From Candidatus Enterousia sp. (GTDB lineage Bacteria > Pseudomonadota > Alphaproteobacteria > Rs-D84), in the NCBI GenBank assembly GCA_045630455.1, contig JAZQTD010000044.1, positions 6,335 to 70,334 on the forward strand: a DNA stretch of 64,000 nt. Reading direction: 5' to 3'. Positions 1 to 64,000 of this stretch are shown in pieces; the stretch's first letter is position 1; every line of letters begins with the position of its first letter. A model generated the notes under the pieces. The model saw only the letters and a list, made by a program, of their open reading frames with translations, did no database searches and had not been told where the DNA came from. A program made the translations under genes and the position numbers.

Positions 1-1
1 G

Positions 2-346
2 CAGCACTTAATCGCATTCAAATACGCATGTAAAATCAATCACTGGTCTACCGCTTCGTATTCCGAACACCTGCTATATGATCGCCTGACCGAAGACCTG
101 GATACATTTGCGGACAATATTGCTGAATCGCATTTTATGGCACTAAATAAAAAAGATATATTCAAGCCAGATTTATTAAACGCAAAATTAATCAGCAAAG
201 ATTTAGTAAAAATGTGCAACACTATAATTGAATACCTTGAAAAACTACAAGGCGACAATGATTTGAATGAAGGCGACATGTCATTACTGGGCGACATCGA
301 AGCTGCCTTCTTAGGTAAACTTGCGCTTGCTAAATTAACAAACTAA
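2..346 (+). CDS. 5'-truncated ferritin/Dps-like four-helix protein (DUF5856-like)
   Basis: Frame is open from base 2 to TAA at 344-346: QHLIAFKYACKINHWSTASYSEHLLYDRLTEDLDTFADNIAE... The HW...H..yD.l...lD..aE pattern is typical of Dps-like proteins. The ORF track shows only the part from 137. Confidence 0.55.
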   Translation, partial: QHLIAFKYACKINHWSTASYSEHLLYDRLTEDLDTFADNIAESHFMALNKKDIFKPDLLNAKLISKDLVKMCNTIIEYLEKLQGDNDLNEGDMSLLGDIEAAFLGKLALAKLTN

Positions 347-350
347 AATT

Positions 351-377
351 ATCCCCACTTTTTGTGGGGTATTTTTT
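351..377 (+). terminator. intrinsic terminator
   Basis: CCCCAC/GTGGGG stem followed by ATTTTTTT just after the stop at 346. Confidence 0.7.
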
Positions 378-391
378 TAGATACAAATAAG

Positions 392-412
392 ACACCGGCA
401 AAAAGCCGGTGT
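392..412 (-). terminator. terminator-like hairpin for the outer-membrane protein gene
   Basis: ACACCGGC-AAAAA-GCCGGTGT perfect 8-bp stem downstream of the minus-strand ORF ending at 435. Confidence 0.55.
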
Positions 413-434
413 ACATATGAACAAGTATTTAATT

Positions 435-1046
435 CTAGAACATAAAGCGAATACCAACATCACCACCAAAGTTATGCAGCCCAGAATTAATGTCCACATA
501 ATTATAGCGTGCTGCTAAATCAACCGCGAATCGCTGCATATCAAACGTCACACCCATAGTTGCCATAGCAGCAAATCCGCCCTTACTTTTGCTATAATAT
601 TCGATATCTGCACCACTGCGATCAACATCTGTAAACGCGACACCGGCACCGGCACCGACAAACGGACGAACAATCTGATATGGTCCAAATTCCCAATACG
701 TATTCATTAACAAAGTTTGCATTTTTGCAGTTACTTGAATATCGCCCGCAGCACCAAAGTTTTCAATATCTTTCAATTTGCCAAACATTGTCCATTCAAC
801 TTCGCTACGCAGCGTATCACAAATTTCCAGACCTAATGCAGCACGACCCTGCAACACGGTATCTGTCATAGACTCTTTTACGCCATTATAGCGATAGTTC
901 AAATTTGTATAAGAAGCACCACCGCGCAAGCCGATATATGGATCCATTCCCCACAACTGCCAAGAACTACCTTGGCTTGGATGATTAGCAGCGAATGCAG
1001 GACACGCCAATAACACCGCCAGTGTTGATACAACTATTTTTTTCAT
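435..1046 (-). CDS. outer-membrane beta-barrel protein (OmpA-like/opacity porin type)
   Basis: Signal peptide, alternating beta-strand pattern, PFVGAGAG motif, C-terminal Phe; SD GGAG. Confidence 0.8.
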   Translation of the reverse strand: MKKIVVSTLAVLLACPAFAANHPSQGSSWQLWGMDPYIGLRGGASYTNLNYRYNGVKESMTDTVLQGRAALGLEICDTLRSEVEWTMFGKLKDIENFGAAGDIQVTAKMQTLLMNTYWEFGPYQIVRPFVGAGAGVAFTDVDRSGADIEYYSKSKGGFAAMATMGVTFDMQRFAVDLAARYNYVDINSGLHNFGGDVGIRFMF

Positions 1047-1175
1047 TTTCTCTCCTTTTATATATTTTGTTTTTATGTTTTTTGTTTCATGTCAACACTA
1101 TAATTCTATCAATGGAACATAAAGATTTGCATAGGTATGAATCCCTGGAAAAAAGTCAAAGACAAAACAAGAAAA

Positions 1176-1197
1176 AACGGTCACATCCGTGACCGTT
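1176..1197 (-). terminator. terminator of tRNA-Lys
   Basis: AACGGTCAC-ATCC-GTGACCGTT 9-bp stem, with a T-run on the minus strand, directly 3' of the tRNA. Confidence 0.75.
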
Positions 1198-1202
1198 ATT
1201 TG

Positions 1203-1278
1203 TGGTGGACGCGCAGGGACTCGAACCCTGGACCCACTGATTAAGAGTCAGTTGCTCTACCAACTGAGCTACGCATCC
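1203..1278 (-). tRNA. tRNA-Lys (anticodon CTT)
   Basis: GGATGCG/CGCGTCC acceptor stem, D-loop AGTTGGTA, anticodon loop CTCTTAA, T-loop TTCGAGT, encoded CCA; 76 nt. Confidence 0.97.
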
Positions 1279-1307
1279 AGAACTGATTTTTTTTCAGAAC
1301 GGGGCTA

Positions 1308-1336
1308 ATTATAGACTTTTTTACACAAAATGCAAG
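1308..1336 (-). promoter_or_regulatory. sigma70-type promoter of tRNA-Lys
   Basis: Minus strand CTTGCA-N17-TATAAT followed by GC-rich TAGCCCCG. Confidence 0.7.
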
Positions 1337-1339
1337 TTT

Positions 1340-2551
1340 TTATAATTCAGTGCATCTTACCATCATACACTTTGGACGCAGTTCTATGTTTTTTATATCA
1401 TCAACCGTTTGCGCCCCCGCCAACCACATAACACGACGTAAATCCGTTTTTAGATAATCAAACAACGACACAACTCCCATCCATCCGCCCAAGGACAACG
1501 CGTAAATCACCGGCCTTCCAATTGCAACAACATCTGCCCCCAATGCGATTGCTTTGAATATATGCGTACCATTGCGAATACCACTGTCAAATATAATTGG
1601 CACACGTTTATTCACACGCGCCACAATTTCTGGCAGAACTTCAATAGATGCCGGCGCGCCATCCAATTGTCGCCCACCGTGATTAGAAACCCATATTGCA
1701 TCAGCACCAGCATTAATTGCATCTTCTGCATCATCTGGATGTTGAATTCCTTTTACAATTACAGGCAATTTTGTAAAAGACTTAACATACCGCACTGTAT
1801 CCGATGCAAACCTATTTTGCGCGGCGGCAAAGATAGCCCCAATACCCCGCCCTTTTGTTTCGCCAGACTTTTTTGCAACATTCGGCAGTGCCAACGGAAA
1901 CGTAAATTTATTTTTTGCATCCCTAAATCTGTTACCACCAATTGGCGCATCCACCGTCAGCACTATTGCCCGCATCCCCAGACTTTCTGCCAAGCGCACA
2001 ATTTGCCGATTAAACGCATCATCTTTGCTTAGATATAATTGAAACCATTGTGGTGCGCCACCACCTGCTGCGGCAATATCTTGCAAAGACGAACTGGCAT
2101 AATTACTGATTGACATAATCGTCCCAGATGCCGCTGCACCACGAGCAGTGCCGGCTTCGGCCGAGACATGTGCCAAACCATGCGCAGCCGCCGGCGCAAC
2201 AATCACCGGCAAAGAAATATCTATCCCCAATATAGACGTATTCAAATCAGGATTATCTATGCCACGCAAGACACGTGGAATAATATCAAACTCATCAAAC
2301 GCAACTATATTACGACGCAGTGTATTTTCTGATTCTGCACCACCCGCGATGTAATCAAATCCCCCACGTGGAATAACCGCGGACGCGCGTGTTTCTAATT
2401 CGTTAACATCAACTATATCAATCGCATTAATATTTGTTGGCGCGTTGTATTTTTGATTTTCCAATCGCATACGATGATGCCGATACAGAATATACCCCAG
2501 CGCAGACGAAACCATACAAATAAACAGAATAAATATAAAAATTCTTTTCAT
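1340..2551 (-). CDS. FMN-dependent alpha-hydroxy-acid oxidase (L-lactate oxidase-like) with an N-terminal hydrophobic anchor
   Basis: GGFDYIAGGA, WFQLY, KGIQHPDDA, VSNHGGRQLD and DSGIRNG motifs; extra ~30-aa signal/TM segment. Confidence 0.9.
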   Translation of the reverse strand: MKRIFIFILFICMVSSALGYILYRHHRMRLENQKYNAPTNINAIDIVDVNELETRASAVIPRGGFDYIAGGAESENTLRRNIVAFDEFDIIPRVLRGIDNPDLNTSILGIDISLPVIVAPAAAHGLAHVSAEAGTARGAAASGTIMSISNYASSSLQDIAAAGGGAPQWFQLYLSKDDAFNRQIVRLAESLGMRAIVLTVDAPIGGNRFRDAKNKFTFPLALPNVAKKSGETKGRGIGAIFAAAQNRFASDTVRYVKSFTKLPVIVKGIQHPDDAEDAINAGADAIWVSNHGGRQLDGAPASIEVLPEIVARVNKRVPIIFDSGIRNGTHIFKAIALGADVVAIGRPVIYALSLGGWMGVVSLFDYLKTDLRRVMWLAGAQTVDDIKNIELRPKCMMVRCTEL

Positions 2552-2621
2552 AAAAAATCCCCCCTGTCTAATACGACTGTATCACAACGGGGGTATACAT
2601 TTTTACACGACACTATTCACA

Positions 2622-3926
2622 TTATTTCAAATAAGACGATGGATTATATGCCTTGGTCCCTTTGCGTATTTCAAAGTGTAGTTGCGGACTGTCCACCTTG
2701 CCAGTTGAGCCAACAGTACCAATTTTTTGACCGACACTAACACGCGTGCCACGTTTAACCGCCAACGAATCCATATGCGCGTACACTGTCATCCAACCAG
2801 ATGCGTGCTGAACAATAATCAGATTTCCCATACCTTTAACCTCGTTCCCTGCATATGCAACAACACCATTTTCAGCCGCCTTGACCGCTGTTCCACGTGC
2901 GGCACTAATATTGATACCATCATTAAACAGCCCACTGGATTTTGCACCATAGTTCGACAATATTTTGCCACGAACCGGCCACGAGAACTTAGAAGACGAA
3001 CGCGCAGTTATCGTTGGCAGTTTCTTAGATGGATCCGAAGAAATCTTTTTTGTCTCTGTCTTTACCGGCGCAGTCGTTTTAACTTGTACATCTGTACTTT
3101 TTGCAACCACAGTCTCTTGCATAGGTTTTACATTTGCAGTTTCCAAGTTAGGAACTTTTAACTTTTGCCCAACCGACAACGTAAACGGCGCAGACAACTT
3201 ATTCATAACCGCTAAATCATTTACCGGCACAGAATATTTACGTGAAATAGAATACAGCGTATCCCCCGGTCCAACAGTAACCTCGGTCAATGCTACACGG
3301 GTTGTCGTCTGAACCCCAGTAGCTTTTTTAACCGGCACTGCAATCACATCTGATTTCTTGACCGCCCCCGGCAAATATAATTTTTGCCCGACCGACAAAG
3401 TATAAGGCGCAGACAATTTATTTGCCGCCGCTAATTCATCAACCGCTGTATTATGCTTTTTCGCCAAAGAATACATAGTATCCCCACGCGCAACAACAAT
3501 CTCTGCTATTTCAGGCTGTGCCACATCCGCACTACCACCATACATCGGCACGCGTAAATAATCGTCTGATTCCGATTCGGATTCAGCTGGCGTTTCATAT
3601 TCAGCAACCACAACCATGCTTTCTGATTTTGGCTCTTCTTGTGTCTGGGGTGGAATGATATAGTCATCCACAGATGCATACGTCACATAATCAGATGACG
3701 CCGCTGTTTCCGTACCATATAAATTAGGCGATGCATAAATACCATAGTCCGTTGCCGCAGACGCATAAATTTCTGGGTTTGTATTTGGATCAGCCAACAA
3801 CGCAGGATATCGCGCCGAAATAAAATCTCCAACCGTATCCGGCAACGTAACAATTTTGGGTTGTAAATCGCAGCCCAACAATACAGGCAACGCCAACATA
3901 GACAAAATCAAACTGAATTTTTTCAC
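2622..3926 (-). CDS. LysM (x2) / M23 peptidase-family lipoprotein (NlpD-like)
   Basis: Lipobox LLGC, two LysM repeats (V..GDT.YS....), C-terminal FSWPVRG...LHFEIR M23 domain; GTG start. Confidence 0.9.
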   Translation of the reverse strand: MKKFSLILSMLALPVLLGCDLQPKIVTLPDTVGDFISARYPALLADPNTNPEIYASAATDYGIYASPNLYGTETAASSDYVTYASVDDYIIPPQTQEEPKSESMVVVAEYETPAESESESDDYLRVPMYGGSADVAQPEIAEIVVARGDTMYSLAKKHNTAVDELAAANKLSAPYTLSVGQKLYLPGAVKKSDVIAVPVKKATGVQTTTRVALTEVTVGPGDTLYSISRKYSVPVNDLAVMNKLSAPFTLSVGQKLKVPNLETANVKPMQETVVAKSTDVQVKTTAPVKTETKKISSDPSKKLPTITARSSSKFSWPVRGKILSNYGAKSSGLFNDGINISAARGTAVKAAENGVVAYAGNEVKGMGNLIIVQHASGWMTVYAHMDSLAVKRGTRVSVGQKIGTVGSTGKVDSPQLHFEIRKGTKAYNPSSYLK

Positions 3927-3946
3927 AAATCCATTATATCATAAAT

Positions 3947-4654
3947 TTAGTCACGGCGCATAAATAAAATACTAAATTCAAACAATAAATAAAGTGGCAC
4001 CCCTAACAAAATCTGACTGACCACATCCGGTGGCGTCAAAATCGCTGCAACAATCATGATTATAACAATTGCATATCTGCGCATTTTTATCACACGTGAC
4101 CGCCCCAGCACACCAATACGATTAAGCAAAACCATAACCAACGGCAACTGAAACGCTATACCAAAAACTTTTAATAGGCCAATCACAAATCCCAGATAAT
4201 CACGTGCCGCAGGCATAACCAACGCCGGCACCGGCGACGATAAATTTAAATCTACAAAAAATTTAAACACAACTGGAAACAAGACATAAAACGCAAATGC
4301 GGCGCCAGATAAAAACAATACTGGCGACATAACCAGAAACGGCCAAATAAATTTGCGCTCTTTGTTTTTCAGTCCTGGCGCAACATACGCCCAAATATGC
4401 CACAGCGCAACTGGCAACGATACCAGCAATGCAAACGTAAACGCCAAAGAAAAACTTATCAGCAGTCCATCAGACAGCCCACTGTACAGCACCGCCCCAT
4501 CCGGCCAAACCGCCAATAATGGCGCAGTCAAAAAATCTTGGATATATGGCGCAAAATATAGCCCCACAAAAAATGCCACAACAAACACCAACAGTGTCCA
4601 TAAAATTCGGTGGCGCATTTCTGCAAAATGTTGCATCAGGGTCATTTTTTGCAT
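3947..4654 (-). CDS. tatC: twin-arginine translocase subunit TatC
   Basis: HFAEMRHR, YVAPGL..KER and AILTPPD motifs, multiple TM helices. Confidence 0.95.
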   Translation of the reverse strand: MQKMTLMQHFAEMRHRILWTLLVFVVAFFVGLYFAPYIQDFLTAPLLAVWPDGAVLYSGLSDGLLISFSLAFTFALLVSLPVALWHIWAYVAPGLKNKERKFIWPFLVMSPVLFLSGAAFAFYVLFPVVFKFFVDLNLSSPVPALVMPAARDYLGFVIGLLKVFGIAFQLPLVMVLLNRIGVLGRSRVIKMRRYAIVIIMIVAAILTPPDVVSQILLGVPLYLLFEFSILFMRRD

Positions 4655-4923
4655 TTTTTACGCCCCCCTGATTTTTTAATAGGCTTTGAAAAATCTGCCA
4701 AGATATCATCTGTGGTTGTTTTGATTAAGTCATCAATGGGTGCTTCGCGTTCAATTTGCTCTTTAATTTTTTCGGATGCATCCGTAACTTTCCAAATAAT
4801 TCCACGCACAAATTTAACCACCCGTGCCAAAAATCTGGCAACATCAGGCCACATACGCGCCGGTATCACCAGCACCCCTACCACCAAAACAACTAAAAAT
4901 TCAGCCCAACTTATCCCAAACAT
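4642..4923 (-). CDS. tatB: twin-arginine translocase subunit TatB
   Basis: MFGISWAEFLVV..V..LV.PARMWP pattern; overlaps the tatC start. Confidence 0.85.
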   Translation of the reverse strand: MFGISWAEFLVVLVVGVLVIPARMWPDVARFLARVVKFVRGIIWKVTDASEKIKEQIEREAPIDDLIKTTTDDILADFSKPIKKSGGRKKCKK

Positions 4924-4928
4924 TTTCT

Positions 4929-5543
4929 TTAATCATAGAAATCATCACCACCACTGGTGCTGATTGTTTTATGTCTTTGAATCTGGAAATAATCCCGTCC
5001 AAAATTAGTTTTTGTTTTCAAATCCATAAATGCAACATCTGTCTTAGCCCCTGTTGCATCAACCACCGACCAAGAATTTAACCTAACTGGATTTTTATCA
5101 AACACCACCGTCATATGACCCAAGCCTTCTTGGCCACGCAGATTCATATTTAACGAAAAAGTATTTTTCGAATCGGATGTTTCAACAACACTTATATCCG
5201 CATTGTGCAAATTAATATTCTTGCGCACCAATATCCCCGCCGGTGTACTGGTCAACGGCACAGTTGTAATTTGGTCCAAAGATTTATCAAAGAAATATAA
5301 ATCATCACCATCTGAAATTAACTGTATCGGCATATTATCATAGTCTAATCTCACACGTCCTGGACGCAGCATTGCGAAATCACCACGTTCATTGCGGCCA
5401 TTTGCAGTCTGAACAAATTCCCCAGACAAACCTGTAATAGAATTCAAATATTTTTCAGCCTGACCAACCAATGCCGTATCAACAGCCGCATTTGCCACAC
5501 TACAAACAAACACAAACAATACGCCAAGAATCTTTTTCATCAT
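4929..5543 (-). CDS. lolA: outer-membrane lipoprotein carrier protein LolA
   Basis: Signal peptide, GEFVQT...GDF.MLRPGRVRLDY, LISDG motifs. Confidence 0.9.
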   Translation of the reverse strand: MMKKILGVLFVFVCSVANAAVDTALVGQAEKYLNSITGLSGEFVQTANGRNERGDFAMLRPGRVRLDYDNMPIQLISDGDDLYFFDKSLDQITTVPLTSTPAGILVRKNINLHNADISVVETSDSKNTFSLNMNLRGQEGLGHMTVVFDKNPVRLNSWSVVDATGAKTDVAFMDLKTKTNFGRDYFQIQRHKTISTSGGDDFYD

Positions 5544-6499
5544 TATTTTATTTCCCCCCGAAATAATTCGATAATACGATTACGCACATTTTCCACCGAA
5601 TCGTTTACGATTGCACCCGCTGCACACATATGACCACCACCGCCTAGGGCCTCTGCAATATGATTGATTGGTTTACCTCGACTGCGCAGTGATATCCCCG
5701 TCTGTTCTGCTTTTTGTTCTTTTAAGAATGCGATATATTCTACACCCTTAATCGAACCCAACAAATTCAACACAGTTTCCCCGCGCCCGTCCAGATATTT
5801 ATAATCCTTGTGCGGGATAATGGCGATTGCCAAACGCCCTTTGAACAAAAATTCAGCACGTGATGCCGCGCCCGCCTCGACCACAACCGCCTTGCGCGGT
5901 TTATTACGCAACGATTCGAACAAGTGGCGCAACACAACCCCATTATCAACCAGTTCGCCCATAATCCGCATAACACGACCATCACGCACAAACTTAAAAT
6001 TACCGGTATCTGTAATCAATGCCACCGCCAACAAATCCAGAACATCTTTATTAAATTCCCAATTTGCAGCCTTCATAATATCGAATATAATCTGTCCTGT
6101 GGCGGCCGCCGTTTCATCATCCAGACATAATTCACCCAATTTGTCATCGTTTTGATGATGATCGATTTCAGCAATCAGTTTCGCACTATCTACAATCGGA
6201 CGCGCCCCCCCAATATGATTTGGCGTACCATAGTCTAACAGAATTACTAAATCATACACTTCACTCAAATCAACGCGTTCATAGTATTTAATCCAACTGC
6301 GCAATGGCATTTCATCAAGATATTCTGGAATATTTCCATCATAGATACACGTTGGTCGCACACCATAGTTTAATTCAATCAACTTAGCCAACGCCAACAC
6401 ACTGCAAAACGAATCGCCATCTGGATTTTTATGTCCCATAATTGCGATATTTTTCGCACCCTTAATTTTTTCAATAAAAGTTTTTATATTTTGTTCCAT
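5543..6499 (-). CDS. nrnA: DHH/DHHA1 phosphoesterase (NrnA-like oligoribonuclease/PAP phosphatase)
   Basis: GHKNPDGD, IDHH, DTGNF, SLRS and GGGGH motifs. Confidence 0.85.
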   Translation of the reverse strand: MEQNIKTFIEKIKGAKNIAIMGHKNPDGDSFCSVLALAKLIELNYGVRPTCIYDGNIPEYLDEMPLRSWIKYYERVDLSEVYDLVILLDYGTPNHIGGARPIVDSAKLIAEIDHHQNDDKLGELCLDDETAAATGQIIFDIMKAANWEFNKDVLDLLAVALITDTGNFKFVRDGRVMRIMGELVDNGVVLRHLFESLRNKPRKAVVVEAGAASRAEFLFKGRLAIAIIPHKDYKYLDGRGETVLNLLGSIKGVEYIAFLKEQKAEQTGISLRSRGKPINHIAEALGGGGHMCAAGAIVNDSVENVRNRIIELFRGEIK

Positions 6500-6501
6500 T
6501 T

Positions 6502-8250
6502 TTATACCGCAATATCTTCTAAAACAAATTGTGCAGACACACGTCCGTTATATTCATTTTCTTTTAATTTACCCAGCATCTTTATCTTAGCATTGATATT
6601 ACCATCGTCCAGTAAAAAGTCCCCGACCGGTGTTCCCACTAAATTAAACCCGACAAAGGAAACGTTTGTACCCGCACTGGTTGCGATTGTCCCACGCAAG
6701 TGCGAACCATTTCCCATTGTTGATGCATGTCGCAACATTGCCCCATGCAAAACCAATGTAGGTTCTGGATTACCCTGACCGAACGGTTCCAAGGCATTCA
6801 ATTTATTAACCAATCGCATTGTTGCACCACCTGCATCCATTTCAGCATCAACAATCACTTCACGTTCTGGAATCTGACCGTTTAACTGTTCGCGAACTGC
6901 ACTTTCCAAGAATTTACAGAACGCTTCTTCGTTTTCTGCAGACAATGAAAATCCAGCCGCCGCGGCATGTCCGCCACCTTCGGACACAATCCCCGCCGCC
7001 AGCGCATCATGAATAATTTTTCCTAAATCAACCCCTGGGATTGAACGCCCCGACCCATTAATAACACCATCGGCCTTGGTCGCAACACAGGACGGCAAAT
7101 TATATTTATCTTTTAATCGTCCTGCGATAATCCCCATAACACCACCATGCCAGTTTTCACCACATACAAACAAACTGCAATTTCCACCCGCACAGCATTT
7201 ATCCGCCATTTCAATCGCACGCAACATAATTGCATTTTGAATATCAATGCGTTCCTGATTCATATGATGCAACTTTTCAGCCAACGAATGCGCTATTAAT
7301 GGATTATCTGTTAACAATAATTCCAGCGCAGGCGCAGCCGAATCCAGACGCCCCGCCGCATTCAATCGTGGTCCCAACGCAAAACCCGCTGCATAAACAG
7401 ATGGCTTTTTAATCGTGGCGATATCCATCAATATGCGCAAACCTAAATTCTGACGCAGACCTAAAACCTTTAACCCCGTTGCAACAAACGCACGATTTAA
7501 TCCCACCAAAGGCATCGTGTCACAAATCGTCCCCAGCGCGACCAAATCCATAAAATTCATCAAATTCACAGATTCAATTTTTCCCGAAACTTCCGCCGAC
7601 AAATCGCGCGATTTCAATTCACGGTTAAGTGCCACAACCGTTAAAAACGCAACACCAACCCCCGCCAAATATTCCAGCCCCGATGTATCATCAGCACGTT
7701 TTGGATTAACAACCGCATCTGCATTTGGTATTACTGCGTCCGGCGAATGATGATCTGTCACAACAACACGCAGACCAATCTGTTTCGCAAAATCCACTTC
7801 TTTATTACCACTAATGCCACAGTCAACCGTGACCAATATTTTTGCACCTGTATCTGCAATTTCTTGCACTGCCACAACATTTAGCCCATAGCCTTCGCCC
7901 TCACGCGTGGGCAAATGCCACATAACATCGGCACCAATTTCACGCAGATATTTTACAAACACTGCTGTTGACGTAATTCCATCAACGTCATAGTCGCCAT
8001 ATATCGCAATTTTTTCACCAGCCGCAACCGCATCTGCAATCACACGTGCCGCCACGTCCATATCCGCCAACACAGACGGATTTGGCATATATTCCTTGAT
8101 GCTGGGGTTTAAAAATTTTTCGGAATCAGTTATACCACGACTGGCCAAAATTTTATCAACAAGATTATCCCCACCCGATAAATTATCATCTGAATATGTC
8201 GGCAACACCCATGCCTGTCCCAGCATGGATTTCTCTACTATTCTTTTCAC
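6502..8250 (-). CDS. recJ: single-stranded DNA exonuclease RecJ
   Basis: YGDYDVDG, VDCG, TDHH, GPRLNAAGR, GSGRS and GGHAAAAG motifs. Confidence 0.97.
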   Translation of the reverse strand: MKRIVEKSMLGQAWVLPTYSDDNLSGGDNLVDKILASRGITDSEKFLNPSIKEYMPNPSVLADMDVAARVIADAVAAGEKIAIYGDYDVDGITSTAVFVKYLREIGADVMWHLPTREGEGYGLNVVAVQEIADTGAKILVTVDCGISGNKEVDFAKQIGLRVVVTDHHSPDAVIPNADAVVNPKRADDTSGLEYLAGVGVAFLTVVALNRELKSRDLSAEVSGKIESVNLMNFMDLVALGTICDTMPLVGLNRAFVATGLKVLGLRQNLGLRILMDIATIKKPSVYAAGFALGPRLNAAGRLDSAAPALELLLTDNPLIAHSLAEKLHHMNQERIDIQNAIMLRAIEMADKCCAGGNCSLFVCGENWHGGVMGIIAGRLKDKYNLPSCVATKADGVINGSGRSIPGVDLGKIIHDALAAGIVSEGGGHAAAAGFSLSAENEEAFCKFLESAVREQLNGQIPEREVIVDAEMDAGGATMRLVNKLNALEPFGQGNPEPTLVLHGAMLRHASTMGNGSHLRGTIATSAGTNVSFVGFNLVGTPVGDFLLDDGNINAKIKMLGKLKENEYNGRVSAQFVLEDIAV

Positions 8251-8294
8251 GCGCTTTACTCTTTTTTTATTATCAAGATTATTATAATCTAAAA

Positions 8295-9920
8295 TTATTC
8301 AAATAGCAACGGCAGTATAGAATCCAATATTTTTCCCGTTGTCGGCACCGCGTTCCATGCCGCAGTTTTCCAGCCCCAAGAATCTTTGGTTGCTTGCGGT
8401 TCGTCCAAAATTACCAAAATCGTATATTGTGGTGCATTGGCTGGGAATATACCAACATAGGCAGTCAAATTACGTTTATTATCAACCTTGCCATTGCTGT
8501 ATTTTTCAGCAGTTGCCGTTTTACCACCAATCTCAATCCCTGCAATACGCGCTTTTTTACCACTGGTCTCTTCGTTAACACGCAACATAATTTTACGTAG
8601 TTGTGCAGAAAATTCTTCTTCTAACACACGTTCACCACGCACCACACCCAAGCCGCGTTTTTGTAGTGTCGGATAAATATAAATCCCACCATTTGTCACC
8701 GCATTAACCCCAAGCATTAAATGCATTGGTGTAATCGCAATACCGTGCCCAAAAGATACAGTCGCACGTTCAACCGGCCCCCACTTTTGTGGCATCAGCC
8801 CACGTTCCGTACGCCCAAACTCTAAATCCAGCGCTTCATTAAAATGCAGTTTTTCAAAAAATTCTTTTTGCGCACCCGCCGGCAAATCCAGCGCAATTTG
8901 CGCACTGCCCACATTACACGAATGCATCATAATTTCTTCGATATTCAAGTTCGGACGTGGCGGCTTAAAACTGCGAATGTCGCGAATTCTGTGCACAACG
9001 CGTCCAAATTTATCTTCAATTGGGAATGGTTCTTTGACATAGTATTCTTTATCAATACCATTTTGCAGCGCCAATGCCGTATTAAACGTCTTAAATATAG
9101 ACCCCATTTCAAACACACCACGCATTGGCATAAACATACGATTTCTCGCCGGATCCAGCGATATATTTTCCGGGTCATAGTCTGGCAAAGACACCATAGC
9201 AATAATTTCACCAGTACGAGAATTCATCAACATCCCCATCGCAGATTTCGCGCGATACGTCTGCATTGCGATTGACAATTGGTCATAGAAAACCCCTTGG
9301 ACACGTGCATCCAGCGACAACTGTAGCGGGTCTTTGTTTTCCGTCAGATATTTATTGTAAACACGCTCGGCCCCTTCCAGCCCACGACCATCGCCACCAA
9401 CAAAACCAACTGCATGTGAAAACATACGCCCCTTTGGATATTTTCTGTCTTGAACTGGTTCAACCTCTAACCCGCGCAGACGCGCTTTTTTAATCATATT
9501 GCGCTGATATTCACTGGCGTATTTTTTTAGATATATAAACCGACGCGAAGAATTAACCAATTCAAATGCATCATTTAGCGAATATTCATACGGCATCGCT
9601 TTATGAATCATGTTCGCAACCGCATCTTTGTCTGTCACATCACGATTGCGCAAAACAATATGCCCAGACATAACATTTTTCGCCAAAACGTCACCATTTC
9701 TGTCTACGATATCCGCACGTTGCACCGTCCACGCACCATCAGATACCGCCCGTCTGGTATTGTCTGTTCCGCTTATTCCCAAATACAAAGTCCAACCAAT
9801 AAAAACAATAAATGCCGCGCGCAACCATTTATAAACTATGCGCATACGCCCACGTCCCGCGCCGTCACCACGAACGCCAACAAAACCACGTTTAAAAATA
9901 TCCTGACCTACATTAAACAT
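8295..9920 (-). CDS. ftsI: class B penicillin-binding protein (FtsI/PBP3-like)
   Basis: RADIVDRNG, SIFK (SxxK), SCN (SxN) and KTA motifs; follows an ftsL-like gene. Confidence 0.85.
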   Translation of the reverse strand: MFNVGQDIFKRGFVGVRGDGAGRGRMRIVYKWLRAAFIVFIGWTLYLGISGTDNTRRAVSDGAWTVQRADIVDRNGDVLAKNVMSGHIVLRNRDVTDKDAVANMIHKAMPYEYSLNDAFELVNSSRRFIYLKKYASEYQRNMIKKARLRGLEVEPVQDRKYPKGRMFSHAVGFVGGDGRGLEGAERVYNKYLTENKDPLQLSLDARVQGVFYDQLSIAMQTYRAKSAMGMLMNSRTGEIIAMVSLPDYDPENISLDPARNRMFMPMRGVFEMGSIFKTFNTALALQNGIDKEYYVKEPFPIEDKFGRVVHRIRDIRSFKPPRPNLNIEEIMMHSCNVGSAQIALDLPAGAQKEFFEKLHFNEALDLEFGRTERGLMPQKWGPVERATVSFGHGIAITPMHLMLGVNAVTNGGIYIYPTLQKRGLGVVRGERVLEEEFSAQLRKIMLRVNEETSGKKARIAGIEIGGKTATAEKYSNGKVDNKRNLTAYVGIFPANAPQYTILVILDEPQATKDSWGWKTAAWNAVPTTGKILDSILPLLFE

Positions 9921-10248
9921 CTGACTTTTTTACTTCCCTGTCTGGCAACGCATCTATTGTCACTGATTTCTGGTATCCGATTGCGGTGGCATTTGGCACA
10001 ACACCACCAACCAAGTTCCTTAACACCTCTGGTCTTTTATATCCCTCAAATCGTGTAGTAGCAGCGGCAATTTCCTGTTGTGTACGCACGATTTCGGCAC
10101 GCACATGATTTCGTGTACGATTTTGTGTACGATAACAAACCTGTAATCCGATGGTTAAAAACAGCACCCCACACAACACCCATATACCAATGTGATACAT
10201 TTTTTCGTCTTCACTCATCTGATGCCGTCTCCCCGTTTTTATTCCCAA
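9913..10248 (-). CDS. FtsL-like cell-division protein (start may be 10218)
   Basis: Single TM plus coiled coil, YKRPEVL motif, immediately upstream of the PBP gene. Confidence 0.6.
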   Translation of the reverse strand: MGIKTGRRHQMSEDEKMYHIGIWVLCGVLFLTIGLQVCYRTQNRTRNHVRAEIVRTQQEIAAATTRFEGYKRPEVLRNLVGGVVPNATAIGYQKSVTIDALPDREVKKSDV

Positions 10249-10256
10249 CTATTTTA

Positions 10257-10619
10257 TCATAAATTATGAAAAAAACGAATCATAGATTCCAGACCGTTTA
10301 ACCGCCCTGCCCCCAGATTAATATCCAGTGTTGCAAACTCTGCGCCAATATCCATATTTTTAATTTCATCTATACTTTTGCCGTCAACCATCGCAATTAA
10401 AATTGCAACAATTCCACGCACCAAAGCCGAATCGGCACTCCCAAAGAATCGATTGTCTTTACGACATATTTCAACCCGCGATGCACAGCCTACAATCTCG
10501 GAACACACCGCCCCATCAGGCACAGTCTCCAGATTACGCCCTAAATCCATCACCATTTCTAATTTTTCAACTGGGTCGCTTATTGCCAGTAAAATATTTT
10601 TTATTTCGGTATATGTCAT
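10257..10619 (-). CDS. sufE: SufE-family sulfur acceptor
   Basis: IVGCASRV and DSALVRG motifs. Confidence 0.9.
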   Translation of the reverse strand: MTYTEIKNILLAISDPVEKLEMVMDLGRNLETVPDGAVCSEIVGCASRVEICRKDNRFFGSADSALVRGIVAILIAMVDGKSIDEIKNMDIGAEFATLDINLGAGRLNGLESMIRFFHNL

Positions 10620-10625
10620 TATTTA

Positions 10626-10940
10626 TCACCAGCCCTGCTCTGTTAAATCCAACTCCAATCTTGCCTCATCAGACATACGTGATAAGTCCCATGGTGGATC
10701 CCAGACCAATTCAACACGCACAGGTGTCGTCCCCGCTACATTTTGAATAACTTCTTTTAGTTGCGCCATCAGCTCTTCCATCATGGGACATGTCGGACTA
10801 GTAAAAGTCATTGTTATAACGATTTCCTTGTTTGCTATATCAATGTTATAAATCAGTCCCAAATCCCAAATATTTACTGGAATCTCGGGATCATATACAG
10901 TTTTAATTGCAGAAATTATTTCATCACGCATCACGGTCAT
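10626..10940 (-). CDS. DUF59/SufT Fe-S assembly protein
   Basis: VYDPEIPVNIWDLGLIY, TSPTCP and WDPPW motifs. Confidence 0.9.
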   Translation of the reverse strand: MTVMRDEIISAIKTVYDPEIPVNIWDLGLIYNIDIANKEIVITMTFTSPTCPMMEELMAQLKEVIQNVAGTTPVRVELVWDPPWDLSRMSDEARLELDLTEQGW

Positions 10941-12028
10941 TTTACAATCTCCTGCACAACATTTACAAATTTATCAATATCATCAATTGTATTATATGCA
11001 CCAACTGATACACGGATTGAGCCATCCAGATTTAAATACCGATGAATCCAAGAAGCACACATATTCCCCACACGTACACAGATATTTTTCGCACCTACAA
11101 TCACACCAAAATCTAATACGTGCATATTATCAATCACAAAACTTAACATAGTCGCATCACGATTTGTGATAATTTTCACATGCTCTATTTTGGACAATTT
11201 ATCATACATATATTTGATTAAATTAGAATTGGGACGATTATTTTTTATTTCATCAATCGCAACCCACAGCCCCGCAATCTGGGTCAGTGGTAATGTGCCC
11301 GCCTCAAAACATTCTGGTGCCTGCATAAATTGTACACTGCCGTCCTGCGACACAGTGTTTACCATTCCACCACCAAATTTATCAGGTGCAAATCGCGATG
11401 GATTTTTTATATACATAACCCCCACACCGGTATCAGCACCAATTTTATGCCCCGACCACACAACAAAATCAGCCTCCCATTTTTTTACATCTATTTCATC
11501 GTGCACAACATATTGCGCAGCATCAACGATAACAATCACATTTGGATTTTTTTCACATGCTTTACGCACGATTTCTTGAATATTTTGTGACATACCCAAC
11601 ACATTAGACATTGCAGTCACCACAAAAATATCTGCATACGGAATATTATTAATATCAATATTTAAATCTTTATCCAATGGCACAACCACCATCTTTGCAC
11701 CCGACATTTGAAACGGCAAACGCGCACTATGATGGTCTAAATCGGACACTGCCACAACAGTATTTTTATTCGGCTTTAATATATTAACGATTCGATTCAT
11801 TCCGTCTGTTGTGCCCGATGTAAAAACAATATTTTCCACACTTGCATTCATCCACTCCGCAACACTCGCACGCACACTACACACCATATCATCAACCGCA
11901 CCAACACGTGCACAAACACCACGCCCAGAATTCGCGTATTTTTCACGCAAAAATTCAGCCTGTGCATTAATAACAGATTCTGACTTTTGCATTGTTGCAG
12001 CACTGTCTAAGTATATGAATTTATTCAT
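10937..12028 (-). CDS. SufS/CsdA-like cysteine desulfurase (class V aminotransferase)
   Basis: YLDSAAT, SGHK (PLP Lys), EAGT and RVGNMCA (catalytic Cys) motifs; start moved to MNKFIY. Confidence 0.85.
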   Translation of the reverse strand: MNKFIYLDSAATMQKSESVINAQAEFLREKYANSGRGVCARVGAVDDMVCSVRASVAEWMNASVENIVFTSGTTDGMNRIVNILKPNKNTVVAVSDLDHHSARLPFQMSGAKMVVVPLDKDLNIDINNIPYADIFVVTAMSNVLGMSQNIQEIVRKACEKNPNVIVIVDAAQYVVHDEIDVKKWEADFVVWSGHKIGADTGVGVMYIKNPSRFAPDKFGGGMVNTVSQDGSVQFMQAPECFEAGTLPLTQIAGLWVAIDEIKNNRPNSNLIKYMYDKLSKIEHVKIITNRDATMLSFVIDNMHVLDFGVIVGAKNICVRVGNMCASWIHRYLNLDGSIRVSVGAYNTIDDIDKFVNVVQEIVK

Positions 12029-12103
12029 TTTGTTTTTCTCTTGCATTTTGCGCTGATTATAATACACTCTTGCCAAATATCAATAAATATAAAGGGGAAA
12101 AAG

Positions 12104-12427
12104 ATGGCACTTACACATGCAAATGATACGACTATTGATACATTAATTGGCAATGGCATAACATTGGTTGACTTTTGGGCATCTTGGTGCGGCCCATGCC
12201 GCATGTTCGGCCCTATTTTTGAGGCTGTATCCGAAAAAATGCCAGATGTGACATTTATCAAATTTGAAATTGACGAAGCGAACCGTCGCACACCTGCAAA
12301 ATACGGTATCCGCAGCATTCCATCTGTATTGGCATTTAAAAACGGTGAATTAGTTGAAGCACGCAGTGGTCTTATGGACGAAGACACTGTTATTGATTGG
12401 ATAAAGGAATTACAAAATGGCAACTAA
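12104..12427 (+). CDS. trxA: thioredoxin
   Basis: DFWASWCGPC and IRSIP motifs; SD GGGG before ATG 12104. Confidence 0.95.
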   Translation: MALTHANDTTIDTLIGNGITLVDFWASWCGPCRMFGPIFEAVSEKMPDVTFIKFEIDEANRRTPAKYGIRSIPSVLAFKNGELVEARSGLMDEDTVIDWIKELQNGN

Positions 12428-12848
12428 GAATTACAAGACTATTGAACTGGATGCAAAGTACAAGCCAAAATTGTCTGAACCATATATGTGCGCAGAACAA
12501 TTGGCATACTTTTATAACATCCTGAACGCCCAGCGCGAAGAACTGCTTAGCGAACGCGACGAAGTATTAAGCGCTGTCCGTATGGCTGACAAGACTGAGG
12601 CTGTGGGTGCTGGCGACGAATCGGACAACGCGTCGTATAACCAAGATATCACTATGGATTTGCGTATGTCTGAACGCAGCAATAAATTGTTGCAAAAAGT
12701 TAATGCCGCCTTAGAGCGCATTGAAAACGGCAGTTATGGTTTCAGCATTGTTTCTGGCGAAGAAATTGGCTTAAAGCGTATGATGGCACGTCCATTGGCA
12801 ACAATGACAGTTGAAGAACAAGAAGAATACGAATCCCGCCGCAGATAA
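12417..12848 (+). CDS. dksA: DksA/TraR-family RNA polymerase-binding factor
   Basis: YM..EQL.YF N-terminus, DESDNA coiled-coil tip, GSYG....GEEIGLKR..ARP. Confidence 0.85.
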   Translation: MATKNYKTIELDAKYKPKLSEPYMCAEQLAYFYNILNAQREELLSERDEVLSAVRMADKTEAVGAGDESDNASYNQDITMDLRMSERSNKLLQKVNAALERIENGSYGFSIVSGEEIGLKRMMARPLATMTVEEQEEYESRRR

Positions 12849-12873
12849 AAATCCCCCGTTTTGGGGGATTTTT
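12847..12873. terminator. bidirectional terminator
   Basis: AAAAATCCCCC-GTTTT-GGGGGATTTTT between convergent dksA and tatA. Confidence 0.85.
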
Positions 12874-13061
12874 TATTTCTTCTTAGCAGGCGATTTTTTT
12901 GCCGGCTTTTTTGTTTCTTGCTTCTTTGTGTCCTTTAATTCTTTTTTGAACACATTGATACCATTTGCCAGATTACGCATCATTCCTGGGATTTTATTAC
13001 TCATAAACAAAATCATAACCAAGATGACAATTAAAATTATTTCGGTCCAACCAAGTCTCAT
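12873..13061 (-). CDS. tatA: twin-arginine translocase subunit TatA
   Basis: LGWTEIILI..LV.ILF, amphipathic helix, GI..FKKEL. Confidence 0.85.
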   Translation of the reverse strand: MRLGWTEIILIVILVMILFMSNKIPGMMRNLANGINVFKKELKDTKKQETKKPAKKSPAKKK

Positions 13062-13076
13062 ATCTATCCCCTTTGA

Positions 13077-13835
13077 TTATTTTGCAACATAGCAATCCAA
13101 ACCATCGGATTTTGCATTGCGACAGAACCCATTAGCATCCGCCGCTGTCTTGAATCCAACACGCAGACGATATGTCGTTGTTCCATTTTTCAATTGCGCC
13201 GCCAAGATAACAAATTGCTGACCGGCGAACAAACTCTGGTGTGAGTTGCGCATCTGACGCTGGGCACTTTCTGCCAGTGCGCGGGTGCTATACGAACCCA
13301 ACTGAACATACCAATCATAAACAGACTTGGTCACCGATGGTTTTGCAGCTGGTTTTGGCTGTGGTTTTGCAACTGGCTTAGCAGCTGGCTTCGGCACTGG
13401 TTTCGCCGCTGGATTAAACGTCACTTCTTTTCTGTCTTCAACCACACGTACCGGTGCCCCAACCGCCTCAACCAGTTTTGGCTGTGCCACAGGCTCTGGG
13501 TTTGGTTGTGTTACAGGCTCTGGGTTTGGTTGTGGTTTAACCTCTGGCTTTGGTTGTGGTTTTGGTGCCGGAGGCATAACATTCATATCATTCGCAGGCG
13601 CACCATCAACAACAATTGCCGGCGCATCCAAGTTCACGTCTATTGAAGAAGAAGATGTCCCTGCAACCGTACGAATAATCACGTACGTTGCCAAAACAAT
13701 CACGACCAGTCCCACCGTCAGTAACAACCACGGTTTCTTTGGACGCGGTGCAGCAAACGGCACAGCATCAGGCAGCGCATCCATAGATGCACCATCATCT
13801 AAATCTAATAAATCCAGGCTTTCATCAGTGTTCAT
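13077..13835 (-). CDS. SPOR-domain membrane protein (FtsN/DedD-like)
   Basis: N-terminal TM, Pro/Lys-rich linker, WYVQLGSY...YRLRVG...C..C SPOR domain. Confidence 0.85.
   Translation of the reverse strand: MNTDESLDLLDLDDGASMDALPDAVPFAAPRPKKPWLLLTVGLVVIVLATYVIIRTVAGTSSSSIDVNLDAPAIVVDGAPANDMNVMPPAPKPQPKPEVKPQPNPEPVTQPNPEPVAQPKLVEAVGAPVRVVEDRKEVTFNPAAKPVPKPAAKPVAKPQPKPAAKPSVTKSVYDWYVQLGSYSTRALAESAQRQMRNSHQSLFAGQQFVILAAQLKNGTTTYRLRVGFKTAADANGFCRNAKSDGLDCYVAK
13489..13558. repeat. 24-bp intragenic tandem repeat (QPNPEPVT/QPNPEPVA) in the SPOR linker
   Basis: ACAGGCTCTGGGTTTGGTTGTG at 13489 and 13513, plus a degenerate third copy. Confidence 0.8.
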
Positions 13836-13908
13836 CAGGTCCCCCCCTATTATTTCATTGGTAACATTATATCACAAAAAAAGCCAATCACCAAACACAT
13901 AGAACAAA

Positions 13909-13941
13909 AAAGAGACACAAAATTCATATCTCGTGTCTCTT
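13909..13941 (-). terminator. probable terminator of the thrS-lipoprotein operon
   Basis: AAGAGACAC...GTGTCTCTT 9-bp stem followed on the minus strand by TTTTGTTCT. Confidence 0.55.
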
Positions 13942-13984
13942 ATCTCGCCTGTCCCACGAAGCCTTGTCGCAGTGGGATATCTCA

Positions 13985-14128
13985 TTACTTTGGCATTTGC
14001 CCAAAGTTTGGTGGCACAATCAGTTTATGATTTTCTTCTATGATTGGCTCAACCTCACACTTTTTAGCGCAACCCGACACAATCATCGGGATTGCAACCA
14101 GTGCACAAAGCAATATAACTTTTTTCAT
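13985..14128 (-). CDS. 47-aa lipoprotein missed by the ORF track (DUF3035-like)
   Basis: MKKVILLCALVAIPMIVSGCAKKCEVEPIIEENHKLIVPPNFGQMPK; lipobox VSGC, SD GGGAG, 21 nt after the thrS stop. Confidence 0.8.
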   Translation of the reverse strand: MKKVILLCALVAIPMIVSGCAKKCEVEPIIEENHKLIVPPNFGQMPK

Positions 14129-14149
14129 ACTATATCTCCCTTGGGTTTA

Positions 14150-15883
14150 TTACAGTGGCAATTTCACTGCATCTTTCATCATTTCGACAAATTCGGCAAG
14201 TGGCATTGATTCCTGTTTTTCCTGACCCAAGCGACGCAAAGTCACCATTTTGTCGGCTGCTTCTTTTTCACCAACAACAGCAATGATTGGTGTTTTTGCC
14301 AATGACAGTTCGCGGATTTTATAGTTAACCTTTTCATCGCGCAAATCTGCACGTGTATTTACACCAGCTGCGCGCAATGCCGCCACAACTTCGTTTGCAT
14401 ATTCTGCGTGCTTTTCAGAAATCGGCGTGACGACAACAGGCTCTGGCGACAGCCACAGTGGTAAATTACCACCCGTAGATTCCAGCAAGATTCCCATAAA
14501 GCGTTCAATCGAACCCAACATTGCACGATGCAACATAATTGGACGATGCTTTTCACCATCTTCACCAACATAACTCAAATCGAATCGTTCAGGCAAGTTC
14601 ATATCCAATTGCACCGTACCGCACTGCCATACGCGCCCCATTGAATCGCGCAGATAGTTATCAATTTTTGGGCCATAGAACGCCGCGTCACCTTCTGCGA
14701 TTTCAAATTCAATACCATTTGATTCCAGTGCGTGCTTCAACGCCCCTTCGGCCTTGTCCCAGATTTCATCACTTCCAATACGGAATTCTGATTCTTTACG
14801 CGTTGCCAATTTCATCGTAATTTTATCAAATCCGAATTTACTGTAAATATCTTTGATAAAGCGCAATATTTTAACAACTTCTTCTTCTAACTGTTCTTCG
14901 GTACAGAAGATATGCGCATCGTCTTGGGTAAATTCACGCACACGCATCAGACCAGACAAACCACCCGCTGCTTCATAGCGATGAACCTTGCCAAATTCGG
15001 CCATATACAGCGGTAAATCTTTGTATGAGCGCAGCCCGTGTCCAAACACCAACATACCACCCGGGCATGACATTGGCTTAATACAAAACACTTTACCATC
15101 TTGGGTTTTACCAGAATAGTTATGTTCCCCATATTTTGCCCAGTGACCTGATCTTTCCCACAGACATCTGTCCATAACCGCCGGCGTTGAGATTTCCTGA
15201 TATCCCGCCAATTCTTGACGATGACGCACATATTCAATCAAACGACGATAGATTTTGTACCCCTTGTCATGCCAAAACACAGACCCCGGCGCATATTCAG
15301 GTTCAAAATGGAACAAGTCCATATCTTTACCCAGTTTACGGTTATCACGTGCGGCGGCCTCTTCCTGCATTTTCAAGAATTGTTCTAGTTCTTCTTTGCT
15401 CGCAAATGCATCAACATAGATACGCTGCAACATTTTATTTTTTGCGTCCCCCTTCCAGTATGCACCGGCAACACTGCGGATTTTAAAACTGTCGCGTGGC
15501 AAGTCTTTAGAAGATTCCACATGTGGCCCACGACACAAATCCGTAAAATCGCGGAAAGAATAGATTGATAAAGCTTCGCCCGCTGCATCATATTCATTCA
15601 ACCATTCCATTTTATATGGTTGCGCGGCGAAAATTTCTTTGGCTTCATCTAAACCAACATTGCGCTGTTCAAAGCGACCATTTGATTTGATTAAATCACG
15701 CATTTCTTTTTCGATTTTTGCAAAGTCTTCTTCGGAAAAACGATATTCTGTATCGAAATCGTAATAGAAACCATTTTCGATTGCCGGCCCACCCGCAAAC
15801 TTTACATCTGGGTGTAATTTTTTAACCGCCGCCGCCATAACATGCGCCAGCGAATGACGAATAACTTCGATATCATATGACAT
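14150..15883 (-). CDS. thrS: threonine--tRNA ligase (no N-terminal TGS domain)
   Basis: RHSLAH, DLCRGPH, RDNRKLG, KPMSCP, RVREFTQDDAH, QCGTVQLD and LHRAMLGSIERF motifs. Confidence 0.98.
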   Translation of the reverse strand: MSYDIEVIRHSLAHVMAAAVKKLHPDVKFAGGPAIENGFYYDFDTEYRFSEEDFAKIEKEMRDLIKSNGRFEQRNVGLDEAKEIFAAQPYKMEWLNEYDAAGEALSIYSFRDFTDLCRGPHVESSKDLPRDSFKIRSVAGAYWKGDAKNKMLQRIYVDAFASKEELEQFLKMQEEAAARDNRKLGKDMDLFHFEPEYAPGSVFWHDKGYKIYRRLIEYVRHRQELAGYQEISTPAVMDRCLWERSGHWAKYGEHNYSGKTQDGKVFCIKPMSCPGGMLVFGHGLRSYKDLPLYMAEFGKVHRYEAAGGLSGLMRVREFTQDDAHIFCTEEQLEEEVVKILRFIKDIYSKFGFDKITMKLATRKESEFRIGSDEIWDKAEGALKHALESNGIEFEIAEGDAAFYGPKIDNYLRDSMGRVWQCGTVQLDMNLPERFDLSYVGEDGEKHRPIMLHRAMLGSIERFMGILLESTGGNLPLWLSPEPVVVTPISEKHAEYANEVVAALRAAGVNTRADLRDEKVNYKIRELSLAKTPIIAVVGEKEAADKMVTLRRLGQEKQESMPLAEFVEMMKDAVKLPL

Positions 15884-15963
15884 AATAATTGTCCCTTGTG
15901 TTTTTTATTATTTTTTTGACTGATTGATTATAAGAATTAACGCGGCCCACCGCAATACAGAAA

Positions 15964-16020
15964 TTACACCCCCAACGGGGTTGTAGTAGTTGTTGTAAAG
16001 AAAAACTTAAACAAGTTCAT
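15964..16020 (-). promoter_or_regulatory. Thr-rich leader peptide ORF of thrS (MNLFKFFFTTTTTTPLGV)
   Basis: ATG AAC TTG TTT AAG TTT TTC TTT ACA ACA ACT ACT ACA ACC CCG TTG GGG GTG TAA; six consecutive Thr codons; ends 80 nt before thrS. Confidence 0.9.
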
Positions 16021-16027
16021 GTTTTAC

Positions 16028-16056
16028 ATCATATGCCTATTTTTCAACAAAATCAA
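16028..16056 (-). promoter_or_regulatory. promoter of the thrS leader (leaderless start)
   Basis: TTGATT-N17-TATGAT with 7 nt to the leader ATG. Confidence 0.75.
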
Positions 16057-16061
16057 GCAAA

Positions 16062-16082
16062 TTCCCCGCAATGTGCGGGGAA
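16062..16082 (-). terminator. terminator of the Cys-rich orphan gene
   Basis: TTCCCCGCA-ATG-TGCGGGGAA 9-bp stem just after the stop at 16086. Confidence 0.75.
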
Positions 16083-16085
16083 CTA

Positions 16086-16418
16086 TTATCTTACCTTGCT
16101 GTGCTTGCAAGTTCTCCGACAAGAAGCCAACGCAGTCTCAAGAGCAGCACGACTATTTGAATAATTTATTTCAATATCACCACCATCTTCCTTTTTCTGG
16201 ATAAACATAAGCGGCTTATACATAAACACATTTCCTGCATATACCCCTGGCTGAAGCAAAAAAGTCTGCACATCTCTTTTTTCATCAAAACTAGTCTTCA
16301 TTTGGAATTGCAATGAAATCTTGCAACGTTCCGCACAACCATCACAACACAAATCTGTCGGCAAATCCGCCGGAACATAGCCATCATAATTTTTATTAAA
16401 CTTATACTCATACGACAT
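16086..16418 (-). CDS. Cys-rich hypothetical protein, paralog A
   Basis: LP.DLCC.GC...CK.S.Q and AL..CR.TCKHSK.R shared with 16620-16967; SD AAGGA. Confidence 0.75.
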   Translation of the reverse strand: MSYEYKFNKNYDGYVPADLPTDLCCDGCAERCKISLQFQMKTSFDEKRDVQTFLLQPGVYAGNVFMYKPLMFIQKKEDGGDIEINYSNSRAALETALASCRRTCKHSKVR

Positions 16419-16459
16419 AACTTAAATCCTTTTTTCATTTATTAATTCTTTATATAAAT

Positions 16460-16487
16460 AATATAGACAAAACAAAATAAATGTCAA
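16460..16487 (-). promoter_or_regulatory. promoter TTGACA-N16-TATATT
   Basis: Minus strand TTGACATT-N8-TTTGTCTATATT; same architecture at 47431-47458. Confidence 0.6.
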
Positions 16488-16619
16488 GTGTCTTTTTACT
16501 TATCGCGGTATGAGAAATTTTTGCGATATATTTTTACATGTCCAATAAAAATAACTAAAAGGAATATTTAATGTTATTATTTATTAATAACTTACACCCT
16601 CGCCTCGCAAATTTATAAA

Positions 16620-16967
16620 TTAACGCATCTTGCTGTGCTTACAGGTTGCACGACACCACGCCAAAGCGCCTTGATACAAACAATCTGCATTCCATATTTC
16701 AATCATCGTTTCTGATTCAAGAATTGTTGCAGTGTTAGCAGCCGACAAACCACAACCATACAGTTTCACACCATCTGCATACATTACCGGTTTAACATAA
16801 AAGTTCTGCTTACCGCTTTCGGGCATAAACTTTTCATCTCTTACATTTAACTGCATAGAAAGTTTGCAATGCGTGTCACAACCGTTACAACATAAATCTT
16901 CCGGCAACTTAGGCTTTGGCCATTCACAATCGCTTATATCTTTTGCAACATTACGTTCATATGCCAT
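16620..16967 (-). CDS. Cys-rich hypothetical protein, paralog B
   Basis: Same motifs as 16086-16418; SD AAGGGG. Confidence 0.75.
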   Translation of the reverse strand: MAYERNVAKDISDCEWPKPKLPEDLCCNGCDTHCKLSMQLNVRDEKFMPESGKQNFYVKPVMYADGVKLYGCGLSAANTATILESETMIEIWNADCLYQGALAWCRATCKHSKMR

Positions 16968-16979
16968 AATACACCCCTT

Positions 16980-17717
16980 TTACAAATCCAATATACACCC
17001 AAACAGCACTGCAAAGAAGAAGCACACACTGCCCCCAATTACAAACAGATGCCAAACCGCATGTGAAAACTTCATTCTGCGCCACAAATAGAACAACACA
17101 CCAATTGTGTACGACAATCCCCCTGCCAGAATAAACCACAAACCACGCACCGGAATACTGCGAAGCATTGCCGGCAAAATAAACAGCAAAGTCCACCCCA
17201 TTGCAACATAAAGCGCAACCATCCATCGTGGCTGTTGCTTTGGATTTTTAATCTTCATATACGAGCCAAACAACACAATCCCCCACAAGATTCCAAATAC
17301 AATCCATCCAATCAGCCCGCGCAGATTAACCAATAAAAACGGCGTATATGTACCAGCAATCAGCGCATAGATTGCAACACTGTCCCACACTTCAAAGAAA
17401 CATTCGCCTTTTTTTCCGATTGTCGCGTGACACATTGTCGAACCAAAATAAAGTGTTATCATCGTCACACCAAAAATCGCGCACGAAACAATCGCCCATG
17501 GGTCGCCCTTAATCCCTGCGAACACCACCAGCAATGTCAATGCCGCCACCGCCAGTCCGATACCAATCCCATGGGTCAGGATGTTAACAACCTCTTCCCC
17601 GTGCGTGCTTGGTTTTTCCCAGCGAAACAGCCCCGTTGCACGCAGAACTTTTAACAGTTTTGACGCGTGCGCATCTTTTTTAACGGCTTTGATTCTCGCT
17701 CTCTTTTCCTTTGTCAT
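16980..17717 (-). CDS. hemolysin III / PAQR-family membrane protein
   Basis: EEVVNILTHG, ST.CH, IYALIAGTYTPF and HAVWHLFV motifs. Confidence 0.92.
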   Translation of the reverse strand: MTKEKRARIKAVKKDAHASKLLKVLRATGLFRWEKPSTHGEEVVNILTHGIGIGLAVAALTLLVVFAGIKGDPWAIVSCAIFGVTMITLYFGSTMCHATIGKKGECFFEVWDSVAIYALIAGTYTPFLLVNLRGLIGWIVFGILWGIVLFGSYMKIKNPKQQPRWMVALYVAMGWTLLFILPAMLRSIPVRGLWFILAGGLSYTIGVLFYLWRRMKFSHAVWHLFVIGGSVCFFFAVLFGCILDL

Positions 17718-19291
17718 TTTATCGCCCCTTCGATTCGTTTAATAACACGTTCACCCCCCATAACAGACATAATTGAATACAGGTCTGGGGTATTTGTACG
17801 ACCCGACAATGCCACACGCAGATTCATCGCCACATCGCCATTTTTTACACCTGCTTTTTCTGCAATTGCGACGATTTTTGCCCACCAAGTATCTTTGTCA
17901 TCCGATTCGTTATAGGTTTCCAAAAACGCCTTTAACACATCCTGATTAAATTCATATTCAGTGTTGGCTTGGAACAAATCATCCCAGAAAAACGCAACAT
18001 TTTCCAGCGTCTGCGACCAAGTAATAAAGTCTTTGCGCACACGCTTTGGGTTATCGCGTTCAATCCCCAATACGCCCGTCAGATATGCGCCGTCTGCGAC
18101 CTGCATTTTTTGTGTATCATTACCATATTCATTTGCCCAGCTTGTTACACGATTAACCAATTCAGGCACCGACAACGATCCAATAAATTCCTTGGCCCAC
18201 CATTCCAGTTTTTTCATATCAAACAACGCACCAGACATAGGAATCTTTTTAGCACGCATTTCATAATCCCAGAACGACTTAACCTGCCCTTTCATTTTGG
18301 CTTCTTCGTACCCCGATGCAGCAATATTACCCAGATATTCAATTACCGCCTCAACCGGCCAGCCCGCTTCCAAGAAAAACGCAACATTTGCTTCTGGGTC
18401 TTTACGCTTGGATAATTTACGTTGTTTACCCGTTTCTTCGTCTATTTTATCAATCGTTGATGTATGAATATACAGTGGTGCGTTCCAACCCATCATACGG
18501 AACAATTGCACGTGCAATGGCAGGGACGGCAACCATTCTTCACCACGAATAACATGCGTAGTACGCATAAAGTGGTCATCACACAAATGCGCAAAATGAT
18601 ATGTTGGCAAACCATCATTTGATTTAATCAAAACAATATCTTCGTTATTTTCTGGAAACCCGATTGAACCACGAACCGCATCTTTACAGAAAATACGCTG
18701 TTCTGGATTTCCAACTGAATACAAGCGAATTGATGGAACTAAACCATTATCCAAATGCGCAACAATTTCCGCTTCGGTTAAATTTCTATCACGTGCAAAT
18801 TCGCCATAGATACCGGTTGCAAATCCCGCCGCTTTTTGATTTTCACGAATTTGTTCCATATCTTCTGCACTTAAAAAGCACGGATACGCCAAACCATTTT
18901 CCAACAAATGTGCCACCACCGAATGATAAATATCTTTGCGCTGTGATTGGTAATACGGACCATATTTTTCATCATTATTATAATTCAAACCGAATCGGTC
19001 CATTGATGCCTCTATAATTTTAACGGCGTCCATAACTTCGCGCTTGGTATCTGTATCTTCGATACGCAACATAAACACACCACCTGATTGCTGGGCCAAT
19101 TTACAGTCTATCAACGCACCATACAAACCACCGATATGCATATATCCCGTTGGACTGGGGGCGAATCTTGTAACCATTGCGCCGTCCGCAAGATTGCGCG
19201 CCGGAAACTTTTCTTCTAATTCATCCAATGTATATTTTGGTGCCGCGCCCAACACACGTGCGATTAAGTCTTTTGATAAACCCGTTCTCAT
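17714..19291 (-). CDS. gltX: glutamate--tRNA ligase
   Basis: TRFAPSPTG, HIGG, LRIEDTD, PTYHFA, HVIRGEEW and KLSKR motifs; ATG at 19291 overlaps the upstream TGA (ATGA). Confidence 0.95.
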   Translation of the reverse strand: MRTGLSKDLIARVLGAAPKYTLDELEEKFPARNLADGAMVTRFAPSPTGYMHIGGLYGALIDCKLAQQSGGVFMLRIEDTDTKREVMDAVKIIEASMDRFGLNYNNDEKYGPYYQSQRKDIYHSVVAHLLENGLAYPCFLSAEDMEQIRENQKAAGFATGIYGEFARDRNLTEAEIVAHLDNGLVPSIRLYSVGNPEQRIFCKDAVRGSIGFPENNEDIVLIKSNDGLPTYHFAHLCDDHFMRTTHVIRGEEWLPSLPLHVQLFRMMGWNAPLYIHTSTIDKIDEETGKQRKLSKRKDPEANVAFFLEAGWPVEAVIEYLGNIAASGYEEAKMKGQVKSFWDYEMRAKKIPMSGALFDMKKLEWWAKEFIGSLSVPELVNRVTSWANEYGNDTQKMQVADGAYLTGVLGIERDNPKRVRKDFITWSQTLENVAFFWDDLFQANTEYEFNQDVLKAFLETYNESDDKDTWWAKIVAIAEKAGVKNGDVAMNLRVALSGRTNTPDLYSIMSVMGGERVIKRIEGAIK

Positions 19292-20001
19292 TTTTGTTTC
19301 CCTTTTTTCCATTCTGATTTCAATTTGTTATACTTTTTCCATTGATCAAGATAACTTTTCGGGGGCCAAATCCAAGACACCTTTTGCAATCCCGTTGGTC
19401 TCTCTAGCCATTCGGACAATGTTTTAGAATATACAACAATATCATGAACCACACCCGACGGCATTTTTTCCGCCGCCGGTAAAATACATTCTTGTCTGTA
19501 CCCCAAACGTTCTGGAATCCGACGCGAGCGCTTATTTTCTGTGGCACAACGAATTTCCACTTTTTTCGCATCACCATACAAAAAACATAACATTTCAGCC
19601 TTGCCCACGGCCCACGTCATAACCCCATGACCATTATATCGTGGATCATGCCAATATCCTATTTCCATCGTTCCGGTATTTTTATCTTCACGAACAACGC
19701 CAACCACGCCCGTCAACCAACCGTTCAGTCGCAGATAATATTTACATGTCGTTCTGTCGGTCAATGATTCCACAATTGGCATTTCATCTGCCGGACTTTT
19801 CACAGAATCAACCCATGGCAACCACGGTCTAAAAAAATCACGGTTCGCATTTATAGCACCATACAATTCGTTGGCAATCATCTGATTAGCCCCTATTGGC
19901 TTATACATTCCCCCACTAAAATCACCACGAACACAGTAAACGGGTTCTGTATCATTCCAACCACTGTCTATTAGACTAATAACTTCTGGATACTCTGCCA
20001 T
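19288..20001 (-). CDS. RimJ/RimL-family GNAT acetyltransferase
   Basis: NR.FFRPWLPW, EIGYW, GHGVMT and N.RS..IPERLGY motifs; SD AAGGA before ATG 20001. Confidence 0.85.
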   Translation of the reverse strand: MAEYPEVISLIDSGWNDTEPVYCVRGDFSGGMYKPIGANQMIANELYGAINANRDFFRPWLPWVDSVKSPADEMPIVESLTDRTTCKYYLRLNGWLTGVVGVVREDKNTGTMEIGYWHDPRYNGHGVMTWAVGKAEMLCFLYGDAKKVEIRCATENKRSRRIPERLGYRQECILPAAEKMPSGVVHDIVVYSKTLSEWLERPTGLQKVSWIWPPKSYLDQWKKYNKLKSEWKKGKQK

Positions 20002-20049
20002 ATCTATATATTCCTTGTATTTTAACAAACTCAATTCTATACTAAATAT

Positions 20050-20673
20050 ATGGAAAAACAAGAAATAAGAACATTTGGTCGCCGTCATGGCAAGAAATTA
20101 TCAAGCCGTCAAAATTGGCTGGTTGAAAACCTGTTACCAACCCTAAAACCCGAATCGGGTGACATATTGGAAATTGGATTTGGTGCGGGCGAACACGTAC
20201 GCGATTTGGCGCGCAATAATCCAAGAAAAATCATTATCGGCGCAGAACCATTTATGAATGGCGTAGCATCACTGTTATCTGCAATGACCGACGAAAAAAC
20301 AAACGCTGTTTTTGACGAATATAAAAACATCAGAATCTGGGCGGATGACGTGCGTGACTTTTTGCGTGGGACCGATTCGAAGTTTTCTCAAATTTGGGTA
20401 TTGCACCCCGACCCCTGGCCCAAGGCCCGCCATGAAAAACGCCGCCTGTTGTCGGCTGAGTTTTTGAATACCTTGTCCAAATATCTGGCACCAGATGGCA
20501 AAATAATTATCGGCACAGACCATTGGGAATATTTTGACTGGATTTTGGAACAAATTAAATCGACAAATTTAACCGCCACAATTCCAGATATGGAAAATAT
20601 CCAAACCCGGTACCAGCATAAAAATAAAGCAGGCACCAAAAATCCAAAATATCTGATTTTGAAAAACGCTTAA
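20050..20673 (+). CDS. trmB: tRNA (guanine-N7)-methyltransferase
   Basis: IRTFGRR, LEIGFGAGEH, HPDPWPKARHEKRRL and GTD motifs. Confidence 0.95.
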   Translation: MEKQEIRTFGRRHGKKLSSRQNWLVENLLPTLKPESGDILEIGFGAGEHVRDLARNNPRKIIIGAEPFMNGVASLLSAMTDEKTNAVFDEYKNIRIWADDVRDFLRGTDSKFSQIWVLHPDPWPKARHEKRRLLSAEFLNTLSKYLAPDGKIIIGTDHWEYFDWILEQIKSTNLTATIPDMENIQTRYQHKNKAGTKNPKYLILKNA

Positions 20674-21344
20674 TAATTTACAAAAAATCGCAGGTCTTTT
20701 GCCAATTCTGGACGAACAGATTCAACCAGTCTGCGTGCCTGGTCGATTCGTTCGGGACGATTTTCCAGCGCAAAATACAACGCACCACCGAATTCAGAAT
20801 CCCACGCATTCAGCATCCCAAACACCCGCCCCACAAAATCTGATTTTTTGCCCATGTCTTTCGTCAAAGCAAAGCACACCGCCGATGCATTTATTCGCTT
20901 TAATTCACCAAATAAATCCGCCCAATCTGATGCATCGATATCGCCAATATCCAACCCAATAACCAACTGGCGATTAAAGAACAAATCATCACGAATAATT
21001 GCAACCTGGTCTATCATTGGGGCCAAATGCATATACCGAACAAAGACCATTGCGCCACACGCCCCACTCTTAAAAGACTGATTTATTTTTATGGTTAAAT
21101 CAGACATAACATTTTCATCGATTTTTTCATCGCCGACATAGAACCGCCCCAATAAACCAATGGGCTTATCTTCTGTCCATGGCCACACAACCGGCACAAC
21201 ATCTGGCGGCACAGATAACATATCTGCATTCCAATCCGTCGCATATTGCACCATACGCGCTAAATCTGCCCCATCTGTATCAGCACCACACCAAATACCG
21301 ATACGACTTTGAATTTCTAACAAAAAAGTTTTTGTATCAATCAT
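20670..21344 (-). CDS. hypothetical protein, weak resemblance to DeoC-type aldolase TIM barrel without catalytic Lys
   Basis: Alternating alpha/beta pattern (MLSVPP, F..GA, ...RINASAVCF); start moved to MIDTK. Confidence 0.35.
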   Translation of the reverse strand: MIDTKTFLLEIQSRIGIWCGADTDGADLARMVQYATDWNADMLSVPPDVVPVVWPWTEDKPIGLLGRFYVGDEKIDENVMSDLTIKINQSFKSGACGAMVFVRYMHLAPMIDQVAIIRDDLFFNRQLVIGLDIGDIDASDWADLFGELKRINASAVCFALTKDMGKKSDFVGRVFGMLNAWDSEFGGALYFALENRPERIDQARRLVESVRPELAKDLRFFVNY

Positions 21345-21387
21345 AACGCTTTTTACTTTATCACAAATATGATACAATAAAAACCAA

Positions 21388-22311
21388 ATGAGAAAGAATT
21401 TTGAAAATATTTTATTAGGACTTTTGTGGTTGCTGGCTGCGACCCTGGGTACAACATTTTGGTTTAACACACGATTCGGATTTAATCTGTTTTCTGGGGC
21501 ACATTGGGACTACCTTGCTACACAACAGGCAACACGCGCACCGGTCAGTTTTTGGTTTTACTTTTCATTCGTGGCGGCAACGTTTATCACACTGTTTGTT
21601 CTATATCTGTTAATACGCCCGCGCAAGCGTAACATTAAAATATCTGCACCACAAAAACCGGCTCAGACCGCACCACAAACCACAACAAATAATGATGCGT
21701 CCCAGATAAACATAACACCAGGCGTGATTCAGCATACACCAATTGAACCAACTTCGCCCACACCGGCTGCACCGATACCACCACGACCACCACGCTTAAA
21801 CATTGCGCCTGCAAATACATTTGCGCCCGCAGCAATGGCACAGCAGTCTGCAACGCAACCCACTGTTCCAATGATGCAAACAACACCACAACTGCAAACG
21901 AAACAAGATTGGCCAGAAATCCGCGAAATCTTTTCAATGGCGGGCTATGTGATTAAGCCAGAACCACGTATCAACGGTAAAAAATTGGCATTACTTGCCA
22001 TCGGCACAGACGAAGTTTTATGGATGGGCGCAGTTGGCATATCGACATCCCAAATGCAATCTTGTGTCAACAAACTGGAACAGTTATTCCACGACACACT
22101 GGAAGACATCGAAATCAATGTTAATGCGTTTGTATTAAATCCGACCGATACTGCGTCTGATTCGAACATATTAACATTTGACACAATTGATTCTTTGCGT
22201 GATTATATGAATACACATCGCAACACGCCACTGGCCGCTGATGATGCTGGAAACTTTGCGGCATATTCTGAATATATAACGACCGTGATTGAATACATAG
22301 GAAAACTGTAA
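21388..22311 (+). CDS. membrane-anchored hypothetical protein: two TMs, Pro/Gln/Thr-rich linker, C-terminal alpha/beta domain
   Basis: Two N-terminal hydrophobic helices, PTSPTPAAPIPPRPP linker; TAATG coupling to the next gene. Confidence 0.6.
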   Translation: MRKNFENILLGLLWLLAATLGTTFWFNTRFGFNLFSGAHWDYLATQQATRAPVSFWFYFSFVAATFITLFVLYLLIRPRKRNIKISAPQKPAQTAPQTTTNNDASQINITPGVIQHTPIEPTSPTPAAPIPPRPPRLNIAPANTFAPAAMAQQSATQPTVPMMQTTPQLQTKQDWPEIREIFSMAGYVIKPEPRINGKKLALLAIGTDEVLWMGAVGISTSQMQSCVNKLEQLFHDTLEDIEINVNAFVLNPTDTASDSNILTFDTIDSLRDYMNTHRNTPLAADDAGNFAAYSEYITTVIEYIGKL

Positions 22312-22811
22312 TGCAATTAAACGCGGGTACTGCGGAAAAGATTTTATCTGATATGTCAATGGACGATATGCCCGTGATTGAATATACACCCTGCCCGACG
22401 GCACTGACCCCCGACTGGTTCAAGAAATACAAAGAATTATGTCACGAATTTACATCAAGTTTAACGGACTCGGTCCAAGAATTGGCGTTTATGAATTTAT
22501 CCCAAGATGAATTTATGGGCTTGCTTATGGGACAAAGTATACCAAAGAATATCTCGTTCCGTTTTCGTATACCATTGATGTGGGGCGGAAAACTGGAAAT
22601 CGATAATATGTTTATGTGCTGGACATTTCCGCACAGCATGCGCCTTGATAAATTTTTAATAATGCAATCTGATGCGAAAACAGTCTGGTTACCAAACCCC
22701 AGTAAAAAAATATACCTACCGGCACATACGGCGGGTGGCGGCGATGGTGGCAACGCAACCGAAGACCGTTTGGCTCAAATGGCGGCACAACTGGCGACGG
22801 AACGGGAATAA
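22311..22811 (+). CDS. degenerate HNH-endonuclease (polymorphic-toxin type) homolog
   Basis: G..IP.N.SFRFRIPLMWGG.LEIDNMFMC...PH fits the G..P.g..vHH..PL..GG.n...Nl.L...H pattern with the His pair lost. Confidence 0.55.
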   Translation: MQLNAGTAEKILSDMSMDDMPVIEYTPCPTALTPDWFKKYKELCHEFTSSLTDSVQELAFMNLSQDEFMGLLMGQSIPKNISFRFRIPLMWGGKLEIDNMFMCWTFPHSMRLDKFLIMQSDAKTVWLPNPSKKIYLPAHTAGGGDGGNATEDRLAQMAAQLATERE

Positions 22812-22827
22812 GAAAGACGGATAAAAA

Positions 22828-23268
22828 ATGGCTATGACACGTGACGAATTTTTATCAGCAATTATATCCCGCGGCGCGTTTGTTGCGCCTCCTGCAACAC
22901 CACAACAAATTACACATACAAATTCTGCTCTGCAAAGTATACGTGCGGCAATTTTACCAATGTTTATGATTGAATTTTTTTCGGCGGCGGGTGGATTGTC
23001 ACTGGATTCCGGATACATATTTGGTCCAAATGAAATTGAAAACGGTCCACGCACACCGGTCCCAGATATTGTGACAGTCAATCGTGAAATGGGCGGTTTG
23101 TCAAATACAGTGGGTAAAACAATATTCGGTCGCAACGATTTATTTTTGTTTGCATTTGATACATTTGGCACGTGCTATATGCTAGACAATCTGGGATTGC
23201 GCCCATTGCGTAAATACGATGATCCATATCGTGCGATGATTGATTGCCTGATTGCTGGGAAATATTAA
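22828..23268 (+). CDS. SMI1/KNR4 (SUKH)-family protein
   Basis: PPATPQQI.......I..ILP.F..EFF..AGGL motif, hydrophobic strands IFG..D.F.FAFD. Confidence 0.7.
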   Translation: MAMTRDEFLSAIISRGAFVAPPATPQQITHTNSALQSIRAAILPMFMIEFFSAAGGLSLDSGYIFGPNEIENGPRTPVPDIVTVNREMGGLSNTVGKTIFGRNDLFLFAFDTFGTCYMLDNLGLRPLRKYDDPYRAMIDCLIAGKY

Positions 23269-23272
23269 AGAG

Positions 23273-23479
23273 ATGAAAAAAATATCTGTATCTTTGTCGG
23301 GTCATCAAACCAGTATCACCCTGGAACCAGAATTTATTGATATATTAAAAAAGATTGCCGCCGCACGCAACACATCGGTTGCATCAATTATTTGTGAAAT
23401 AGATAATACACGTACACCGGAAACCAACCTGTCCTCTGCTATACGCGTGTGGATTTTGAATCAAGTTATGAAACATTAA
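23273..23479 (+). CDS. ribbon-helix-helix protein (RHH_4 type)
   Basis: KISVSLSGHQTSITLEPEF...L..IA..IC.ID..NLSSAIRV. Confidence 0.85.
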   Translation: MKKISVSLSGHQTSITLEPEFIDILKKIAAARNTSVASIICEIDNTRTPETNLSSAIRVWILNQVMKH

Positions 23480-25491
23480 TCTTTTTTATCAACTGCATTC
23501 ATTGCAATTGCGGACATGCACGCAAATGCTAGTATAATTATAAACCACCAATTCATACCCAACGCGCGATATGGTGTCATATGCGCACCCCATACAAATC
23601 CATCAATATGCCCAGATACACCAATTGGCATACTGTCAATTATCACACCGTCTGCACCAACAAAAGCACTTATTCCTGAATAGTTCGCCCTAACAATCGG
23701 CAATCCTGATTCAATTGCATAACGGCGCACCATATCCAAATGTTGATATGCCCCAGGCGTTTTACCAAACCAATTATCGTTTGTAATATTGATAATCGCA
23801 TCTGGACTTAATGCCGCGCCACGTGGGATTAAAGAATCTGAAAAAATAATCTCATAGCATACCGCAGGCGCAAAAACAAAATCACGTCCAGAAATATTCA
23901 GGCTGATTAATTCTGGCCCATCACCTGGGGCTAAATTCGCCGGACTTGGCAAAAACCCAAGTGGGCTATATTCCCCAAATGGCACCAAGTGTGATTTGCT
24001 GTATACGCGGGTAATACGCCCATTTTCATCAGAAACTACCAGCGAATTTTGCACCCCAACCGATGGATTATACGTTGTTGCACCGATAATAACATTTGTC
24101 CCCAGTGCCGTTCCCAACGGCATTTTGTCCCCATCAACCAATGCAAACGGATATGTCGTTTCGGGATAAACTATTAAATCAGGACTAATATCCCCCACCC
24201 CCATAAACAACAATTTATCCAGATTTTCTTCGGCATTTTTTATTGCCTGTTCACGATTATGCGTTGCCTTTTGCGTTTGGGATAAAGAAGGTTGAACAAT
24301 GCGAATCAATTGCGGTTTTAATTCTGCACCACTATCAGCACGCATCATATTTTCACGCCCCGCAAACACCCCCACCAGCAACAAAACAATAAACGCCATC
24401 AACGTTGCAATATTTATACGACGACGATGCTTACACAGAACCTCAACCACCGCAGCACAAAAACCAACAATTATAAACGTCAGTCCCAACGCCCCCCATA
24501 ACGACATCGAATTTGCAAGCCATGGCATCGGCATAGAAATATTTGCAATAGGATTCCACGGAAAACCTGTAAACACCCATTCTCGCAACCATAAAACAAT
24601 TGTCCAAACACCTGCAAAAAAGAACGGACGTGCCGCAGACTTCATCTGTACAACACGCAAAATTGCAAACGGCACACCAAATATGATTGCACCCGCCAGC
24701 CCCAATCCAATTATCCCAGGCACAGTCCAAATCGCATATTGTGCGGTTATTTCAGGCACAACATAGATTGAATTTAACGCCCACCAAAACATAGAAATTC
24801 CATACATTGCACCAAATGGCAACACATGCAAAAATGCACGCCAAAATCCAACCGATTTATCCGCCCGTACGGTCAACCAATACGCCACCATTAAACATAT
24901 CAACGTCAACCACCACATATTAAATGGAGCAAATCCAAACGCCGCAAACGCACCAAACACTGCGTACAGCGCATATTGCCAAAAACCATCAACACGCAAA
25001 TTAAACCTTTTTAACCACGCAAACAATCCCGCCCCCGGACACCCATGTTCACATTCTGCAATCAAATCATCGTACGGATTTTTTATCCCCAATTTTGCAA
25101 GAATTTTTATTTCTTTACCTTCCATTTGTTTTGCCTGTTTATCGGTTAAATGGTCATACCCCAAAAGATGCAACACACCATGCACAACCATATGCGCCAC
25201 GTGTTCTGCGACAGATTTTTTTTGTTCGGTGGCCTCACGTTTGACTGTGTCCAGCGATATATAAATATCCCCCAACAACACATCATCACCCAATTCAAAA
25301 GACAGAACATTTGTCGGGCTGTCTTTGCCACGATAATCACGATTAAGCGCATGAATTTCCGCATCATCAGTCAAGACGATTGATACCTCTGCATCGGGTG
25401 ATGCTAAAGAATCCAGCGCAGACACGATTTTTTCAAAATCGATTTTATATTTTTTCCACCGCTTATCATGTATATCAACAAAGACTTTCAT
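23476..25491 (-). CDS. ybeY-lnt: YbeY endoribonuclease / apolipoprotein N-acyltransferase Lnt fusion
   Basis: LNRDYRGKDSPTNVLSF and HGVLHLLGYDH, then in frame GFPWN, YPE, KSHLVPFGEY, VCYE and NDNWFG. Confidence 0.9.
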   Translation of the reverse strand: MKVFVDIHDKRWKKYKIDFEKIVSALDSLASPDAEVSIVLTDDAEIHALNRDYRGKDSPTNVLSFELGDDVLLGDIYISLDTVKREATEQKKSVAEHVAHMVVHGVLHLLGYDHLTDKQAKQMEGKEIKILAKLGIKNPYDDLIAECEHGCPGAGLFAWLKRFNLRVDGFWQYALYAVFGAFAAFGFAPFNMWWLTLICLMVAYWLTVRADKSVGFWRAFLHVLPFGAMYGISMFWWALNSIYVVPEITAQYAIWTVPGIIGLGLAGAIIFGVPFAILRVVQMKSAARPFFFAGVWTIVLWLREWVFTGFPWNPIANISMPMPWLANSMSLWGALGLTFIIVGFCAAVVEVLCKHRRRINIATLMAFIVLLLVGVFAGRENMMRADSGAELKPQLIRIVQPSLSQTQKATHNREQAIKNAEENLDKLLFMGVGDISPDLIVYPETTYPFALVDGDKMPLGTALGTNVIIGATTYNPSVGVQNSLVVSDENGRITRVYSKSHLVPFGEYSPLGFLPSPANLAPGDGPELISLNISGRDFVFAPAVCYEIIFSDSLIPRGAALSPDAIINITNDNWFGKTPGAYQHLDMVRRYAIESGLPIVRANYSGISAFVGADGVIIDSMPIGVSGHIDGFVWGAHMTPYRALGMNWWFIIILAFACMSAIAMNAVDKKD

Positions 25492-25517
25492 ATTTTTTTC
25501 ACCTTTTCCACAGGCAT

Positions 25518-27467
25518 TTATGCCCGACGTTCATCGCCAATTATCTGCGATAAATCGTTTATTGACGACTTCTTCTTAACTTTGGCTGCCGATGCCTTGA
25601 ACGCCAACTTTTTTAAAGAATCTATTGACTTCTCTGCATCTTGTATCGCTTTCTTATAAAGATCGACAACCTCAGAATCCAAACCTATCATTTCCGCATT
25701 ATCTTTAGCAGTCTTAAAATTCTTTTGTGCCAACTGATATTGTTCTTTGGCCTTGGCTATATTCCCAGATTCCTGTGCCATAATCCCCATTTCATATCGC
25801 GCCAATCCTGCATTATAATAAGTCATTGCCTTAACCCGTCGATCCAGCAACATAGACTTGTTTGCGTTCATATGATCATTGCATTTCACGACTGTTTTAA
25901 TACATTTTGTATAATATTCTTCGGAGTTATTTTTATCCCCCAGCATTTTATACGTTAACGCCAAAGAACTATATGCTTCCATATTATCAGGATTTAATGA
26001 AAGCGCCTCGACATAAAGTTTTTCTGCATCCTCATATTTGCCTTTTTTGAATTTTTTATCCGCCTTGTTTACCAACGCCATAGATTTTTCAGAACTTGAT
26101 TCTGATTGTTTTTCATCAAATTTAAACTGTTTATCAGACTTTTTAATTTCAGCAACAATATCACGTCCTGTATCAAAATTGCTTAAAAATTCACGTACAG
26201 TATTTGTACCTTTTCTGCTGCGTCCCAACAAATATTCAACATTTTGTTGCGTTATAACAAAATGTCCATTTTTATACACCGTATTAACATTAATCATTGA
26301 AAAAGAATCTCGTGTCCAATCAAGCATTTGTTCTGCACTGATTGCACCAATTGCGTACAGTGCACACGTATATCGGCGAACACGCGTACCATCACGCCAC
26401 TTGGACGGAACATTCGACACATCCGCAAACGCATCTGCAACCTGTTGTACAGTTGTAGCAACCGCCAACTTTTTCGCGATACTTTTCATATCCGCAGGTC
26501 GCTGATACCCCACCATAAGCAACGCTATTTGCATTTGTGGTGTAATGTTATCGTATGGTTTAATCGCTTCATATAACGCCGGCAGCGTTTCGTACATTAA
26601 ATGCATACGCACCTGTTCATAGACCTGATTTTTATTCAATGTTAACGTATTAGATTTTTTATTCGCACGTTGATGCAACTTGCCATTATTATCATACCAA
26701 TAGTACCACGTAAGCCCCAATCCATTTGTATAACGCGTCTCACCCGAATGCAATTTCGGTGCTGCACGATATGTTTCCAGTTCGGTCAACGCCACGGCAA
26801 TTTCATCCCAGTACTCTTGTACCGCCTGTTTTACAAATTGTGATTGTGACTGATTTGTACTGACCGCACGCAAATGCGGCACTGTATTATTAATATCTTT
26901 TATTTTAGAATCACCGCTAATTTCATATACACCATCATCATTTTCTTTATCACCTTCAAACAAATCTGATGCCCAACTTTTGAAATCAGTTGTCCACTCT
27001 TTAACCGTTTCTTTGATAACAGAATCTTCTTTTGATAAATCAACACCCGCTATCGTAGCCAAAGTCATAATACAAGTCGCCAGATAATAACTGATATGTC
27101 CAGCTAAATTCGGATTTTTTTTAATAAATGCCTTAAATTTACTGTTTTTAGATTTACCGTCGCTAGTTTTCTTGGTTGTTTTTATTTTACCAAACTCTTT
27201 TTCCAGTTTTCTTGTCAGATGATTATCCAGCAATCCATATTTTAGTGCCCAAAACAAAAATTGTGCGATACCAGACAAACCAATCCCAACGCCTTTTACA
27301 CCCTGCTTCACCTGTTTCACAGGAACTGTTATCGTTGCTTCTTTTTCACCCATCTCTACTTTTATTTTCGGGTTTTCACCTTTTATTTCCCAATCCAACA
27401 ATTTATCCTTGGCGCGTTTAAATGCGCGATGTGGACTATTCACAATTTTTTCAAATTTTTTTGACAT
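25518..27467 (-). CDS. membrane protein with lysozyme-like (GH24) central domain and C-terminal TPRs
   Basis: TM near YYLATCIMTLATIAG; E-TYR...YTNGLGLT, ITPQMQIALL..GY, G..RR; TPR consensus (A..LY.EAL.L.P...EAY..LA); ATG 27467 lies 1 nt after the mucR stop. Confidence 0.55.
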   Translation of the reverse strand: MSKKFEKIVNSPHRAFKRAKDKLLDWEIKGENPKIKVEMGEKEATITVPVKQVKQGVKGVGIGLSGIAQFLFWALKYGLLDNHLTRKLEKEFGKIKTTKKTSDGKSKNSKFKAFIKKNPNLAGHISYYLATCIMTLATIAGVDLSKEDSVIKETVKEWTTDFKSWASDLFEGDKENDDGVYEISGDSKIKDINNTVPHLRAVSTNQSQSQFVKQAVQEYWDEIAVALTELETYRAAPKLHSGETRYTNGLGLTWYYWYDNNGKLHQRANKKSNTLTLNKNQVYEQVRMHLMYETLPALYEAIKPYDNITPQMQIALLMVGYQRPADMKSIAKKLAVATTVQQVADAFADVSNVPSKWRDGTRVRRYTCALYAIGAISAEQMLDWTRDSFSMINVNTVYKNGHFVITQQNVEYLLGRSRKGTNTVREFLSNFDTGRDIVAEIKKSDKQFKFDEKQSESSSEKSMALVNKADKKFKKGKYEDAEKLYVEALSLNPDNMEAYSSLALTYKMLGDKNNSEEYYTKCIKTVVKCNDHMNANKSMLLDRRVKAMTYYNAGLARYEMGIMAQESGNIAKAKEQYQLAQKNFKTAKDNAEMIGLDSEVVDLYKKAIQDAEKSIDSLKKLAFKASAAKVKKKSSINDLSQIIGDERRA

Positions 27468-27468
27468 T

Positions 27469-27831
27469 TTATTTTTTCCCCAGTCCTGTTTTCTTTGCAA
27501 TTTTTGAACGTTTGCGTGCATAAGCCGGCGCAACAAATGGATAGTCCACCGGCAGCCCCCACTTTACCCTATATTCTTCAGGGGTTAAATTAAACTTACG
27601 CTTTACATACCGGCGCAGCATTATATGCCACGTACCATCTTCCAAGCATTGAATTTTATCCGGCTGAATTGAATCTTCGATTTGCTGAGGCGTGACGGAA
27701 GCACCGCGTAAAATCTCGCGCGCTTTTTTTACCGCAACTTCCATGGTCAGTTCTGGATTAGCCGCAATTGCCGCCGCCGCCAGATTTGCCACTGCCAACG
27801 CAAATTCAGAACTTTTATTTACATTTACCAA
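27469..27831 (-). CDS. mucR: MucR/Ros-family transcriptional regulator
   Basis: SI.PD.I.CLEDG, LTPEEYR.KWGLP.DYP.VAPAYA..RS..AK..GLG; TTG start after SD GAGG. Confidence 0.9.
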   Translation of the reverse strand: MVNVNKSSEFALAVANLAAAAIAANPELTMEVAVKKAREILRGASVTPQQIEDSIQPDKIQCLEDGTWHIMLRRYVKRKFNLTPEEYRVKWGLPVDYPFVAPAYARKRSKIAKKTGLGKK

Positions 27832-27903
27832 TTGCCAACCTCTTGGTTTTTTAATAGAATAATTATACCACAAATAAACACTAAATAAAAGCAAAGTAAA
27901 ATT

Positions 27904-29172
27904 ATGACACGACCACTGGCTGATTTAATGCGCCCAAACACAATAGACGAAGTTGTGGGACAAAAAACACTGCTTGGTGAAAACGGCTTGGTTCGCCGTA
28001 TGGTCGATAATAAAAAGTTATCCAATTTGATTTTATGGGGTCCACCCGGATGCGGCAAAACAACCATTGCACGTGCATTGGCAAATTCGGTCGACATGGA
28101 TTTTGTCCCAATGTCTGCTGTGTTTTCTGGCACTGCTGATATAAAAAAAACAATGGATGCAGCACGTATGAACCGTGACATTGGTCGCAACACTTTGCTG
28201 TTTATTGATGAAATTCATCGCTTTAATAAAACCCAGCAAGATACACTGTTGCCTTATTTAGAAGATGGCACGGTTGTATTTATTGGTGCAACAACCGAAA
28301 ACCCCAGTTTTAATTTGAATAACGCATTGCTGTCACGCTGCCACGTTGGGGTACTACAACCGCTGGATACGCATGATTTATTGACCTTGATTGAACGTGC
28401 TGAAAGTTTTTTAGATAAAAAGTTGCCACTGAACGATGCATCCAAAATTCATCTGGCACAAATGGCAGACGGTGATGCGCGCTTTTTATTAAACACTGTC
28501 GAATATTTAATCAGCGCGAATTTCAAACAAGATTTAACCCCAGAAGAACTGGACAGTGCGATACAAAAACGCGCCCCACTATCTGACAAAGGCGGCGACG
28601 AACACTACAATCTGATTTCTGCGGTACATAAATCCCTGCGGGCCAGTGATACCGATGCAGCACTTTATTGGACGGCACGAATGATGACATCGGGTCAAGA
28701 TCCAAAGTATATATTCCGTCGCCTGACCCGCTTTGCCGCCGAAGATATTGGATTGGCGGATCCTAATGCATTACAAATGGCGATTGCCGCATGGCAGGCA
28801 TACGAAAGACTTGGCAGTCCCGAAGGCGACTTGGCACTGACCCAGTTGGTAATATATCTGGGCACCGCCCCAAAAAGCATTGGCAATTACAAAGCACAAA
28901 AAGCGGCATACGCCATGGCCCGTGAAACGGGCAGCCTGATGCCACCAAAAAATATTTTGAACGCCCCAACAAAAATGATGAAGGACTTGGGATATAACGC
29001 GGGCTATGTTTACGACCCAGACACAGCCAACGGATTTAGCGGTCAAAACTGTTTCCCAGAAAAATTGGGACGGCAAAAATTCTATTATCCCGTCGAACGC
29101 GGATTTGAACGCGAGATTAAAAAGCGTTTAGATTATTGGGAATCTTTACGCAATAAAAAGAACGAAGATTAA
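27904..29172 (+). CDS. rarA: replication-associated recombination protein A (MgsA)
   Basis: RPLA..MRP, GPPGCGKTT, FIDEIHRFNK, GATTENP, HKSLR.SD and AEDIGLADP motifs. Confidence 0.96.
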   Translation: MTRPLADLMRPNTIDEVVGQKTLLGENGLVRRMVDNKKLSNLILWGPPGCGKTTIARALANSVDMDFVPMSAVFSGTADIKKTMDAARMNRDIGRNTLLFIDEIHRFNKTQQDTLLPYLEDGTVVFIGATTENPSFNLNNALLSRCHVGVLQPLDTHDLLTLIERAESFLDKKLPLNDASKIHLAQMADGDARFLLNTVEYLISANFKQDLTPEELDSAIQKRAPLSDKGGDEHYNLISAVHKSLRASDTDAALYWTARMMTSGQDPKYIFRRLTRFAAEDIGLADPNALQMAIAAWQAYERLGSPEGDLALTQLVIYLGTAPKSIGNYKAQKAAYAMARETGSLMPPKNILNAPTKMMKDLGYNAGYVYDPDTANGFSGQNCFPEKLGRQKFYYPVERGFEREIKKRLDYWESLRNKKNED

Positions 29173-29221
29173 TTAGATAAATAATAGTATCCAACACTAA
29201 CCACTTGCACTAACCACTAAT

Positions 29222-29247
29222 AAAAATCCCCCATCCGGGGGATTTTT
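29222..29247. terminator. bidirectional terminator
   Basis: AAAAATCCCCC-ATCC-GGGGGATTTTT. Confidence 0.85.
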
Positions 29248-29251
29248 TTTA

Positions 29252-29357
29252 AAAATTAAATAGAATGATTTAGATATGTGAAAAACCGTTAGCGTAGTGT
29301 ATTAGACATACATGAGCCAACGGGTTTTCGCATAGATGAATTATTATATTTGATTTT
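29252..29357. repeat. ~106-bp palindromic element, copy 1
   Basis: 21-bp imperfect terminal inverted repeats, 17-bp inner stem, core CGTAGTGTA-N7-TACATGAG; second copy at 43917-44023. Confidence 0.85.
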
Positions 29358-30059
29358 TTAAAACAATATATTTACTTTTGCGCCAATATGCACATCATCT
29401 CGTTCAAACTCATAATCAATATGCCCGACATATTGCGTACGACCAAATTGACGAACCAGTTTCATACAAAACCACTCTTCATTATAAGACGGTGTTGTTG
29501 CCTTACGTATAATTGCATCAATTCCTAAACGCAAATCTGAATCCAGTCTAAAATAAGCCTGGGGCATAAAATCAATATAAGACATTCCCAAAATATCATC
29601 AAAAATCCAACTTGATTGAATTGTTGCAGCCAATGTTACCCCTGCCCATTGACGACCAAAACGCCAACCAGCATAGTATGTTGAATCTGCAAATTCTGGG
29701 CTGCGCACCATACGACTGCCACCAAATTTAAAACCAAATATTACATCAGATATTATTGTATCAGATGCACCAGCACGATACACACCACCCAATGCCGTAC
29801 TGGTAAAACCATCATCATCGCCTGAAAAATCAACTTGATAATTCGTATTAACAGACAACGTTAATCTGTCTTTGAATCCATACGACAAAGTTTCGCCAAA
29901 GCGCAATACATCATTTCCAAACGACACTGCTGATTCAGATAAAACCTCTTCGGCGCGTGGCATATAAAGTGGGTCAGACGTATCAAATTCCAACGAATTT
30001 GCATTTGCCCCAGATACCGCAACAACACTTAATAAAACAATTGGTAAAAACTTACGCAT
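29358..30059 (-). CDS. putative outer-membrane beta-barrel protein
   Basis: Signal peptide, beta-strand periodicity, C-terminal Phe; P...P...LSYG..D motif shared with the next gene. Confidence 0.6.
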   Translation of the reverse strand: MRKFLPIVLLSVVAVSGANANSLEFDTSDPLYMPRAEEVLSESAVSFGNDVLRFGETLSYGFKDRLTLSVNTNYQVDFSGDDDGFTSTALGGVYRAGASDTIISDVIFGFKFGGSRMVRSPEFADSTYYAGWRFGRQWAGVTLAATIQSSWIFDDILGMSYIDFMPQAYFRLDSDLRLGIDAIIRKATTPSYNEEWFCMKLVRQFGRTQYVGHIDYEFERDDVHIGAKVNILF

Positions 30060-30129
30060 GATTTTAATCCTCTCTCCGATTTATTACAAATCACCGCCCC
30101 CATATCGGGGACGGTGTATTTTTATATTT

Positions 30130-31380
30130 TTAGAAATGGAATATCGCTTGGACACCTAACGACATTTCAGACATATTATCAATCTTTACCTGTCCTAATT
30201 CAGTCAATTTTTCCAATCCATTTGCCGGCTGATACAGATAAACATTCAAATCTTTACCATCCGCACTATCATAGATTGATGATTTTGCATACAGATTCAA
30301 AGCAAACCAATCATTTGGCTGCCATCCCAGCGCAGCTTTAACCGACGCTTGATTATGCCAACCATAATGACCAAAAACCCCCTCGACATTTAATGTCCAA
30401 TCTTGGTTCAAGACACTAAATACACCCAAACCACCTTCGACATAGAATGTATTTTTGACATCCGTATCATATGCGATATAAAACACTTCTTCGGGATTAT
30501 CAACAATTGCGCCATATGAATTTTCATCAAGATTCAGATACCAACCACGTGCCAACCCATAGATTGTTGAACGTGCAACCTTGTACCCTGCTTTCAAATC
30601 CAATGCAATGTTATTAGAAAACTCTTTTTGATGTTGATAAAAAGCCATTGCAGTCGCAATCCATTTTTCATTATCAACAAAACGCCATTGACCACCGATA
30701 CCAAAGACATTCAGAGAATTGTCATCCATTTCGTTGTCTGCATCGGTGTTATCAAAATCAAATTTGTATTCTGCCATATCAAATTTAGCCATCGCAACCA
30801 ATGCAACTGTATCGGTAATACCATAACTAAAATCTTCTTTGATTGAGAAAGTCTTAGATTTCCATTTACCATCAGAAAACCCTTCAATCGTCAGTGTTGA
30901 ATTTGTTCCGTCTGGATTTGGAATTGTAAATGAATACGGCATTTCAAAATCAAAACTATTTTGACTATAAGACAAATCTGTTATAGAACCAAAGTTTCCA
31001 CTCAATGGCTGAAAAAATGGATGCGCCAAATAATATTTACGATTTAATTTATCTACGATTTTTTCAGAACGTGTTGTGCGAACTGTTGTCTTGGTTGCCT
31101 TTGCAGACGAAGAATTTGCGGCATCATATTGCTTGTACAAATCACTACGCTTGGCTGGCGCGGAATAATACAAATCGCCACCATCAGACTGTTTATAAGT
31201 GCGTGTTGTTGTACGTGTCTGATATTTTTTATAGTTTACATTTTCACGTGTGCGTGTGGCGGGTGCGCTTGTTAAATCGGCACTGGACGCACCATAAACA
31301 CCCGAATTTGTTGCAGCCATCGCCGGACCAAACGCCAACACAGCCACCAACAAAGCAAAACAAGATAATTTCTTATTCAT
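30130..31380 (-). CDS. putative outer-membrane beta-barrel protein with a Thr/Ser/Lys-rich N-terminal extension
   Basis: Signal peptide, aromatic-rich beta strands, C-terminal Phe. Confidence 0.6.
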   Translation of the reverse strand: MNKKLSCFALLVAVLAFGPAMAATNSGVYGASSADLTSAPATRTRENVNYKKYQTRTTTRTYKQSDGGDLYYSAPAKRSDLYKQYDAANSSSAKATKTTVRTTRSEKIVDKLNRKYYLAHPFFQPLSGNFGSITDLSYSQNSFDFEMPYSFTIPNPDGTNSTLTIEGFSDGKWKSKTFSIKEDFSYGITDTVALVAMAKFDMAEYKFDFDNTDADNEMDDNSLNVFGIGGQWRFVDNEKWIATAMAFYQHQKEFSNNIALDLKAGYKVARSTIYGLARGWYLNLDENSYGAIVDNPEEVFYIAYDTDVKNTFYVEGGLGVFSVLNQDWTLNVEGVFGHYGWHNQASVKAALGWQPNDWFALNLYAKSSIYDSADGKDLNVYLYQPANGLEKLTELGQVKIDNMSEMSLGVQAIFHF

Positions 31381-31556
31381 AACAAATACTCCTTTTGCCT
31401 TAGATTATAACACAAAACACATAGAAAACCAAGCCTTTTTAAGACGATGTACTTTAGTGACCGACAACATAATCCCACTTCATTAAAACTGCATCAAGCA
31501 ACAACATAATTGCTGTGCTAAATAAAAGTTTATATCAGTTTGCACACTGTACATAT

Positions 31557-31584
31557 AAAAATCCCCGCACTTGCGGGGATTTTT
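31557..31584 (-). terminator. terminator of ftsK
   Basis: AAAAATCCCCGCA-CT-TGCGGGGATTTTT (apical loop likely larger in RNA). Confidence 0.8.
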
Positions 31585-33835
31585 ATAACACCTGTCTTTT
31601 GCCACTGGCATCTGGGGCACTGACAATTCCTTCTTGCTCCATACGTTCAATAAAGCCAGCCGCCTTGTTATATCCAACACCAAGTCTGCGTTGAACATAA
31701 GAGATAGTCGGCTTTTTGTCACGAATAACCACTTCTTTGGCCTGTTCATAAAGGTCGGCGTTTTTCTCGGCTTTGACCTCAGACGCCGATGGTGCCGGCG
31801 CAGATTGACTTTCTTCGCCATCGGTCACGCCATCTGCGTATTCGGGTGAGCCCTGCGCACGCAAGAAATTACCAATTCGTGTCAATTCGCTATCATCAAT
31901 AAACGCACCGTGAATACGCACAGGGATACGTCCCGCCTCACTAAACAACATATCTCCCATCGCAAGCAAGTTTTCCGCCCCACCTTCGCCTAAGCAAGTT
32001 ATACTGTCGATACGGCTGCGTGCTTGGAACGAAATACGCGTTGGGAAATTCGCCTTGATAACACCGGTGATAGTCGTAGCGTCTGGTCGCTGGGTTGCCA
32101 TCACCAAGTGAATACCCGCCGCACGTGCCTTTTGTGCGATACGTTGAACACAGGCCTCGACTTCTTTACGCGCCAGACTCATCAAATCTGCAACCTCGTC
32201 AATAATAATGACAATATACGGCATATCAGACAAATCTACTTCTTGGGTTTCAAACAGCAACTCACCCGTTTCTTCGTCTGTACCAACCGCCACCTGCTTG
32301 GTTATTTTTTCACCAGACGCACGCTTTTGTGCCGCCAATTCATTATAACTTTCAATATTACGCGCATTCAAAACTTGTAGCTGTTTATAACGCTCTTCCA
32401 TTTCACGAACCGCCCATTTCAGTGCATTTACCGCCGCTGCTGGATCCAGTTTCACAATCGGCGTAATCAAGTGCGGGATTTCATCCCAGAACCCAAAGTC
32501 CACCCCTTTTGGATCGATAATCATCAACTTGCACTTATCTGGTGTAAAGTGATAAACAATTGATGTGATAATAGATTGTACGAACACAGATTTACCCGAC
32601 CCTGTACGTCCTGCAATCAACATATGCGGCATTTTTGCCAAGTCAAAGTACATATAATTTCCACCGATATCCACACCCAACGCCAATGGAATCTTGTACT
32701 TGGATTCTGTAAACACCTGACTTTCCACCAAGCCACGATAACGCACCGTCTGACGGTTCAAGTTCACCATTTCCACACCAATAAGTTGCGTACGTGGAAT
32801 ATGCGCAATACGAATATTTTCAGTCGCCATCGCACGCACCATATCAGTCACAGTCTTGTTAACATCTGTCATACGCGTACCATCATCTGGCATAAATTCA
32901 TACAGTGTCACAACTGGCCCTGGCTTAATCCCAACAACGCGCCCGTGTACACCATATTGGGCAAAGTGCACTTCCATATTCTTGGCATTTTGTTTCAAAT
33001 CCGGGGTCACGACACACTTACCAAAATTCGACTTTTCCAAGAACTTTGGATCTGGCAACGCATATTCACCCATTGCGACCGCTGGACGTGCCGCCGCCAC
33101 AGGCGCACTGATTGCACGTGTCACACGTTTACGCGTGGTACGTTTTTTTGGTTCTTCTTCATCCGTGTCTTCTTCTGGTTCTTCTTCTATTGTATTTTCG
33201 TTATTCTTTTCATCTTTGCTAATAATCTTAGCCGGTGCACCTGTTAAATGGAACGCCGCCAACAACCAACGTACCACCCACCAAACACGTGCCAGAATTG
33301 CACGCACATGTGACCACTTAATATGCAACAGCATCGCCCCCATCCCCAAGAACACAGCCACACAAACCAATCCAACTAAAACAGACCAGCCTCCAATTAT
33401 CCCCCCTAAATCATTTGCAACAATAGCACCAGCGATACCACCAAACGTGCCCCCGGGCATCATCAATCCAAAACCCGCAGCCCCAACAAAAGTTGCGATA
33501 AAACCACGCAAAATATTATATTCTGGCAAAACATCGTCCGAGCGTTTTGTCGCCAATGCCACCCCGCCACGCATCATACATAAAAAAACAAACAACGTCG
33601 GCAAAAAACCGATTCCATATCGCAAGAATCCAGCCACCTGGCCCAACCACGATTGTGCGCCATATGTACCCGCCGCTGCAAACCCATCCAGATACGGATT
33701 ATGGAAAAACAGTGCCAAAACCAAACACATACCCAACATGACCAAGCCCGCGCCAAACACGCGCACAGCCATACTTTTCAAAGCCCCCGACATACTTTCG
33801 GGCAAAAATCTTGATTCCTTTCTCATGCCACGCAT
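31583..33835 (-). CDS. ftsK: DNA translocase FtsK
   Basis: N-terminal TMs, GPVVTLYE, AGRTGSGKS, IIIDEVADL, ATQRP, winged-helix SYVQRRLGVGYNKAA. Confidence 0.96.
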   Translation of the reverse strand: MRGMRKESRFLPESMSGALKSMAVRVFGAGLVMLGMCLVLALFFHNPYLDGFAAAGTYGAQSWLGQVAGFLRYGIGFLPTLFVFLCMMRGGVALATKRSDDVLPEYNILRGFIATFVGAAGFGLMMPGGTFGGIAGAIVANDLGGIIGGWSVLVGLVCVAVFLGMGAMLLHIKWSHVRAILARVWWVVRWLLAAFHLTGAPAKIISKDEKNNENTIEEEPEEDTDEEEPKKRTTRKRVTRAISAPVAAARPAVAMGEYALPDPKFLEKSNFGKCVVTPDLKQNAKNMEVHFAQYGVHGRVVGIKPGPVVTLYEFMPDDGTRMTDVNKTVTDMVRAMATENIRIAHIPRTQLIGVEMVNLNRQTVRYRGLVESQVFTESKYKIPLALGVDIGGNYMYFDLAKMPHMLIAGRTGSGKSVFVQSIITSIVYHFTPDKCKLMIIDPKGVDFGFWDEIPHLITPIVKLDPAAAVNALKWAVREMEERYKQLQVLNARNIESYNELAAQKRASGEKITKQVAVGTDEETGELLFETQEVDLSDMPYIVIIIDEVADLMSLARKEVEACVQRIAQKARAAGIHLVMATQRPDATTITGVIKANFPTRISFQARSRIDSITCLGEGGAENLLAMGDMLFSEAGRIPVRIHGAFIDDSELTRIGNFLRAQGSPEYADGVTDGEESQSAPAPSASEVKAEKNADLYEQAKEVVIRDKKPTISYVQRRLGVGYNKAAGFIERMEQEGIVSAPDASGKRQVL

Positions 33836-33888
33836 TTTATCACATTTTTTTATAAAAAAACAGGCGATAAATTTACCGCCCTGTTATT

Positions 33889-34587
33889 TTATTCGTCTTT
33901 ATATGACTTCTTCATCAATACCCATTTTACAATATCTGCAACAACCATACCAATAAATGTACCAAGTATTACATCGCTAAACCAGTGCGCCCCAATAAAA
34001 ATACGCGATGCGCCAACAATGCACGCAATCGTCCATGTTATCGGCTTATATTTCGGGGCCAGCATCCCGATCATAACCAGCCCTGCAAACGTCACAGTCG
34101 TATGTCCCGATGGCATCGAATGCCACGCCCATGTGAACCGATCAAAATCTGGAATAATACCCGACATTACAAATACCGGACGCAGACGTGCAATCAAAAC
34201 TTTCAGCACCCACACGAATATACATGCCCAGAAAACACTGCTAAATATTAAAAAAGCGTGACTAGTTTTTGTCTTGACAAATGTCTCTTTAACGATATCC
34301 CAGAACTTAAAGTTAATTTCTTTATTTTGAATCGACTGAATTGTTTTTACTAGTCTTTTTACACCATATGCAACAAACACAATCATTGACATTGCGATCC
34401 AAACCTTGACATCAAAGACACGCCCCAACAATCTCCACACGCCCCAATCGCTAACACCACTTGTGAGCGTGTACAACACCGCATCTAAATAACACACGCC
34501 CAACAGGATAAGCAGCCCCGTCACCAGTGCGCCCCAACCCAAACGCCGCCACAGCATTTCATTATTTTTTGTTAAAAACATTTCCAC
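33889..34587 (-). CDS. PAP2-family membrane phosphatase
   Basis: K.LIARLRP, SMPSGH and SR.FIGAHWFSDV motifs. Confidence 0.9.
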   Translation of the reverse strand: MEMFLTKNNEMLWRRLGWGALVTGLLILLGVCYLDAVLYTLTSGVSDWGVWRLLGRVFDVKVWIAMSMIVFVAYGVKRLVKTIQSIQNKEINFKFWDIVKETFVKTKTSHAFLIFSSVFWACIFVWVLKVLIARLRPVFVMSGIIPDFDRFTWAWHSMPSGHTTVTFAGLVMIGMLAPKYKPITWTIACIVGASRIFIGAHWFSDVILGTFIGMVVADIVKWVLMKKSYKDE

Positions 34588-34599
34588 ACTCCGTCTATT

Positions 34600-36108
34600 T
34601 TATTCTGCAATTAATCGATTATAGACTTTTTTATCTGTTAAAATTTTTGCAGAAACCGCCGCCGCAACCGCATCTTCGTCCGCGCCATTAACAATAACTG
34701 GACATCCCTTACGTACCACGGCAGGGTCGATTGACATATCTTTGTTAAAGTCCTGTGACTTAAAATCATTATTCAACACGTTCAAGAAAAATGCATTTTG
34801 CTGCTGATTTGTTCTGATATTAGACAAACACACAATCGGGAACACGCCACGCCCATCCAGCGTACGCCCCGCCCCTGTCTTTAATGATTTATTTAATAAT
34901 TCTAACGCACCACCATTACCCAGATTAATTCTTGACGCGATACGTGCATTACCCGCCGTTGGTGTACCGATTAAAACACCACGCTCATTTTCATAAATTG
35001 CTGCGACCAAAGCCTCGGCCGTGCCACGTGTCATATTAGACATAACCACAACCATTGGCGCATCTGTTACAGCATTACCACCCGGGACAACTTCTACCTC
35101 GTCCATGGCAGTCTCGGATATGCGCATCACAGGCTTTGCCCCAACAAACAACCCCGCCAGTTTTGCCACCGCACGCTCATCATCACCCGTTGCCGCACGC
35201 AAATCCAATATAAAACCAGACACATCTGAATACGTTGCCAAGGCTTCATTAATAATAGCCACCGCATTATCAGACACACGATGCACAACAATTTCCAAAA
35301 TACCACCATTTTCAGATGAACGATGAATTATATCAGAATCTGCAACCACAACCGTTGCGCGGCGCAACACAACATCACGTGCCCCCGATGGTGTCAACAA
35401 GCGCACCTTGACCGTGCCAGAATTAAAACCAGACATTGCCGCCGCCACATCTGCATCAGACAGCCCCGCCGTTGCCACACCATTTATTTGTGAAATTAAA
35501 TCACCTGCACGAATACCAGCGACATCTGCAGGCCCACCCTTGAAAATTCCAGCAACACGGAAATTACCACGTGTGTCACGCGCCCCTTCCAGTCCAACAC
35601 TGGTCAACAAGCGCCCATCTTCGGAAATCTCCGCCGCCCTTGAATAAACATAGCGACCATTTTCATCAATCCCACGCATTAATACAGAAATAACTGCTTG
35701 ATACAACTGGCTTTCTGACATTGCACGCAAATTCGAATCCATTGCACGCATACGCAGAACCAGCGCAGTTGTTATTTCGCCAAAACCGTTCCAGTCACGA
35801 TTTTCTGGTCTTGGATAATTTGCAATAATCTCATCCCCCCAGACCAAAACCACACGTTCATCGGTCGCCGCAATATGTGCGTTTTTATTCAGATTTTCCA
35901 GACTTTCAATTGCAATATTTATATTTTTTCCCGCCCAGTTCACATCATTTAATTTTTCATAAATTTCTGCGAACGTCTTGGATACTTCAAAAACCTGAAT
36001 TCCGTCTTGAACAGGTTCATCGTCAAAGAACAAACCATCTGCACGTGCGCCACCAATCACCAAAATCGCAACAAACATCATTATGATTTTATTCAGCATT
36101 CTCATCAC
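34600..36108 (-). CDS. S41 (CtpA-like) PDZ protein, probably catalytically inactive
   Basis: Signal peptide, PDZ (GGPADVAGIRAGD), LDLR; TRGTAE and PTAGNA in place of SASASE and TFGKG. Confidence 0.7.
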   Translation of the reverse strand: MMRMLNKIIMMFVAILVIGGARADGLFFDDEPVQDGIQVFEVSKTFAEIYEKLNDVNWAGKNINIAIESLENLNKNAHIAATDERVVLVWGDEIIANYPRPENRDWNGFGEITTALVLRMRAMDSNLRAMSESQLYQAVISVLMRGIDENGRYVYSRAAEISEDGRLLTSVGLEGARDTRGNFRVAGIFKGGPADVAGIRAGDLISQINGVATAGLSDADVAAAMSGFNSGTVKVRLLTPSGARDVVLRRATVVVADSDIIHRSSENGGILEIVVHRVSDNAVAIINEALATYSDVSGFILDLRAATGDDERAVAKLAGLFVGAKPVMRISETAMDEVEVVPGGNAVTDAPMVVVMSNMTRGTAEALVAAIYENERGVLIGTPTAGNARIASRINLGNGGALELLNKSLKTGAGRTLDGRGVFPIVCLSNIRTNQQQNAFFLNVLNNDFKSQDFNKDMSIDPAVVRKGCPVIVNGADEDAVAAAVSAKILTDKKVYNRLIAE

Positions 36109-36149
36109 TTCCCCCTTGGCTGTATGTGGCGCATACGCACAAATTTTTA

Positions 36150-37031
36150 TTATTTACGTTCCCCACGCAAATCGAAATTCATCAATACTACATTCGAGAT
36201 ATAAATACTTGTAAACGTTCCCATAACAATACTAAATGTCATAGCGATTGCGAATTCACGCAAGACTTCGCCACTGAACAAGAACAACCCGACCATAGCC
36301 AACAATGTTGAAATACTGGTCATCATTGTACGACGGAACATTTCATTAATAGAAAGGTCAATCAAATCCGGCAATGGCATTTTATGATATCTGCTGATAT
36401 TTTCTTCGATACGGTCATAGTTTACAACCTTGTCATTAATCGAATAACCGATACCGGTCAGAATAACCGCAATCGCCGTCTGATTAAATTCCAACCCCGT
36501 GATTGAAAAGAACCCAAACATCAACACGAAGTCCAAGAACAACGACACCAGCGCACCAACCGCATATCCACCACGATATCGAACCCAAACATAAACCGCC
36601 ATCATCAAGAACGCGAACAAAATCGCCAAGATACCACCACGCACTAATTCGCCACCGATTTTCGGTCCAACGATTTGCACCTGGGAATATTGCACAGAAT
36701 CACCCAAAATATTTTTAATTTGGGCAACACGTTCATTTTGCTCTGCATCTGTCACCCCCTTAGGCAGACCAAGACGAATCAAAATAGCATTACCATCAAT
36801 CTGCTGTAATTCTGGGCTAAATTCCGCCAGTTCTGCACGCATCTTGTCAATAGTCATTGACTGTTCGATTGGTGTCACCTCCATCGAGATACCACCTGAA
36901 AAGTCAATACCATAGTTAAACCCACGTATCAATATCGACAGCACCGATATCAACAACAATGCCCCAGAAATAATATACGATAATTTACGATATTTCATAA
37001 AATGCAGTTTCATCACATTTCCCCTTTGCAT
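36150..37031 (-). CDS. secF: protein translocase subunit SecF
   Basis: GIDFSGG, VGP.IG.EL and GYSINDKVVNYDRI.E motifs. Confidence 0.96.
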   Translation of the reverse strand: MQRGNVMKLHFMKYRKLSYIISGALLLISVLSILIRGFNYGIDFSGGISMEVTPIEQSMTIDKMRAELAEFSPELQQIDGNAILIRLGLPKGVTDAEQNERVAQIKNILGDSVQYSQVQIVGPKIGGELVRGGILAILFAFLMMAVYVWVRYRGGYAVGALVSLFLDFVLMFGFFSITGLEFNQTAIAVILTGIGYSINDKVVNYDRIEENISRYHKMPLPDLIDLSINEMFRRTMMTSISTLLAMVGLFLFSGEVLREFAIAMTFSIVMGTFTSIYISNVVLMNFDLRGERK

Positions 37032-37034
37032 TTC

Positions 37035-38588
37035 TTATTTAACAAACCCAATCTTTTTATTTTTGCCGTTCATATACCAATCGATTAAGACCTTGGCGAA
37101 CCATACACACGTAAACAGTGTCGTCAAAATACCGATTGACAAAGTGACTGCAAATCCACGGATTGGACCAGCACCAAACTGGAACAACACCAAACCACAA
37201 ACCAATGTAGTCAAGTTTCCGTCTAAAACAGTCTTTAACGAACGATCAAACCCCATATTTACCGCACGCATCGTTGGAACACCGGCACGAACTTCGTCAC
37301 GAATTCGTTCAAACGGCAAGATATTTGCGTCAACCGCCATACCCAACGTCAATACGATACCTGCGATACCTGGCAATGTCAGTGTCGCACCAAACAGCGC
37401 AGTCAAGCCAACAATCATCGCCAAATTCACCATCAGGGTTGCACTGGCCAACACACCAAACATACGATATGTAAAGACAAGGAATATAAATATAAAGATT
37501 ACACCGGCAATCGCCCCCAATTTACCACGTTCAATCATATCAGCACCCAATCCCGCACCAACTGTACGTTCTTCGATAACCGTCAATGGCGCAGGCAACG
37601 CCCCCGAACGCAACAACACCGCCAGGTCTTTTGCGCCCTGTAATGAGAAGCCCCCAGAAATCTGACCACGACCACCTGGGATTGGTTCACGAATTGTTGG
37701 CGCAGACAATACACGACCGTCTAAAACAATCGCAAAACGTTCATTTACGTGTTCTGTTGTCAAACGTGCGAATTTACGAGCACCCGTTGCATCAAACACA
37801 GTCGTCACAACCGGCATATTATGCTGGTCATAGTCGGCCTGGGAATCTTTCAGTGATTCACCAGATACCTCTACACGGGAATACACTGGCACAACCTGAT
37901 TTGGCATCTCCATATATGGCAAAAATTCTGTACCATTTGGCGCACGCCCAGATGCAATTTGATCTGGGGACACATTTTCATTAACCAAATGGAAAGTCAT
38001 TTTCGCAGTCTGTCCAATCAACTGTTTAATACGTTCTGGGTTATCAACACCAGGCAACTGAACCATAATATATTTACCACCCTGACTTTGGATAGACGGC
38101 TCTTTAGTTCCCAGCGCATCAATACGACGACGCACAATTTCAATACTACGTGACAGCGCATCTTTGGTCATCTCTGCCTTTTGTGCATCTGTATAAGACA
38201 AAGTCACAGTCTTTCCACTGGATGAAATATCAACCGTGTTGCCCAAAACACTTTTCAAACGACCTTTGGCTTCGCTAACCTGCCCTTCGTCACGAACAAC
38301 AAAAGACACCACACCATCGTGATTACGCAGATTAGAAAAACGAATAACGCCTTTGTCTCGATTAATTAATGTGCTGCGTGTTTCTTCGTATAACTGCTCC
38401 GCCTTTTCTTGGAACATAGCAGCCGTATCAACCTCTAACAACAACTGTGCACCGCCTTTCAAGTCCAAGCCCAACGACACCGGTCCAATCCACGATGGAA
38501 AATAAGGTGCCAATTTTGGAGACATTGTTGGCACAGCCAACAAAACACAAAATACTGCTGTGAAAATAATAGCCAGTTTTTTAAACAT
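37035..38588 (-). CDS. secD: protein translocase subunit SecD
   Basis: LGLDLKGG, RRRID.LG..EP, LRSGALPAP and GMAVDANI..FERI motifs. Confidence 0.97.
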   Translation of the reverse strand: MFKKLAIIFTAVFCVLLAVPTMSPKLAPYFPSWIGPVSLGLDLKGGAQLLLEVDTAAMFQEKAEQLYEETRSTLINRDKGVIRFSNLRNHDGVVSFVVRDEGQVSEAKGRLKSVLGNTVDISSSGKTVTLSYTDAQKAEMTKDALSRSIEIVRRRIDALGTKEPSIQSQGGKYIMVQLPGVDNPERIKQLIGQTAKMTFHLVNENVSPDQIASGRAPNGTEFLPYMEMPNQVVPVYSRVEVSGESLKDSQADYDQHNMPVVTTVFDATGARKFARLTTEHVNERFAIVLDGRVLSAPTIREPIPGGRGQISGGFSLQGAKDLAVLLRSGALPAPLTVIEERTVGAGLGADMIERGKLGAIAGVIFIFIFLVFTYRMFGVLASATLMVNLAMIVGLTALFGATLTLPGIAGIVLTLGMAVDANILPFERIRDEVRAGVPTMRAVNMGFDRSLKTVLDGNLTTLVCGLVLFQFGAGPIRGFAVTLSIGILTTLFTCVWFAKVLIDWYMNGKNKKIGFVK

Positions 38589-38600
38589 ACCAATACCCTT

Positions 38601-38915
38601 TTATTCTTCGACAGACGCCACTGCGTTTTTATTCACTTCGATAACAACGCCTTTGGCCACTTCTAATTCGATTGTTTTTTCATTGATTTTTTTGATTGTG
38701 CCATAGATACCCGCCGCCATAACACGATTACCAACCTTTAACGCATCCAGCATTTTTTGATATTCTGCCATACGTTTTTTGTTTGGTCGCACCATAAACA
38801 GATAGATAATTCCAAACACAACAATCAAATACAGCACCATACCCCACACGTCACCCTGCTCGACGACCGGTGCGGTTTGCGCTACGTTATCAACAACAAC
38901 TGCTGCTTGTTCCAT
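38601..38915 (-). CDS. yajC: preprotein translocase subunit YajC
   Basis: TM followed by RPNKKR and L..G.RV..AGIYG.I; upstream of secD. Confidence 0.93.
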   Translation of the reverse strand: MEQAAVVVDNVAQTAPVVEQGDVWGMVLYLIVVFGIIYLFMVRPNKKRMAEYQKMLDALKVGNRVMAAGIYGTIKKINEKTIELEVAKGVVIEVNKNAVASVEE

Positions 38916-38981
38916 AGTATTTCTCCTTGCTTTAATACTGGCACAATAGTAAAAAAACCTAGAAAAGTAAAGGACAAATCA

Positions 38982-40754
38982 CTATCTTTCAAACCAATTA
39001 TCAATTTCTGAAAATGGGATAATTTTATAGACTGGGCGACCATGATTGCACTGAGCCCCACGCTCGGTATTTTCAATATCACGCAACAGTGCATCCATTT
39101 GATTAAAGTCTAATTTTTGCCCCGCCCGCACAGAATGATGACACGCATAATTCGCCAACTTCAAATGCAACTTTTCATTTATCTGTGAGGAATGGCCGAA
39201 TGCACGCACCTCATCCGCGACCGATTTTAGCAACGATTTCCAATCTAAATCCCAGTCGACTGGCTTTTCAAAAATCGCAATTGCATCATCACCAAACGCA
39301 TCAATATGCAGACCCGACACACGCATTTCATCCACCACAGTCAATACCGCCGCCACTTCTTCTTCACGCAGATTTATCACAATTGGTGTCAGCAAAGGTT
39401 GGGATTTAATTGTGTGATTGCGCAATTTTTCATACGTAATACGTTCATGCGCCGCATGCTGGTCGACAACAACCATTGCGTCTTCTGTCTGGGCGATGAT
39501 ATATTTGTTTCCAATTTGCCCAACAACACGCCCCAGCGGCATTTCCACCGCCACAACATTTTCATCTATTTGCGACGATGCTTTTTCCGTCTGTACGCAT
39601 GGTTTCTGGAGAAAATCCACAGACGGCGCTGCGGGCGACGCCACACGAAACGCCCCCGGCACCAAACCAAAATCAAAGCGTGCCGGCTGTGCCACATTTG
39701 ACCTAAAAAAAGTATGCTCAATCACATTTGCTCTTTGCTCATTGCTCTTTGCACTTTGCGCAACCGCTGGTTGCACAACCATTGTTTGCGCCAACCTATT
39801 ACGCAAAGTCTTGATAATAAACGCACGAATATGCGATGGTTCTAAAAAGTGCACCTCAGTCTTGGCGGGCGACACATTAACGTCCACAGACCTTGGGTCT
39901 AACGTCAAATACAACGCGCATAGAGGAAATTCCCGCGCATGCATAACATCCATATATGCCGCACGCAACGCACCAACCAAAACCTTATCCTTGACCGGAC
40001 GACCATTTACAAACAAATACTGATCAACACTGGATGCGCGGCGCAATGTTGGCTCTGATATAAAGCCGGTTAATTTTAGCCCCGAAGACGACATTGATTC
40101 CGCATTTACATCCAGCATTCTCCCACGCACATCATCACCCATAACCGCCACAATACGTTCAGACAAATCCTGATTTTTTGGGAATCGCCATTTATTATTT
40201 AATGTAAACCCAACATCTGACCGCGCCATAGCAAGGCGTTTTACAACGTCCAGAACACTCATCAGCTCTGCCCGATCGCCACGCAAAAACTTTAACCGTG
40301 CGGGCGTACGCCCAAACAGATTCCGCACCCGAATACGCGTCCCCCCATCCCACGAACTGGGGATAATTTCCATTGTATTGCAATCCAAATGCCATCCATT
40401 TGCATCTGTGCCATTGCATGTATCGATTTCCATATCTGACACAGACGCGATTGACGGCAACGCTTCGCCACGAAATCCCATAAAGTTAATATTCAACAAA
40501 TCATCTGTTGGCAGTTTAGACGTTGCGTGACGTGTGACCGCAACCGCCAAATCATCACGTGTCATACCACCACCATTATCAATGACACTGATTAACGTGC
40601 GCCCACCATCAACAACATCTATAACAATCTGGTCTGCCCCCGCATCCAGCGCATTTTCAACCAGCTCTTTTACCACGCTGGCGGGCCGTTCAACCACTTC
40701 GCCGGCGGCAATTTGATTGATTAAAAAATCAGGCAGCACACGTACAGACATCAC
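38982..40754 (-). CDS. mutL: DNA mismatch repair endonuclease MutL
   Basis: NQIAAGEVVERP, HATSK, GFRGEAL, DQHAAHER, ACH and CNHGRP motifs. Confidence 0.97.
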   Translation of the reverse strand: MMSVRVLPDFLINQIAAGEVVERPASVVKELVENALDAGADQIVIDVVDGGRTLISVIDNGGGMTRDDLAVAVTRHATSKLPTDDLLNINFMGFRGEALPSIASVSDMEIDTCNGTDANGWHLDCNTMEIIPSSWDGGTRIRVRNLFGRTPARLKFLRGDRAELMSVLDVVKRLAMARSDVGFTLNNKWRFPKNQDLSERIVAVMGDDVRGRMLDVNAESMSSSGLKLTGFISEPTLRRASSVDQYLFVNGRPVKDKVLVGALRAAYMDVMHAREFPLCALYLTLDPRSVDVNVSPAKTEVHFLEPSHIRAFIIKTLRNRLAQTMVVQPAVAQSAKSNEQRANVIEHTFFRSNVAQPARFDFGLVPGAFRVASPAAPSVDFLQKPCVQTEKASSQIDENVVAVEMPLGRVVGQIGNKYIIAQTEDAMVVVDQHAAHERITYEKLRNHTIKSQPLLTPIVINLREEEVAAVLTVVDEMRVSGLHIDAFGDDAIAIFEKPVDWDLDWKSLLKSVADEVRAFGHSSQINEKLHLKLANYACHHSVRAGQKLDFNQMDALLRDIENTERGAQCNHGRPVYKIIPFSEIDNWFER

Positions 40755-40768
40755 TTTAACTTACTCAA

Positions 40769-41239
40769 TTAATCCTTGAATTTTACTTCTAAAATTTCAT
40801 ATTCTTTTTCGCCGCTTGGCAATTTAACAATACACGTATCACCAACACATCGACCAATCATCGCACGACCAACCGGTGACGTACAAGAAATCACCGTACG
40901 ACCATCTGATTCAATATCAGACAATATACGACACTGCATACGATTACCATCTTCATCTTCGGCTGTGACCCGTGCACCAAACATCACCCTGTCCCCCGAC
41001 AGACTATCTACATCGATAATCGCAGCATTTTCGATAACTCCTTCGATAAATTGAATCCGTTTATCGATTTGACGTTGCTTTTCTTTGGCTGCGCTGTAAT
41101 CTGCGTTCTCAGACAAATCCCCCAGCGAGCGCGCCCATTGTACAGTTTTAAGTATTTCTGGCCTTTGATTTTCCTTTAAATCCTTTAATTCTTTGATTAA
41201 GTTATCAAATCCAGCCCGTGAAATTGGTTTCTTTTCCAT
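40769..41239 (-). CDS. greA: transcription elongation factor GreA
   Basis: AR.LGDLSENADY.AAKE and SP.GRA.IG motifs; start moved to MEKKP. Confidence 0.93.
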   Translation of the reverse strand: MEKKPISRAGFDNLIKELKDLKENQRPEILKTVQWARSLGDLSENADYSAAKEKQRQIDKRIQFIEGVIENAAIIDVDSLSGDRVMFGARVTAEDEDGNRMQCRILSDIESDGRTVISCTSPVGRAMIGRCVGDTCIVKLPSGEKEYEILEVKFKD

Positions 41240-41291
41240 TTTTTGCTTCCTATTATTTTTTGTAATCAAATTATAAGGAATCATTTTAATT

Positions 41292-41320
41292 TTGCAATTA
41301 GGAAATCTTCAGTCTATAAT
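41292..41320 (+). promoter_or_regulatory. sigma70 promoter giving a leaderless lptG-like mRNA
   Basis: TTGCAA-N17-TATAAT with 7 nt to ATG 41328 and no SD. Confidence 0.7.
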
Positions 41321-41327
41321 TTACATT

Positions 41328-42386
41328 ATGTTTAGACTTAACATCTTAACCAAGTTTTTAATGCGCCGATTTTTTTCCGGCTTTGGTCTGGTAATGTTGG
41401 TGGTATGCGGAATTATTCTGGCGGTGACGTTTGTAGAACGTTTGCCATCGAATCCGGACGCAATATCCGCTTTGTACGAGTCTTGGGTGCGCTTGCTAGA
41501 ATATGTACCGCTGTTTTTACCATTGGCGGTATTTATGGGAACATTGCTGGCGTCCTATAATTTGACCAAGTCCAGCGAAAGCATCATTGTATCCAGTGCG
41601 GGCATGTCCCCGTACCAGGCATCACGCTCATTCTTTGTTGGCGCAGCATTAATTGGAATTATTGCAACAACAATCGTTAACCCATATTCTGTTGGGGTCA
41701 GCTCCAAGAACATAACACCAAATCACCTAAAACTGGTTGATGATCAAATCTGGCTGCGCGAATCTTCTGATAGTGGCTTTATAACCGTCAATGCAGATAC
41801 GATGCAAAAATCCGGCGACACATTAACATTCCAAGACACAACCATATTTGTCCAAGACCCATCATTCAAATTAACCGAGCGAATTCATGCTAAAACCGTA
41901 CAATTATCAAACGATGGACTGAACGCAGCCAGCGCAACAATATGGGACACCAACGGCAATATGCGCAAATCCGATTGGCATGCACAAACCCTACTTAATC
42001 CACAAACCGTACTGGACAGATACCTGCAACCAGACCAGATTTCGTTCTGGAATCTGCCCCGGTTTATCCACAAAATGTCTGAAATTGGCGCACCAGTTCG
42101 CGGTCATCTGGTTCAGTTTTGGACACTGTTATTCCTGCCACTGACTATGATTGCGATGGCAACATTGGGGGTTGCATTTTCCCAAACGAAACAGCGCCGT
42201 AATTACAGTTTTGGTGTAAAATTCAGTATTGGTATTTTAACCTGTTTTGCATTGTACTTTATTACAAATATGTTTAACGCATTGGGTTCAACGGGTGCAC
42301 TGCCACCATTACTGGCAATTATCGCCCCACCATTAATTATTATCGCAGGTGCTGGAATATTTATCACCAGTTTTGACACAATCTAA
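41328..42386 (+). CDS. LptF/LptG-family LPS export permease
   Basis: Three N-terminal TMs, SESII..SAGMS motif, periplasmic beta region, three C-terminal TMs. Confidence 0.9.
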   Translation: MFRLNILTKFLMRRFFSGFGLVMLVVCGIILAVTFVERLPSNPDAISALYESWVRLLEYVPLFLPLAVFMGTLLASYNLTKSSESIIVSSAGMSPYQASRSFFVGAALIGIIATTIVNPYSVGVSSKNITPNHLKLVDDQIWLRESSDSGFITVNADTMQKSGDTLTFQDTTIFVQDPSFKLTERIHAKTVQLSNDGLNAASATIWDTNGNMRKSDWHAQTLLNPQTVLDRYLQPDQISFWNLPRFIHKMSEIGAPVRGHLVQFWTLLFLPLTMIAMATLGVAFSQTKQRRNYSFGVKFSIGILTCFALYFITNMFNALGSTGALPPLLAIIAPPLIIIAGAGIFITSFDTI

Positions 42387-42403
42387 ACCTAAGGACAATC
42401 ACT

Positions 42404-42538
42404 ATGCCATTACGTAAGAAAAAGAATAACACATTCATAAAAATTCTAATCTGGGCAATTGTCTTGGCTTTAATTGCGCTGATGATAATTTCATTTGCAC
42501 CGGTTCAACATATGAATGAAATTGTGGTATATCCGTGA
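42404..42538 (+). CDS. 44-aa single-TM membrane protein missed by the ORF track
   Basis: MPLRKKKNNTFIKILIWAIVLALIALMIISFAPVQHMNEIVVYP; SD AAGGA; TGA overlaps the xerD GTG. Confidence 0.75.
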   Translation: MPLRKKKNNTFIKILIWAIVLALIALMIISFAPVQHMNEIVVYP

Positions 42539-43401
42539 ATTACATAGAAATATTTTTAGAAGCCCTGGCCGCAGAACGTGGTCGCAGCACCCAAACCCTG
42601 CGCAGTTATGAATCAGACCTACGCCTGGCCAACGATGCGATTTCTGGTGGCTTGATGGGCGCAGATTCAGACGCATTACAATCATACCTGTCTGAATTGG
42701 ATGAAAAACCAACATCCATCGCACGCAAGGCATCTGCCCTGCGTGGGTTTTATAAATTTTTAATGATTGAAAAAATTATCACAAAGAACCCAGCGTCCAA
42801 CCTTGAAATTCCAAAACGTGGTCGCGCATTACCTAAATTTTTATCCGCCAAAGAAATCGATTTATTAATATCATCTGCGGGCGACATCAAAACATCTGTA
42901 CGCCTGCGCGCAATGATTGAGTTATTGTATGCATCGGGATTGCGTGTATCTGAATTATGTGAATTACCAATGACCGCAATCTTGGGCAATAAATTACTTA
43001 TCCACGGTAAAGGCGCCAAAGAACGCATTGTCCCAATGCACAGTGGCGCAATCAATGCACTTAATAAATGGCTGAATGTACGTGGTGACGATGAATCAAG
43101 ATTTGTATTTCCATCGCGCGGGACATCTGGCCACATAACACGTGACGCATTTTTTAAGCTAATAAAAAAATGTGCTACATTGGCGGGCATCGACCCCAGC
43201 CGCGTATCACCACACGTACTGCGCCATTCTTTTGCATCACACCTATTGGCGGGGGGCGCAAACCTGCGTGCGATACAAACAATGCTGGGGCACGAAGACA
43301 TTTCAACAACCCAGATTTATACCCACGTAATGCCTGAGCAACTGCGTGAAACAATCGAATTACATCACCCGCTATCCAACACAAAGGTTGATAATAAATG
43401 A
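42535..43401 (+). CDS. xerD: tyrosine recombinase XerD
   Basis: LYASGLRVSEL, GKGAKER, SPHVLRHSFA.H and LGH.DISTTQIYTH motifs. Confidence 0.9.
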   Translation: MNYIEIFLEALAAERGRSTQTLRSYESDLRLANDAISGGLMGADSDALQSYLSELDEKPTSIARKASALRGFYKFLMIEKIITKNPASNLEIPKRGRALPKFLSAKEIDLLISSAGDIKTSVRLRAMIELLYASGLRVSELCELPMTAILGNKLLIHGKGAKERIVPMHSGAINALNKWLNVRGDDESRFVFPSRGTSGHITRDAFFKLIKKCATLAGIDPSRVSPHVLRHSFASHLLAGGANLRAIQTMLGHEDISTTQIYTHVMPEQLRETIELHHPLSNTKVDNK

Positions 43402-43901
43402 TAAAAAAATGTGATAAACCAGGCTGTACCAAGGCCGGCACATGTCGCGCCCCTAAATCACGTGAATTGCGTGATTACTGGTTTTTCTGTCCGGAACACG
43501 CGGCAGAATATAATAAAAATTGGAACTATTACGCCGATATGACAGCGGACGAAATCGAAGACGATTGGGAACGTCAAACGTTTGGTGCACCATTAAAAGA
43601 CAAAGACACCGCCAACGCGGACGCAACCGATTATGCAAAATTTATAAACGATTTTATCACAGGCCGTTCGGCATTTGACCGAATGCCCGCCAAAAGCAAA
43701 CTACCCACAAATGTAGTATCATCATTAAAGGTTTTTGATCTTGGGATATCTGCCACATGGCGTGAAATTGGGGTTAAATACCGCGCACTAGCAAAAAAAT
43801 ACCACCCCGACACAGCAACCGATAAAAAGAATGCAGCGACCGAATTTGCCCGTATTTCCGCCGCATATGAAATATTAAAGAAACATTTTGGGAAAAAGTA
43901 A
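43398..43901 (+). CDS. J-domain protein with an N-terminal Cys/His motif
   Basis: C..PGC...G..RAPKS..FC.EH..EYN..W and C-terminal Y..LAKKYHPD. Confidence 0.9.
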   Translation: MIKKCDKPGCTKAGTCRAPKSRELRDYWFFCPEHAAEYNKNWNYYADMTADEIEDDWERQTFGAPLKDKDTANADATDYAKFINDFITGRSAFDRMPAKSKLPTNVVSSLKVFDLGISATWREIGVKYRALAKKYHPDTATDKKNAATEFARISAAYEILKKHFGKK

Positions 43902-43916
43902 AATCCCCTGCCCCAA

Positions 43917-44023
43917 TAAATCAATTAGAATGATTTAGATAAAAAGAAATCGGGCATCGTAGTGTACAAGCCGCTACATGAGATACCCGATTTGTTTTTA
44001 GATGAATTATTATAATTGATTTA
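43917..44023. repeat. ~107-bp palindromic element, copy 2 (overlaps the last codons of trxB)
   Basis: Same TIR and CGTAGTGTA-N8-TACATGAG core as 29252-29357, with a different but still complementary inner stem. Confidence 0.85.
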
Positions 44024-44927
44024 AAAACGCGATTGCGTCCATGGCGGCCGAACATCCCGTCCCCACCGCCGTCGCAATCTGCATCTTTAACTCCGAATGC
44101 ACATCACCAGCGACAAAGATTCCCGCTGGCATTTTGCACGGTGCTAAACGCCCCATCGAATCACGCGCAACATCTTCGGACAGATAATCTGTGTTCGCTT
44201 CGTGTCCAATTGCAACAAATAATCCATCTATTTCAATTTCCGCCCCGTCTGTTGTCGTGACGACTAAACGACCATCCGTGTTCCCCGGCTTTTCTGCGAT
44301 TTTCGCCAAATCTGTATTGAATAAGCATTCGATATTTTCACGTGCCGCCACACGTTCACGCAAAACCGCCTCAGCCCGGGTAAATGCCCCCTTGCGATAG
44401 ACGATTTTTACAGATTTTGCCAAGTCCGCCAGATACAACGCATCATTCAGCGCACTGTTACCACCGCCCATAACCATTACATCTTTATAACTGTAAAAGA
44501 ATCCATCACACGTTGCACAATACGAAACGCCCCGCCCCATTAATTCACGTGCACCTTCTATTTCCAATTTTCTTGGGGATGCACCCGTTGCAATGATAAC
44601 CGTTTTACCAACATAGCGTGCACCATTATCACACAATACGTTAAAGCCAGATTCTGAGTCCCCATCAATACTTTTAGCAGACGTGAATACAATTTCCGCA
44701 CCAAATGTTTCGGCTTGTTTTTTCATAAATTCCGCCAGTTCCATCCCAGAACCCGCCCAGCCTGGATAATTTTCCAATGTTGCGATACCCGCCATCTGAC
44801 CACCCAAACGGTCACCACCCAGAACAATTGTCTTTTTATTTGCACGCCCTGTATACAATGCCGCCGTCAAACCCGCCGGTCCAGAACCTAAAATAATAAC
44901 ATCATAGACATTCACATTATCTGTCAT
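44010..44927 (-). CDS. trxB: thioredoxin reductase
   Basis: GSGPAG, ATG, GVSYCATCDG, GGGNSA and AGDV motifs; start moved to MTDNV. Confidence 0.93.
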   Translation of the reverse strand: MTDNVNVYDVIILGSGPAGLTAALYTGRANKKTIVLGGDRLGGQMAGIATLENYPGWAGSGMELAEFMKKQAETFGAEIVFTSAKSIDGDSESGFNVLCDNGARYVGKTVIIATGASPRKLEIEGARELMGRGVSYCATCDGFFYSYKDVMVMGGGNSALNDALYLADLAKSVKIVYRKGAFTRAEAVLRERVAARENIECLFNTDLAKIAEKPGNTDGRLVVTTTDGAEIEIDGLFVAIGHEANTDYLSEDVARDSMGRLAPCKMPAGIFVAGDVHSELKMQIATAVGTGCSAAMDAIAFLNQL

Positions 44928-45013
44928 AATACAGCCCTTCCCTTTATTGTTTTCGGGCAAAGCATACACAAATTAATCCCCCTATGCAAACAAAATCGCC
45001 AAAAACGAATATA

Positions 45014-45042
45014 TTGCTTTTTTATACGAATAGTCTTATAAT
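45014..45042 (+). promoter_or_regulatory. sigma70 promoter of the serS leader
   Basis: TTGCTT-N17-TATAAT with 9 nt to the leader ATG. Confidence 0.8.
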
Positions 45043-45051
45043 AACAATAAT

Positions 45052-45105
45052 ATGAAATGTGAATTTAGTTTTTTCAGTTTTTCTTCATCCCCGTTGGGGG
45101 AATAA
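45052..45105 (+). promoter_or_regulatory. Ser-rich leader peptide ORF of serS (MKCEFSFFSFSSSPLGE)
   Basis: ATG AAA TGT GAA TTT AGT TTT TTC AGT TTT TCT TCA TCC CCG TTG GGG GAA TAA; five Ser codons; ends 72 nt before serS. Confidence 0.88.
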
Positions 45106-45177
45106 TTTATCTGTGTACTTTTTCATAATTTTGCATACAATAACAAACAATTAAACAAATCCATAAGGGGATAAAAT

Positions 45178-46455
45178 ATGTTGGATATTAAATTTATTCG
45201 TGAAAACCCAAATACCGTAAAACGTGCCTGTGAATTAAAGGGCATAACAGACCGTACCGATGAAATCTTGGCACTGGATACACGTGTTCGTGAATTAAAG
45301 ACAATTACACAAAGCAAAACCGCTGAAAAAAATAAAATCACACGCGAAATACCAACTGCCACAGACCGTGCGCCACTGATTGCGCGTTCCAAAGAAATCG
45401 CAAATGAAATCGCAGCAGATATGGCAGAACTGGCTGAGCGTGAAGCCGAACTGGACGATTTACTGCGTCGCGTTCCACAAATCCCAGCCGACACCGTACC
45501 ATTCGGCAAAAGTGATGCCGATAATGTTGAGGTTCGCCGTGTTGGCACACCACGTGAATTCGACTTTACACCACGTGCCCAGTGGGACTTGCTAGAAATG
45601 AATGGCTGGTGGAAACCTGAAAAAATAGCAAGCATTTGTGGCACACGTACATACGCCCTGTTTGGCGAAGCCGCTGAACTGGAACTGGCTATTCAAACAT
45701 ATGTACTGCAAAAATTAATGGCTAAAGGTTTTACATTCGTAAACTGCCCCGCGATTACCAAACCACAAACAATATTTAATGCTGGCCACTTTATGGGTTC
45801 AGACCCATCTGTTATGGCAAACGATGTATTTATGCTGACCGACACAGACAGATGCTTGGCAGGAACAGCTGAAATTATTCTAAACTCACTACACAGTGAT
45901 GAGGTATTAAATGAAAAAGACCTGCCGATTAAATACGCTGGTTTTTCACCATGTTTCCGCAAAGAAGCCGGCGCTGCAGGTCGTGACACCCGCGGAATCG
46001 TGCGTATACATCAATTTAATAAGGTTGAACAATACATCTATTGCACACCAGAACAGTCTGATGAAATGCACGAACATTTATTGAACAACCTGTGCGAAGT
46101 TATGGCAGATTTAGAATTACCATACCGTGTTATCGAAGCATGCACTGGCGATATGGGATTCAACAAAGTAAAAATGCACGATGTCGAAGCCTGGTTCCCA
46201 AGCGAAAACGCATATCGTGAATTGGGTTCTTGTTCTTCGATTGGTCAATTCCAAGCACGCCGCACAAACACCCGCTATCGTGCAGCCGATGGCACGATTC
46301 AGTTCTGTGCAACATTAAATAATACTGGGATTGCCTTGCCACGTGCAATTGTGCCAGTAATTGAAAACCACCAAAATCCAGATGGCTCGGTCAATATTCC
46401 GAAATGCTTACAACCCCTGATGGGTGGCCGCACCAAAATCGGCGGCAAACATTAA
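45178..46455 (+). CDS. serS: serine--tRNA ligase
   Basis: MLDIKFIREN, GTAE, CFRKEAGAAGRDTRG..R.HQF.KVE and ELGSCS motifs. Confidence 0.98.
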   Translation: MLDIKFIRENPNTVKRACELKGITDRTDEILALDTRVRELKTITQSKTAEKNKITREIPTATDRAPLIARSKEIANEIAADMAELAEREAELDDLLRRVPQIPADTVPFGKSDADNVEVRRVGTPREFDFTPRAQWDLLEMNGWWKPEKIASICGTRTYALFGEAAELELAIQTYVLQKLMAKGFTFVNCPAITKPQTIFNAGHFMGSDPSVMANDVFMLTDTDRCLAGTAEIILNSLHSDEVLNEKDLPIKYAGFSPCFRKEAGAAGRDTRGIVRIHQFNKVEQYIYCTPEQSDEMHEHLLNNLCEVMADLELPYRVIEACTGDMGFNKVKMHDVEAWFPSENAYRELGSCSSIGQFQARRTNTRYRAADGTIQFCATLNNTGIALPRAIVPVIENHQNPDGSVNIPKCLQPLMGGRTKIGGKH

Positions 46456-46456
46456 T

Positions 46457-46484
46457 AAAAAATCCCCCAACCGGGGGATTTTTT
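46457..46484. terminator. bidirectional terminator
   Basis: AAAAAATCCCCC-AACC-GGGGGATTTTTT. Confidence 0.85.
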
Positions 46485-47049
46485 ATTTTTGAAAATTATA
46501 GGCCAACTGTTTCAACGGGCGCACCAATGGATTCGAATCCATAATATCTACAACCTGTTGTGTACGCTGGGCCGTTTTTTTAATCTCATCCGCAAAGCGT
46601 TGTGCATTATCGCGAAAACTCGCCCGATTAGACGTTCTGTCATATTCCCAATTTTGTATCAATCCAGCCAATTTATACAGATCATGATACAATTCAGATG
46701 AATAGCACGCATTTTTTACAGTTTCAGCAAACTGTTCACGCGGACCGTGCACGATATAAAACGCATCAACAGGCCCTATACCATTTTCTTTGGCATATTC
46801 AACCGCCCGATTATTCCAATCGCCCTGTGTATCAGCACGCGAAAAATATTTTTTTGGGTTGTTAAAAACGCCTTCCAAGTATCGCAATGCCACACCTGCA
46901 TCACGACGAGCTGTTTTTGGTAAAGACTTCCAGTGTTTTTTCAAATCTGAACGTACCAAGACATAGTAATTAAACAATGCCTTTTTTATATCATTGTATA
47001 CCCAATCACTTGTCATTTTTGGATAACGTCTGATCAGATTTTTTTTCAT
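46483..47049 (-). CDS. hypothetical basic protein
   Basis: 188-aa ORF co-oriented with and 17 nt from the next gene; no family recognised. Confidence 0.6.
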   Translation of the reverse strand: MKKNLIRRYPKMTSDWVYNDIKKALFNYYVLVRSDLKKHWKSLPKTARRDAGVALRYLEGVFNNPKKYFSRADTQGDWNNRAVEYAKENGIGPVDAFYIVHGPREQFAETVKNACYSSELYHDLYKLAGLIQNWEYDRTSNRASFRDNAQRFADEIKKTAQRTQQVVDIMDSNPLVRPLKQLAYNFQK

Positions 47050-47066
47050 TACCTGACTCTTTTATC

Positions 47067-47393
47067 TTATTTCTGCAAACAAAATTGCTTCATCATCGCA
47101 CGGCCCTGTAAAACCTTGGCCTTATTTTGTGCAACAGTTGCCTTACGTGGCAAATACCATGTACATTCAAATGTATTTGCACCCGTCTGAACAGTTTTTT
47201 GTTCAGACAACTTGTTATATGCAGCACGCAATTTTTTTGCCTTGATGCGACTTTTTGCCTGTCGCTCTGCCAAATACAACGCACGCAAAATTGTTTCATA
47301 TTCTGCAATCAACTTTGCATTACCATTAACCAGATTACGCAAATCAAGCAACGCCAAACTCGCACCTGCTTTACTAAATTCATATTTCATCAT
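47067..47393 (-). CDS. hypothetical basic protein
   Basis: SD AAGGAG 7 nt before ATG 47393 (MMKYEF...); the longer track start overlaps the promoter. Confidence 0.6.
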   Translation of the reverse strand: MMKYEFSKAGASLALLDLRNLVNGNAKLIAEYETILRALYLAERQAKSRIKAKKLRAAYNKLSEQKTVQTGANTFECTWYLPRKATVAQNKAKVLQGRAMMKQFCLQK

Positions 47394-47430
47394 TGTTAAC
47401 TCCTTTGGTTTCATCAAACTCACACTTATT

Positions 47431-47458
47431 AATATAGACAAATTTTTACGAATGTCAA
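47431..47458 (-). promoter_or_regulatory. promoter TTGACA-N16-TATATT
   Basis: Same TTGACATT-N8-TTTGTCTATATT architecture as 16460-16487. Confidence 0.6.
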
Positions 47459-47541
47459 TATTAGATCATAAAAAAAGTTGAAAAATCCTATTTTTAAGTA
47501 TACCCTGTATCCGATTAGGCTAAAAATATGGGGCAAAAAAT

Positions 47542-49374
47542 ATGAAAATTCGCAATATTGCAATTATCGCACACGTTGACCACGGTAAAACAACACTGGT
47601 TGACAATATGTTGAAACAGGCGGGAACTTTCCGCGAAAACGAACACATTGATGAGCGCGTAATGGACAGTGGCGACATCGAACGCGAACGCGGCATTACT
47701 ATTTCTGCAAAGCCAACATCTATCCAGTGGGGCGAATACAAAATTAACATCGTTGACACACCAGGCCACGCAGACTTTGGTGGCGAAGTTGAACGTATTC
47801 TGTCTATGGTTGATGGAGTTGTGTTATTGGTTGACAGTTCCGAAGGTCCACTGCCCCAGACCAAGTTCGTATTGTCCAAGGCATTAAAACTGGGGTTGCG
47901 TCCGATTGTCTGCATCAACAAAGTTGACCGTTCTGACGCGCGCCCAGACGAAGTTTTAACTGAAACATTTGACCTGTTTGATAAACTGGGGGCGACCGAT
48001 TCCCAACTTGATTTCCCATATTTATATTCTGTTGGCCGTGACGGTTGGGCGGTTCGCGATTTGAACGATGAACGCAAAGACTTGACCCCACTGTTCCAAT
48101 TAATCGTTGACCACGTACCAGCCCCAGACTGCAATGGCACACGTTGCCAACTGGATGCACCATTTACAATGCTGGCAACCACACTAGAAGCCGACCCATA
48201 CGTTGGTCGTATTTTAACTGGGAAAATAGAATCAGGCACTGTTCGTGTTGGTCAATCGGTCAAAGCAATCAATATGAACGGCGAATTTATAGAAAACGCT
48301 AAAATCACAAAAATTATTGAACATCGTGGCGTTGAAAAAGTTTCGCGCGATACCGCATCGGCCGGTGACATTGTCGTAGTTGCTGGTTTTTCCAAGGCAA
48401 CGGTATCTGACACCCTGTGTGCGCCAGAGGTTACCGAACCAATCCCTGCAATGCCAATTGATCCACCAACCTTGACTATGACGTTCTTTGTAAACACATC
48501 TCCTTTAGCAGGTAAAAGTGGTAAAAAATTAACATCACGTATGATTGGCGAACGTTTATTCAAAGAAGCCGAAACAAATATCGCCCTGCGCGTTGAACAA
48601 AGCGAAAACAACGAAGCGTTCGAGGTATCTGGTCGTGGAGAATTACAGTTGGGCATTTTAATTGAAACAATGCGCCGCGAAGGTTTTGAATTATCTGTAT
48701 CGCGTCCACGCGTTGTAATGCACACCGATGAAAATGGCAATAAATTAGAACCAATCGAAGACGTTGTAATTGACGTAGACGATGAATTTAGTGGCGTTGT
48801 TATTGAAAAAATGACCAAGCGCAAAGCCACAATCACAGAAATGAAGGCATCTGGCAACGGCAAAACCCGTATTGTATTTTCTGCGCCATCACGTGGTCTG
48901 ATTGGCTATTTATCTGAATTCCGCACGGATACACGTGGCACGGGCATTATGAACCGCGTATTTGATAAATACGATGAATACCGTGGTCCAATCCAACAAT
49001 ACCGCCCAGGCGTTCTGGTTTCTATGGAAAAAGGTGCAGCAGCAACATATGCACTGTTTAACCTGCAACCACGTGGTACATTGTTCATCGAGCCACAAAC
49101 CGAAGTTTATTCAGGTATGATTATCGGCGAACACAGCAAAGAAAACGATTTGGAAGTTAATCCGATTAAGGGCAAAGAATTAACCAACATGCGTTCGGTA
49201 ACTGCGGATGAAAAGTTATTCTTGGCACCACCACGCCGTATTTCTTTGGAAGAAGCCCTGTCCTATATCTTGGACGACGAACTGGTAGAAGTTACCCCCG
49301 CCACAATTCGTCTGCGCAAGAAAGAATTGGACAGCAACACACGTAAAAAATTAAAAAAACACGTTGAAGAATAA
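47542..49374 (+). CDS. typA: translational GTPase TypA/BipA
   Basis: IRNIAIIAHVDHGKTTL, ERGITI, DTPGHADF, GRGELQL and LEP.E motifs. Confidence 0.98.
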   Translation: MKIRNIAIIAHVDHGKTTLVDNMLKQAGTFRENEHIDERVMDSGDIERERGITISAKPTSIQWGEYKINIVDTPGHADFGGEVERILSMVDGVVLLVDSSEGPLPQTKFVLSKALKLGLRPIVCINKVDRSDARPDEVLTETFDLFDKLGATDSQLDFPYLYSVGRDGWAVRDLNDERKDLTPLFQLIVDHVPAPDCNGTRCQLDAPFTMLATTLEADPYVGRILTGKIESGTVRVGQSVKAINMNGEFIENAKITKIIEHRGVEKVSRDTASAGDIVVVAGFSKATVSDTLCAPEVTEPIPAMPIDPPTLTMTFFVNTSPLAGKSGKKLTSRMIGERLFKEAETNIALRVEQSENNEAFEVSGRGELQLGILIETMRREGFELSVSRPRVVMHTDENGNKLEPIEDVVIDVDDEFSGVVIEKMTKRKATITEMKASGNGKTRIVFSAPSRGLIGYLSEFRTDTRGTGIMNRVFDKYDEYRGPIQQYRPGVLVSMEKGAAATYALFNLQPRGTLFIEPQTEVYSGMIIGEHSKENDLEVNPIKGKELTNMRSVTADEKLFLAPPRRISLEEALSYILDDELVEVTPATIRLRKKELDSNTRKKLKKHVEE

Positions 49375-49380
49375 CCCCCC

Positions 49381-49405
49381 ATCGCTATGAGAAAATCATA
49401 GCGAT
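49381..49405 (+). terminator. terminator of typA
   Basis: ATCGCTATGA-GAAAA-TCATAGCGAT 10-bp perfect stem plus TTTT. Confidence 0.85.
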
Positions 49406-49434
49406 TTTTATTTAAGATGCTACAATATCAATAA

Positions 49435-50286
49435 ATGAAAAACGTAAAACGCCTTTTTCTATTCGCAGGATATGATAAACACGGCATTATTGATACGTCC
49501 TTGGTTATGTATGTTTCTGCGCTGAATAAACTGGGGGATGTTGTTGTCTGTATGGATTCAGACTGTGACGATTCCGAATTAAAAAAACTAAACAAACTCA
49601 CATTACACGCCGCAGCAGCACGCCACAGTGAATATGACTTTGGTTCTTACAAGCGTGCATATACTTGGGCGCGCGAAAATATCGATATTAATAAATACGA
49701 TTTTGTTTATATGGTAAATGATTCTATGTACGGTCCATTATTCGATTTGGCGCCATACCTGGAAAACCTAGAATCAAAAAATCTGGATGCGTTTGGTATG
49801 GTAAAAAATCCACACCGCACATCACCACACATCCAGTCTTGGTTTATCGGTATGCGCAAATCTGTATTTATGTCAGATTGGTTTAACGATTTATTGCAGT
49901 CTGTCCGCCACCAAGAAAATAAATGCCTTGTAACAGTTCTGTACGAACACGGATTTACAAAACGTTTAATTGAAAACAATCTGTCGTGGGATGCGCTTTA
50001 TTCTGCGCCAAGGCGTTCAATTTATAACCGCATAAAATATTTCTATAAACGCAAAATGCCGTTTATTAAAAAGTTAGCAATTTCACGTCATTATGGCGCA
50101 TTGGGACGACAACTACTATACATATTAAATCACACAGATTCAAAAACACGCAACATAATACTGACCTGTGCGGAACGTGTATACGGTGCCGAATACATAT
50201 CAAGAATATTAACACGCAACCCATTAAAAATTATATATCGCAATATCAGATACACAATTCATAAACTAAGGAACGAAGGCATATGA
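49435..50286 (+). CDS. rhamnan synthesis protein F (RgpF)-like glycosyltransferase
   Basis: FAGYD, YDFGSY, NDS.YGP, H.QSWF, YE.G and PF.K motifs. Confidence 0.75.
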   Translation: MKNVKRLFLFAGYDKHGIIDTSLVMYVSALNKLGDVVVCMDSDCDDSELKKLNKLTLHAAAARHSEYDFGSYKRAYTWARENIDINKYDFVYMVNDSMYGPLFDLAPYLENLESKNLDAFGMVKNPHRTSPHIQSWFIGMRKSVFMSDWFNDLLQSVRHQENKCLVTVLYEHGFTKRLIENNLSWDALYSAPRRSIYNRIKYFYKRKMPFIKKLAISRHYGALGRQLLYILNHTDSKTRNIILTCAERVYGAEYISRILTRNPLKIIYRNIRYTIHKLRNEGI

Positions 50287-51125
50287 AACCTAAACCATTA
50301 AAACGTATTGCCGCCATTACAATGGCACGCAACGATGAATTTTTTCTGTCCCGCTGGATTGAATATTACGGCGAACAAATTGGGTATGAAAACCTGTATA
50401 TTTATCTGGACGGCACAGATCAAACAGTGCCAGAGAACGCAGGTGCAGCACACGTAACAAAACTGCCCCACACAGATATGTCACGCGCCGCTGGCGACAA
50501 ATACCGCATTGGGTTAATGTCAGAACTGGCAAAAAAACTGTTTAATGAATACGACATTGTAATCGGATGCGACTGCGATGAATTTCTAATTGTTGACCCA
50601 AACCTAAATATTGAATTAGCCGAATATTTATCAAACAAAAAATTTAACACAACATTATCTGGTCTGGGGCTGGACGTGGGACAACATATGAAATATGAAC
50701 AGCCACTGGATACAACCAAGCCATTCTTAGAACAACGCGGATTTGCATTTTTATCTACGCGATACACCAAGCCAGTTGTGCTGAACAAGCCTGCCCAGTG
50801 GGGGTCTGGATTTCATCGTGTAAAAAAACATAATTTCCATATTGATAAGAATTTATATCTGTTGCACTTTGGCGCAGTTGATATGGATATGTTATTGGCC
50901 AAGGCTGCCAAACGTGGCGAAGACTGGGTAAATCACCTGAAACGTCGTGGCAACGGAACGATTAACGATGTAACTAATCGCCCTGCCCGCGGTGAAAAAT
51001 GGATAAAAATCGCCCGCACAATTCAAACTTATATCCGCGCACCATACGCACTTAATAAACCAAATATGTGCGGAATGAAAATCGTTGTTAAAATTCCAGA
51101 ACGTTTTCAAAAATCAGGGGTATAA
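50283..51125 (+). CDS. glycosyltransferase family 2-like protein
   Basis: TM.RN...FL..W..YY, DG..D, CD.DEFL and G.H motifs. Confidence 0.8.
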   Translation: MKPKPLKRIAAITMARNDEFFLSRWIEYYGEQIGYENLYIYLDGTDQTVPENAGAAHVTKLPHTDMSRAAGDKYRIGLMSELAKKLFNEYDIVIGCDCDEFLIVDPNLNIELAEYLSNKKFNTTLSGLGLDVGQHMKYEQPLDTTKPFLEQRGFAFLSTRYTKPVVLNKPAQWGSGFHRVKKHNFHIDKNLYLLHFGAVDMDMLLAKAAKRGEDWVNHLKRRGNGTINDVTNRPARGEKWIKIARTIQTYIRAPYALNKPNMCGMKIVVKIPERFQKSGV

Positions 51126-51128
51126 ACG

Positions 51129-52145
51129 ATGAAAGATAAAGAATTAAAAATCGATTTAGTATATCTATGGGTTGACGATACCGACAAAGAATGGCGCGCC
51201 CAGAAAAACAAATGGCAAGAAATCATCAAAGGCGAGAAACCAGTATCTGACTATGCCACAACAGAGGCACGCTGGCGCGACAACGGCGAATTTTTATATT
51301 CCCTGCGCAGCGTAGAACAATTTGTTCCTTGGGTTAATCATATTTATATTATCACAGGATTTAATCAAGTACCAAAGTGGTTAAACACCAAACATCCGAA
51401 AATAACAATTGTTCCCCACGAACAAATTATACCACACGATGCCATTCCTACTTTTAATTCCAGTTCCATAGAAATGTGTATTCCAAACATTCCAGGTCTA
51501 TCAGAACACTTTCTGTTACTAAACGATGATATGTTTTTTAATCGCCCCCTTACCCCCAGTTTCTTTTATGACCAACAGGGCCGCGCAATTGTTCGATACA
51601 GCAGTCATCACGGCTGTTGCAAGGATATAAACGAATGGAAATCCCGTGTTAGCGAATACGATCAAACGCTAATTTTATCTGCAGAATTTATAGAACACGT
51701 TTTTGGTCACGATGTCTATAAATACCGACCATCGCACGGAATAGATCCATATCTAAAATCTTCTTGGCAAGAATGCCGTAACCACCCAATGATAACAAAC
51801 CAAATAGACAAACAAATTCGCAACAAGTTTCGCACAAATAACGAAGTTCAACGTTGGTTATTTAACCTATATGATTTAGTGACTGGTCGTGCAGTATTTG
51901 TTCACAGTCGCGCCAGAAAACACTCACGTCACAGAATAACCAACGCAATATACAATATGATTTTTGCGCGAACAACTCGCAATTCTCCTGTTATATGCAC
52001 AGACACATCCAGTGCCCGCAAGGCGTTGTTACGTGCACCAATATTCTGTATTAACGACTCAAGCGATACAGATGAAACAATTTTACAACATAACGCAAAA
52101 TTTATGGCGGAACGCTTTCCAAACAAATCATCATTTGAAAAATAA
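51129..52145 (+). CDS. Stealth-family hexose-phosphate transferase
   Basis: CR1 IDLVYLWVD, CR2 RWRDNGEFLYSLRS...FNS.SIE...GLSEHFLLLNDD.F, CR4 FCIND. Confidence 0.92.
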   Translation: MKDKELKIDLVYLWVDDTDKEWRAQKNKWQEIIKGEKPVSDYATTEARWRDNGEFLYSLRSVEQFVPWVNHIYIITGFNQVPKWLNTKHPKITIVPHEQIIPHDAIPTFNSSSIEMCIPNIPGLSEHFLLLNDDMFFNRPLTPSFFYDQQGRAIVRYSSHHGCCKDINEWKSRVSEYDQTLILSAEFIEHVFGHDVYKYRPSHGIDPYLKSSWQECRNHPMITNQIDKQIRNKFRTNNEVQRWLFNLYDLVTGRAVFVHSRARKHSRHRITNAIYNMIFARTTRNSPVICTDTSSARKALLRAPIFCINDSSDTDETILQHNAKFMAERFPNKSSFEK

Positions 52146-52168
52146 AAAACGGGCAAAGCCCGTTTTTT
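52144..52168. terminator. bidirectional terminator
   Basis: AAAAAACGGGC-AAA-GCCCGTTTTTT. Confidence 0.85.
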
Positions 52169-53213
52169 ATTTGCTCTTAGACAATTTTATAAAGTTACGA
52201 ATATCCCCTGCCAGACTTTCTGCCCGCTTGTTTGGCGGGTTATCGAACACCCCTGCTTTATCCAAATCACAGAACCACAAACGAGCATTTTTTAATTCAT
52301 CATCTGACTGTAAATATTTGATTTTCATAAACGCTTTTTGTATAAATAGCCACAAGAAATTTTCACTCCATTTTTGGAACTGATAATCCGTAGCCCCCTG
52401 TTTATACTTTTTATAAACATCATCAATTCCGACACACAACCCCTGCATAATACGCAGCTGCTTTGCGCTTAATACAATACCACCGAAATTCGGCATATAG
52501 AAATACAATGGCAACCTAGTTATTGTCGTTCGTGGATTTCGTAATAAAACTTCACTCCACCACGGAAAATCTTCAAATAAAATCCCTTTGATAAAAGGAA
52601 TATCCGCAATCAATTCACGCTTATATAAACATCTCCAAACCTGACAATGTTTAATCAGCCATTTGCGTTTTGGATTAAATTTATTGTGTGTGCGCTCGGT
52701 CGCATATTCAAACACATCGTCTGTTACACGTGTCTTTATTTTAGACAAGTCATATTTTTTATTTATACGCTTTGGAACAAAATTATTTGTATTCAATCCC
52801 AATTTATGACGAACCATCAAGTATGGACGATAAATACGATCGTATGTAAAATATACCATATCTGACTTATCTCGTTCAGACATAAAAAGAGCTATTTCCA
52901 TTGTCTGGGGATGAATAAAATCATCGCTATCTACAAATAAAATATAATCACCTTTTGCGACCTGCATACCGACATTTCTAGCATCTGATGGTCCACCGTT
53001 TTCTTTATTAACTATTTTGAATCTTGCATCAAGTTTTTCAAACTTTTCTAATATTTTTATACTATTATCTGGGCTGCCGTCATTGACACAAATAACTTCC
53101 CAGTCTTGAAAAGTCTGATTCAAAATACTGGTCAAACATCTATTCAGATATATTTCGACATTATAAATTGGAATAATCACAGATATTTTCGGCATATTTT
53201 CATCCTTTTTCAT
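52167..53213 (-). CDS. GT2 glycosyltransferase
   Basis: ISVIIP.YNVE.YL, NDGS.D, G.S.ARN.G, FVDSDD and FED motifs. Confidence 0.93.
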   Translation of the reverse strand: MKKDENMPKISVIIPIYNVEIYLNRCLTSILNQTFQDWEVICVNDGSPDNSIKILEKFEKLDARFKIVNKENGGPSDARNVGMQVAKGDYILFVDSDDFIHPQTMEIALFMSERDKSDMVYFTYDRIYRPYLMVRHKLGLNTNNFVPKRINKKYDLSKIKTRVTDDVFEYATERTHNKFNPKRKWLIKHCQVWRCLYKRELIADIPFIKGILFEDFPWWSEVLLRNPRTTITRLPLYFYMPNFGGIVLSAKQLRIMQGLCVGIDDVYKKYKQGATDYQFQKWSENFLWLFIQKAFMKIKYLQSDDELKNARLWFCDLDKAGVFDNPPNKRAESLAGDIRNFIKLSKSK

Positions 53214-53983
53214 CTAAACAGTTTTATTATTTTTCTAAATTTCCATAACCATATTAAATTATGTTTTTTTGCAAATTCTTTACGATATTGCTTTCCTATT
53301 TTATATTGCTGTTTCACCTTGGCATGATGCTTTGCATCCCGTGAATTCAAGGCGGAATTTTCATTAAACATATAGTGATAATTTACATTTGGTACTGTCA
53401 CAATCATATTTGCTTTTTCTACTGCCTCTAACACAAATAAAGTATCTTCTTGGGCGATTAAACCAGTATCAAATTTCAACTTATGTTTTATTATAAAATC
53501 TTTACAAAACAAATAACGCCACACATAAGAATCAGTTAGCACAAAACTGTGTCTTGCTTTTTTATCAATACTACGCAATATCCTTGTTTTTTTATAGACA
53601 ATAGGTTTAGCGTATTTGTTATTAGTAACATATCCAGAAACAACCATATCTGCATTATTTTGCAACGCACAATCTAACATTCGAGACAAATAATTATCAT
53701 CAATAAAATCGTCTGCATCCAAGAAATAAATATATTGCCCTGTGGACTTTTTTATACCGTCATTTCTTGCCGCAGACACGCCACCGTTTTTCTTATGTAT
53801 AATGACAAATCGCGAATCACGCTTTGCATATTCATCCAAAATTTCTGCACTGTTATCTGGACTGCCGTCATTGATACATATTGCCTGCCAATCTTGGAAT
53901 GTCTGATTTAGTACACTGTCTAAACATCTACGCAGATATTTTTCAACATTGTACACTGGAATAATGATAGAAATCGCTGGCAT
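53210..53983 (-). CDS. GT2 glycosyltransferase
   Basis: ISIIIPVYNVEKYL, NDGS.D, ARN.G, FLDADD and ED motifs. Confidence 0.93.
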   Translation of the reverse strand: MPAISIIIPVYNVEKYLRRCLDSVLNQTFQDWQAICINDGSPDNSAEILDEYAKRDSRFVIIHKKNGGVSAARNDGIKKSTGQYIYFLDADDFIDDNYLSRMLDCALQNNADMVVSGYVTNNKYAKPIVYKKTRILRSIDKKARHSFVLTDSYVWRYLFCKDFIIKHKLKFDTGLIAQEDTLFVLEAVEKANMIVTVPNVNYHYMFNENSALNSRDAKHHAKVKQQYKIGKQYRKEFAKKHNLIWLWKFRKIIKLFR

Positions 53984-53993
53984 ATTAAATCCT

Positions 53994-54890
53994 TTACATT
54001 TTAATCATTTGATCAGCAAAAGAACCCGGGATTGGATTTTTCGCTTGTTGGTATGTGGTCTTTTGAAAGAATGCGCCACTTGTTACTTCATCAAACGTTT
54101 TCTTATCAAACAGTTTATCATGATATGCCCACCACAATGCATGTGTTGGATCTTGGTCAACGTGTGGTATTTCGGCAAAATATTTTTTAGCACGCTCATC
54201 ATTTTCAATTAAAATCTTGAACATTAACTGATGCATAAAATAATCTATCTTTGAATTTTCATGCATCCAATAATCCAATATCATCGCACGCCACGCATCC
54301 AGCAAATACGCCCCCTTGCGCGCACGAATAAAGCAATTTTGCATAAAACTATATGGAACACCAGCATTTTGTCCTGTTAAATATACAAAGAAATCTTGGT
54401 CACTTATCCATTTTGGAATTGGTGCAGTTGCAAACCCAGTTGAATCCAACCAATATCCACCATGATTATACAATAACTCAATACGACAAATATCAGCAAA
54501 ATGTGCATGCCCGATTTTACCTGCTTTGTATTTATCTACAATAACCTGGGGCAAAGAAATATAGTCAAACACAGAATCCATATCCAAAACGATTAATTCT
54601 TGTTTACAATTTTTACGAATACTTCTAAAACACGCCTTGACCAGTGGTGGTGCTTTATCTTCGCCCTGCAACCACAGTGTAAAGATTTTATCATTCTTGT
54701 CATTATTTTCCACTTCACGTTCAACCACCGCTGCAGCAGCCGGTAAATATCGCCTTAAATATTTCGAAACTATGCGCGATATAACCTCGCCCCGAACAGC
54801 CCGACGTTTTTTAGACGAACGCCACGGCCAGTTCAAAATATGTCCAAACACCGTAACCTTAGTCATCGCCCACGCTCTTGAAATATTCAT
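53994..54890 (-). CDS. capsular polysaccharide synthesis protein (DXD glycosyltransferase)
   Basis: IFTLWLQG...AP.LV..C..S, H.AD..R..LL...GG.W.D and YF..H motifs. Confidence 0.85.
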   Translation of the reverse strand: MNISRAWAMTKVTVFGHILNWPWRSSKKRRAVRGEVISRIVSKYLRRYLPAAAAVVEREVENNDKNDKIFTLWLQGEDKAPPLVKACFRSIRKNCKQELIVLDMDSVFDYISLPQVIVDKYKAGKIGHAHFADICRIELLYNHGGYWLDSTGFATAPIPKWISDQDFFVYLTGQNAGVPYSFMQNCFIRARKGAYLLDAWRAMILDYWMHENSKIDYFMHQLMFKILIENDERAKKYFAEIPHVDQDPTHALWWAYHDKLFDKKTFDEVTSGAFFQKTTYQQAKNPIPGSFADQMIKM

Positions 54891-54930
54891 AGGTCATCCT
54901 TTTTTATTTTTGGCTATTATCTGACAAATA

Positions 54931-54961
54931 ATCCCCAGTGACCAAACCGCCAACTGGGGAT
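54931..54961 (-). terminator. hairpin closing the recA transcription unit
   Basis: ATCCCCAGT...ACTGGGGAT 9-bp stem, followed on the minus strand by TATTTGT. Confidence 0.6.
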
Positions 54962-54969
54962 ATAAATCT

Positions 54970-55026
54970 TTACCACTCGTCTGACTCTTTCTTTACTTTT
55001 CGAAAAATATATTCCGTTTCACGCAT
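54970..55026 (-). CDS. putative 18-aa micropeptide MRETEYIFRKVKKESDEW
   Basis: SD AAGGAG 6 nt before ATG; second small ORF downstream of recA. Confidence 0.55.
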   Translation of the reverse strand: MRETEYIFRKVKKESDEW

Positions 55027-55042
55027 AATACACTCCTTTTTA

Positions 55043-55078
55043 TTATCCGATAAAATCATCTGAATAAATATTTGTCAT
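55043..55078 (-). CDS. putative 11-aa micropeptide MTNIYSDDFIG
   Basis: SD AAGGAGG 5 nt before ATG; starts 19 nt after the recA stop. Confidence 0.55.
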   Translation of the reverse strand: MTNIYSDDFIG

Positions 55079-55097
55079 TATGCCCTCCTTTGGTTGA

Positions 55098-56174
55098 TTA
55101 TTCTTCCGTTGGCATCACATCATCTTCATCATCCACTGGACCAGTTGTCATTTCTTCGGCGATACCAGATGAACGCGCCATAATTTTATTCAGTAATTCT
55201 TCTTGAACTTCTGGATGATCTTTCAACCATTGACGTGCGTTTGCCTCACCCTGGCCCATACGTTCACTGTTGTATGAATAGAAACTGCCTGCTTTTTCAA
55301 TCAAATCATATTTCACACCCATATCCAAGATTTCACTGATTCTTGAAATACCTTCGCCATACATAATTTTGAAATCAACGGTACGGAAAGGTGGCGCAAC
55401 TTTGTTTTTAACAACCTTGACCCGGGTTTCATTTCCAACAATGTTTTCTTTATCCTTAATCTGACCTGTACGACGAATATCAAGGCGCACCGACGCATAG
55501 AATTTCAGCGCATTACCACCTGATGTTGTTTCTGGGTTACCAAACATAACACCAATCTTCATACGAATTTGATTAATAAAGATTAACAAAGTGTTACTGC
55601 GCGATACAGAACCCGCCAGTTTCTTTAACGACTGACTCATCAAACGGGCAGTTGTTCCAACAAAAGAATCACCAATATTGCCTTCCAGTTCCGCCTTTGG
55701 TACCAGTGCCGCCACACTGTCAACAACAACAACATCAACTGCACCAGACTTAATCAAAGTATCTGCGATTTCCAATGCCTGTTCCCCAGAATCCGGTTGG
55801 GAAATAATTAAATTAGAAACATCAACACCCAACTTTTTTGCGTACGATGGGTCCAGCGCATTTTCCGCATCAATATATGCACATGTACCACCTTTTTTTT
55901 GGGATTCTGCAACCGCATGCAATGCCAACGTTGTTTTACCAGAACTTTCCGGACCATAGATTTCAACAATACGCCCCTTGGGATAACCGCCTACACCCAA
56001 CGCAATATCCAACCCCAGAGACCCAGAAGATATCGCCTCAATATTTTGTTGGGACCCATCGCCCATTTTCATAATTGCTTCTTTACCGAATTGCTTTTGA
56101 ATTTGTGCCAGCGCAGATTCTAATGCAGGATTCTTGGCCGGCGCATTATCTTTTACAACTTCTTTTTTCGCCAT
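55098..56174 (-). CDS. recA: recombinase RecA
   Basis: [44 protein letters not shown] and [11 protein letters not shown] motifs; start moved to MAKKE. Confidence 0.99.
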
Positions 56175-56238
56175 AATATTTCCCCTTTTATTTCGTATTA
56201 AAATCATAGCGGGGATATACTAAAAAAGCAAGGGATTC

Positions 56239-57429
56239 TTATCTTTTTTCCGCCAACAATATGATTGTCGACAAAACCCCAACAGCCGCAGAAATTCCCC
56301 AAACCGCAGACGTTATTCCAAACACAGAAATCACCCCCGCCGCCAATGCTGGCACAATTACACTGGGTAAATTTGCACTGGTCCGAAAGACACCATAAAA
56401 TTTGGTCTGTTGTGATTTTTTCGCCGCATCAAAGAACAGCAAATCATGCACAGATTCCATTAACGCACCCGACACCTGCCACGCGATAAATATCATCAGC
56501 AATGGATACCCTGTTGCCACGGTCGCAATTGCCGCCAATCCCGCAAAAGATAAAAATCCCAACGTCAGCCAAATTTTATTTCCATACTGCTTCGTCAACT
56601 TTCCCATCGCTTCACTAAGCAATAAATACGGAATAATTCCCAACGTCAAAACCCAACCCAATGTATCTTTGCTAAAACCAGCTTCTATCACTATAATCGG
56701 CACATACAGAACACGCAGCGCACGCAACGAATAGTATCCAAAATTAACCATATACGCACGTGTCATACCCGCCGTCCGAAAGAACGCAACCATATTTTTC
56801 CACAACGCCTTGAATGTACGGCGCGGATTCACAGGTTTAATCTTTTTGTCTTCTTGAACAATGGCAAAGTACTTGAACATACCCCACCCCACCAGATATA
56901 TCAAGGCAGATGCTAAAAATGCCGAACGATTTGTTCCAGAATAGTCTGCAATTGCCACCGCCACCATCGGCGCAAACAGCGCGCCAATATTTAGCCACAA
57001 ATGATACCGCGCATTCAGGCGCGCCATACCAATATTACGCGAAAAATCCGACATAAATAACGGAATCAACATCACCACCAACGTTGATGCAATACCACTG
57101 GTATAGTCCAGAATAATAAACGTCCGTGGCAGTATTGAAAAACTCATCATCGCATAGCACACCACCAGCATCAGCAACACAAAGTAAAAAACACGCACCT
57201 TGGAAAAGCGTCTAAATATTTCATTTGCGAACAAACCAACAATTAAACAGAACGCAGAATACAGCGCAACATAAACACCAACCGTTGCCGAAGACCGAAA
57301 TATATCCAGAATAACCAGCGAATAAACCGCATTATAAATACCGTCTGCAACCCCGGTAAACAACCCCAGATTTGCAAACGAAAACCCACTAACTTTATTA
57401 TTAACTGAAATATACTTATCCCGTGCCAT
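56239..57429 (-). CDS. MFS transporter
   Basis: About 12 hydrophobic helices in two six-helix halves. Confidence 0.8.
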   Translation of the reverse strand: MARDKYISVNNKVSGFSFANLGLFTGVADGIYNAVYSLVILDIFRSSATVGVYVALYSAFCLIVGLFANEIFRRFSKVRVFYFVLLMLVVCYAMMSFSILPRTFIILDYTSGIASTLVVMLIPLFMSDFSRNIGMARLNARYHLWLNIGALFAPMVAVAIADYSGTNRSAFLASALIYLVGWGMFKYFAIVQEDKKIKPVNPRRTFKALWKNMVAFFRTAGMTRAYMVNFGYYSLRALRVLYVPIIVIEAGFSKDTLGWVLTLGIIPYLLLSEAMGKLTKQYGNKIWLTLGFLSFAGLAAIATVATGYPLLMIFIAWQVSGALMESVHDLLFFDAAKKSQQTKFYGVFRTSANLPSVIVPALAAGVISVFGITSAVWGISAAVGVLSTIILLAEKR

Positions 57430-57479
57430 AGGTATAATTATATCACAAACCCACCCATTTTACTAAGACAAATAAAATT

Positions 57480-57977
57480 TTATCTAAGATTTGCAAGTTG
57501 ATTAAACGCAGACATATTCGTATGCGCCAAGGCGATTGCGATTGCATCGGCCTCATCTGCGGTTTTAGGGTTTGCGGCTGGCAATAAAATTTTCACCATT
57601 TTATCAATTGCGCTTTTGTCGGCATGACCGGCGCCGGTCAGGGCCTTTTTAATTTTATTGGGTTCGTATTCAAATACGGGAATATCGCGATTTGACACCG
57701 CAACAATTGCCGCCGCGCGTGCGTGTCCCAGAATTAATGTTGTTTTTGGGTTTTTGTTCACAAATGTAATTTCAATGCTGCATTCGTCGGGCGCAAACAT
57801 TTCACACAGTTCGGACACACCACGAAAAATTGTCGCCAGGCGTTCTGCAAACGGCAATGTGGTTTTGGGTAATATAACACCACTGGCAATATACTTACGC
57901 GACTGACCCGCGGTATCAACAACCGCCCACCCAGTATGCAAAAGCCCGGGATCAATCCCCAATACACGTTTCGTCAT
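57480..57977 (-). CDS. ruvC: Holliday junction resolvase RuvC
   Basis: LGIDPG...TGW, E..F...N, L.L.HAR, TG.G.A.K and DEADA.AIAL.H motifs. Confidence 0.96.
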   Translation of the reverse strand: MTKRVLGIDPGLLHTGWAVVDTAGQSRKYIASGVILPKTTLPFAERLATIFRGVSELCEMFAPDECSIEITFVNKNPKTTLILGHARAAAIVAVSNRDIPVFEYEPNKIKKALTGAGHADKSAIDKMVKILLPAANPKTADEADAIAIALAHTNMSAFNQLANLR

Positions 57978-58378
57978 TTTGATTTTTTCACAACCCTGCG
58001 CTTTGTTGTTTTAACTTCTGTAGCACTGATGATATGTTTATACATACCCAACCAAGGAATACGAACACCCCACGTTTTAATTTTATACTTTTTTCCTTTT
58101 TTTAGTTTGCCTTGCAATTCATCGCTTTTGAATTTCCAAAACCAAATACAGTTTGTATTTTTGATTGCCTGACCTTTGGTTGTATAAACCATATAGTGCG
58201 ATACGGTTGTACGATTTTCACCTGTACCGTGACTTGATACGACCATCCCTTTGTCGGACACTGTAATAGTATCCTTGGCAACAGTAAGCCGACACCACAA
58301 ACAATGAATTAGCATTAGCGTCAATACCAAGCCTACAAAGATACCGACACCCAGTGTTTCTATTAACTTTTCTTCCAT
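57974..58378 (-). CDS. single-TM hypothetical protein (DUF1523-like)
   Basis: N-terminal TM; N......KF.S...Q..L..G..Y...T.G.RIP.L..Y pattern. Confidence 0.5.
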   Translation of the reverse strand: MEEKLIETLGVGIFVGLVLTLMLIHCLWCRLTVAKDTITVSDKGMVVSSHGTGENRTTVSHYMVYTTKGQAIKNTNCIWFWKFKSDELQGKLKKGKKYKIKTWGVRIPWLGMYKHIISATEVKTTKRRVVKKSK

Positions 58379-58397
58379 ATCATCCCCCTTGGATTTT

Positions 58398-58733
58398 TTA
58401 TTTCCTAAAACTTATTTTTCCCACCGCATCATAGCCAAAGTACTTATTGATACGTTGTGTAATCTCGTCAGCCATATATGACAGTTGTAATGTATACGCT
58501 GGATTTGTTGGGCGAATTGTCACATTAAATTTATCATCACGCATTTTTTTTATCGCCGCCAATGTTGCAATCGCGGCAATGTCCCGCCCCATAATCTCAG
58601 CCCAACGTGCCACCAAATCAGAATCTGATGCGCGCGCGCCGAACATTTTCAAAAATCCACCCATAACACCAGCCATACTTTGTGGCCGTGCGGCACGTTT
58701 TGAAAATTTGTCTTCATTATTGTGGTTTGACAT
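58398..58733 (-). CDS. DciA/DUF721-family protein
   Basis: RWAEIMG..IA...L.Y....I..RIN.YFGY.AV..I pattern. Confidence 0.8.
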   Translation of the reverse strand: MSNHNNEDKFSKRAARPQSMAGVMGGFLKMFGARASDSDLVARWAEIMGRDIAAIATLAAIKKMRDDKFNVTIRPTNPAYTLQLSYMADEITQRINKYFGYDAVGKISFRK

Positions 58734-59805
58734 AACTGTACACTTTCGGCATCAAGATAAACATTTGACCTTGGGCATGCTGACCCTGGGCCAGTTTATA
58801 CGCTTCATCGCCCGAGCCAAAGAATATATCTGCACGAATCCAACCACGAATTGCACTGCCGGTATCTTGGGCAATCATCAAGCGACGGAACGGACGACCA
58901 TCGGACAAATTAGTATTGATATAAACCGGTAACCCCAGTGTGTATAAATCATCATCCATTGCAATACTGCGAATCTTGGACAATGGCGTACCCAACTTTC
59001 CAATTACATCTACGGGCTTAGATTCATAGAAATAAACATAGCGCGGATTTGAATAAATTACATCACGTGCCAGTGACTGATTTTGTTTCAAATGTGTCCA
59101 AACCGCATCGGCCGAATAACCACCAGCGGGGCGAATACCACGACGACGCAGTTCTTCACCAATTGATTTGAACGGCATATCATTTACAGCGGCGAAGTTT
59201 AATTTGATATTTGTGCCATCTTCCAGACGCAAAACCCCAGACCCTTGGATTTGAATATTTTGCACATCAACAATATTTGCCCAGTAAAGAACACGCCCAA
59301 TACCCTTTTCAACAATATCTTTTTTTGCAATGCCTTTGTAATTGCGCCCATCGGTCGGGATTCCCATCAGCGGTTCATTACACTTGGCTGTTTTCGTACG
59401 ACAACCTGGGATTACCGGTGAATAGTATCCGGTATACGTTCCCTTGTCTCCGCCGTTATCATTAAAGATTTGATATGGCTGAAAATGAGATTCAAACCAC
59501 GCACGCACTGTTGCCACGTCTGCAGATGCACTTGGCAACATACGACATTTTTCATCAAACAGTTCTTTATCTGGCATCACGCGCCCAACGTATTGAATGC
59601 GCGCCTTGCACGAATTACGAAACGCCTGCAACGCATATCGCACATCGTCATCACGCCACCCCGTCAACTGAGAATAAGAAACCCGCTTAAAATTAGATGG
59701 CACCACAGAATTATCAGACGATGACGTTGGCGTTGAAACATCACACGATGCCAATACTAACACTGTGAAAACAATCCCAAAAACCTTTAAAAATAAATTT
59801 CTCAT
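58717..59805 (-). CDS. mltA: membrane-bound lytic transglycosylase MltA
   Basis: Lipobox LASC, TGYY.P, IQGSG, NPRYV.F and QDTGSAIRG..RAD.F.G.G motifs. Confidence 0.93.
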   Translation of the reverse strand: MRNLFLKVFGIVFTVLVLASCDVSTPTSSSDNSVVPSNFKRVSYSQLTGWRDDDVRYALQAFRNSCKARIQYVGRVMPDKELFDEKCRMLPSASADVATVRAWFESHFQPYQIFNDNGGDKGTYTGYYSPVIPGCRTKTAKCNEPLMGIPTDGRNYKGIAKKDIVEKGIGRVLYWANIVDVQNIQIQGSGVLRLEDGTNIKLNFAAVNDMPFKSIGEELRRRGIRPAGGYSADAVWTHLKQNQSLARDVIYSNPRYVYFYESKPVDVIGKLGTPLSKIRSIAMDDDLYTLGLPVYINTNLSDGRPFRRLMIAQDTGSAIRGWIRADIFFGSGDEAYKLAQGQHAQGQMFILMPKVYSYVKPQ

Positions 59806-59911
59806 ACTTTATACCCCGTCCCCACTTGTAAAATATTTTTATAATGCTATATTACCATAAAAGACAAAGCTAAGTCCAGTGTCTTAAAACGCCAGAAAAG
59901 GAGAACAAATA

Positions 59912-60337
59912 ATGGCAAAATTCAATATCATATCTCAGTTTTTAAAAGACATCTCTTTTGAAAGTCCAAACGTACCAGAACTGTTTTTCAAACAGGACAA
60001 CGGCCAGGCTAAACTTGAAATCAACATCGACATCCAGATTAAGGGCGCAGAAAACAACCTGTTTATGGTTGATTTGATTACCAAGGTTCATTCTAAATTA
60101 GAAGCCGGCGAAAAATCTATTTTCTTGATTGAATCTACATATTCTGGCTTGGTTCAAATGGAAGAAGAAAAAGACGAAGAAGCAAAAAAACGCACATTGT
60201 TGATTGATGTACCAACATTATTGTTCCCAGCGGTACGTGCGTTAATTACCCGTTTGACAAGTGAATCTGGATTCCCAACATTCGCAATGCAGCCGGTTGA
60301 TTTCGCTCAACTGTACGAACAAAAACAAGCAAAATAA
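59912..60337 (+). CDS. secB: protein-export chaperone SecB
   Basis: QFLKDISFESP and P.LLFP..R....G.FP....P.DF..LY motifs. Confidence 0.92.
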   Translation: MAKFNIISQFLKDISFESPNVPELFFKQDNGQAKLEINIDIQIKGAENNLFMVDLITKVHSKLEAGEKSIFLIESTYSGLVQMEEEKDEEAKKRTLLIDVPTLLFPAVRALITRLTSESGFPTFAMQPVDFAQLYEQKQAK

Positions 60338-60361
60338 AAATCCCCCGTTTGGGGGATTTTT
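60336..60361. terminator. bidirectional terminator
   Basis: AAAAATCCCCC-GTTT-GGGGGATTTTT. Confidence 0.85.
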
Positions 60362-61600
60362 TTAACGTGGACCGCCACCACCTCCCATTGGACCGCGCAT
60401 TCGTCCCTGTTGTCCAGACGACATCGTTTTTGCGCCAACGCGTCCTGTTACAATGCGGTCGCCCATTTGAATTTCATCAGATATAATTTCTGTTTCGGTT
60501 GCAGTACTTAAGCCCTTTTTATATGGAATAAGAACAATCTTGTCATCACGCATTAATATCAAGTGGGTTTGTGGGGTTGCACCATTGATATCCAAATCAT
60601 CAACAATTCCATTAAATGAACGAACCAAGAACGCAGAATTTGCCGCCTTCCATACATTTTGTTTTTCAGAAATGATAATTGTCACGAATGCAGTCATACC
60701 CGGTTTCAGGCGCAAATCTGTATTATCGACGTCAATTACAACAGTATAAACAACAACGTTTGATGTGACCGTTGGTGACAGGCGGATTTGACGTACCACC
60801 CCTTCGAATGTTTCGGTTGGATATGCGTCAACTGTAAAGGTAACGGGTTGACCATCTGTGATTACACCAATGTCAGCCTCTGACACGGATGTTTCAATTT
60901 GCATTTTTGTTAAGTCTTCGGCAATTTCAAACAAATCTGGTGTTTGGAAAGATGCGGCAACAGTTTGACCGACGTCAACTTTGCGCGATATGACCGTGCC
61001 GTTAACCGGTGATGTAATTGTCGCATAACCCAGATTTGTTACCGCGCGGTCGTATGTAGATTGTGCGCGTTTCACAGATGCCTCGGCTTGGGTGTATGAG
61101 GTTTCAGATTGTTCCATTTCTGCACGGGAAATAAAACCTTCGCTATATAAATATTTATTACGTTCATATTCATTTTTTGCATAATCACGTTGTGAAATCG
61201 CACTATCCAATGATGCTTTTGCTTCATCAACAGATGCTTGCAAAACAGATGGTTCAATCGTTAATAAAACATCACCTTTTTCAACCGTAGAATTAAAATC
61301 AACATACAAATTATCAATTGTACCAGATACTTGTGACCCAACGTTGACAGTGTTTACAGGTTGAATTTCGCCTGTGGCGGTTACCACCTGGCGCAGGTCG
61401 CCACGTGTAATGCGTGTCATAGAATATTCGGCACGCTTATTTTCATCGCCACTAAATATAAACATCCCACCTAATGTGGCAACAATTAAAATCATAATCC
61501 ACCAGCGTTTGCGCCACAGCCAAGAGAGCAGTCGCTTGTACCAAGGACGTTTTGACGTTGTGGTTTGTGCAACTTTTTTATTATTCACTTTCTTTGCCAT
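60362..61600 (-). CDS. efflux periplasmic adaptor (MacA-like MFP)
   Basis: V.VGSQVSG.I, I.SP..G.VI.R.V..GQTV.AS, V.EADIG and L.PGMTA motifs. Confidence 0.92.
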   Translation of the reverse strand: MAKKVNNKKVAQTTTSKRPWYKRLLSWLWRKRWWIMILIVATLGGMFIFSGDENKRAEYSMTRITRGDLRQVVTATGEIQPVNTVNVGSQVSGTIDNLYVDFNSTVEKGDVLLTIEPSVLQASVDEAKASLDSAISQRDYAKNEYERNKYLYSEGFISRAEMEQSETSYTQAEASVKRAQSTYDRAVTNLGYATITSPVNGTVISRKVDVGQTVAASFQTPDLFEIAEDLTKMQIETSVSEADIGVITDGQPVTFTVDAYPTETFEGVVRQIRLSPTVTSNVVVYTVVIDVDNTDLRLKPGMTAFVTIIISEKQNVWKAANSAFLVRSFNGIVDDLDINGATPQTHLILMRDDKIVLIPYKKGLSTATETEIISDEIQMGDRIVTGRVGAKTMSSGQQGRMRGPMGGGGGPR

Positions 61601-62939
61601 TGTTTTCTTCCTTTTCTATTTCCGCTTTAATATCACCAATTGATAACGCGACCGCTGCACGCTTTGTAAACAAGTCATAGCGCGCGGCATTGTATTGCTT
61701 TTGTGCATCCAGCAATTCAGACTGAGCCGTTTGCCAATCCAACATTGTTGCGCGTCCAACCTTGTACATACCAGATGTCACACGTTCGGATTCAGTTGCT
61801 GATTTCAATAAAGTTTCAGTTTGAGTTAAAACCTTTTGTGCGGTTTTATAATTCTGATATGCAGTAAATACATCCAGTGATGCATTGTCATTTATGTTGC
61901 GTTCTGTTTCAATCGCACGTTCATAGTTTGCCTGGGCGGATTTAATTCCGTACATATTTGCAAAGCCTGCGAATATTGGCATTGATGCGCGAATACCAAT
62001 ACTGCCACTGATGTTATCTTGACCTGCGCCATATGTTTCAGATGGTGTATCATTCCAAGACAATGACCCAGATGCAGAAATTGATGGCAGATTTTTCAAA
62101 AATGCGCTGTTGCGGCGATGCCACGCAGAATCTTTGTTCGCAGATGCGCGTAATAAATCAGGACGTTGTTTTTGCGCCAATTCAAATAATTCGTCCAATG
62201 ATTTAGTATCACCAGGTGTCCCAATTTCCGCTGGCAAATCTGCAATATTTAATTCGTCATCTGCGGAATAAGACAATTGTGCCAATAATTTCCCTTTGGC
62301 GATTTCACGATTGTTTTTTGTGCGCTCTAAATCTAACTCACGACTGGCCAATGTGGTGTCTGCCTTTAATACATCCGCCTTGGCAACCGAGCCTGCTTTG
62401 AATTTTTTAGTTGCCATTTCCTGGGCGGTTTTTGCAACAGATAATAATTTTTCAGCAGATTTTACATCAGCTTCTGCGTTTAATAATGAATAGTATGAAC
62501 CAATTAAACCATAGATATAATTTTGAACATTTTCATCATAGTCAAATCCCGCCGCCTGCCAGGCATTAATCAGCTGTCTTTGGTCAGATAAACGCTTGCC
62601 AAAATCAAATATCAGATACGATGCAGACAATGATGCACCATATGACCAATCCCCCCATTCTTTGTTGCGATATGGCAGTGATGCGTTAGCGCTGGCACTA
62701 ACACTGGGTAAATAATTTGCGTAGCCAGCGTTTTTTGAATATCTTGACGATTCATATGCCAGATACGATGCCGCTGTTTGTGGGTTGCGACACAGCCCAA
62801 GCTCTATAACATCAGGCAAGGATAAAAGTTCAGACGGAGCAGTTGTGCGTGTGGCGCAGTTGTCGATTGCCCCAAAAGCATAAAATGGCACCATAAAAAA
62901 CGCTAAAAACGACAATTTTCTCATAAAATTCTCTCTCAC
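61581..62939 (-). CDS. TolC-family outer-membrane channel (start may be 62924)
   Basis: LSL...I..GL..NP, two OEP repeats; directly upstream of the MFP gene. Confidence 0.9.
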   Translation of the reverse strand: MRENFMRKLSFLAFFMVPFYAFGAIDNCATRTTAPSELLSLPDVIELGLCRNPQTAASYLAYESSRYSKNAGYANYLPSVSASANASLPYRNKEWGDWSYGASLSASYLIFDFGKRLSDQRQLINAWQAAGFDYDENVQNYIYGLIGSYYSLLNAEADVKSAEKLLSVAKTAQEMATKKFKAGSVAKADVLKADTTLASRELDLERTKNNREIAKGKLLAQLSYSADDELNIADLPAEIGTPGDTKSLDELFELAQKQRPDLLRASANKDSAWHRRNSAFLKNLPSISASGSLSWNDTPSETYGAGQDNISGSIGIRASMPIFAGFANMYGIKSAQANYERAIETERNINDNASLDVFTAYQNYKTAQKVLTQTETLLKSATESERVTSGMYKVGRATMLDWQTAQSELLDAQKQYNAARYDLFTKRAAVALSIGDIKAEIEKEENNGKESE

Positions 62940-63018
62940 ATAAAATTCTTTTTACATTTTATACATTTTTCTATTGAATTACAATTTTTTTTTGCGTAAT
63001 ATGCCATCACACAGTTAA

Positions 63019-63092
63019 GGCTTGGTGGCAGAGTGGTTATGCAGAGGACTGCAAATCCTTGGATGCCGGTTCGATTCCGACCCAAGCCTCCA
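63019..63092 (+). tRNA. tRNA-Cys (anticodon GCA)
   Basis: GGCTTGG/CCAAGCC acceptor stem, GAGGA-CTGCAAA-TCCTT anticodon arm, T-loop TTCGATT, discriminator T, encoded CCA; one C-A mismatch in the T stem. Confidence 0.95.
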
Positions 63093-63321
63093 AATAAAAA
63101 ATGTCCGCTTGTCGGGCATTTTTTGTTTGGAAATTTAGGAAGAGTCATCGAACCGGTACGGTTCGCATACGAGCCGAGATTTGTCGTGTGCAATAAGCAC
63201 CCTGCACACGACGAATCCGTGCGAGTGGTGAGTCAAGTTGCGTTTAGCAACGGTCGCCAAAGGTGATGCGAACATTCCGACCCAAGCCTCCAAATAAAAA
63301 ACACCCGAATGGGTGTTTTTT
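63074..63321 (+). repeat. tRNA-linked direct repeat: 28-bp copies of the tRNA-Cys 3' end 200 bp apart, each followed by its own terminator hairpin
   Basis: ATTCCGACCCAAGCCTCCAAATAAAAAA at 63074-63101 and 63274-63301. Confidence 0.9.
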
Positions 63322-63364
63322 TTGTTTCTTGTTTATGTGTTTTTTATTTATTATCATAATTCCT

Positions 63365-64000
63365 ATGATAAACGTTATAACATTAACTGATTACAGAAAT
63401 CACGACGCCTGTCGTATAAATACGTATGGGCGGGGTAATGTTATTATAACCGGTCCAAATGGTGCAGGAAAAACAGCCGTGCTGGAAGCGGTATCAATGT
63501 TGTCTGGTGATCGTGGTATGCGTGGCGCAGATATGCGTGATATTGCACGATTTAATGGTTGTGGCGGATTTTCTGTGTTTGCAACATTAGCGGACGAGAC
63601 AGATATATCCGTTACGTTTAGTGCGGGCGATTCTAATCGGCGCGCCAAGATAGACGGCGACAGTGCCCCACTATCCGAACTGGGGAAACATTTACGTATT
63701 GTATGGTTGACCCCACGTGAAGACAGATTATTTGTTGATGGTGCGTCTGAACGTCGTGCGTTTTTTGATAGATTGGCTGGGGCATTTGATGTATCGCATA
63801 CGGGACGTGTGGCGCGCTTAACTAAGTTATTATCCGAACGCGCATTTGCGTTAAAAAGCGGAGCGGATTCACATTGGATAAATGCACTTGATTCACAAAT
63901 CGCAGGGGCGGCAGTTGCCGTGGCAACGGCGCGTATTCAATATGCCGGACAATTAAATTATTTTCTTGACCGATGCGCGGTGTCTGTATCGGGCAAGATA
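63365..64000 (+). CDS. recF: DNA replication/repair protein RecF (3'-truncated by the window edge)
   Basis: MINVITLTDYRNH...ITGPNGAGKT..LEA.S.L, W.TP, RR.FFDRL; absent from the ORF track because there is no stop. Confidence 0.9.
   Translation, partial: MINVITLTDYRNHDACRINTYGRGNVIITGPNGAGKTAVLEAVSMLSGDRGMRGADMRDIARFNGCGGFSVFATLADETDISVTFSAGDSNRRAKIDGDSAPLSELGKHLRIVWLTPREDRLFVDGASERRAFFDRLAGAFDVSHTGRVARLTKLLSERAFALKSGADSHWINALDSQIAGAAVAVATARIQYAGQLNYFLDRCAVSVSGKI

What the first reader, a model, noticed from the sequence alone, without database searches (positions are those of the whole stretch)
45088..45115. One shared 'cognate run-Pro-Leu-Gly-X-stop' cassette may regulate several aminoacyl-tRNA synthetase genes
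Seen: the thrS leader (15969-15980, minus strand) and the serS leader (45089-45100) share the exact 12-mer CCCCGTTGGGGG, then two variable bases, then TAATTT and (A)TCTGT. In both, the first C is the wobble base of the last cognate codon (ACC/TCC), the core reads Pro-Leu-Gly in the same frame and the stop sits at the same position. Both leaders are near-leaderless, 17-18 aa, Phe-rich upstream and 72-80 nt from the synthetase. The hairpin resembles this genome's stereotyped ATCCCC-Nn-GGGGAT terminators. Inference: a modular system in which a common hairpin/pause/stall cassette is paired with an interchangeable amino-acid sensor, possibly replacing T-boxes genome-wide. Candidate mechanisms are terminator occlusion by the stalled ribosome, Rho loading on the G-poor spacer, or SD sequestration. 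This is the best candidate for an undescribed system in the window.
Basis: partly seen in the sequence, partly recalled or inferred. Interest (0 to 1): 0.92.

Follow-up and report, generated by a model that had tools for sequence, protein, structure and literature searches.

The report
Cognate-codon leaders of thrS and serS
In front of the threonyl- and seryl-tRNA synthetase genes of a small-genome gut alphaproteobacterium sit two sister mini-genes, each a leaderless 17-18-codon frame that ends in a run of the matching codons fused to a small terminator-like hairpin. They most likely let the ribosome report how well that amino acid is being decoded; this is a compact new version of a known trick, not a genome-wide system.

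Summary
CCCCGTTGGGGG-NN-TAATTT occurs exactly twice in the window. Each copy lies at the 3' end of a short ORF (MNLFKFFFTTTTTTPLGV*, MKCEFSFFSFSSSPLGE*), 80 and 72 nt upstream of thrS and serS.

A scan of 185,579 species genomes returned 80 loci (the cap). Of these, 76 come from Candidatus Enterousia and related gut Alphaproteobacteria, and all 76 lie upstream of thrS (Thr-run leader) or serS (Ser-run leader). No Rfam family matches.

What is conserved:
- a sigma-70-type promoter whose -10 box ends 7 nt (thrS) or 9-10 nt (serS) before the ATG, with no Shine-Dalgarno, so the ORF is leaderless;
- cognate codons, most strictly next to the hairpin;
- the hairpin itself.

Hairpin variants keep the stem through compensatory changes: A-U versus U-A closing pair, CGCCC/GGGCG, and ACCCGC-UAA-GCGGGU. 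The peptide tail changes meanwhile (PLGV, PVGR, R, PFGVRI). Pro-Leu-Gly is therefore a by-product of the hairpin sequence, not an arrest motif.

I found no antiterminator, no conserved Shine-Dalgarno sequestration and no long-range helix.

gltX has no leader in two genomes, and no Ala or Pro version turned up. The "modular, genome-wide" reading is not supported.

Best reading: two paralogous, antiterminator-free leader-peptide attenuators. The mechanism and its sign remain inferred.

The parts
45014..45042 (+). serS leader promoter P1: -35 TTGCTT (45014-45019), 17-nt spacer, -10 TATAAT (45037-45042)
   Evidence: Read. Across 29 unique serS leaders the best -10 is TATAAT in 25, ending 9-10 nt before the ATG, and none has a Shine-Dalgarno-like sequence.
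45052..45105 (+). Near-leaderless serS leader ORF, 17 sense codons plus TAA: MKCEFSFFSFSSSPLGE*
   Evidence: Homologous ORFs stand before serS in 34 clade loci. Length changes are multiples of 3.
45076..45090 (+). Ser-codon cluster AGT-TTT-TCT-TCA-TCC (a further AGT lies at 45067-45069)
   Evidence: Ser frequency by position relative to the hairpin: -1 100%, -2 97%, -5 93%, with synonymous variation (TCA/TCG); -3 and -4 are variable.
45088..45101 (+). Hairpin 1 of the serS leader: U-CCCC GUUG GGGG-A, -9.4 kcal/mol; its 5' arm is the last Ser codon plus CC of the Pro codon
   Evidence: Closing pair U-A here versus A-U in thrS leaders.
45102..45115 (+). A/U-rich tail ATAATTTATCTGTG containing the stop codon TAA (45103-45105)
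   Evidence: flagged as a terminator-like tail. Much weaker than the genome's canonical GGGGGATTTTTT tails.
45106..45177 (+). 72-nt unstructured, G-poor spacer with the serS Shine-Dalgarno AAGGGGA (45165-45171); no second hairpin and no second promoter in this genome
45178..46455 (+). serS (seryl-tRNA synthetase, 425 aa)
   Evidence: TIGR00414, 417 bits.
16028..16056 (-). thrS leader promoter P1: TTGATT-17-TATGAT; the -10 ends 7 nt before the ATG
   Evidence: A 7-nt distance in 35 of 43 unique thrS leaders, -35 score >=4/6 in 39 of 43, no Shine-Dalgarno in any. The upstream gene's own terminator is at 16084-16060.
15964..16020 (-). Leaderless thrS leader ORF, 18 sense codons plus TAA: MNLFKFFFTTTTTTPLGV*
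   Evidence: 42 homologous ORFs before thrS.
15979..15996 (-). Six Thr codons ACA ACA ACT ACT ACA ACC
   Evidence: Thr frequency: 100% at -1 to -3, 98% at -4, 88% at -5, 84% at -6. Synonymous differences between clades (ACG/ACC/ACT/ACA).
15965..15985 (-). Hairpin 1 of the thrS leader. Core A-CCCC GUUG GGGG-U (15981-15968); extendable to 8 bp (UACA/UGUA) that includes UA of the stop codon; -11.2 kcal/mol
15941..15954 (-). Hairpin 2 (U)GCGG UGGG CCGC(G), followed by GUUAAUUCUUAUAAU
   Evidence: 95% of cells paired in 37 distinct sequences; the innermost pair is GC:19, AU:11, UA:2.
15927..15955 (-). Putative second promoter P2: TTGCGG-17-TATAAT, overlapping hairpin 2
   Evidence: Motif TTGCNN-N16-18-TAnnnT in 39 of 41 unique thrS spacers and 13 of 25 serS spacers. 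This rests on sequence only.
14150..15883 (-). thrS (threonyl-tRNA synthetase, 577 aa, no TGS domain); Shine-Dalgarno AAGGGA at 15897-15892
   Evidence: TIGR00418, 685 bits.

Best explanation
Two paralogous, lineage-specific leader-peptide attenuators of the most compact kind.

Anatomy. Each has its own sigma-70-type promoter. The transcript begins at, or 2-3 nt before, the AUG of a 17-18-codon ORF that has no Shine-Dalgarno. The last sense codons before a G+C hairpin are cognate for the downstream synthetase (Thr for thrS, Ser for serS). The hairpin's 5' arm starts inside the last cognate codon. The stop codon lies in the hairpin loop or 0-9 nt after the stem. An A/U-rich tail follows, so the element looks like a weakened copy of the genome's own intrinsic terminators.

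Proposed working (inferred). The ribosome translating the leader is the sensor. When charged tRNA-Thr or tRNA-Ser is scarce, the ribosome dwells on the run. With the A site on any of the last 3-4 cognate codons, its front edge (about +12 to +15 nt from the P site) covers the 5' arm. The terminator/pause hairpin cannot form, so more polymerases, or more usable mRNA, reach the synthetase gene. When decoding is fast, the ribosome leaves at the adjacent stop, the hairpin forms and expression is damped.

Specificity sits only in the codons. The Thr and Ser versions differ by A<->U at first codon positions, plus a compensating change in the closing base pair.

What is shown: the anatomy, the conservation, the codon-gene match, the hairpin covariation and the absence of an antiterminator. 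What is inferred: the transcription start, termination at the hairpin, and the sign of the response.
For: - Codon-gene match in 76 of 76 clade loci.
- Cognate identity is kept with synonymous variation and is strictest next to the hairpin (clade variants).
- ORF length changes come only in multiples of 3; the ATG is invariant.
- Leaderless geometry is conserved and there is no Shine-Dalgarno.
- The hairpin is kept through compensatory changes. A-U (37 sequences) versus U-A (26) at the closing pair explains Val versus Glu as the last residue. Variants are CGCCC/GGGCG, ACCCGC-UAA-GCGGGU, and loops UUUG and GUUC.
- The hairpin plus tail is scored terminator-like and has the same core as the genome's canonical terminators.
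- The window's serS leader has no other structure and no second promoter, so hairpin 1 alone must carry any regulation there.
- Published precedents: leader-peptide attenuators before pheST, trpS and leuS, and actinobacterial ilvB leaders whose codon runs overlap a terminator without an antiterminator (PMC1262725); leaderless poly-Cys sensor ORFs in mycobacteria (bioRxiv 10.1101/834739).
Against: - There are no expression data.
- The U tract is poor (UGUAAUUUCU, AAUAAUUUAU), and poorer still in the common species of L172. The hairpin is -9 to -11 kcal/mol against -20.6 for a canonical terminator.
- Geometry problem (my inference). The polymerase would release about 7-9 nt after the stem, only about 20-25 nt beyond the last cognate codon. 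A ribosome can therefore sit on those codons at that moment only if it directly abuts the polymerase, and a fast ribosome would mask the hairpin just as well. On its own, this favours the opposite sign (rival 1).
- thrS appears to have its own promoter downstream of the leader, which would limit what the leader controls.
- Some relatives do without a leader (L081, L163, L165, L169, L171).
Confidence: 0.45

Rival explanations
1. Same parts, opposite sign: a pyrBI/pyrE-like coupling attenuator. The hairpin, and in thrS hairpin 2 about 10 nt after the stop, terminates or pauses the polymerase unless the pioneer ribosome follows closely and unwinds or occludes it. The ribosome's front edge reaches the base of the hairpin just as its A site reaches the first cognate codon, so every further step into the hairpin needs a cognate aminoacyl-tRNA. 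Read-through, and with it synthetase synthesis, would rise with the supply of charged tRNA and fall on starvation. P2, or leakiness of the hairpin, would give a floor.
For: - The ORF runs through the hairpin, as in pyrBI, and the stop lies about 10 nt before hairpin 2, as in pyrE (the pyr comparison is my own knowledge).
- With the A site on the first Thr codon, or on AGT at -5 in serS, the protected mRNA ends at the first base of the stem (coordinates).
- No antiterminator exists.
- The leaderless start favours early ribosome loading.
- The P2 promoter in 39 of 41 thrS spacers could supply basal expression.
Against: - It gives positive feedback on an essential enzyme. Every described synthetase control (T-box, pheST attenuation, thrS autoregulation) is homeostatic (my own knowledge; PMC1262725).
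- The most conserved cognate codons are those adjacent to the hairpin. A stall there would mask the stem rather than let it form.
- The window's serS has no P2 to provide a floor.
Confidence: 0.2
2. Post-transcriptional control, as in mycobacterial poly-Cys leaderless ORFs or ermC. Full-length mRNA is always made. A ribosome parked on the run either opens a structure that hinders translation of the synthetase gene, or shields the 5' end and the A/U-rich site after the hairpin from RNases, raising synthetase output on starvation.
For: - This model has no timing problem.
- Precedent: 10.1101/834739.
- In serS leaders, the predicted unpaired probability of the Shine-Dalgarno/start region rises from 0.46 to 0.61 when the run is masked. 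In the window and its closest relatives, AUCCCC is complementary to the serS Shine-Dalgarno GGGGAU.
Against: - No change for thrS (0.46 versus 0.47).
- No consensus long-range pairing.
- Duplexes between the 5' part of the ORF and the spacer are no better than shuffled controls (mean z -0.1 and +0.2).
- The Shine-Dalgarno complementarity is limited to a few genomes.
- It does not explain the terminator-like shape of the hairpin.
Confidence: 0.13
3. Rho-dependent attenuation, as in tna, mgtL or toiL. The pyrimidine- and C-rich, G-poor stretch made by the Phe codons and the ACN/UCN run is the Rho loading site. A stalled ribosome covers it. After normal termination at the adjacent stop it is exposed, and the hairpins act as pause sites that let Rho catch the polymerase.
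For: - From codon 5 to the end of CCCC the RNA is 32% C and 4% G in thrS leaders, and 28% C and 10% G in serS leaders, against G >= C in the genes.
- The serS spacers are unstructured and G-poor.
- It gives the homeostatic sign without an antiterminator.
- It would explain why only amino acids with C in the second codon position are served.
Against: - The C-rich stretch is only about 30 nt and has few YC dinucleotides.
- Its C-richest part is paired in the hairpin.
- The thrS spacer is A-rich, not C-rich.
- The presence of rho in these reduced genomes was not tested; none lies in the window.
Confidence: 0.12
4. Not a sensor. Either a small independent gene for a hydrophobic peptide, or simply a promoter-proximal terminator that happens to be readable as an ORF.
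For: There is no experimental evidence of regulation. Some relatives lack the leader. L172 carries a degenerate serS version.
Against: - Perfect Thr/thrS and Ser/serS pairing in 76 loci.
- Codon identity is conserved with synonymous change, and indels are in frame.
- The peptide tail is not conserved while the RNA stem is.
- The element is absent before 79 distant serS genes.
Confidence: 0.05

Closest known systems
Classical leader-peptide transcription attenuators (trpL, hisL, thrL, pheL; pheM-pheST of gamma-proteobacteria; predicted trpS and leuS attenuators of Streptomyces, PMC1262725)
   Same: A short upstream ORF with a run of codons cognate to the regulated gene's amino acid, followed by a terminator-like hairpin. 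Synthetase genes are among the known targets.
   Different: - No antiterminator or pause-hairpin pair.
- The ORF is leaderless rather than Shine-Dalgarno-led.
- The single hairpin lies inside the ORF, touching the run.
- No sequence or covariance-model similarity to any Rfam leader family.
- The targets are thrS and serS in Alphaproteobacteria.
Actinobacterial ilvB leaders: short ORFs whose Ile/Val/Leu runs overlap a terminator hairpin, with no antiterminator (PMC1262725); Bacteroid-trp leader, RF01692 (PMC2864571 supplement)
   Same: The same reduced architecture: a cognate run overlapping or abutting a lone terminator-like hairpin. The mode of action is unresolved there too.
   Different: Different phyla, genes and sequences. 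Those leaders precede biosynthetic operons, whereas here they precede two synthetase genes with one shared, nearly invariant hairpin cassette.
Polycysteine leaderless short ORFs of mycobacteria (bioRxiv 10.1101/834739)
   Same: A leaderless sensor ORF with consecutive cognate codons near its end; several loci are coordinated only through the ribosome.
   Different: There the stalled ribosome opens a duplex that sequesters the downstream ribosome-binding site. No such conserved duplex is found here. Here a terminator-like hairpin is the conserved element.
pyrBI and pyrE attenuators of E. coli (my own knowledge)
   Same: The leader ORF runs through, or ends about 10 nt before, a terminator hairpin, and a closely following ribosome would prevent its formation.
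   Different: Those sense UTP through polymerase pausing and have no cognate codon run. Applied here, this logic would give an inverse response to amino-acid supply.
T-box riboswitches and the E. coli thrS operator (my own knowledge)
   Same: They are the usual cis-regulators of thrS and serS in other bacteria.
   Different: There is no T-box match. The same hairpin serves thrS and serS and its loop is not anticodon-like, so it cannot be a synthetase-specific tRNA mimic.

Membership tests
Classical ribosome-mediated transcription attenuator (trp/his/thr/pheST type) | Short ORF upstream of the gene with a run of codons cognate to the regulated pathway | tested here: met
   Six Thr codons before thrS and five Ser codons before serS. 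The match holds in 76 of 76 clade loci. Positional conservation is given.
Classical ribosome-mediated transcription attenuator (trp/his/thr/pheST type) | Intrinsic terminator (G+C hairpin plus U tract) between the leader ORF and the gene | tested here: inconclusive
   Hairpin 1 passes the simple terminator scan. However, it lies inside the ORF, is only -9 to -11 kcal/mol, and has an interrupted U tract, against -20.6 kcal/mol for a canonical terminator.
Classical ribosome-mediated transcription attenuator (trp/his/thr/pheST type) | Mutually exclusive antiterminator (2:3) structure | tested here: not met
   The consensus fold gives only hairpin 1 (plus hairpin 2 in thrS). Hairpin 2 persists when the run is masked. 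No duplex is better than shuffled controls.
Classical ribosome-mediated transcription attenuator (trp/his/thr/pheST type) | Expression responds to cognate aminoacyl-tRNA supply | not testable with these tools
   The organism is uncultured and no expression data were accessible.
Rfam leader families (Thr_leader, His_leader, Leu_leader, Trp_leader, Bacteroid-trp, leu/phe leader) and T-box | Match to the family covariance model | tested here: not met
   No hit at gathering thresholds in the 64-kb window. Only noise at E<=10 in the two leader regions.
Leaderless sensor short ORFs (mycobacterial poly-Cys type) | Transcript starts at or next to the start codon; no Shine-Dalgarno | tested here: met
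   The -10 box ends 7 nt (35 of 43 thrS leaders) or 9-10 nt (27 of 29 serS leaders) before the ATG, and 0 of 72 have a Shine-Dalgarno-like sequence. The transcription start itself is inferred, not mapped.
Leaderless sensor short ORFs (mycobacterial poly-Cys type) | Stalled ribosome disrupts a duplex that sequesters the downstream ribosome-binding site | tested here: not met
   thrS: unpaired probability of the Shine-Dalgarno/start region is 0.46 free versus 0.47 stalled. serS: 0.46 versus 0.61, and not conserved in sequence. No conserved long-range pairing.
Coupling attenuators (pyrBI/pyrE type) | Leader ORF extends through, or ends within about 10 nt of, the attenuator hairpin | tested here: met
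   The stop codon is in the loop (L168) or 0-9 nt after hairpin 1, and 10-12 nt before hairpin 2.
Coupling attenuators (pyrBI/pyrE type) | The signal is nucleotide-dependent polymerase pausing, not codon identity | tested here: not met
   The conserved gene-matched codon runs point to aminoacyl-tRNA as the signal.
Rho-dependent leader control (tna/mgtL type) | C-rich, G-poor unstructured Rho loading site that the stalled ribosome can cover; rho gene present | tested here: inconclusive
   The run region is 28-32% C and 4-10% G, but it is short. rho was not found in the window, and the genomes could not be searched.
   The tail is PLGV/PLGE in pattern-selected loci. In loci found through the protein it is PVGR, R or PFGVRI, while the stem is maintained.

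The most novel reading that the evidence does not exclude
A minimal, portable amino-acid sensor made of a promoter, a leaderless ORF, a codon run and one hairpin, with no antiterminator.

Nature has re-targeted it from one synthetase gene to another by A<->U changes at first codon positions (ACN<->UCN), together with a compensating flip of the closing base pair.

It would work by a logic not yet demonstrated for any synthetase gene: either direct steric masking of a terminator that lies inside the sensor ORF, or an inverse, coupling-dependent 'make the synthetase only when its aminoacyl-tRNA is being used' control.

Because the stem needs a codon ending in CC, the design would be usable only for Thr, Ser, Pro and Ala.
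Probability: 0.3. Interest if true: 0.8.

Novelty: new variant of a known kind. Interest (0 to 1): 0.62.

Why it matters
How Alphaproteobacteria, which have no T-boxes, regulate their synthetase genes is largely unknown. In genome-reduced gut symbionts such as Enterousia (0.75-1.0 Mb, no amino-acid biosynthesis reported; PMC12306168), almost nothing is known about regulation at all.

This pair of leaders would be the first cis-regulator proposed for that lineage. It is also a natural specificity-swap experiment: the cassette is the same and only the codons, plus one compensating base pair, differ.

At about 60 nt, with no alternative fold, it is about the smallest conceivable ribosome-based sensor. 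It forces a clear question that can be tested with simple reporters: can a single hairpin inside a leader ORF give homeostatic control, or does it give inverse control?

It is also an easily recognised family that could be added to RNA and small-ORF annotation resources.

Tried and rejected
- **Generic terminator.** Rejected. The exact 11-mer occurs only in thrS/serS leaders in 608 kb of clade DNA, and the covariance model finds no other copy.
- **Pro-Leu-Gly arrest peptide.** Rejected by the variants.
- **Classical antiterminator.** None in consensus folds or constrained folds.
- **Long-range helix between the 5' part of the ORF and the spacer.** It looked attractive in single serS sequences, but it is no better than shuffled controls.
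- **Conserved Shine-Dalgarno sequestration.** Absent for thrS and weak for serS. The AUCCCC/GGGGAU complementarity is confined to the window's close relatives.
- **T-box-like tRNA binding or a ThrRS operator mimic.** The same hairpin serves both genes, there is no UGGN/anticodon-like loop, and there is no Rfam hit.
- **Programmed frameshifting at the U-rich Phe codons.** The spacing to the hairpin (15-18 nt) is wrong.
- **Search for other synthetases.**
  - The metagenome scan with a SerRS alignment returned almost only distant serS genes (36-46% identity). It served only as a negative control: none of the 79 carries a cassette.
  - Motif and phmmer screens of the fetched loci found no further synthetase genes apart from gltX.
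  - The exact serS protein of the window is not on record.
  - Other synthetase genes of these genomes could not be reached.
- **Depth of conservation.** The thrS of L011 is only 50% identical, which first suggested very deep conservation. One search shows instead a mosaic thrS, with the N-terminal 180 residues about 88% identical. The cassette-bearing clade is therefore shallow (SerRS >=80% identical).
Full report
**1. The observation**

- The 12-mer CCCCGTTGGGGG occurs exactly twice in the window, at 45089-45100(+) and 15980-15969(-). With up to one mismatch there are four matches against 0.11 expected. The two imperfect ones are ordinary gene-end terminators.
- Reading both sites gives two short ORFs:
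  - ATG AAA TGT GAA TTT AGT TTT TTC AGT TTT TCT TCA TCC CCG TTG GGG GAA TAA (45052-45105, +)
  - ATG AAC TTG TTT AAG TTT TTC TTT ACA ACA ACT ACT ACA ACC CCG TTG GGG GTG TAA (16020-15964, -)
- They lie 72 nt and 80 nt upstream of ORFs that NCBIfam identifies as serS and thrS.
- The genome's regular terminators are stereotyped: AAAAATCCCCC-N3-5-GGGGGATTTTT. The leader hairpins share that core but lack the A and T runs.

**2. Organism and spread**

- A scan of one genome per species (185,579 species) with CCCCGTTGGGGGNNTAATTT returned the maximum of 80 loci.
- I expected about 17 chance matches from pattern length and database size (my own arithmetic). Four of the 80 are unrelated organisms.
- The other 76 are MAGs named Candidatus Enterousia, 'Alphaproteobacteria bacterium' or 'Rickettsiales bacterium' from animal and human guts.
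- Enterousia belongs to the uncultured alphaproteobacterial order Rs-D84, with genomes of 0.75-1.0 Mb (PMC12306168; taxonomy).
- In every one of the 76 loci the pattern closes a short ORF:
  - 42 read M.LFK.FFTTTTTTPLGV* and precede a 577-587-aa ThrRS gene;
  - 34 read ..F.FFS..SSPLGE* and precede, or are cut off next to, a 425-429-aa SerRS gene.
- The pattern would equally have matched cassettes whose last codon is GCC (Ala) or CCC (Pro). None appeared.
- A covariance model built from 66 leaders finds only these two copies in the window, even with filters off. It finds only thrS and serS leaders in about 770 kb of related DNA.
- The third synthetase gene in the window, gltX (19291-17714, -), starts inside the end of the preceding gene and has no leader. 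The same holds for gltX in L177.
- No Rfam family, T-box included, matches.
- Of 80 serS loci retrieved by protein from metagenomes, 79 are distant (36-46% identity) and none has a Ser-run leader with a hairpin. The one close relative (79%) has serS directly behind trxB, without a leader.

**3. What is conserved (shown)**

- *(a) Promoter and leaderless start.*
  - In 43 unique thrS leaders the best -10 hexamer ends 7 nt before the ATG in 35, with a TTGATT/TTGACT -35 in 39.
  - In 29 unique serS leaders a TATAAT (25 of 29) ends 9-10 nt before the ATG.
  - None of the 72 has a Shine-Dalgarno-like sequence.
  - The ORFs are therefore leaderless or carry a 2-3-nt leader. This is inferred from promoter geometry; no start site has been mapped.
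- *(b) Translation.* The ATG is invariant. All length differences in the ORF are multiples of three. Cognate codons vary synonymously between clades, for example ACT ACG ACC ACG ACC in L011 and ACC ACC ACG ACG ACC ACG ACC in L168.
- *(c) Cognate run.*
  - Thr is 100% at the three codons next to the hairpin, then 98%, 88% and 84% further upstream.
  - Ser is 100% at -1, 97% at -2 and 93% at -5, but only 45% at -3 and 28% at -4.
  - Two Phe codons precede the run in 84-97% of leaders.
- *(d) Hairpin.*
  - It is a 5-bp core with a tetraloop, -9.4 kcal/mol in serS leaders.
  - In thrS leaders it can extend to 8 bp, including UA of the stop codon, -11.2 kcal/mol.
  - The closing pair is A-U in 37 thrS-type and U-A in 26 serS-type sequences. 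The A/U that distinguishes ACC from UCC is thus compensated on the other side, which is why the last residue is Val (GUG) in one leader and Glu (GAA) in the other.

**4. Unbiased relatives**

The genome scan fixed the hairpin sequence, so I also fetched thrS and serS loci through the proteins. These loci show the following.

| Locus | Leader peptide | Hairpin | Note |
|---|---|---|---|
| L161 | MSYKLFIFTATTTTPLGV* | ACCCC UUUG GGGGU | Loop change through a synonymous Pro codon |
| L166 | MIKSFVLFTATTTPVGR* | CGCCC GUU GGGCG | Compensatory stem change; different peptide tail |
| L168 | MQKRLMTTTTTTTTR* | ACCCGC UAA GCGGGU | Stop codon in the loop; tail ACAUAUUCUUUUGCUUUUUU |
| L055 | as canonical | as canonical | TAAATT instead of TAATTT |
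| L172/L173 (very common species) | MTKIFLSFDTLSSPFGVRI* | UCCCC GUUC GGGGU | Weakened serS leader |

- All of these fold at the same place with -8.6 to -11.2 kcal/mol.
- The RNA stem next to the run is therefore what selection keeps. Pro-Leu-Gly is only what CCCCGUUGGGG spells in that frame.
- Several relatives have no leader: thrS directly after the rplQ terminator in L163, L165 and L171, and none in L169.
- The clade is shallow, with SerRS at least 80% identical among carriers. The 50% identity of some ThrRS proteins reflects a mosaic gene, not depth.

**5. Other elements**

- thrS leaders, and 13 of 25 unique serS leaders, carry a second small hairpin 10-12 nt after the stop.
- It is 95% paired in 37 distinct thrS sequences, and the innermost pair is G-C in 19, A-U in 11 and U-A in 2.
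- It coincides with a good promoter-like motif, TTGCNN-N16-18-TAnnnT, usually TTGCGG-17-TATAAT, present in 39 of 41 thrS spacers. thrS may therefore also be transcribed from a second promoter downstream of the leader.
- The window's serS has neither hairpin 2 nor such a motif. Hairpin 1 is the only structured element common to all members.

**6. Structures looked for and not found**

- No consensus structure other than the hairpins.
- Hairpin 2 persists when the run is masked, so there is no antiterminator.
- The predicted accessibility of the synthetase ribosome-binding site does not change for thrS (0.46 versus 0.47). It changes modestly for serS (0.46 versus 0.61).
- Duplexes between the 5' part of the ORF and the spacer are no stronger than shuffled controls.

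**7. Mechanism (inferred)**

- The anatomy is that of a leader-peptide attenuator reduced to a sensor ORF plus one terminator-like hairpin. I am about 85% confident that the element is a cis-regulator that reads decoding of cognate codons by the ribosome.
- Which step it controls, and with which sign, cannot be read from sequence.
- Geometry, using the usual values (mRNA protected to about +15 from the first P-site base; unwinding at about +11 to +13; my own knowledge):
  - With the A site on the first Thr codon (or on AGT at -5 in serS), the ribosome ends exactly at the base of the stem.
  - With the A site on any of the last 3-4 cognate codons, it covers the 5' arm.
- The codons nearest the stem are the most conserved. 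This fits 'a stalled ribosome masks the hairpin, so expression rises on starvation', the homeostatic sign of every known synthetase control. I take this as the best explanation (0.45).
- Its weakness is timing. The polymerase would be released only about 20-25 nt beyond the last cognate codon, so only a ribosome that abuts the polymerase can be on those codons at that moment, and a fast ribosome would mask the stem too.
- Taken at face value, that favours a pyrBI/pyrE-like inverse control (0.20).
- Two other readings give the homeostatic sign without the timing problem:
  - a ribosome parked on the run acts after transcription, on translation or mRNA decay (0.13);
  - it covers a Rho loading site. 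The stretch from codon 5 to CCCC is 28-32% C and 4-10% G (0.12).

**8. Comparison with the known**

- Leader-peptide attenuation of synthetase genes is known for pheST and predicted for trpS and leuS of Streptomyces.
- Runs overlapping a lone terminator, without an antiterminator, were noted upstream of actinobacterial ilvB, with the mode of action unresolved (PMC1262725).
- Leaderless sensor ORFs are documented in mycobacteria, where they act on translation (10.1101/834739).
- The present leaders combine these features. They precede thrS and serS, belong to no curated family, and form a paralogous pair whose specificity was exchanged by first-position A<->U changes plus one compensating pair.
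- I found no paper describing them.

**9. Verdict**

- The claim of a modular, genome-wide system and the Pro-Leu-Gly module are not supported.
- This is a new variant of a known kind, of moderate to high interest.

Noticed in passing
window 14150-15883 (-), compared with P0123 / L161:3001-4758: Mosaic thrS. The first ~180 residues (editing domain) are about 88% identical between the window's ThrRS and that of a related clade, but the catalytic and anticodon-binding part is only about 38% identical. The SerRS proteins of the same clades are 80-82% identical. One lineage seems to have exchanged the catalytic core of thrS while keeping the leader and the N-terminal domain. Both ThrRS forms lack the TGS domain (577-596 aa).
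   Followed up: partly
window 15927-15955 (-); L001-L080 thrS spacers: A near-consensus promoter-like motif TTGCGG-17-TATAAT sits between the thrS leader and thrS, overlapping hairpin 2. It is present in 39 of 41 unique thrS spacers and 13 of 25 serS spacers, but not in the window's serS spacer. If real, thrS has a leader-independent promoter, and polymerases coming from the leader would run across it.
   Followed up: partly
window 353-369, 12853-12866, 29228-29240, 31563-31578, 46464-46476, 60342-60354 (also 16064-16080, 30097-30110): Highly stereotyped, symmetric (bidirectional) intrinsic terminators AAAAATCCCCC-N3-5-GGGGGATTTTT at gene ends, about -20 kcal/mol. The leader hairpins look like cut-down copies of these.
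   Followed up: partly
window 1-64000: Strong and uniform negative GC skew on the + strand (-0.10 to -0.27 in 8-kb windows), with most genes on the - strand.
   Followed up: no
window 23476-25491 (-): One 671-aa reading frame combines a YbeY endoribonuclease domain with apolipoprotein N-acyltransferase domains (LNT_N, CN_hydrolase). This is either a gene fusion or two genes without an intervening stop.
   Followed up: no
L172/L173:9745-10000; L081:1240-1500: In a very common Enterousia species the serS leader is degenerate: only three Ser codons, the stop 9 nt further downstream and a poor U tract. In another relative, serS follows trxB directly with no leader. The element is therefore dispensable, or decaying, in some lineages.
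   Followed up: partly
window 15979-16005 (-) and 45064-45092 (+): The part of each leader from codon 5 to the end of CCCC is strikingly C-rich and G-poor (thrS leaders 32% C and 4% G; serS leaders 28% C and 10% G), on strands whose genes have G >= C. Two Phe codons (UUC UUU / UUU UUC) directly before the run are conserved in 84-97% of leaders, for no reason I could establish.
   Followed up: partly
L027 (CAVGNU010000003.1, labelled Bacteroides fragilis): This contig carries a typical Enterousia-type serS leader and a SerRS 81% identical to the window's. It is probably mis-binned in the public record.
   Followed up: no
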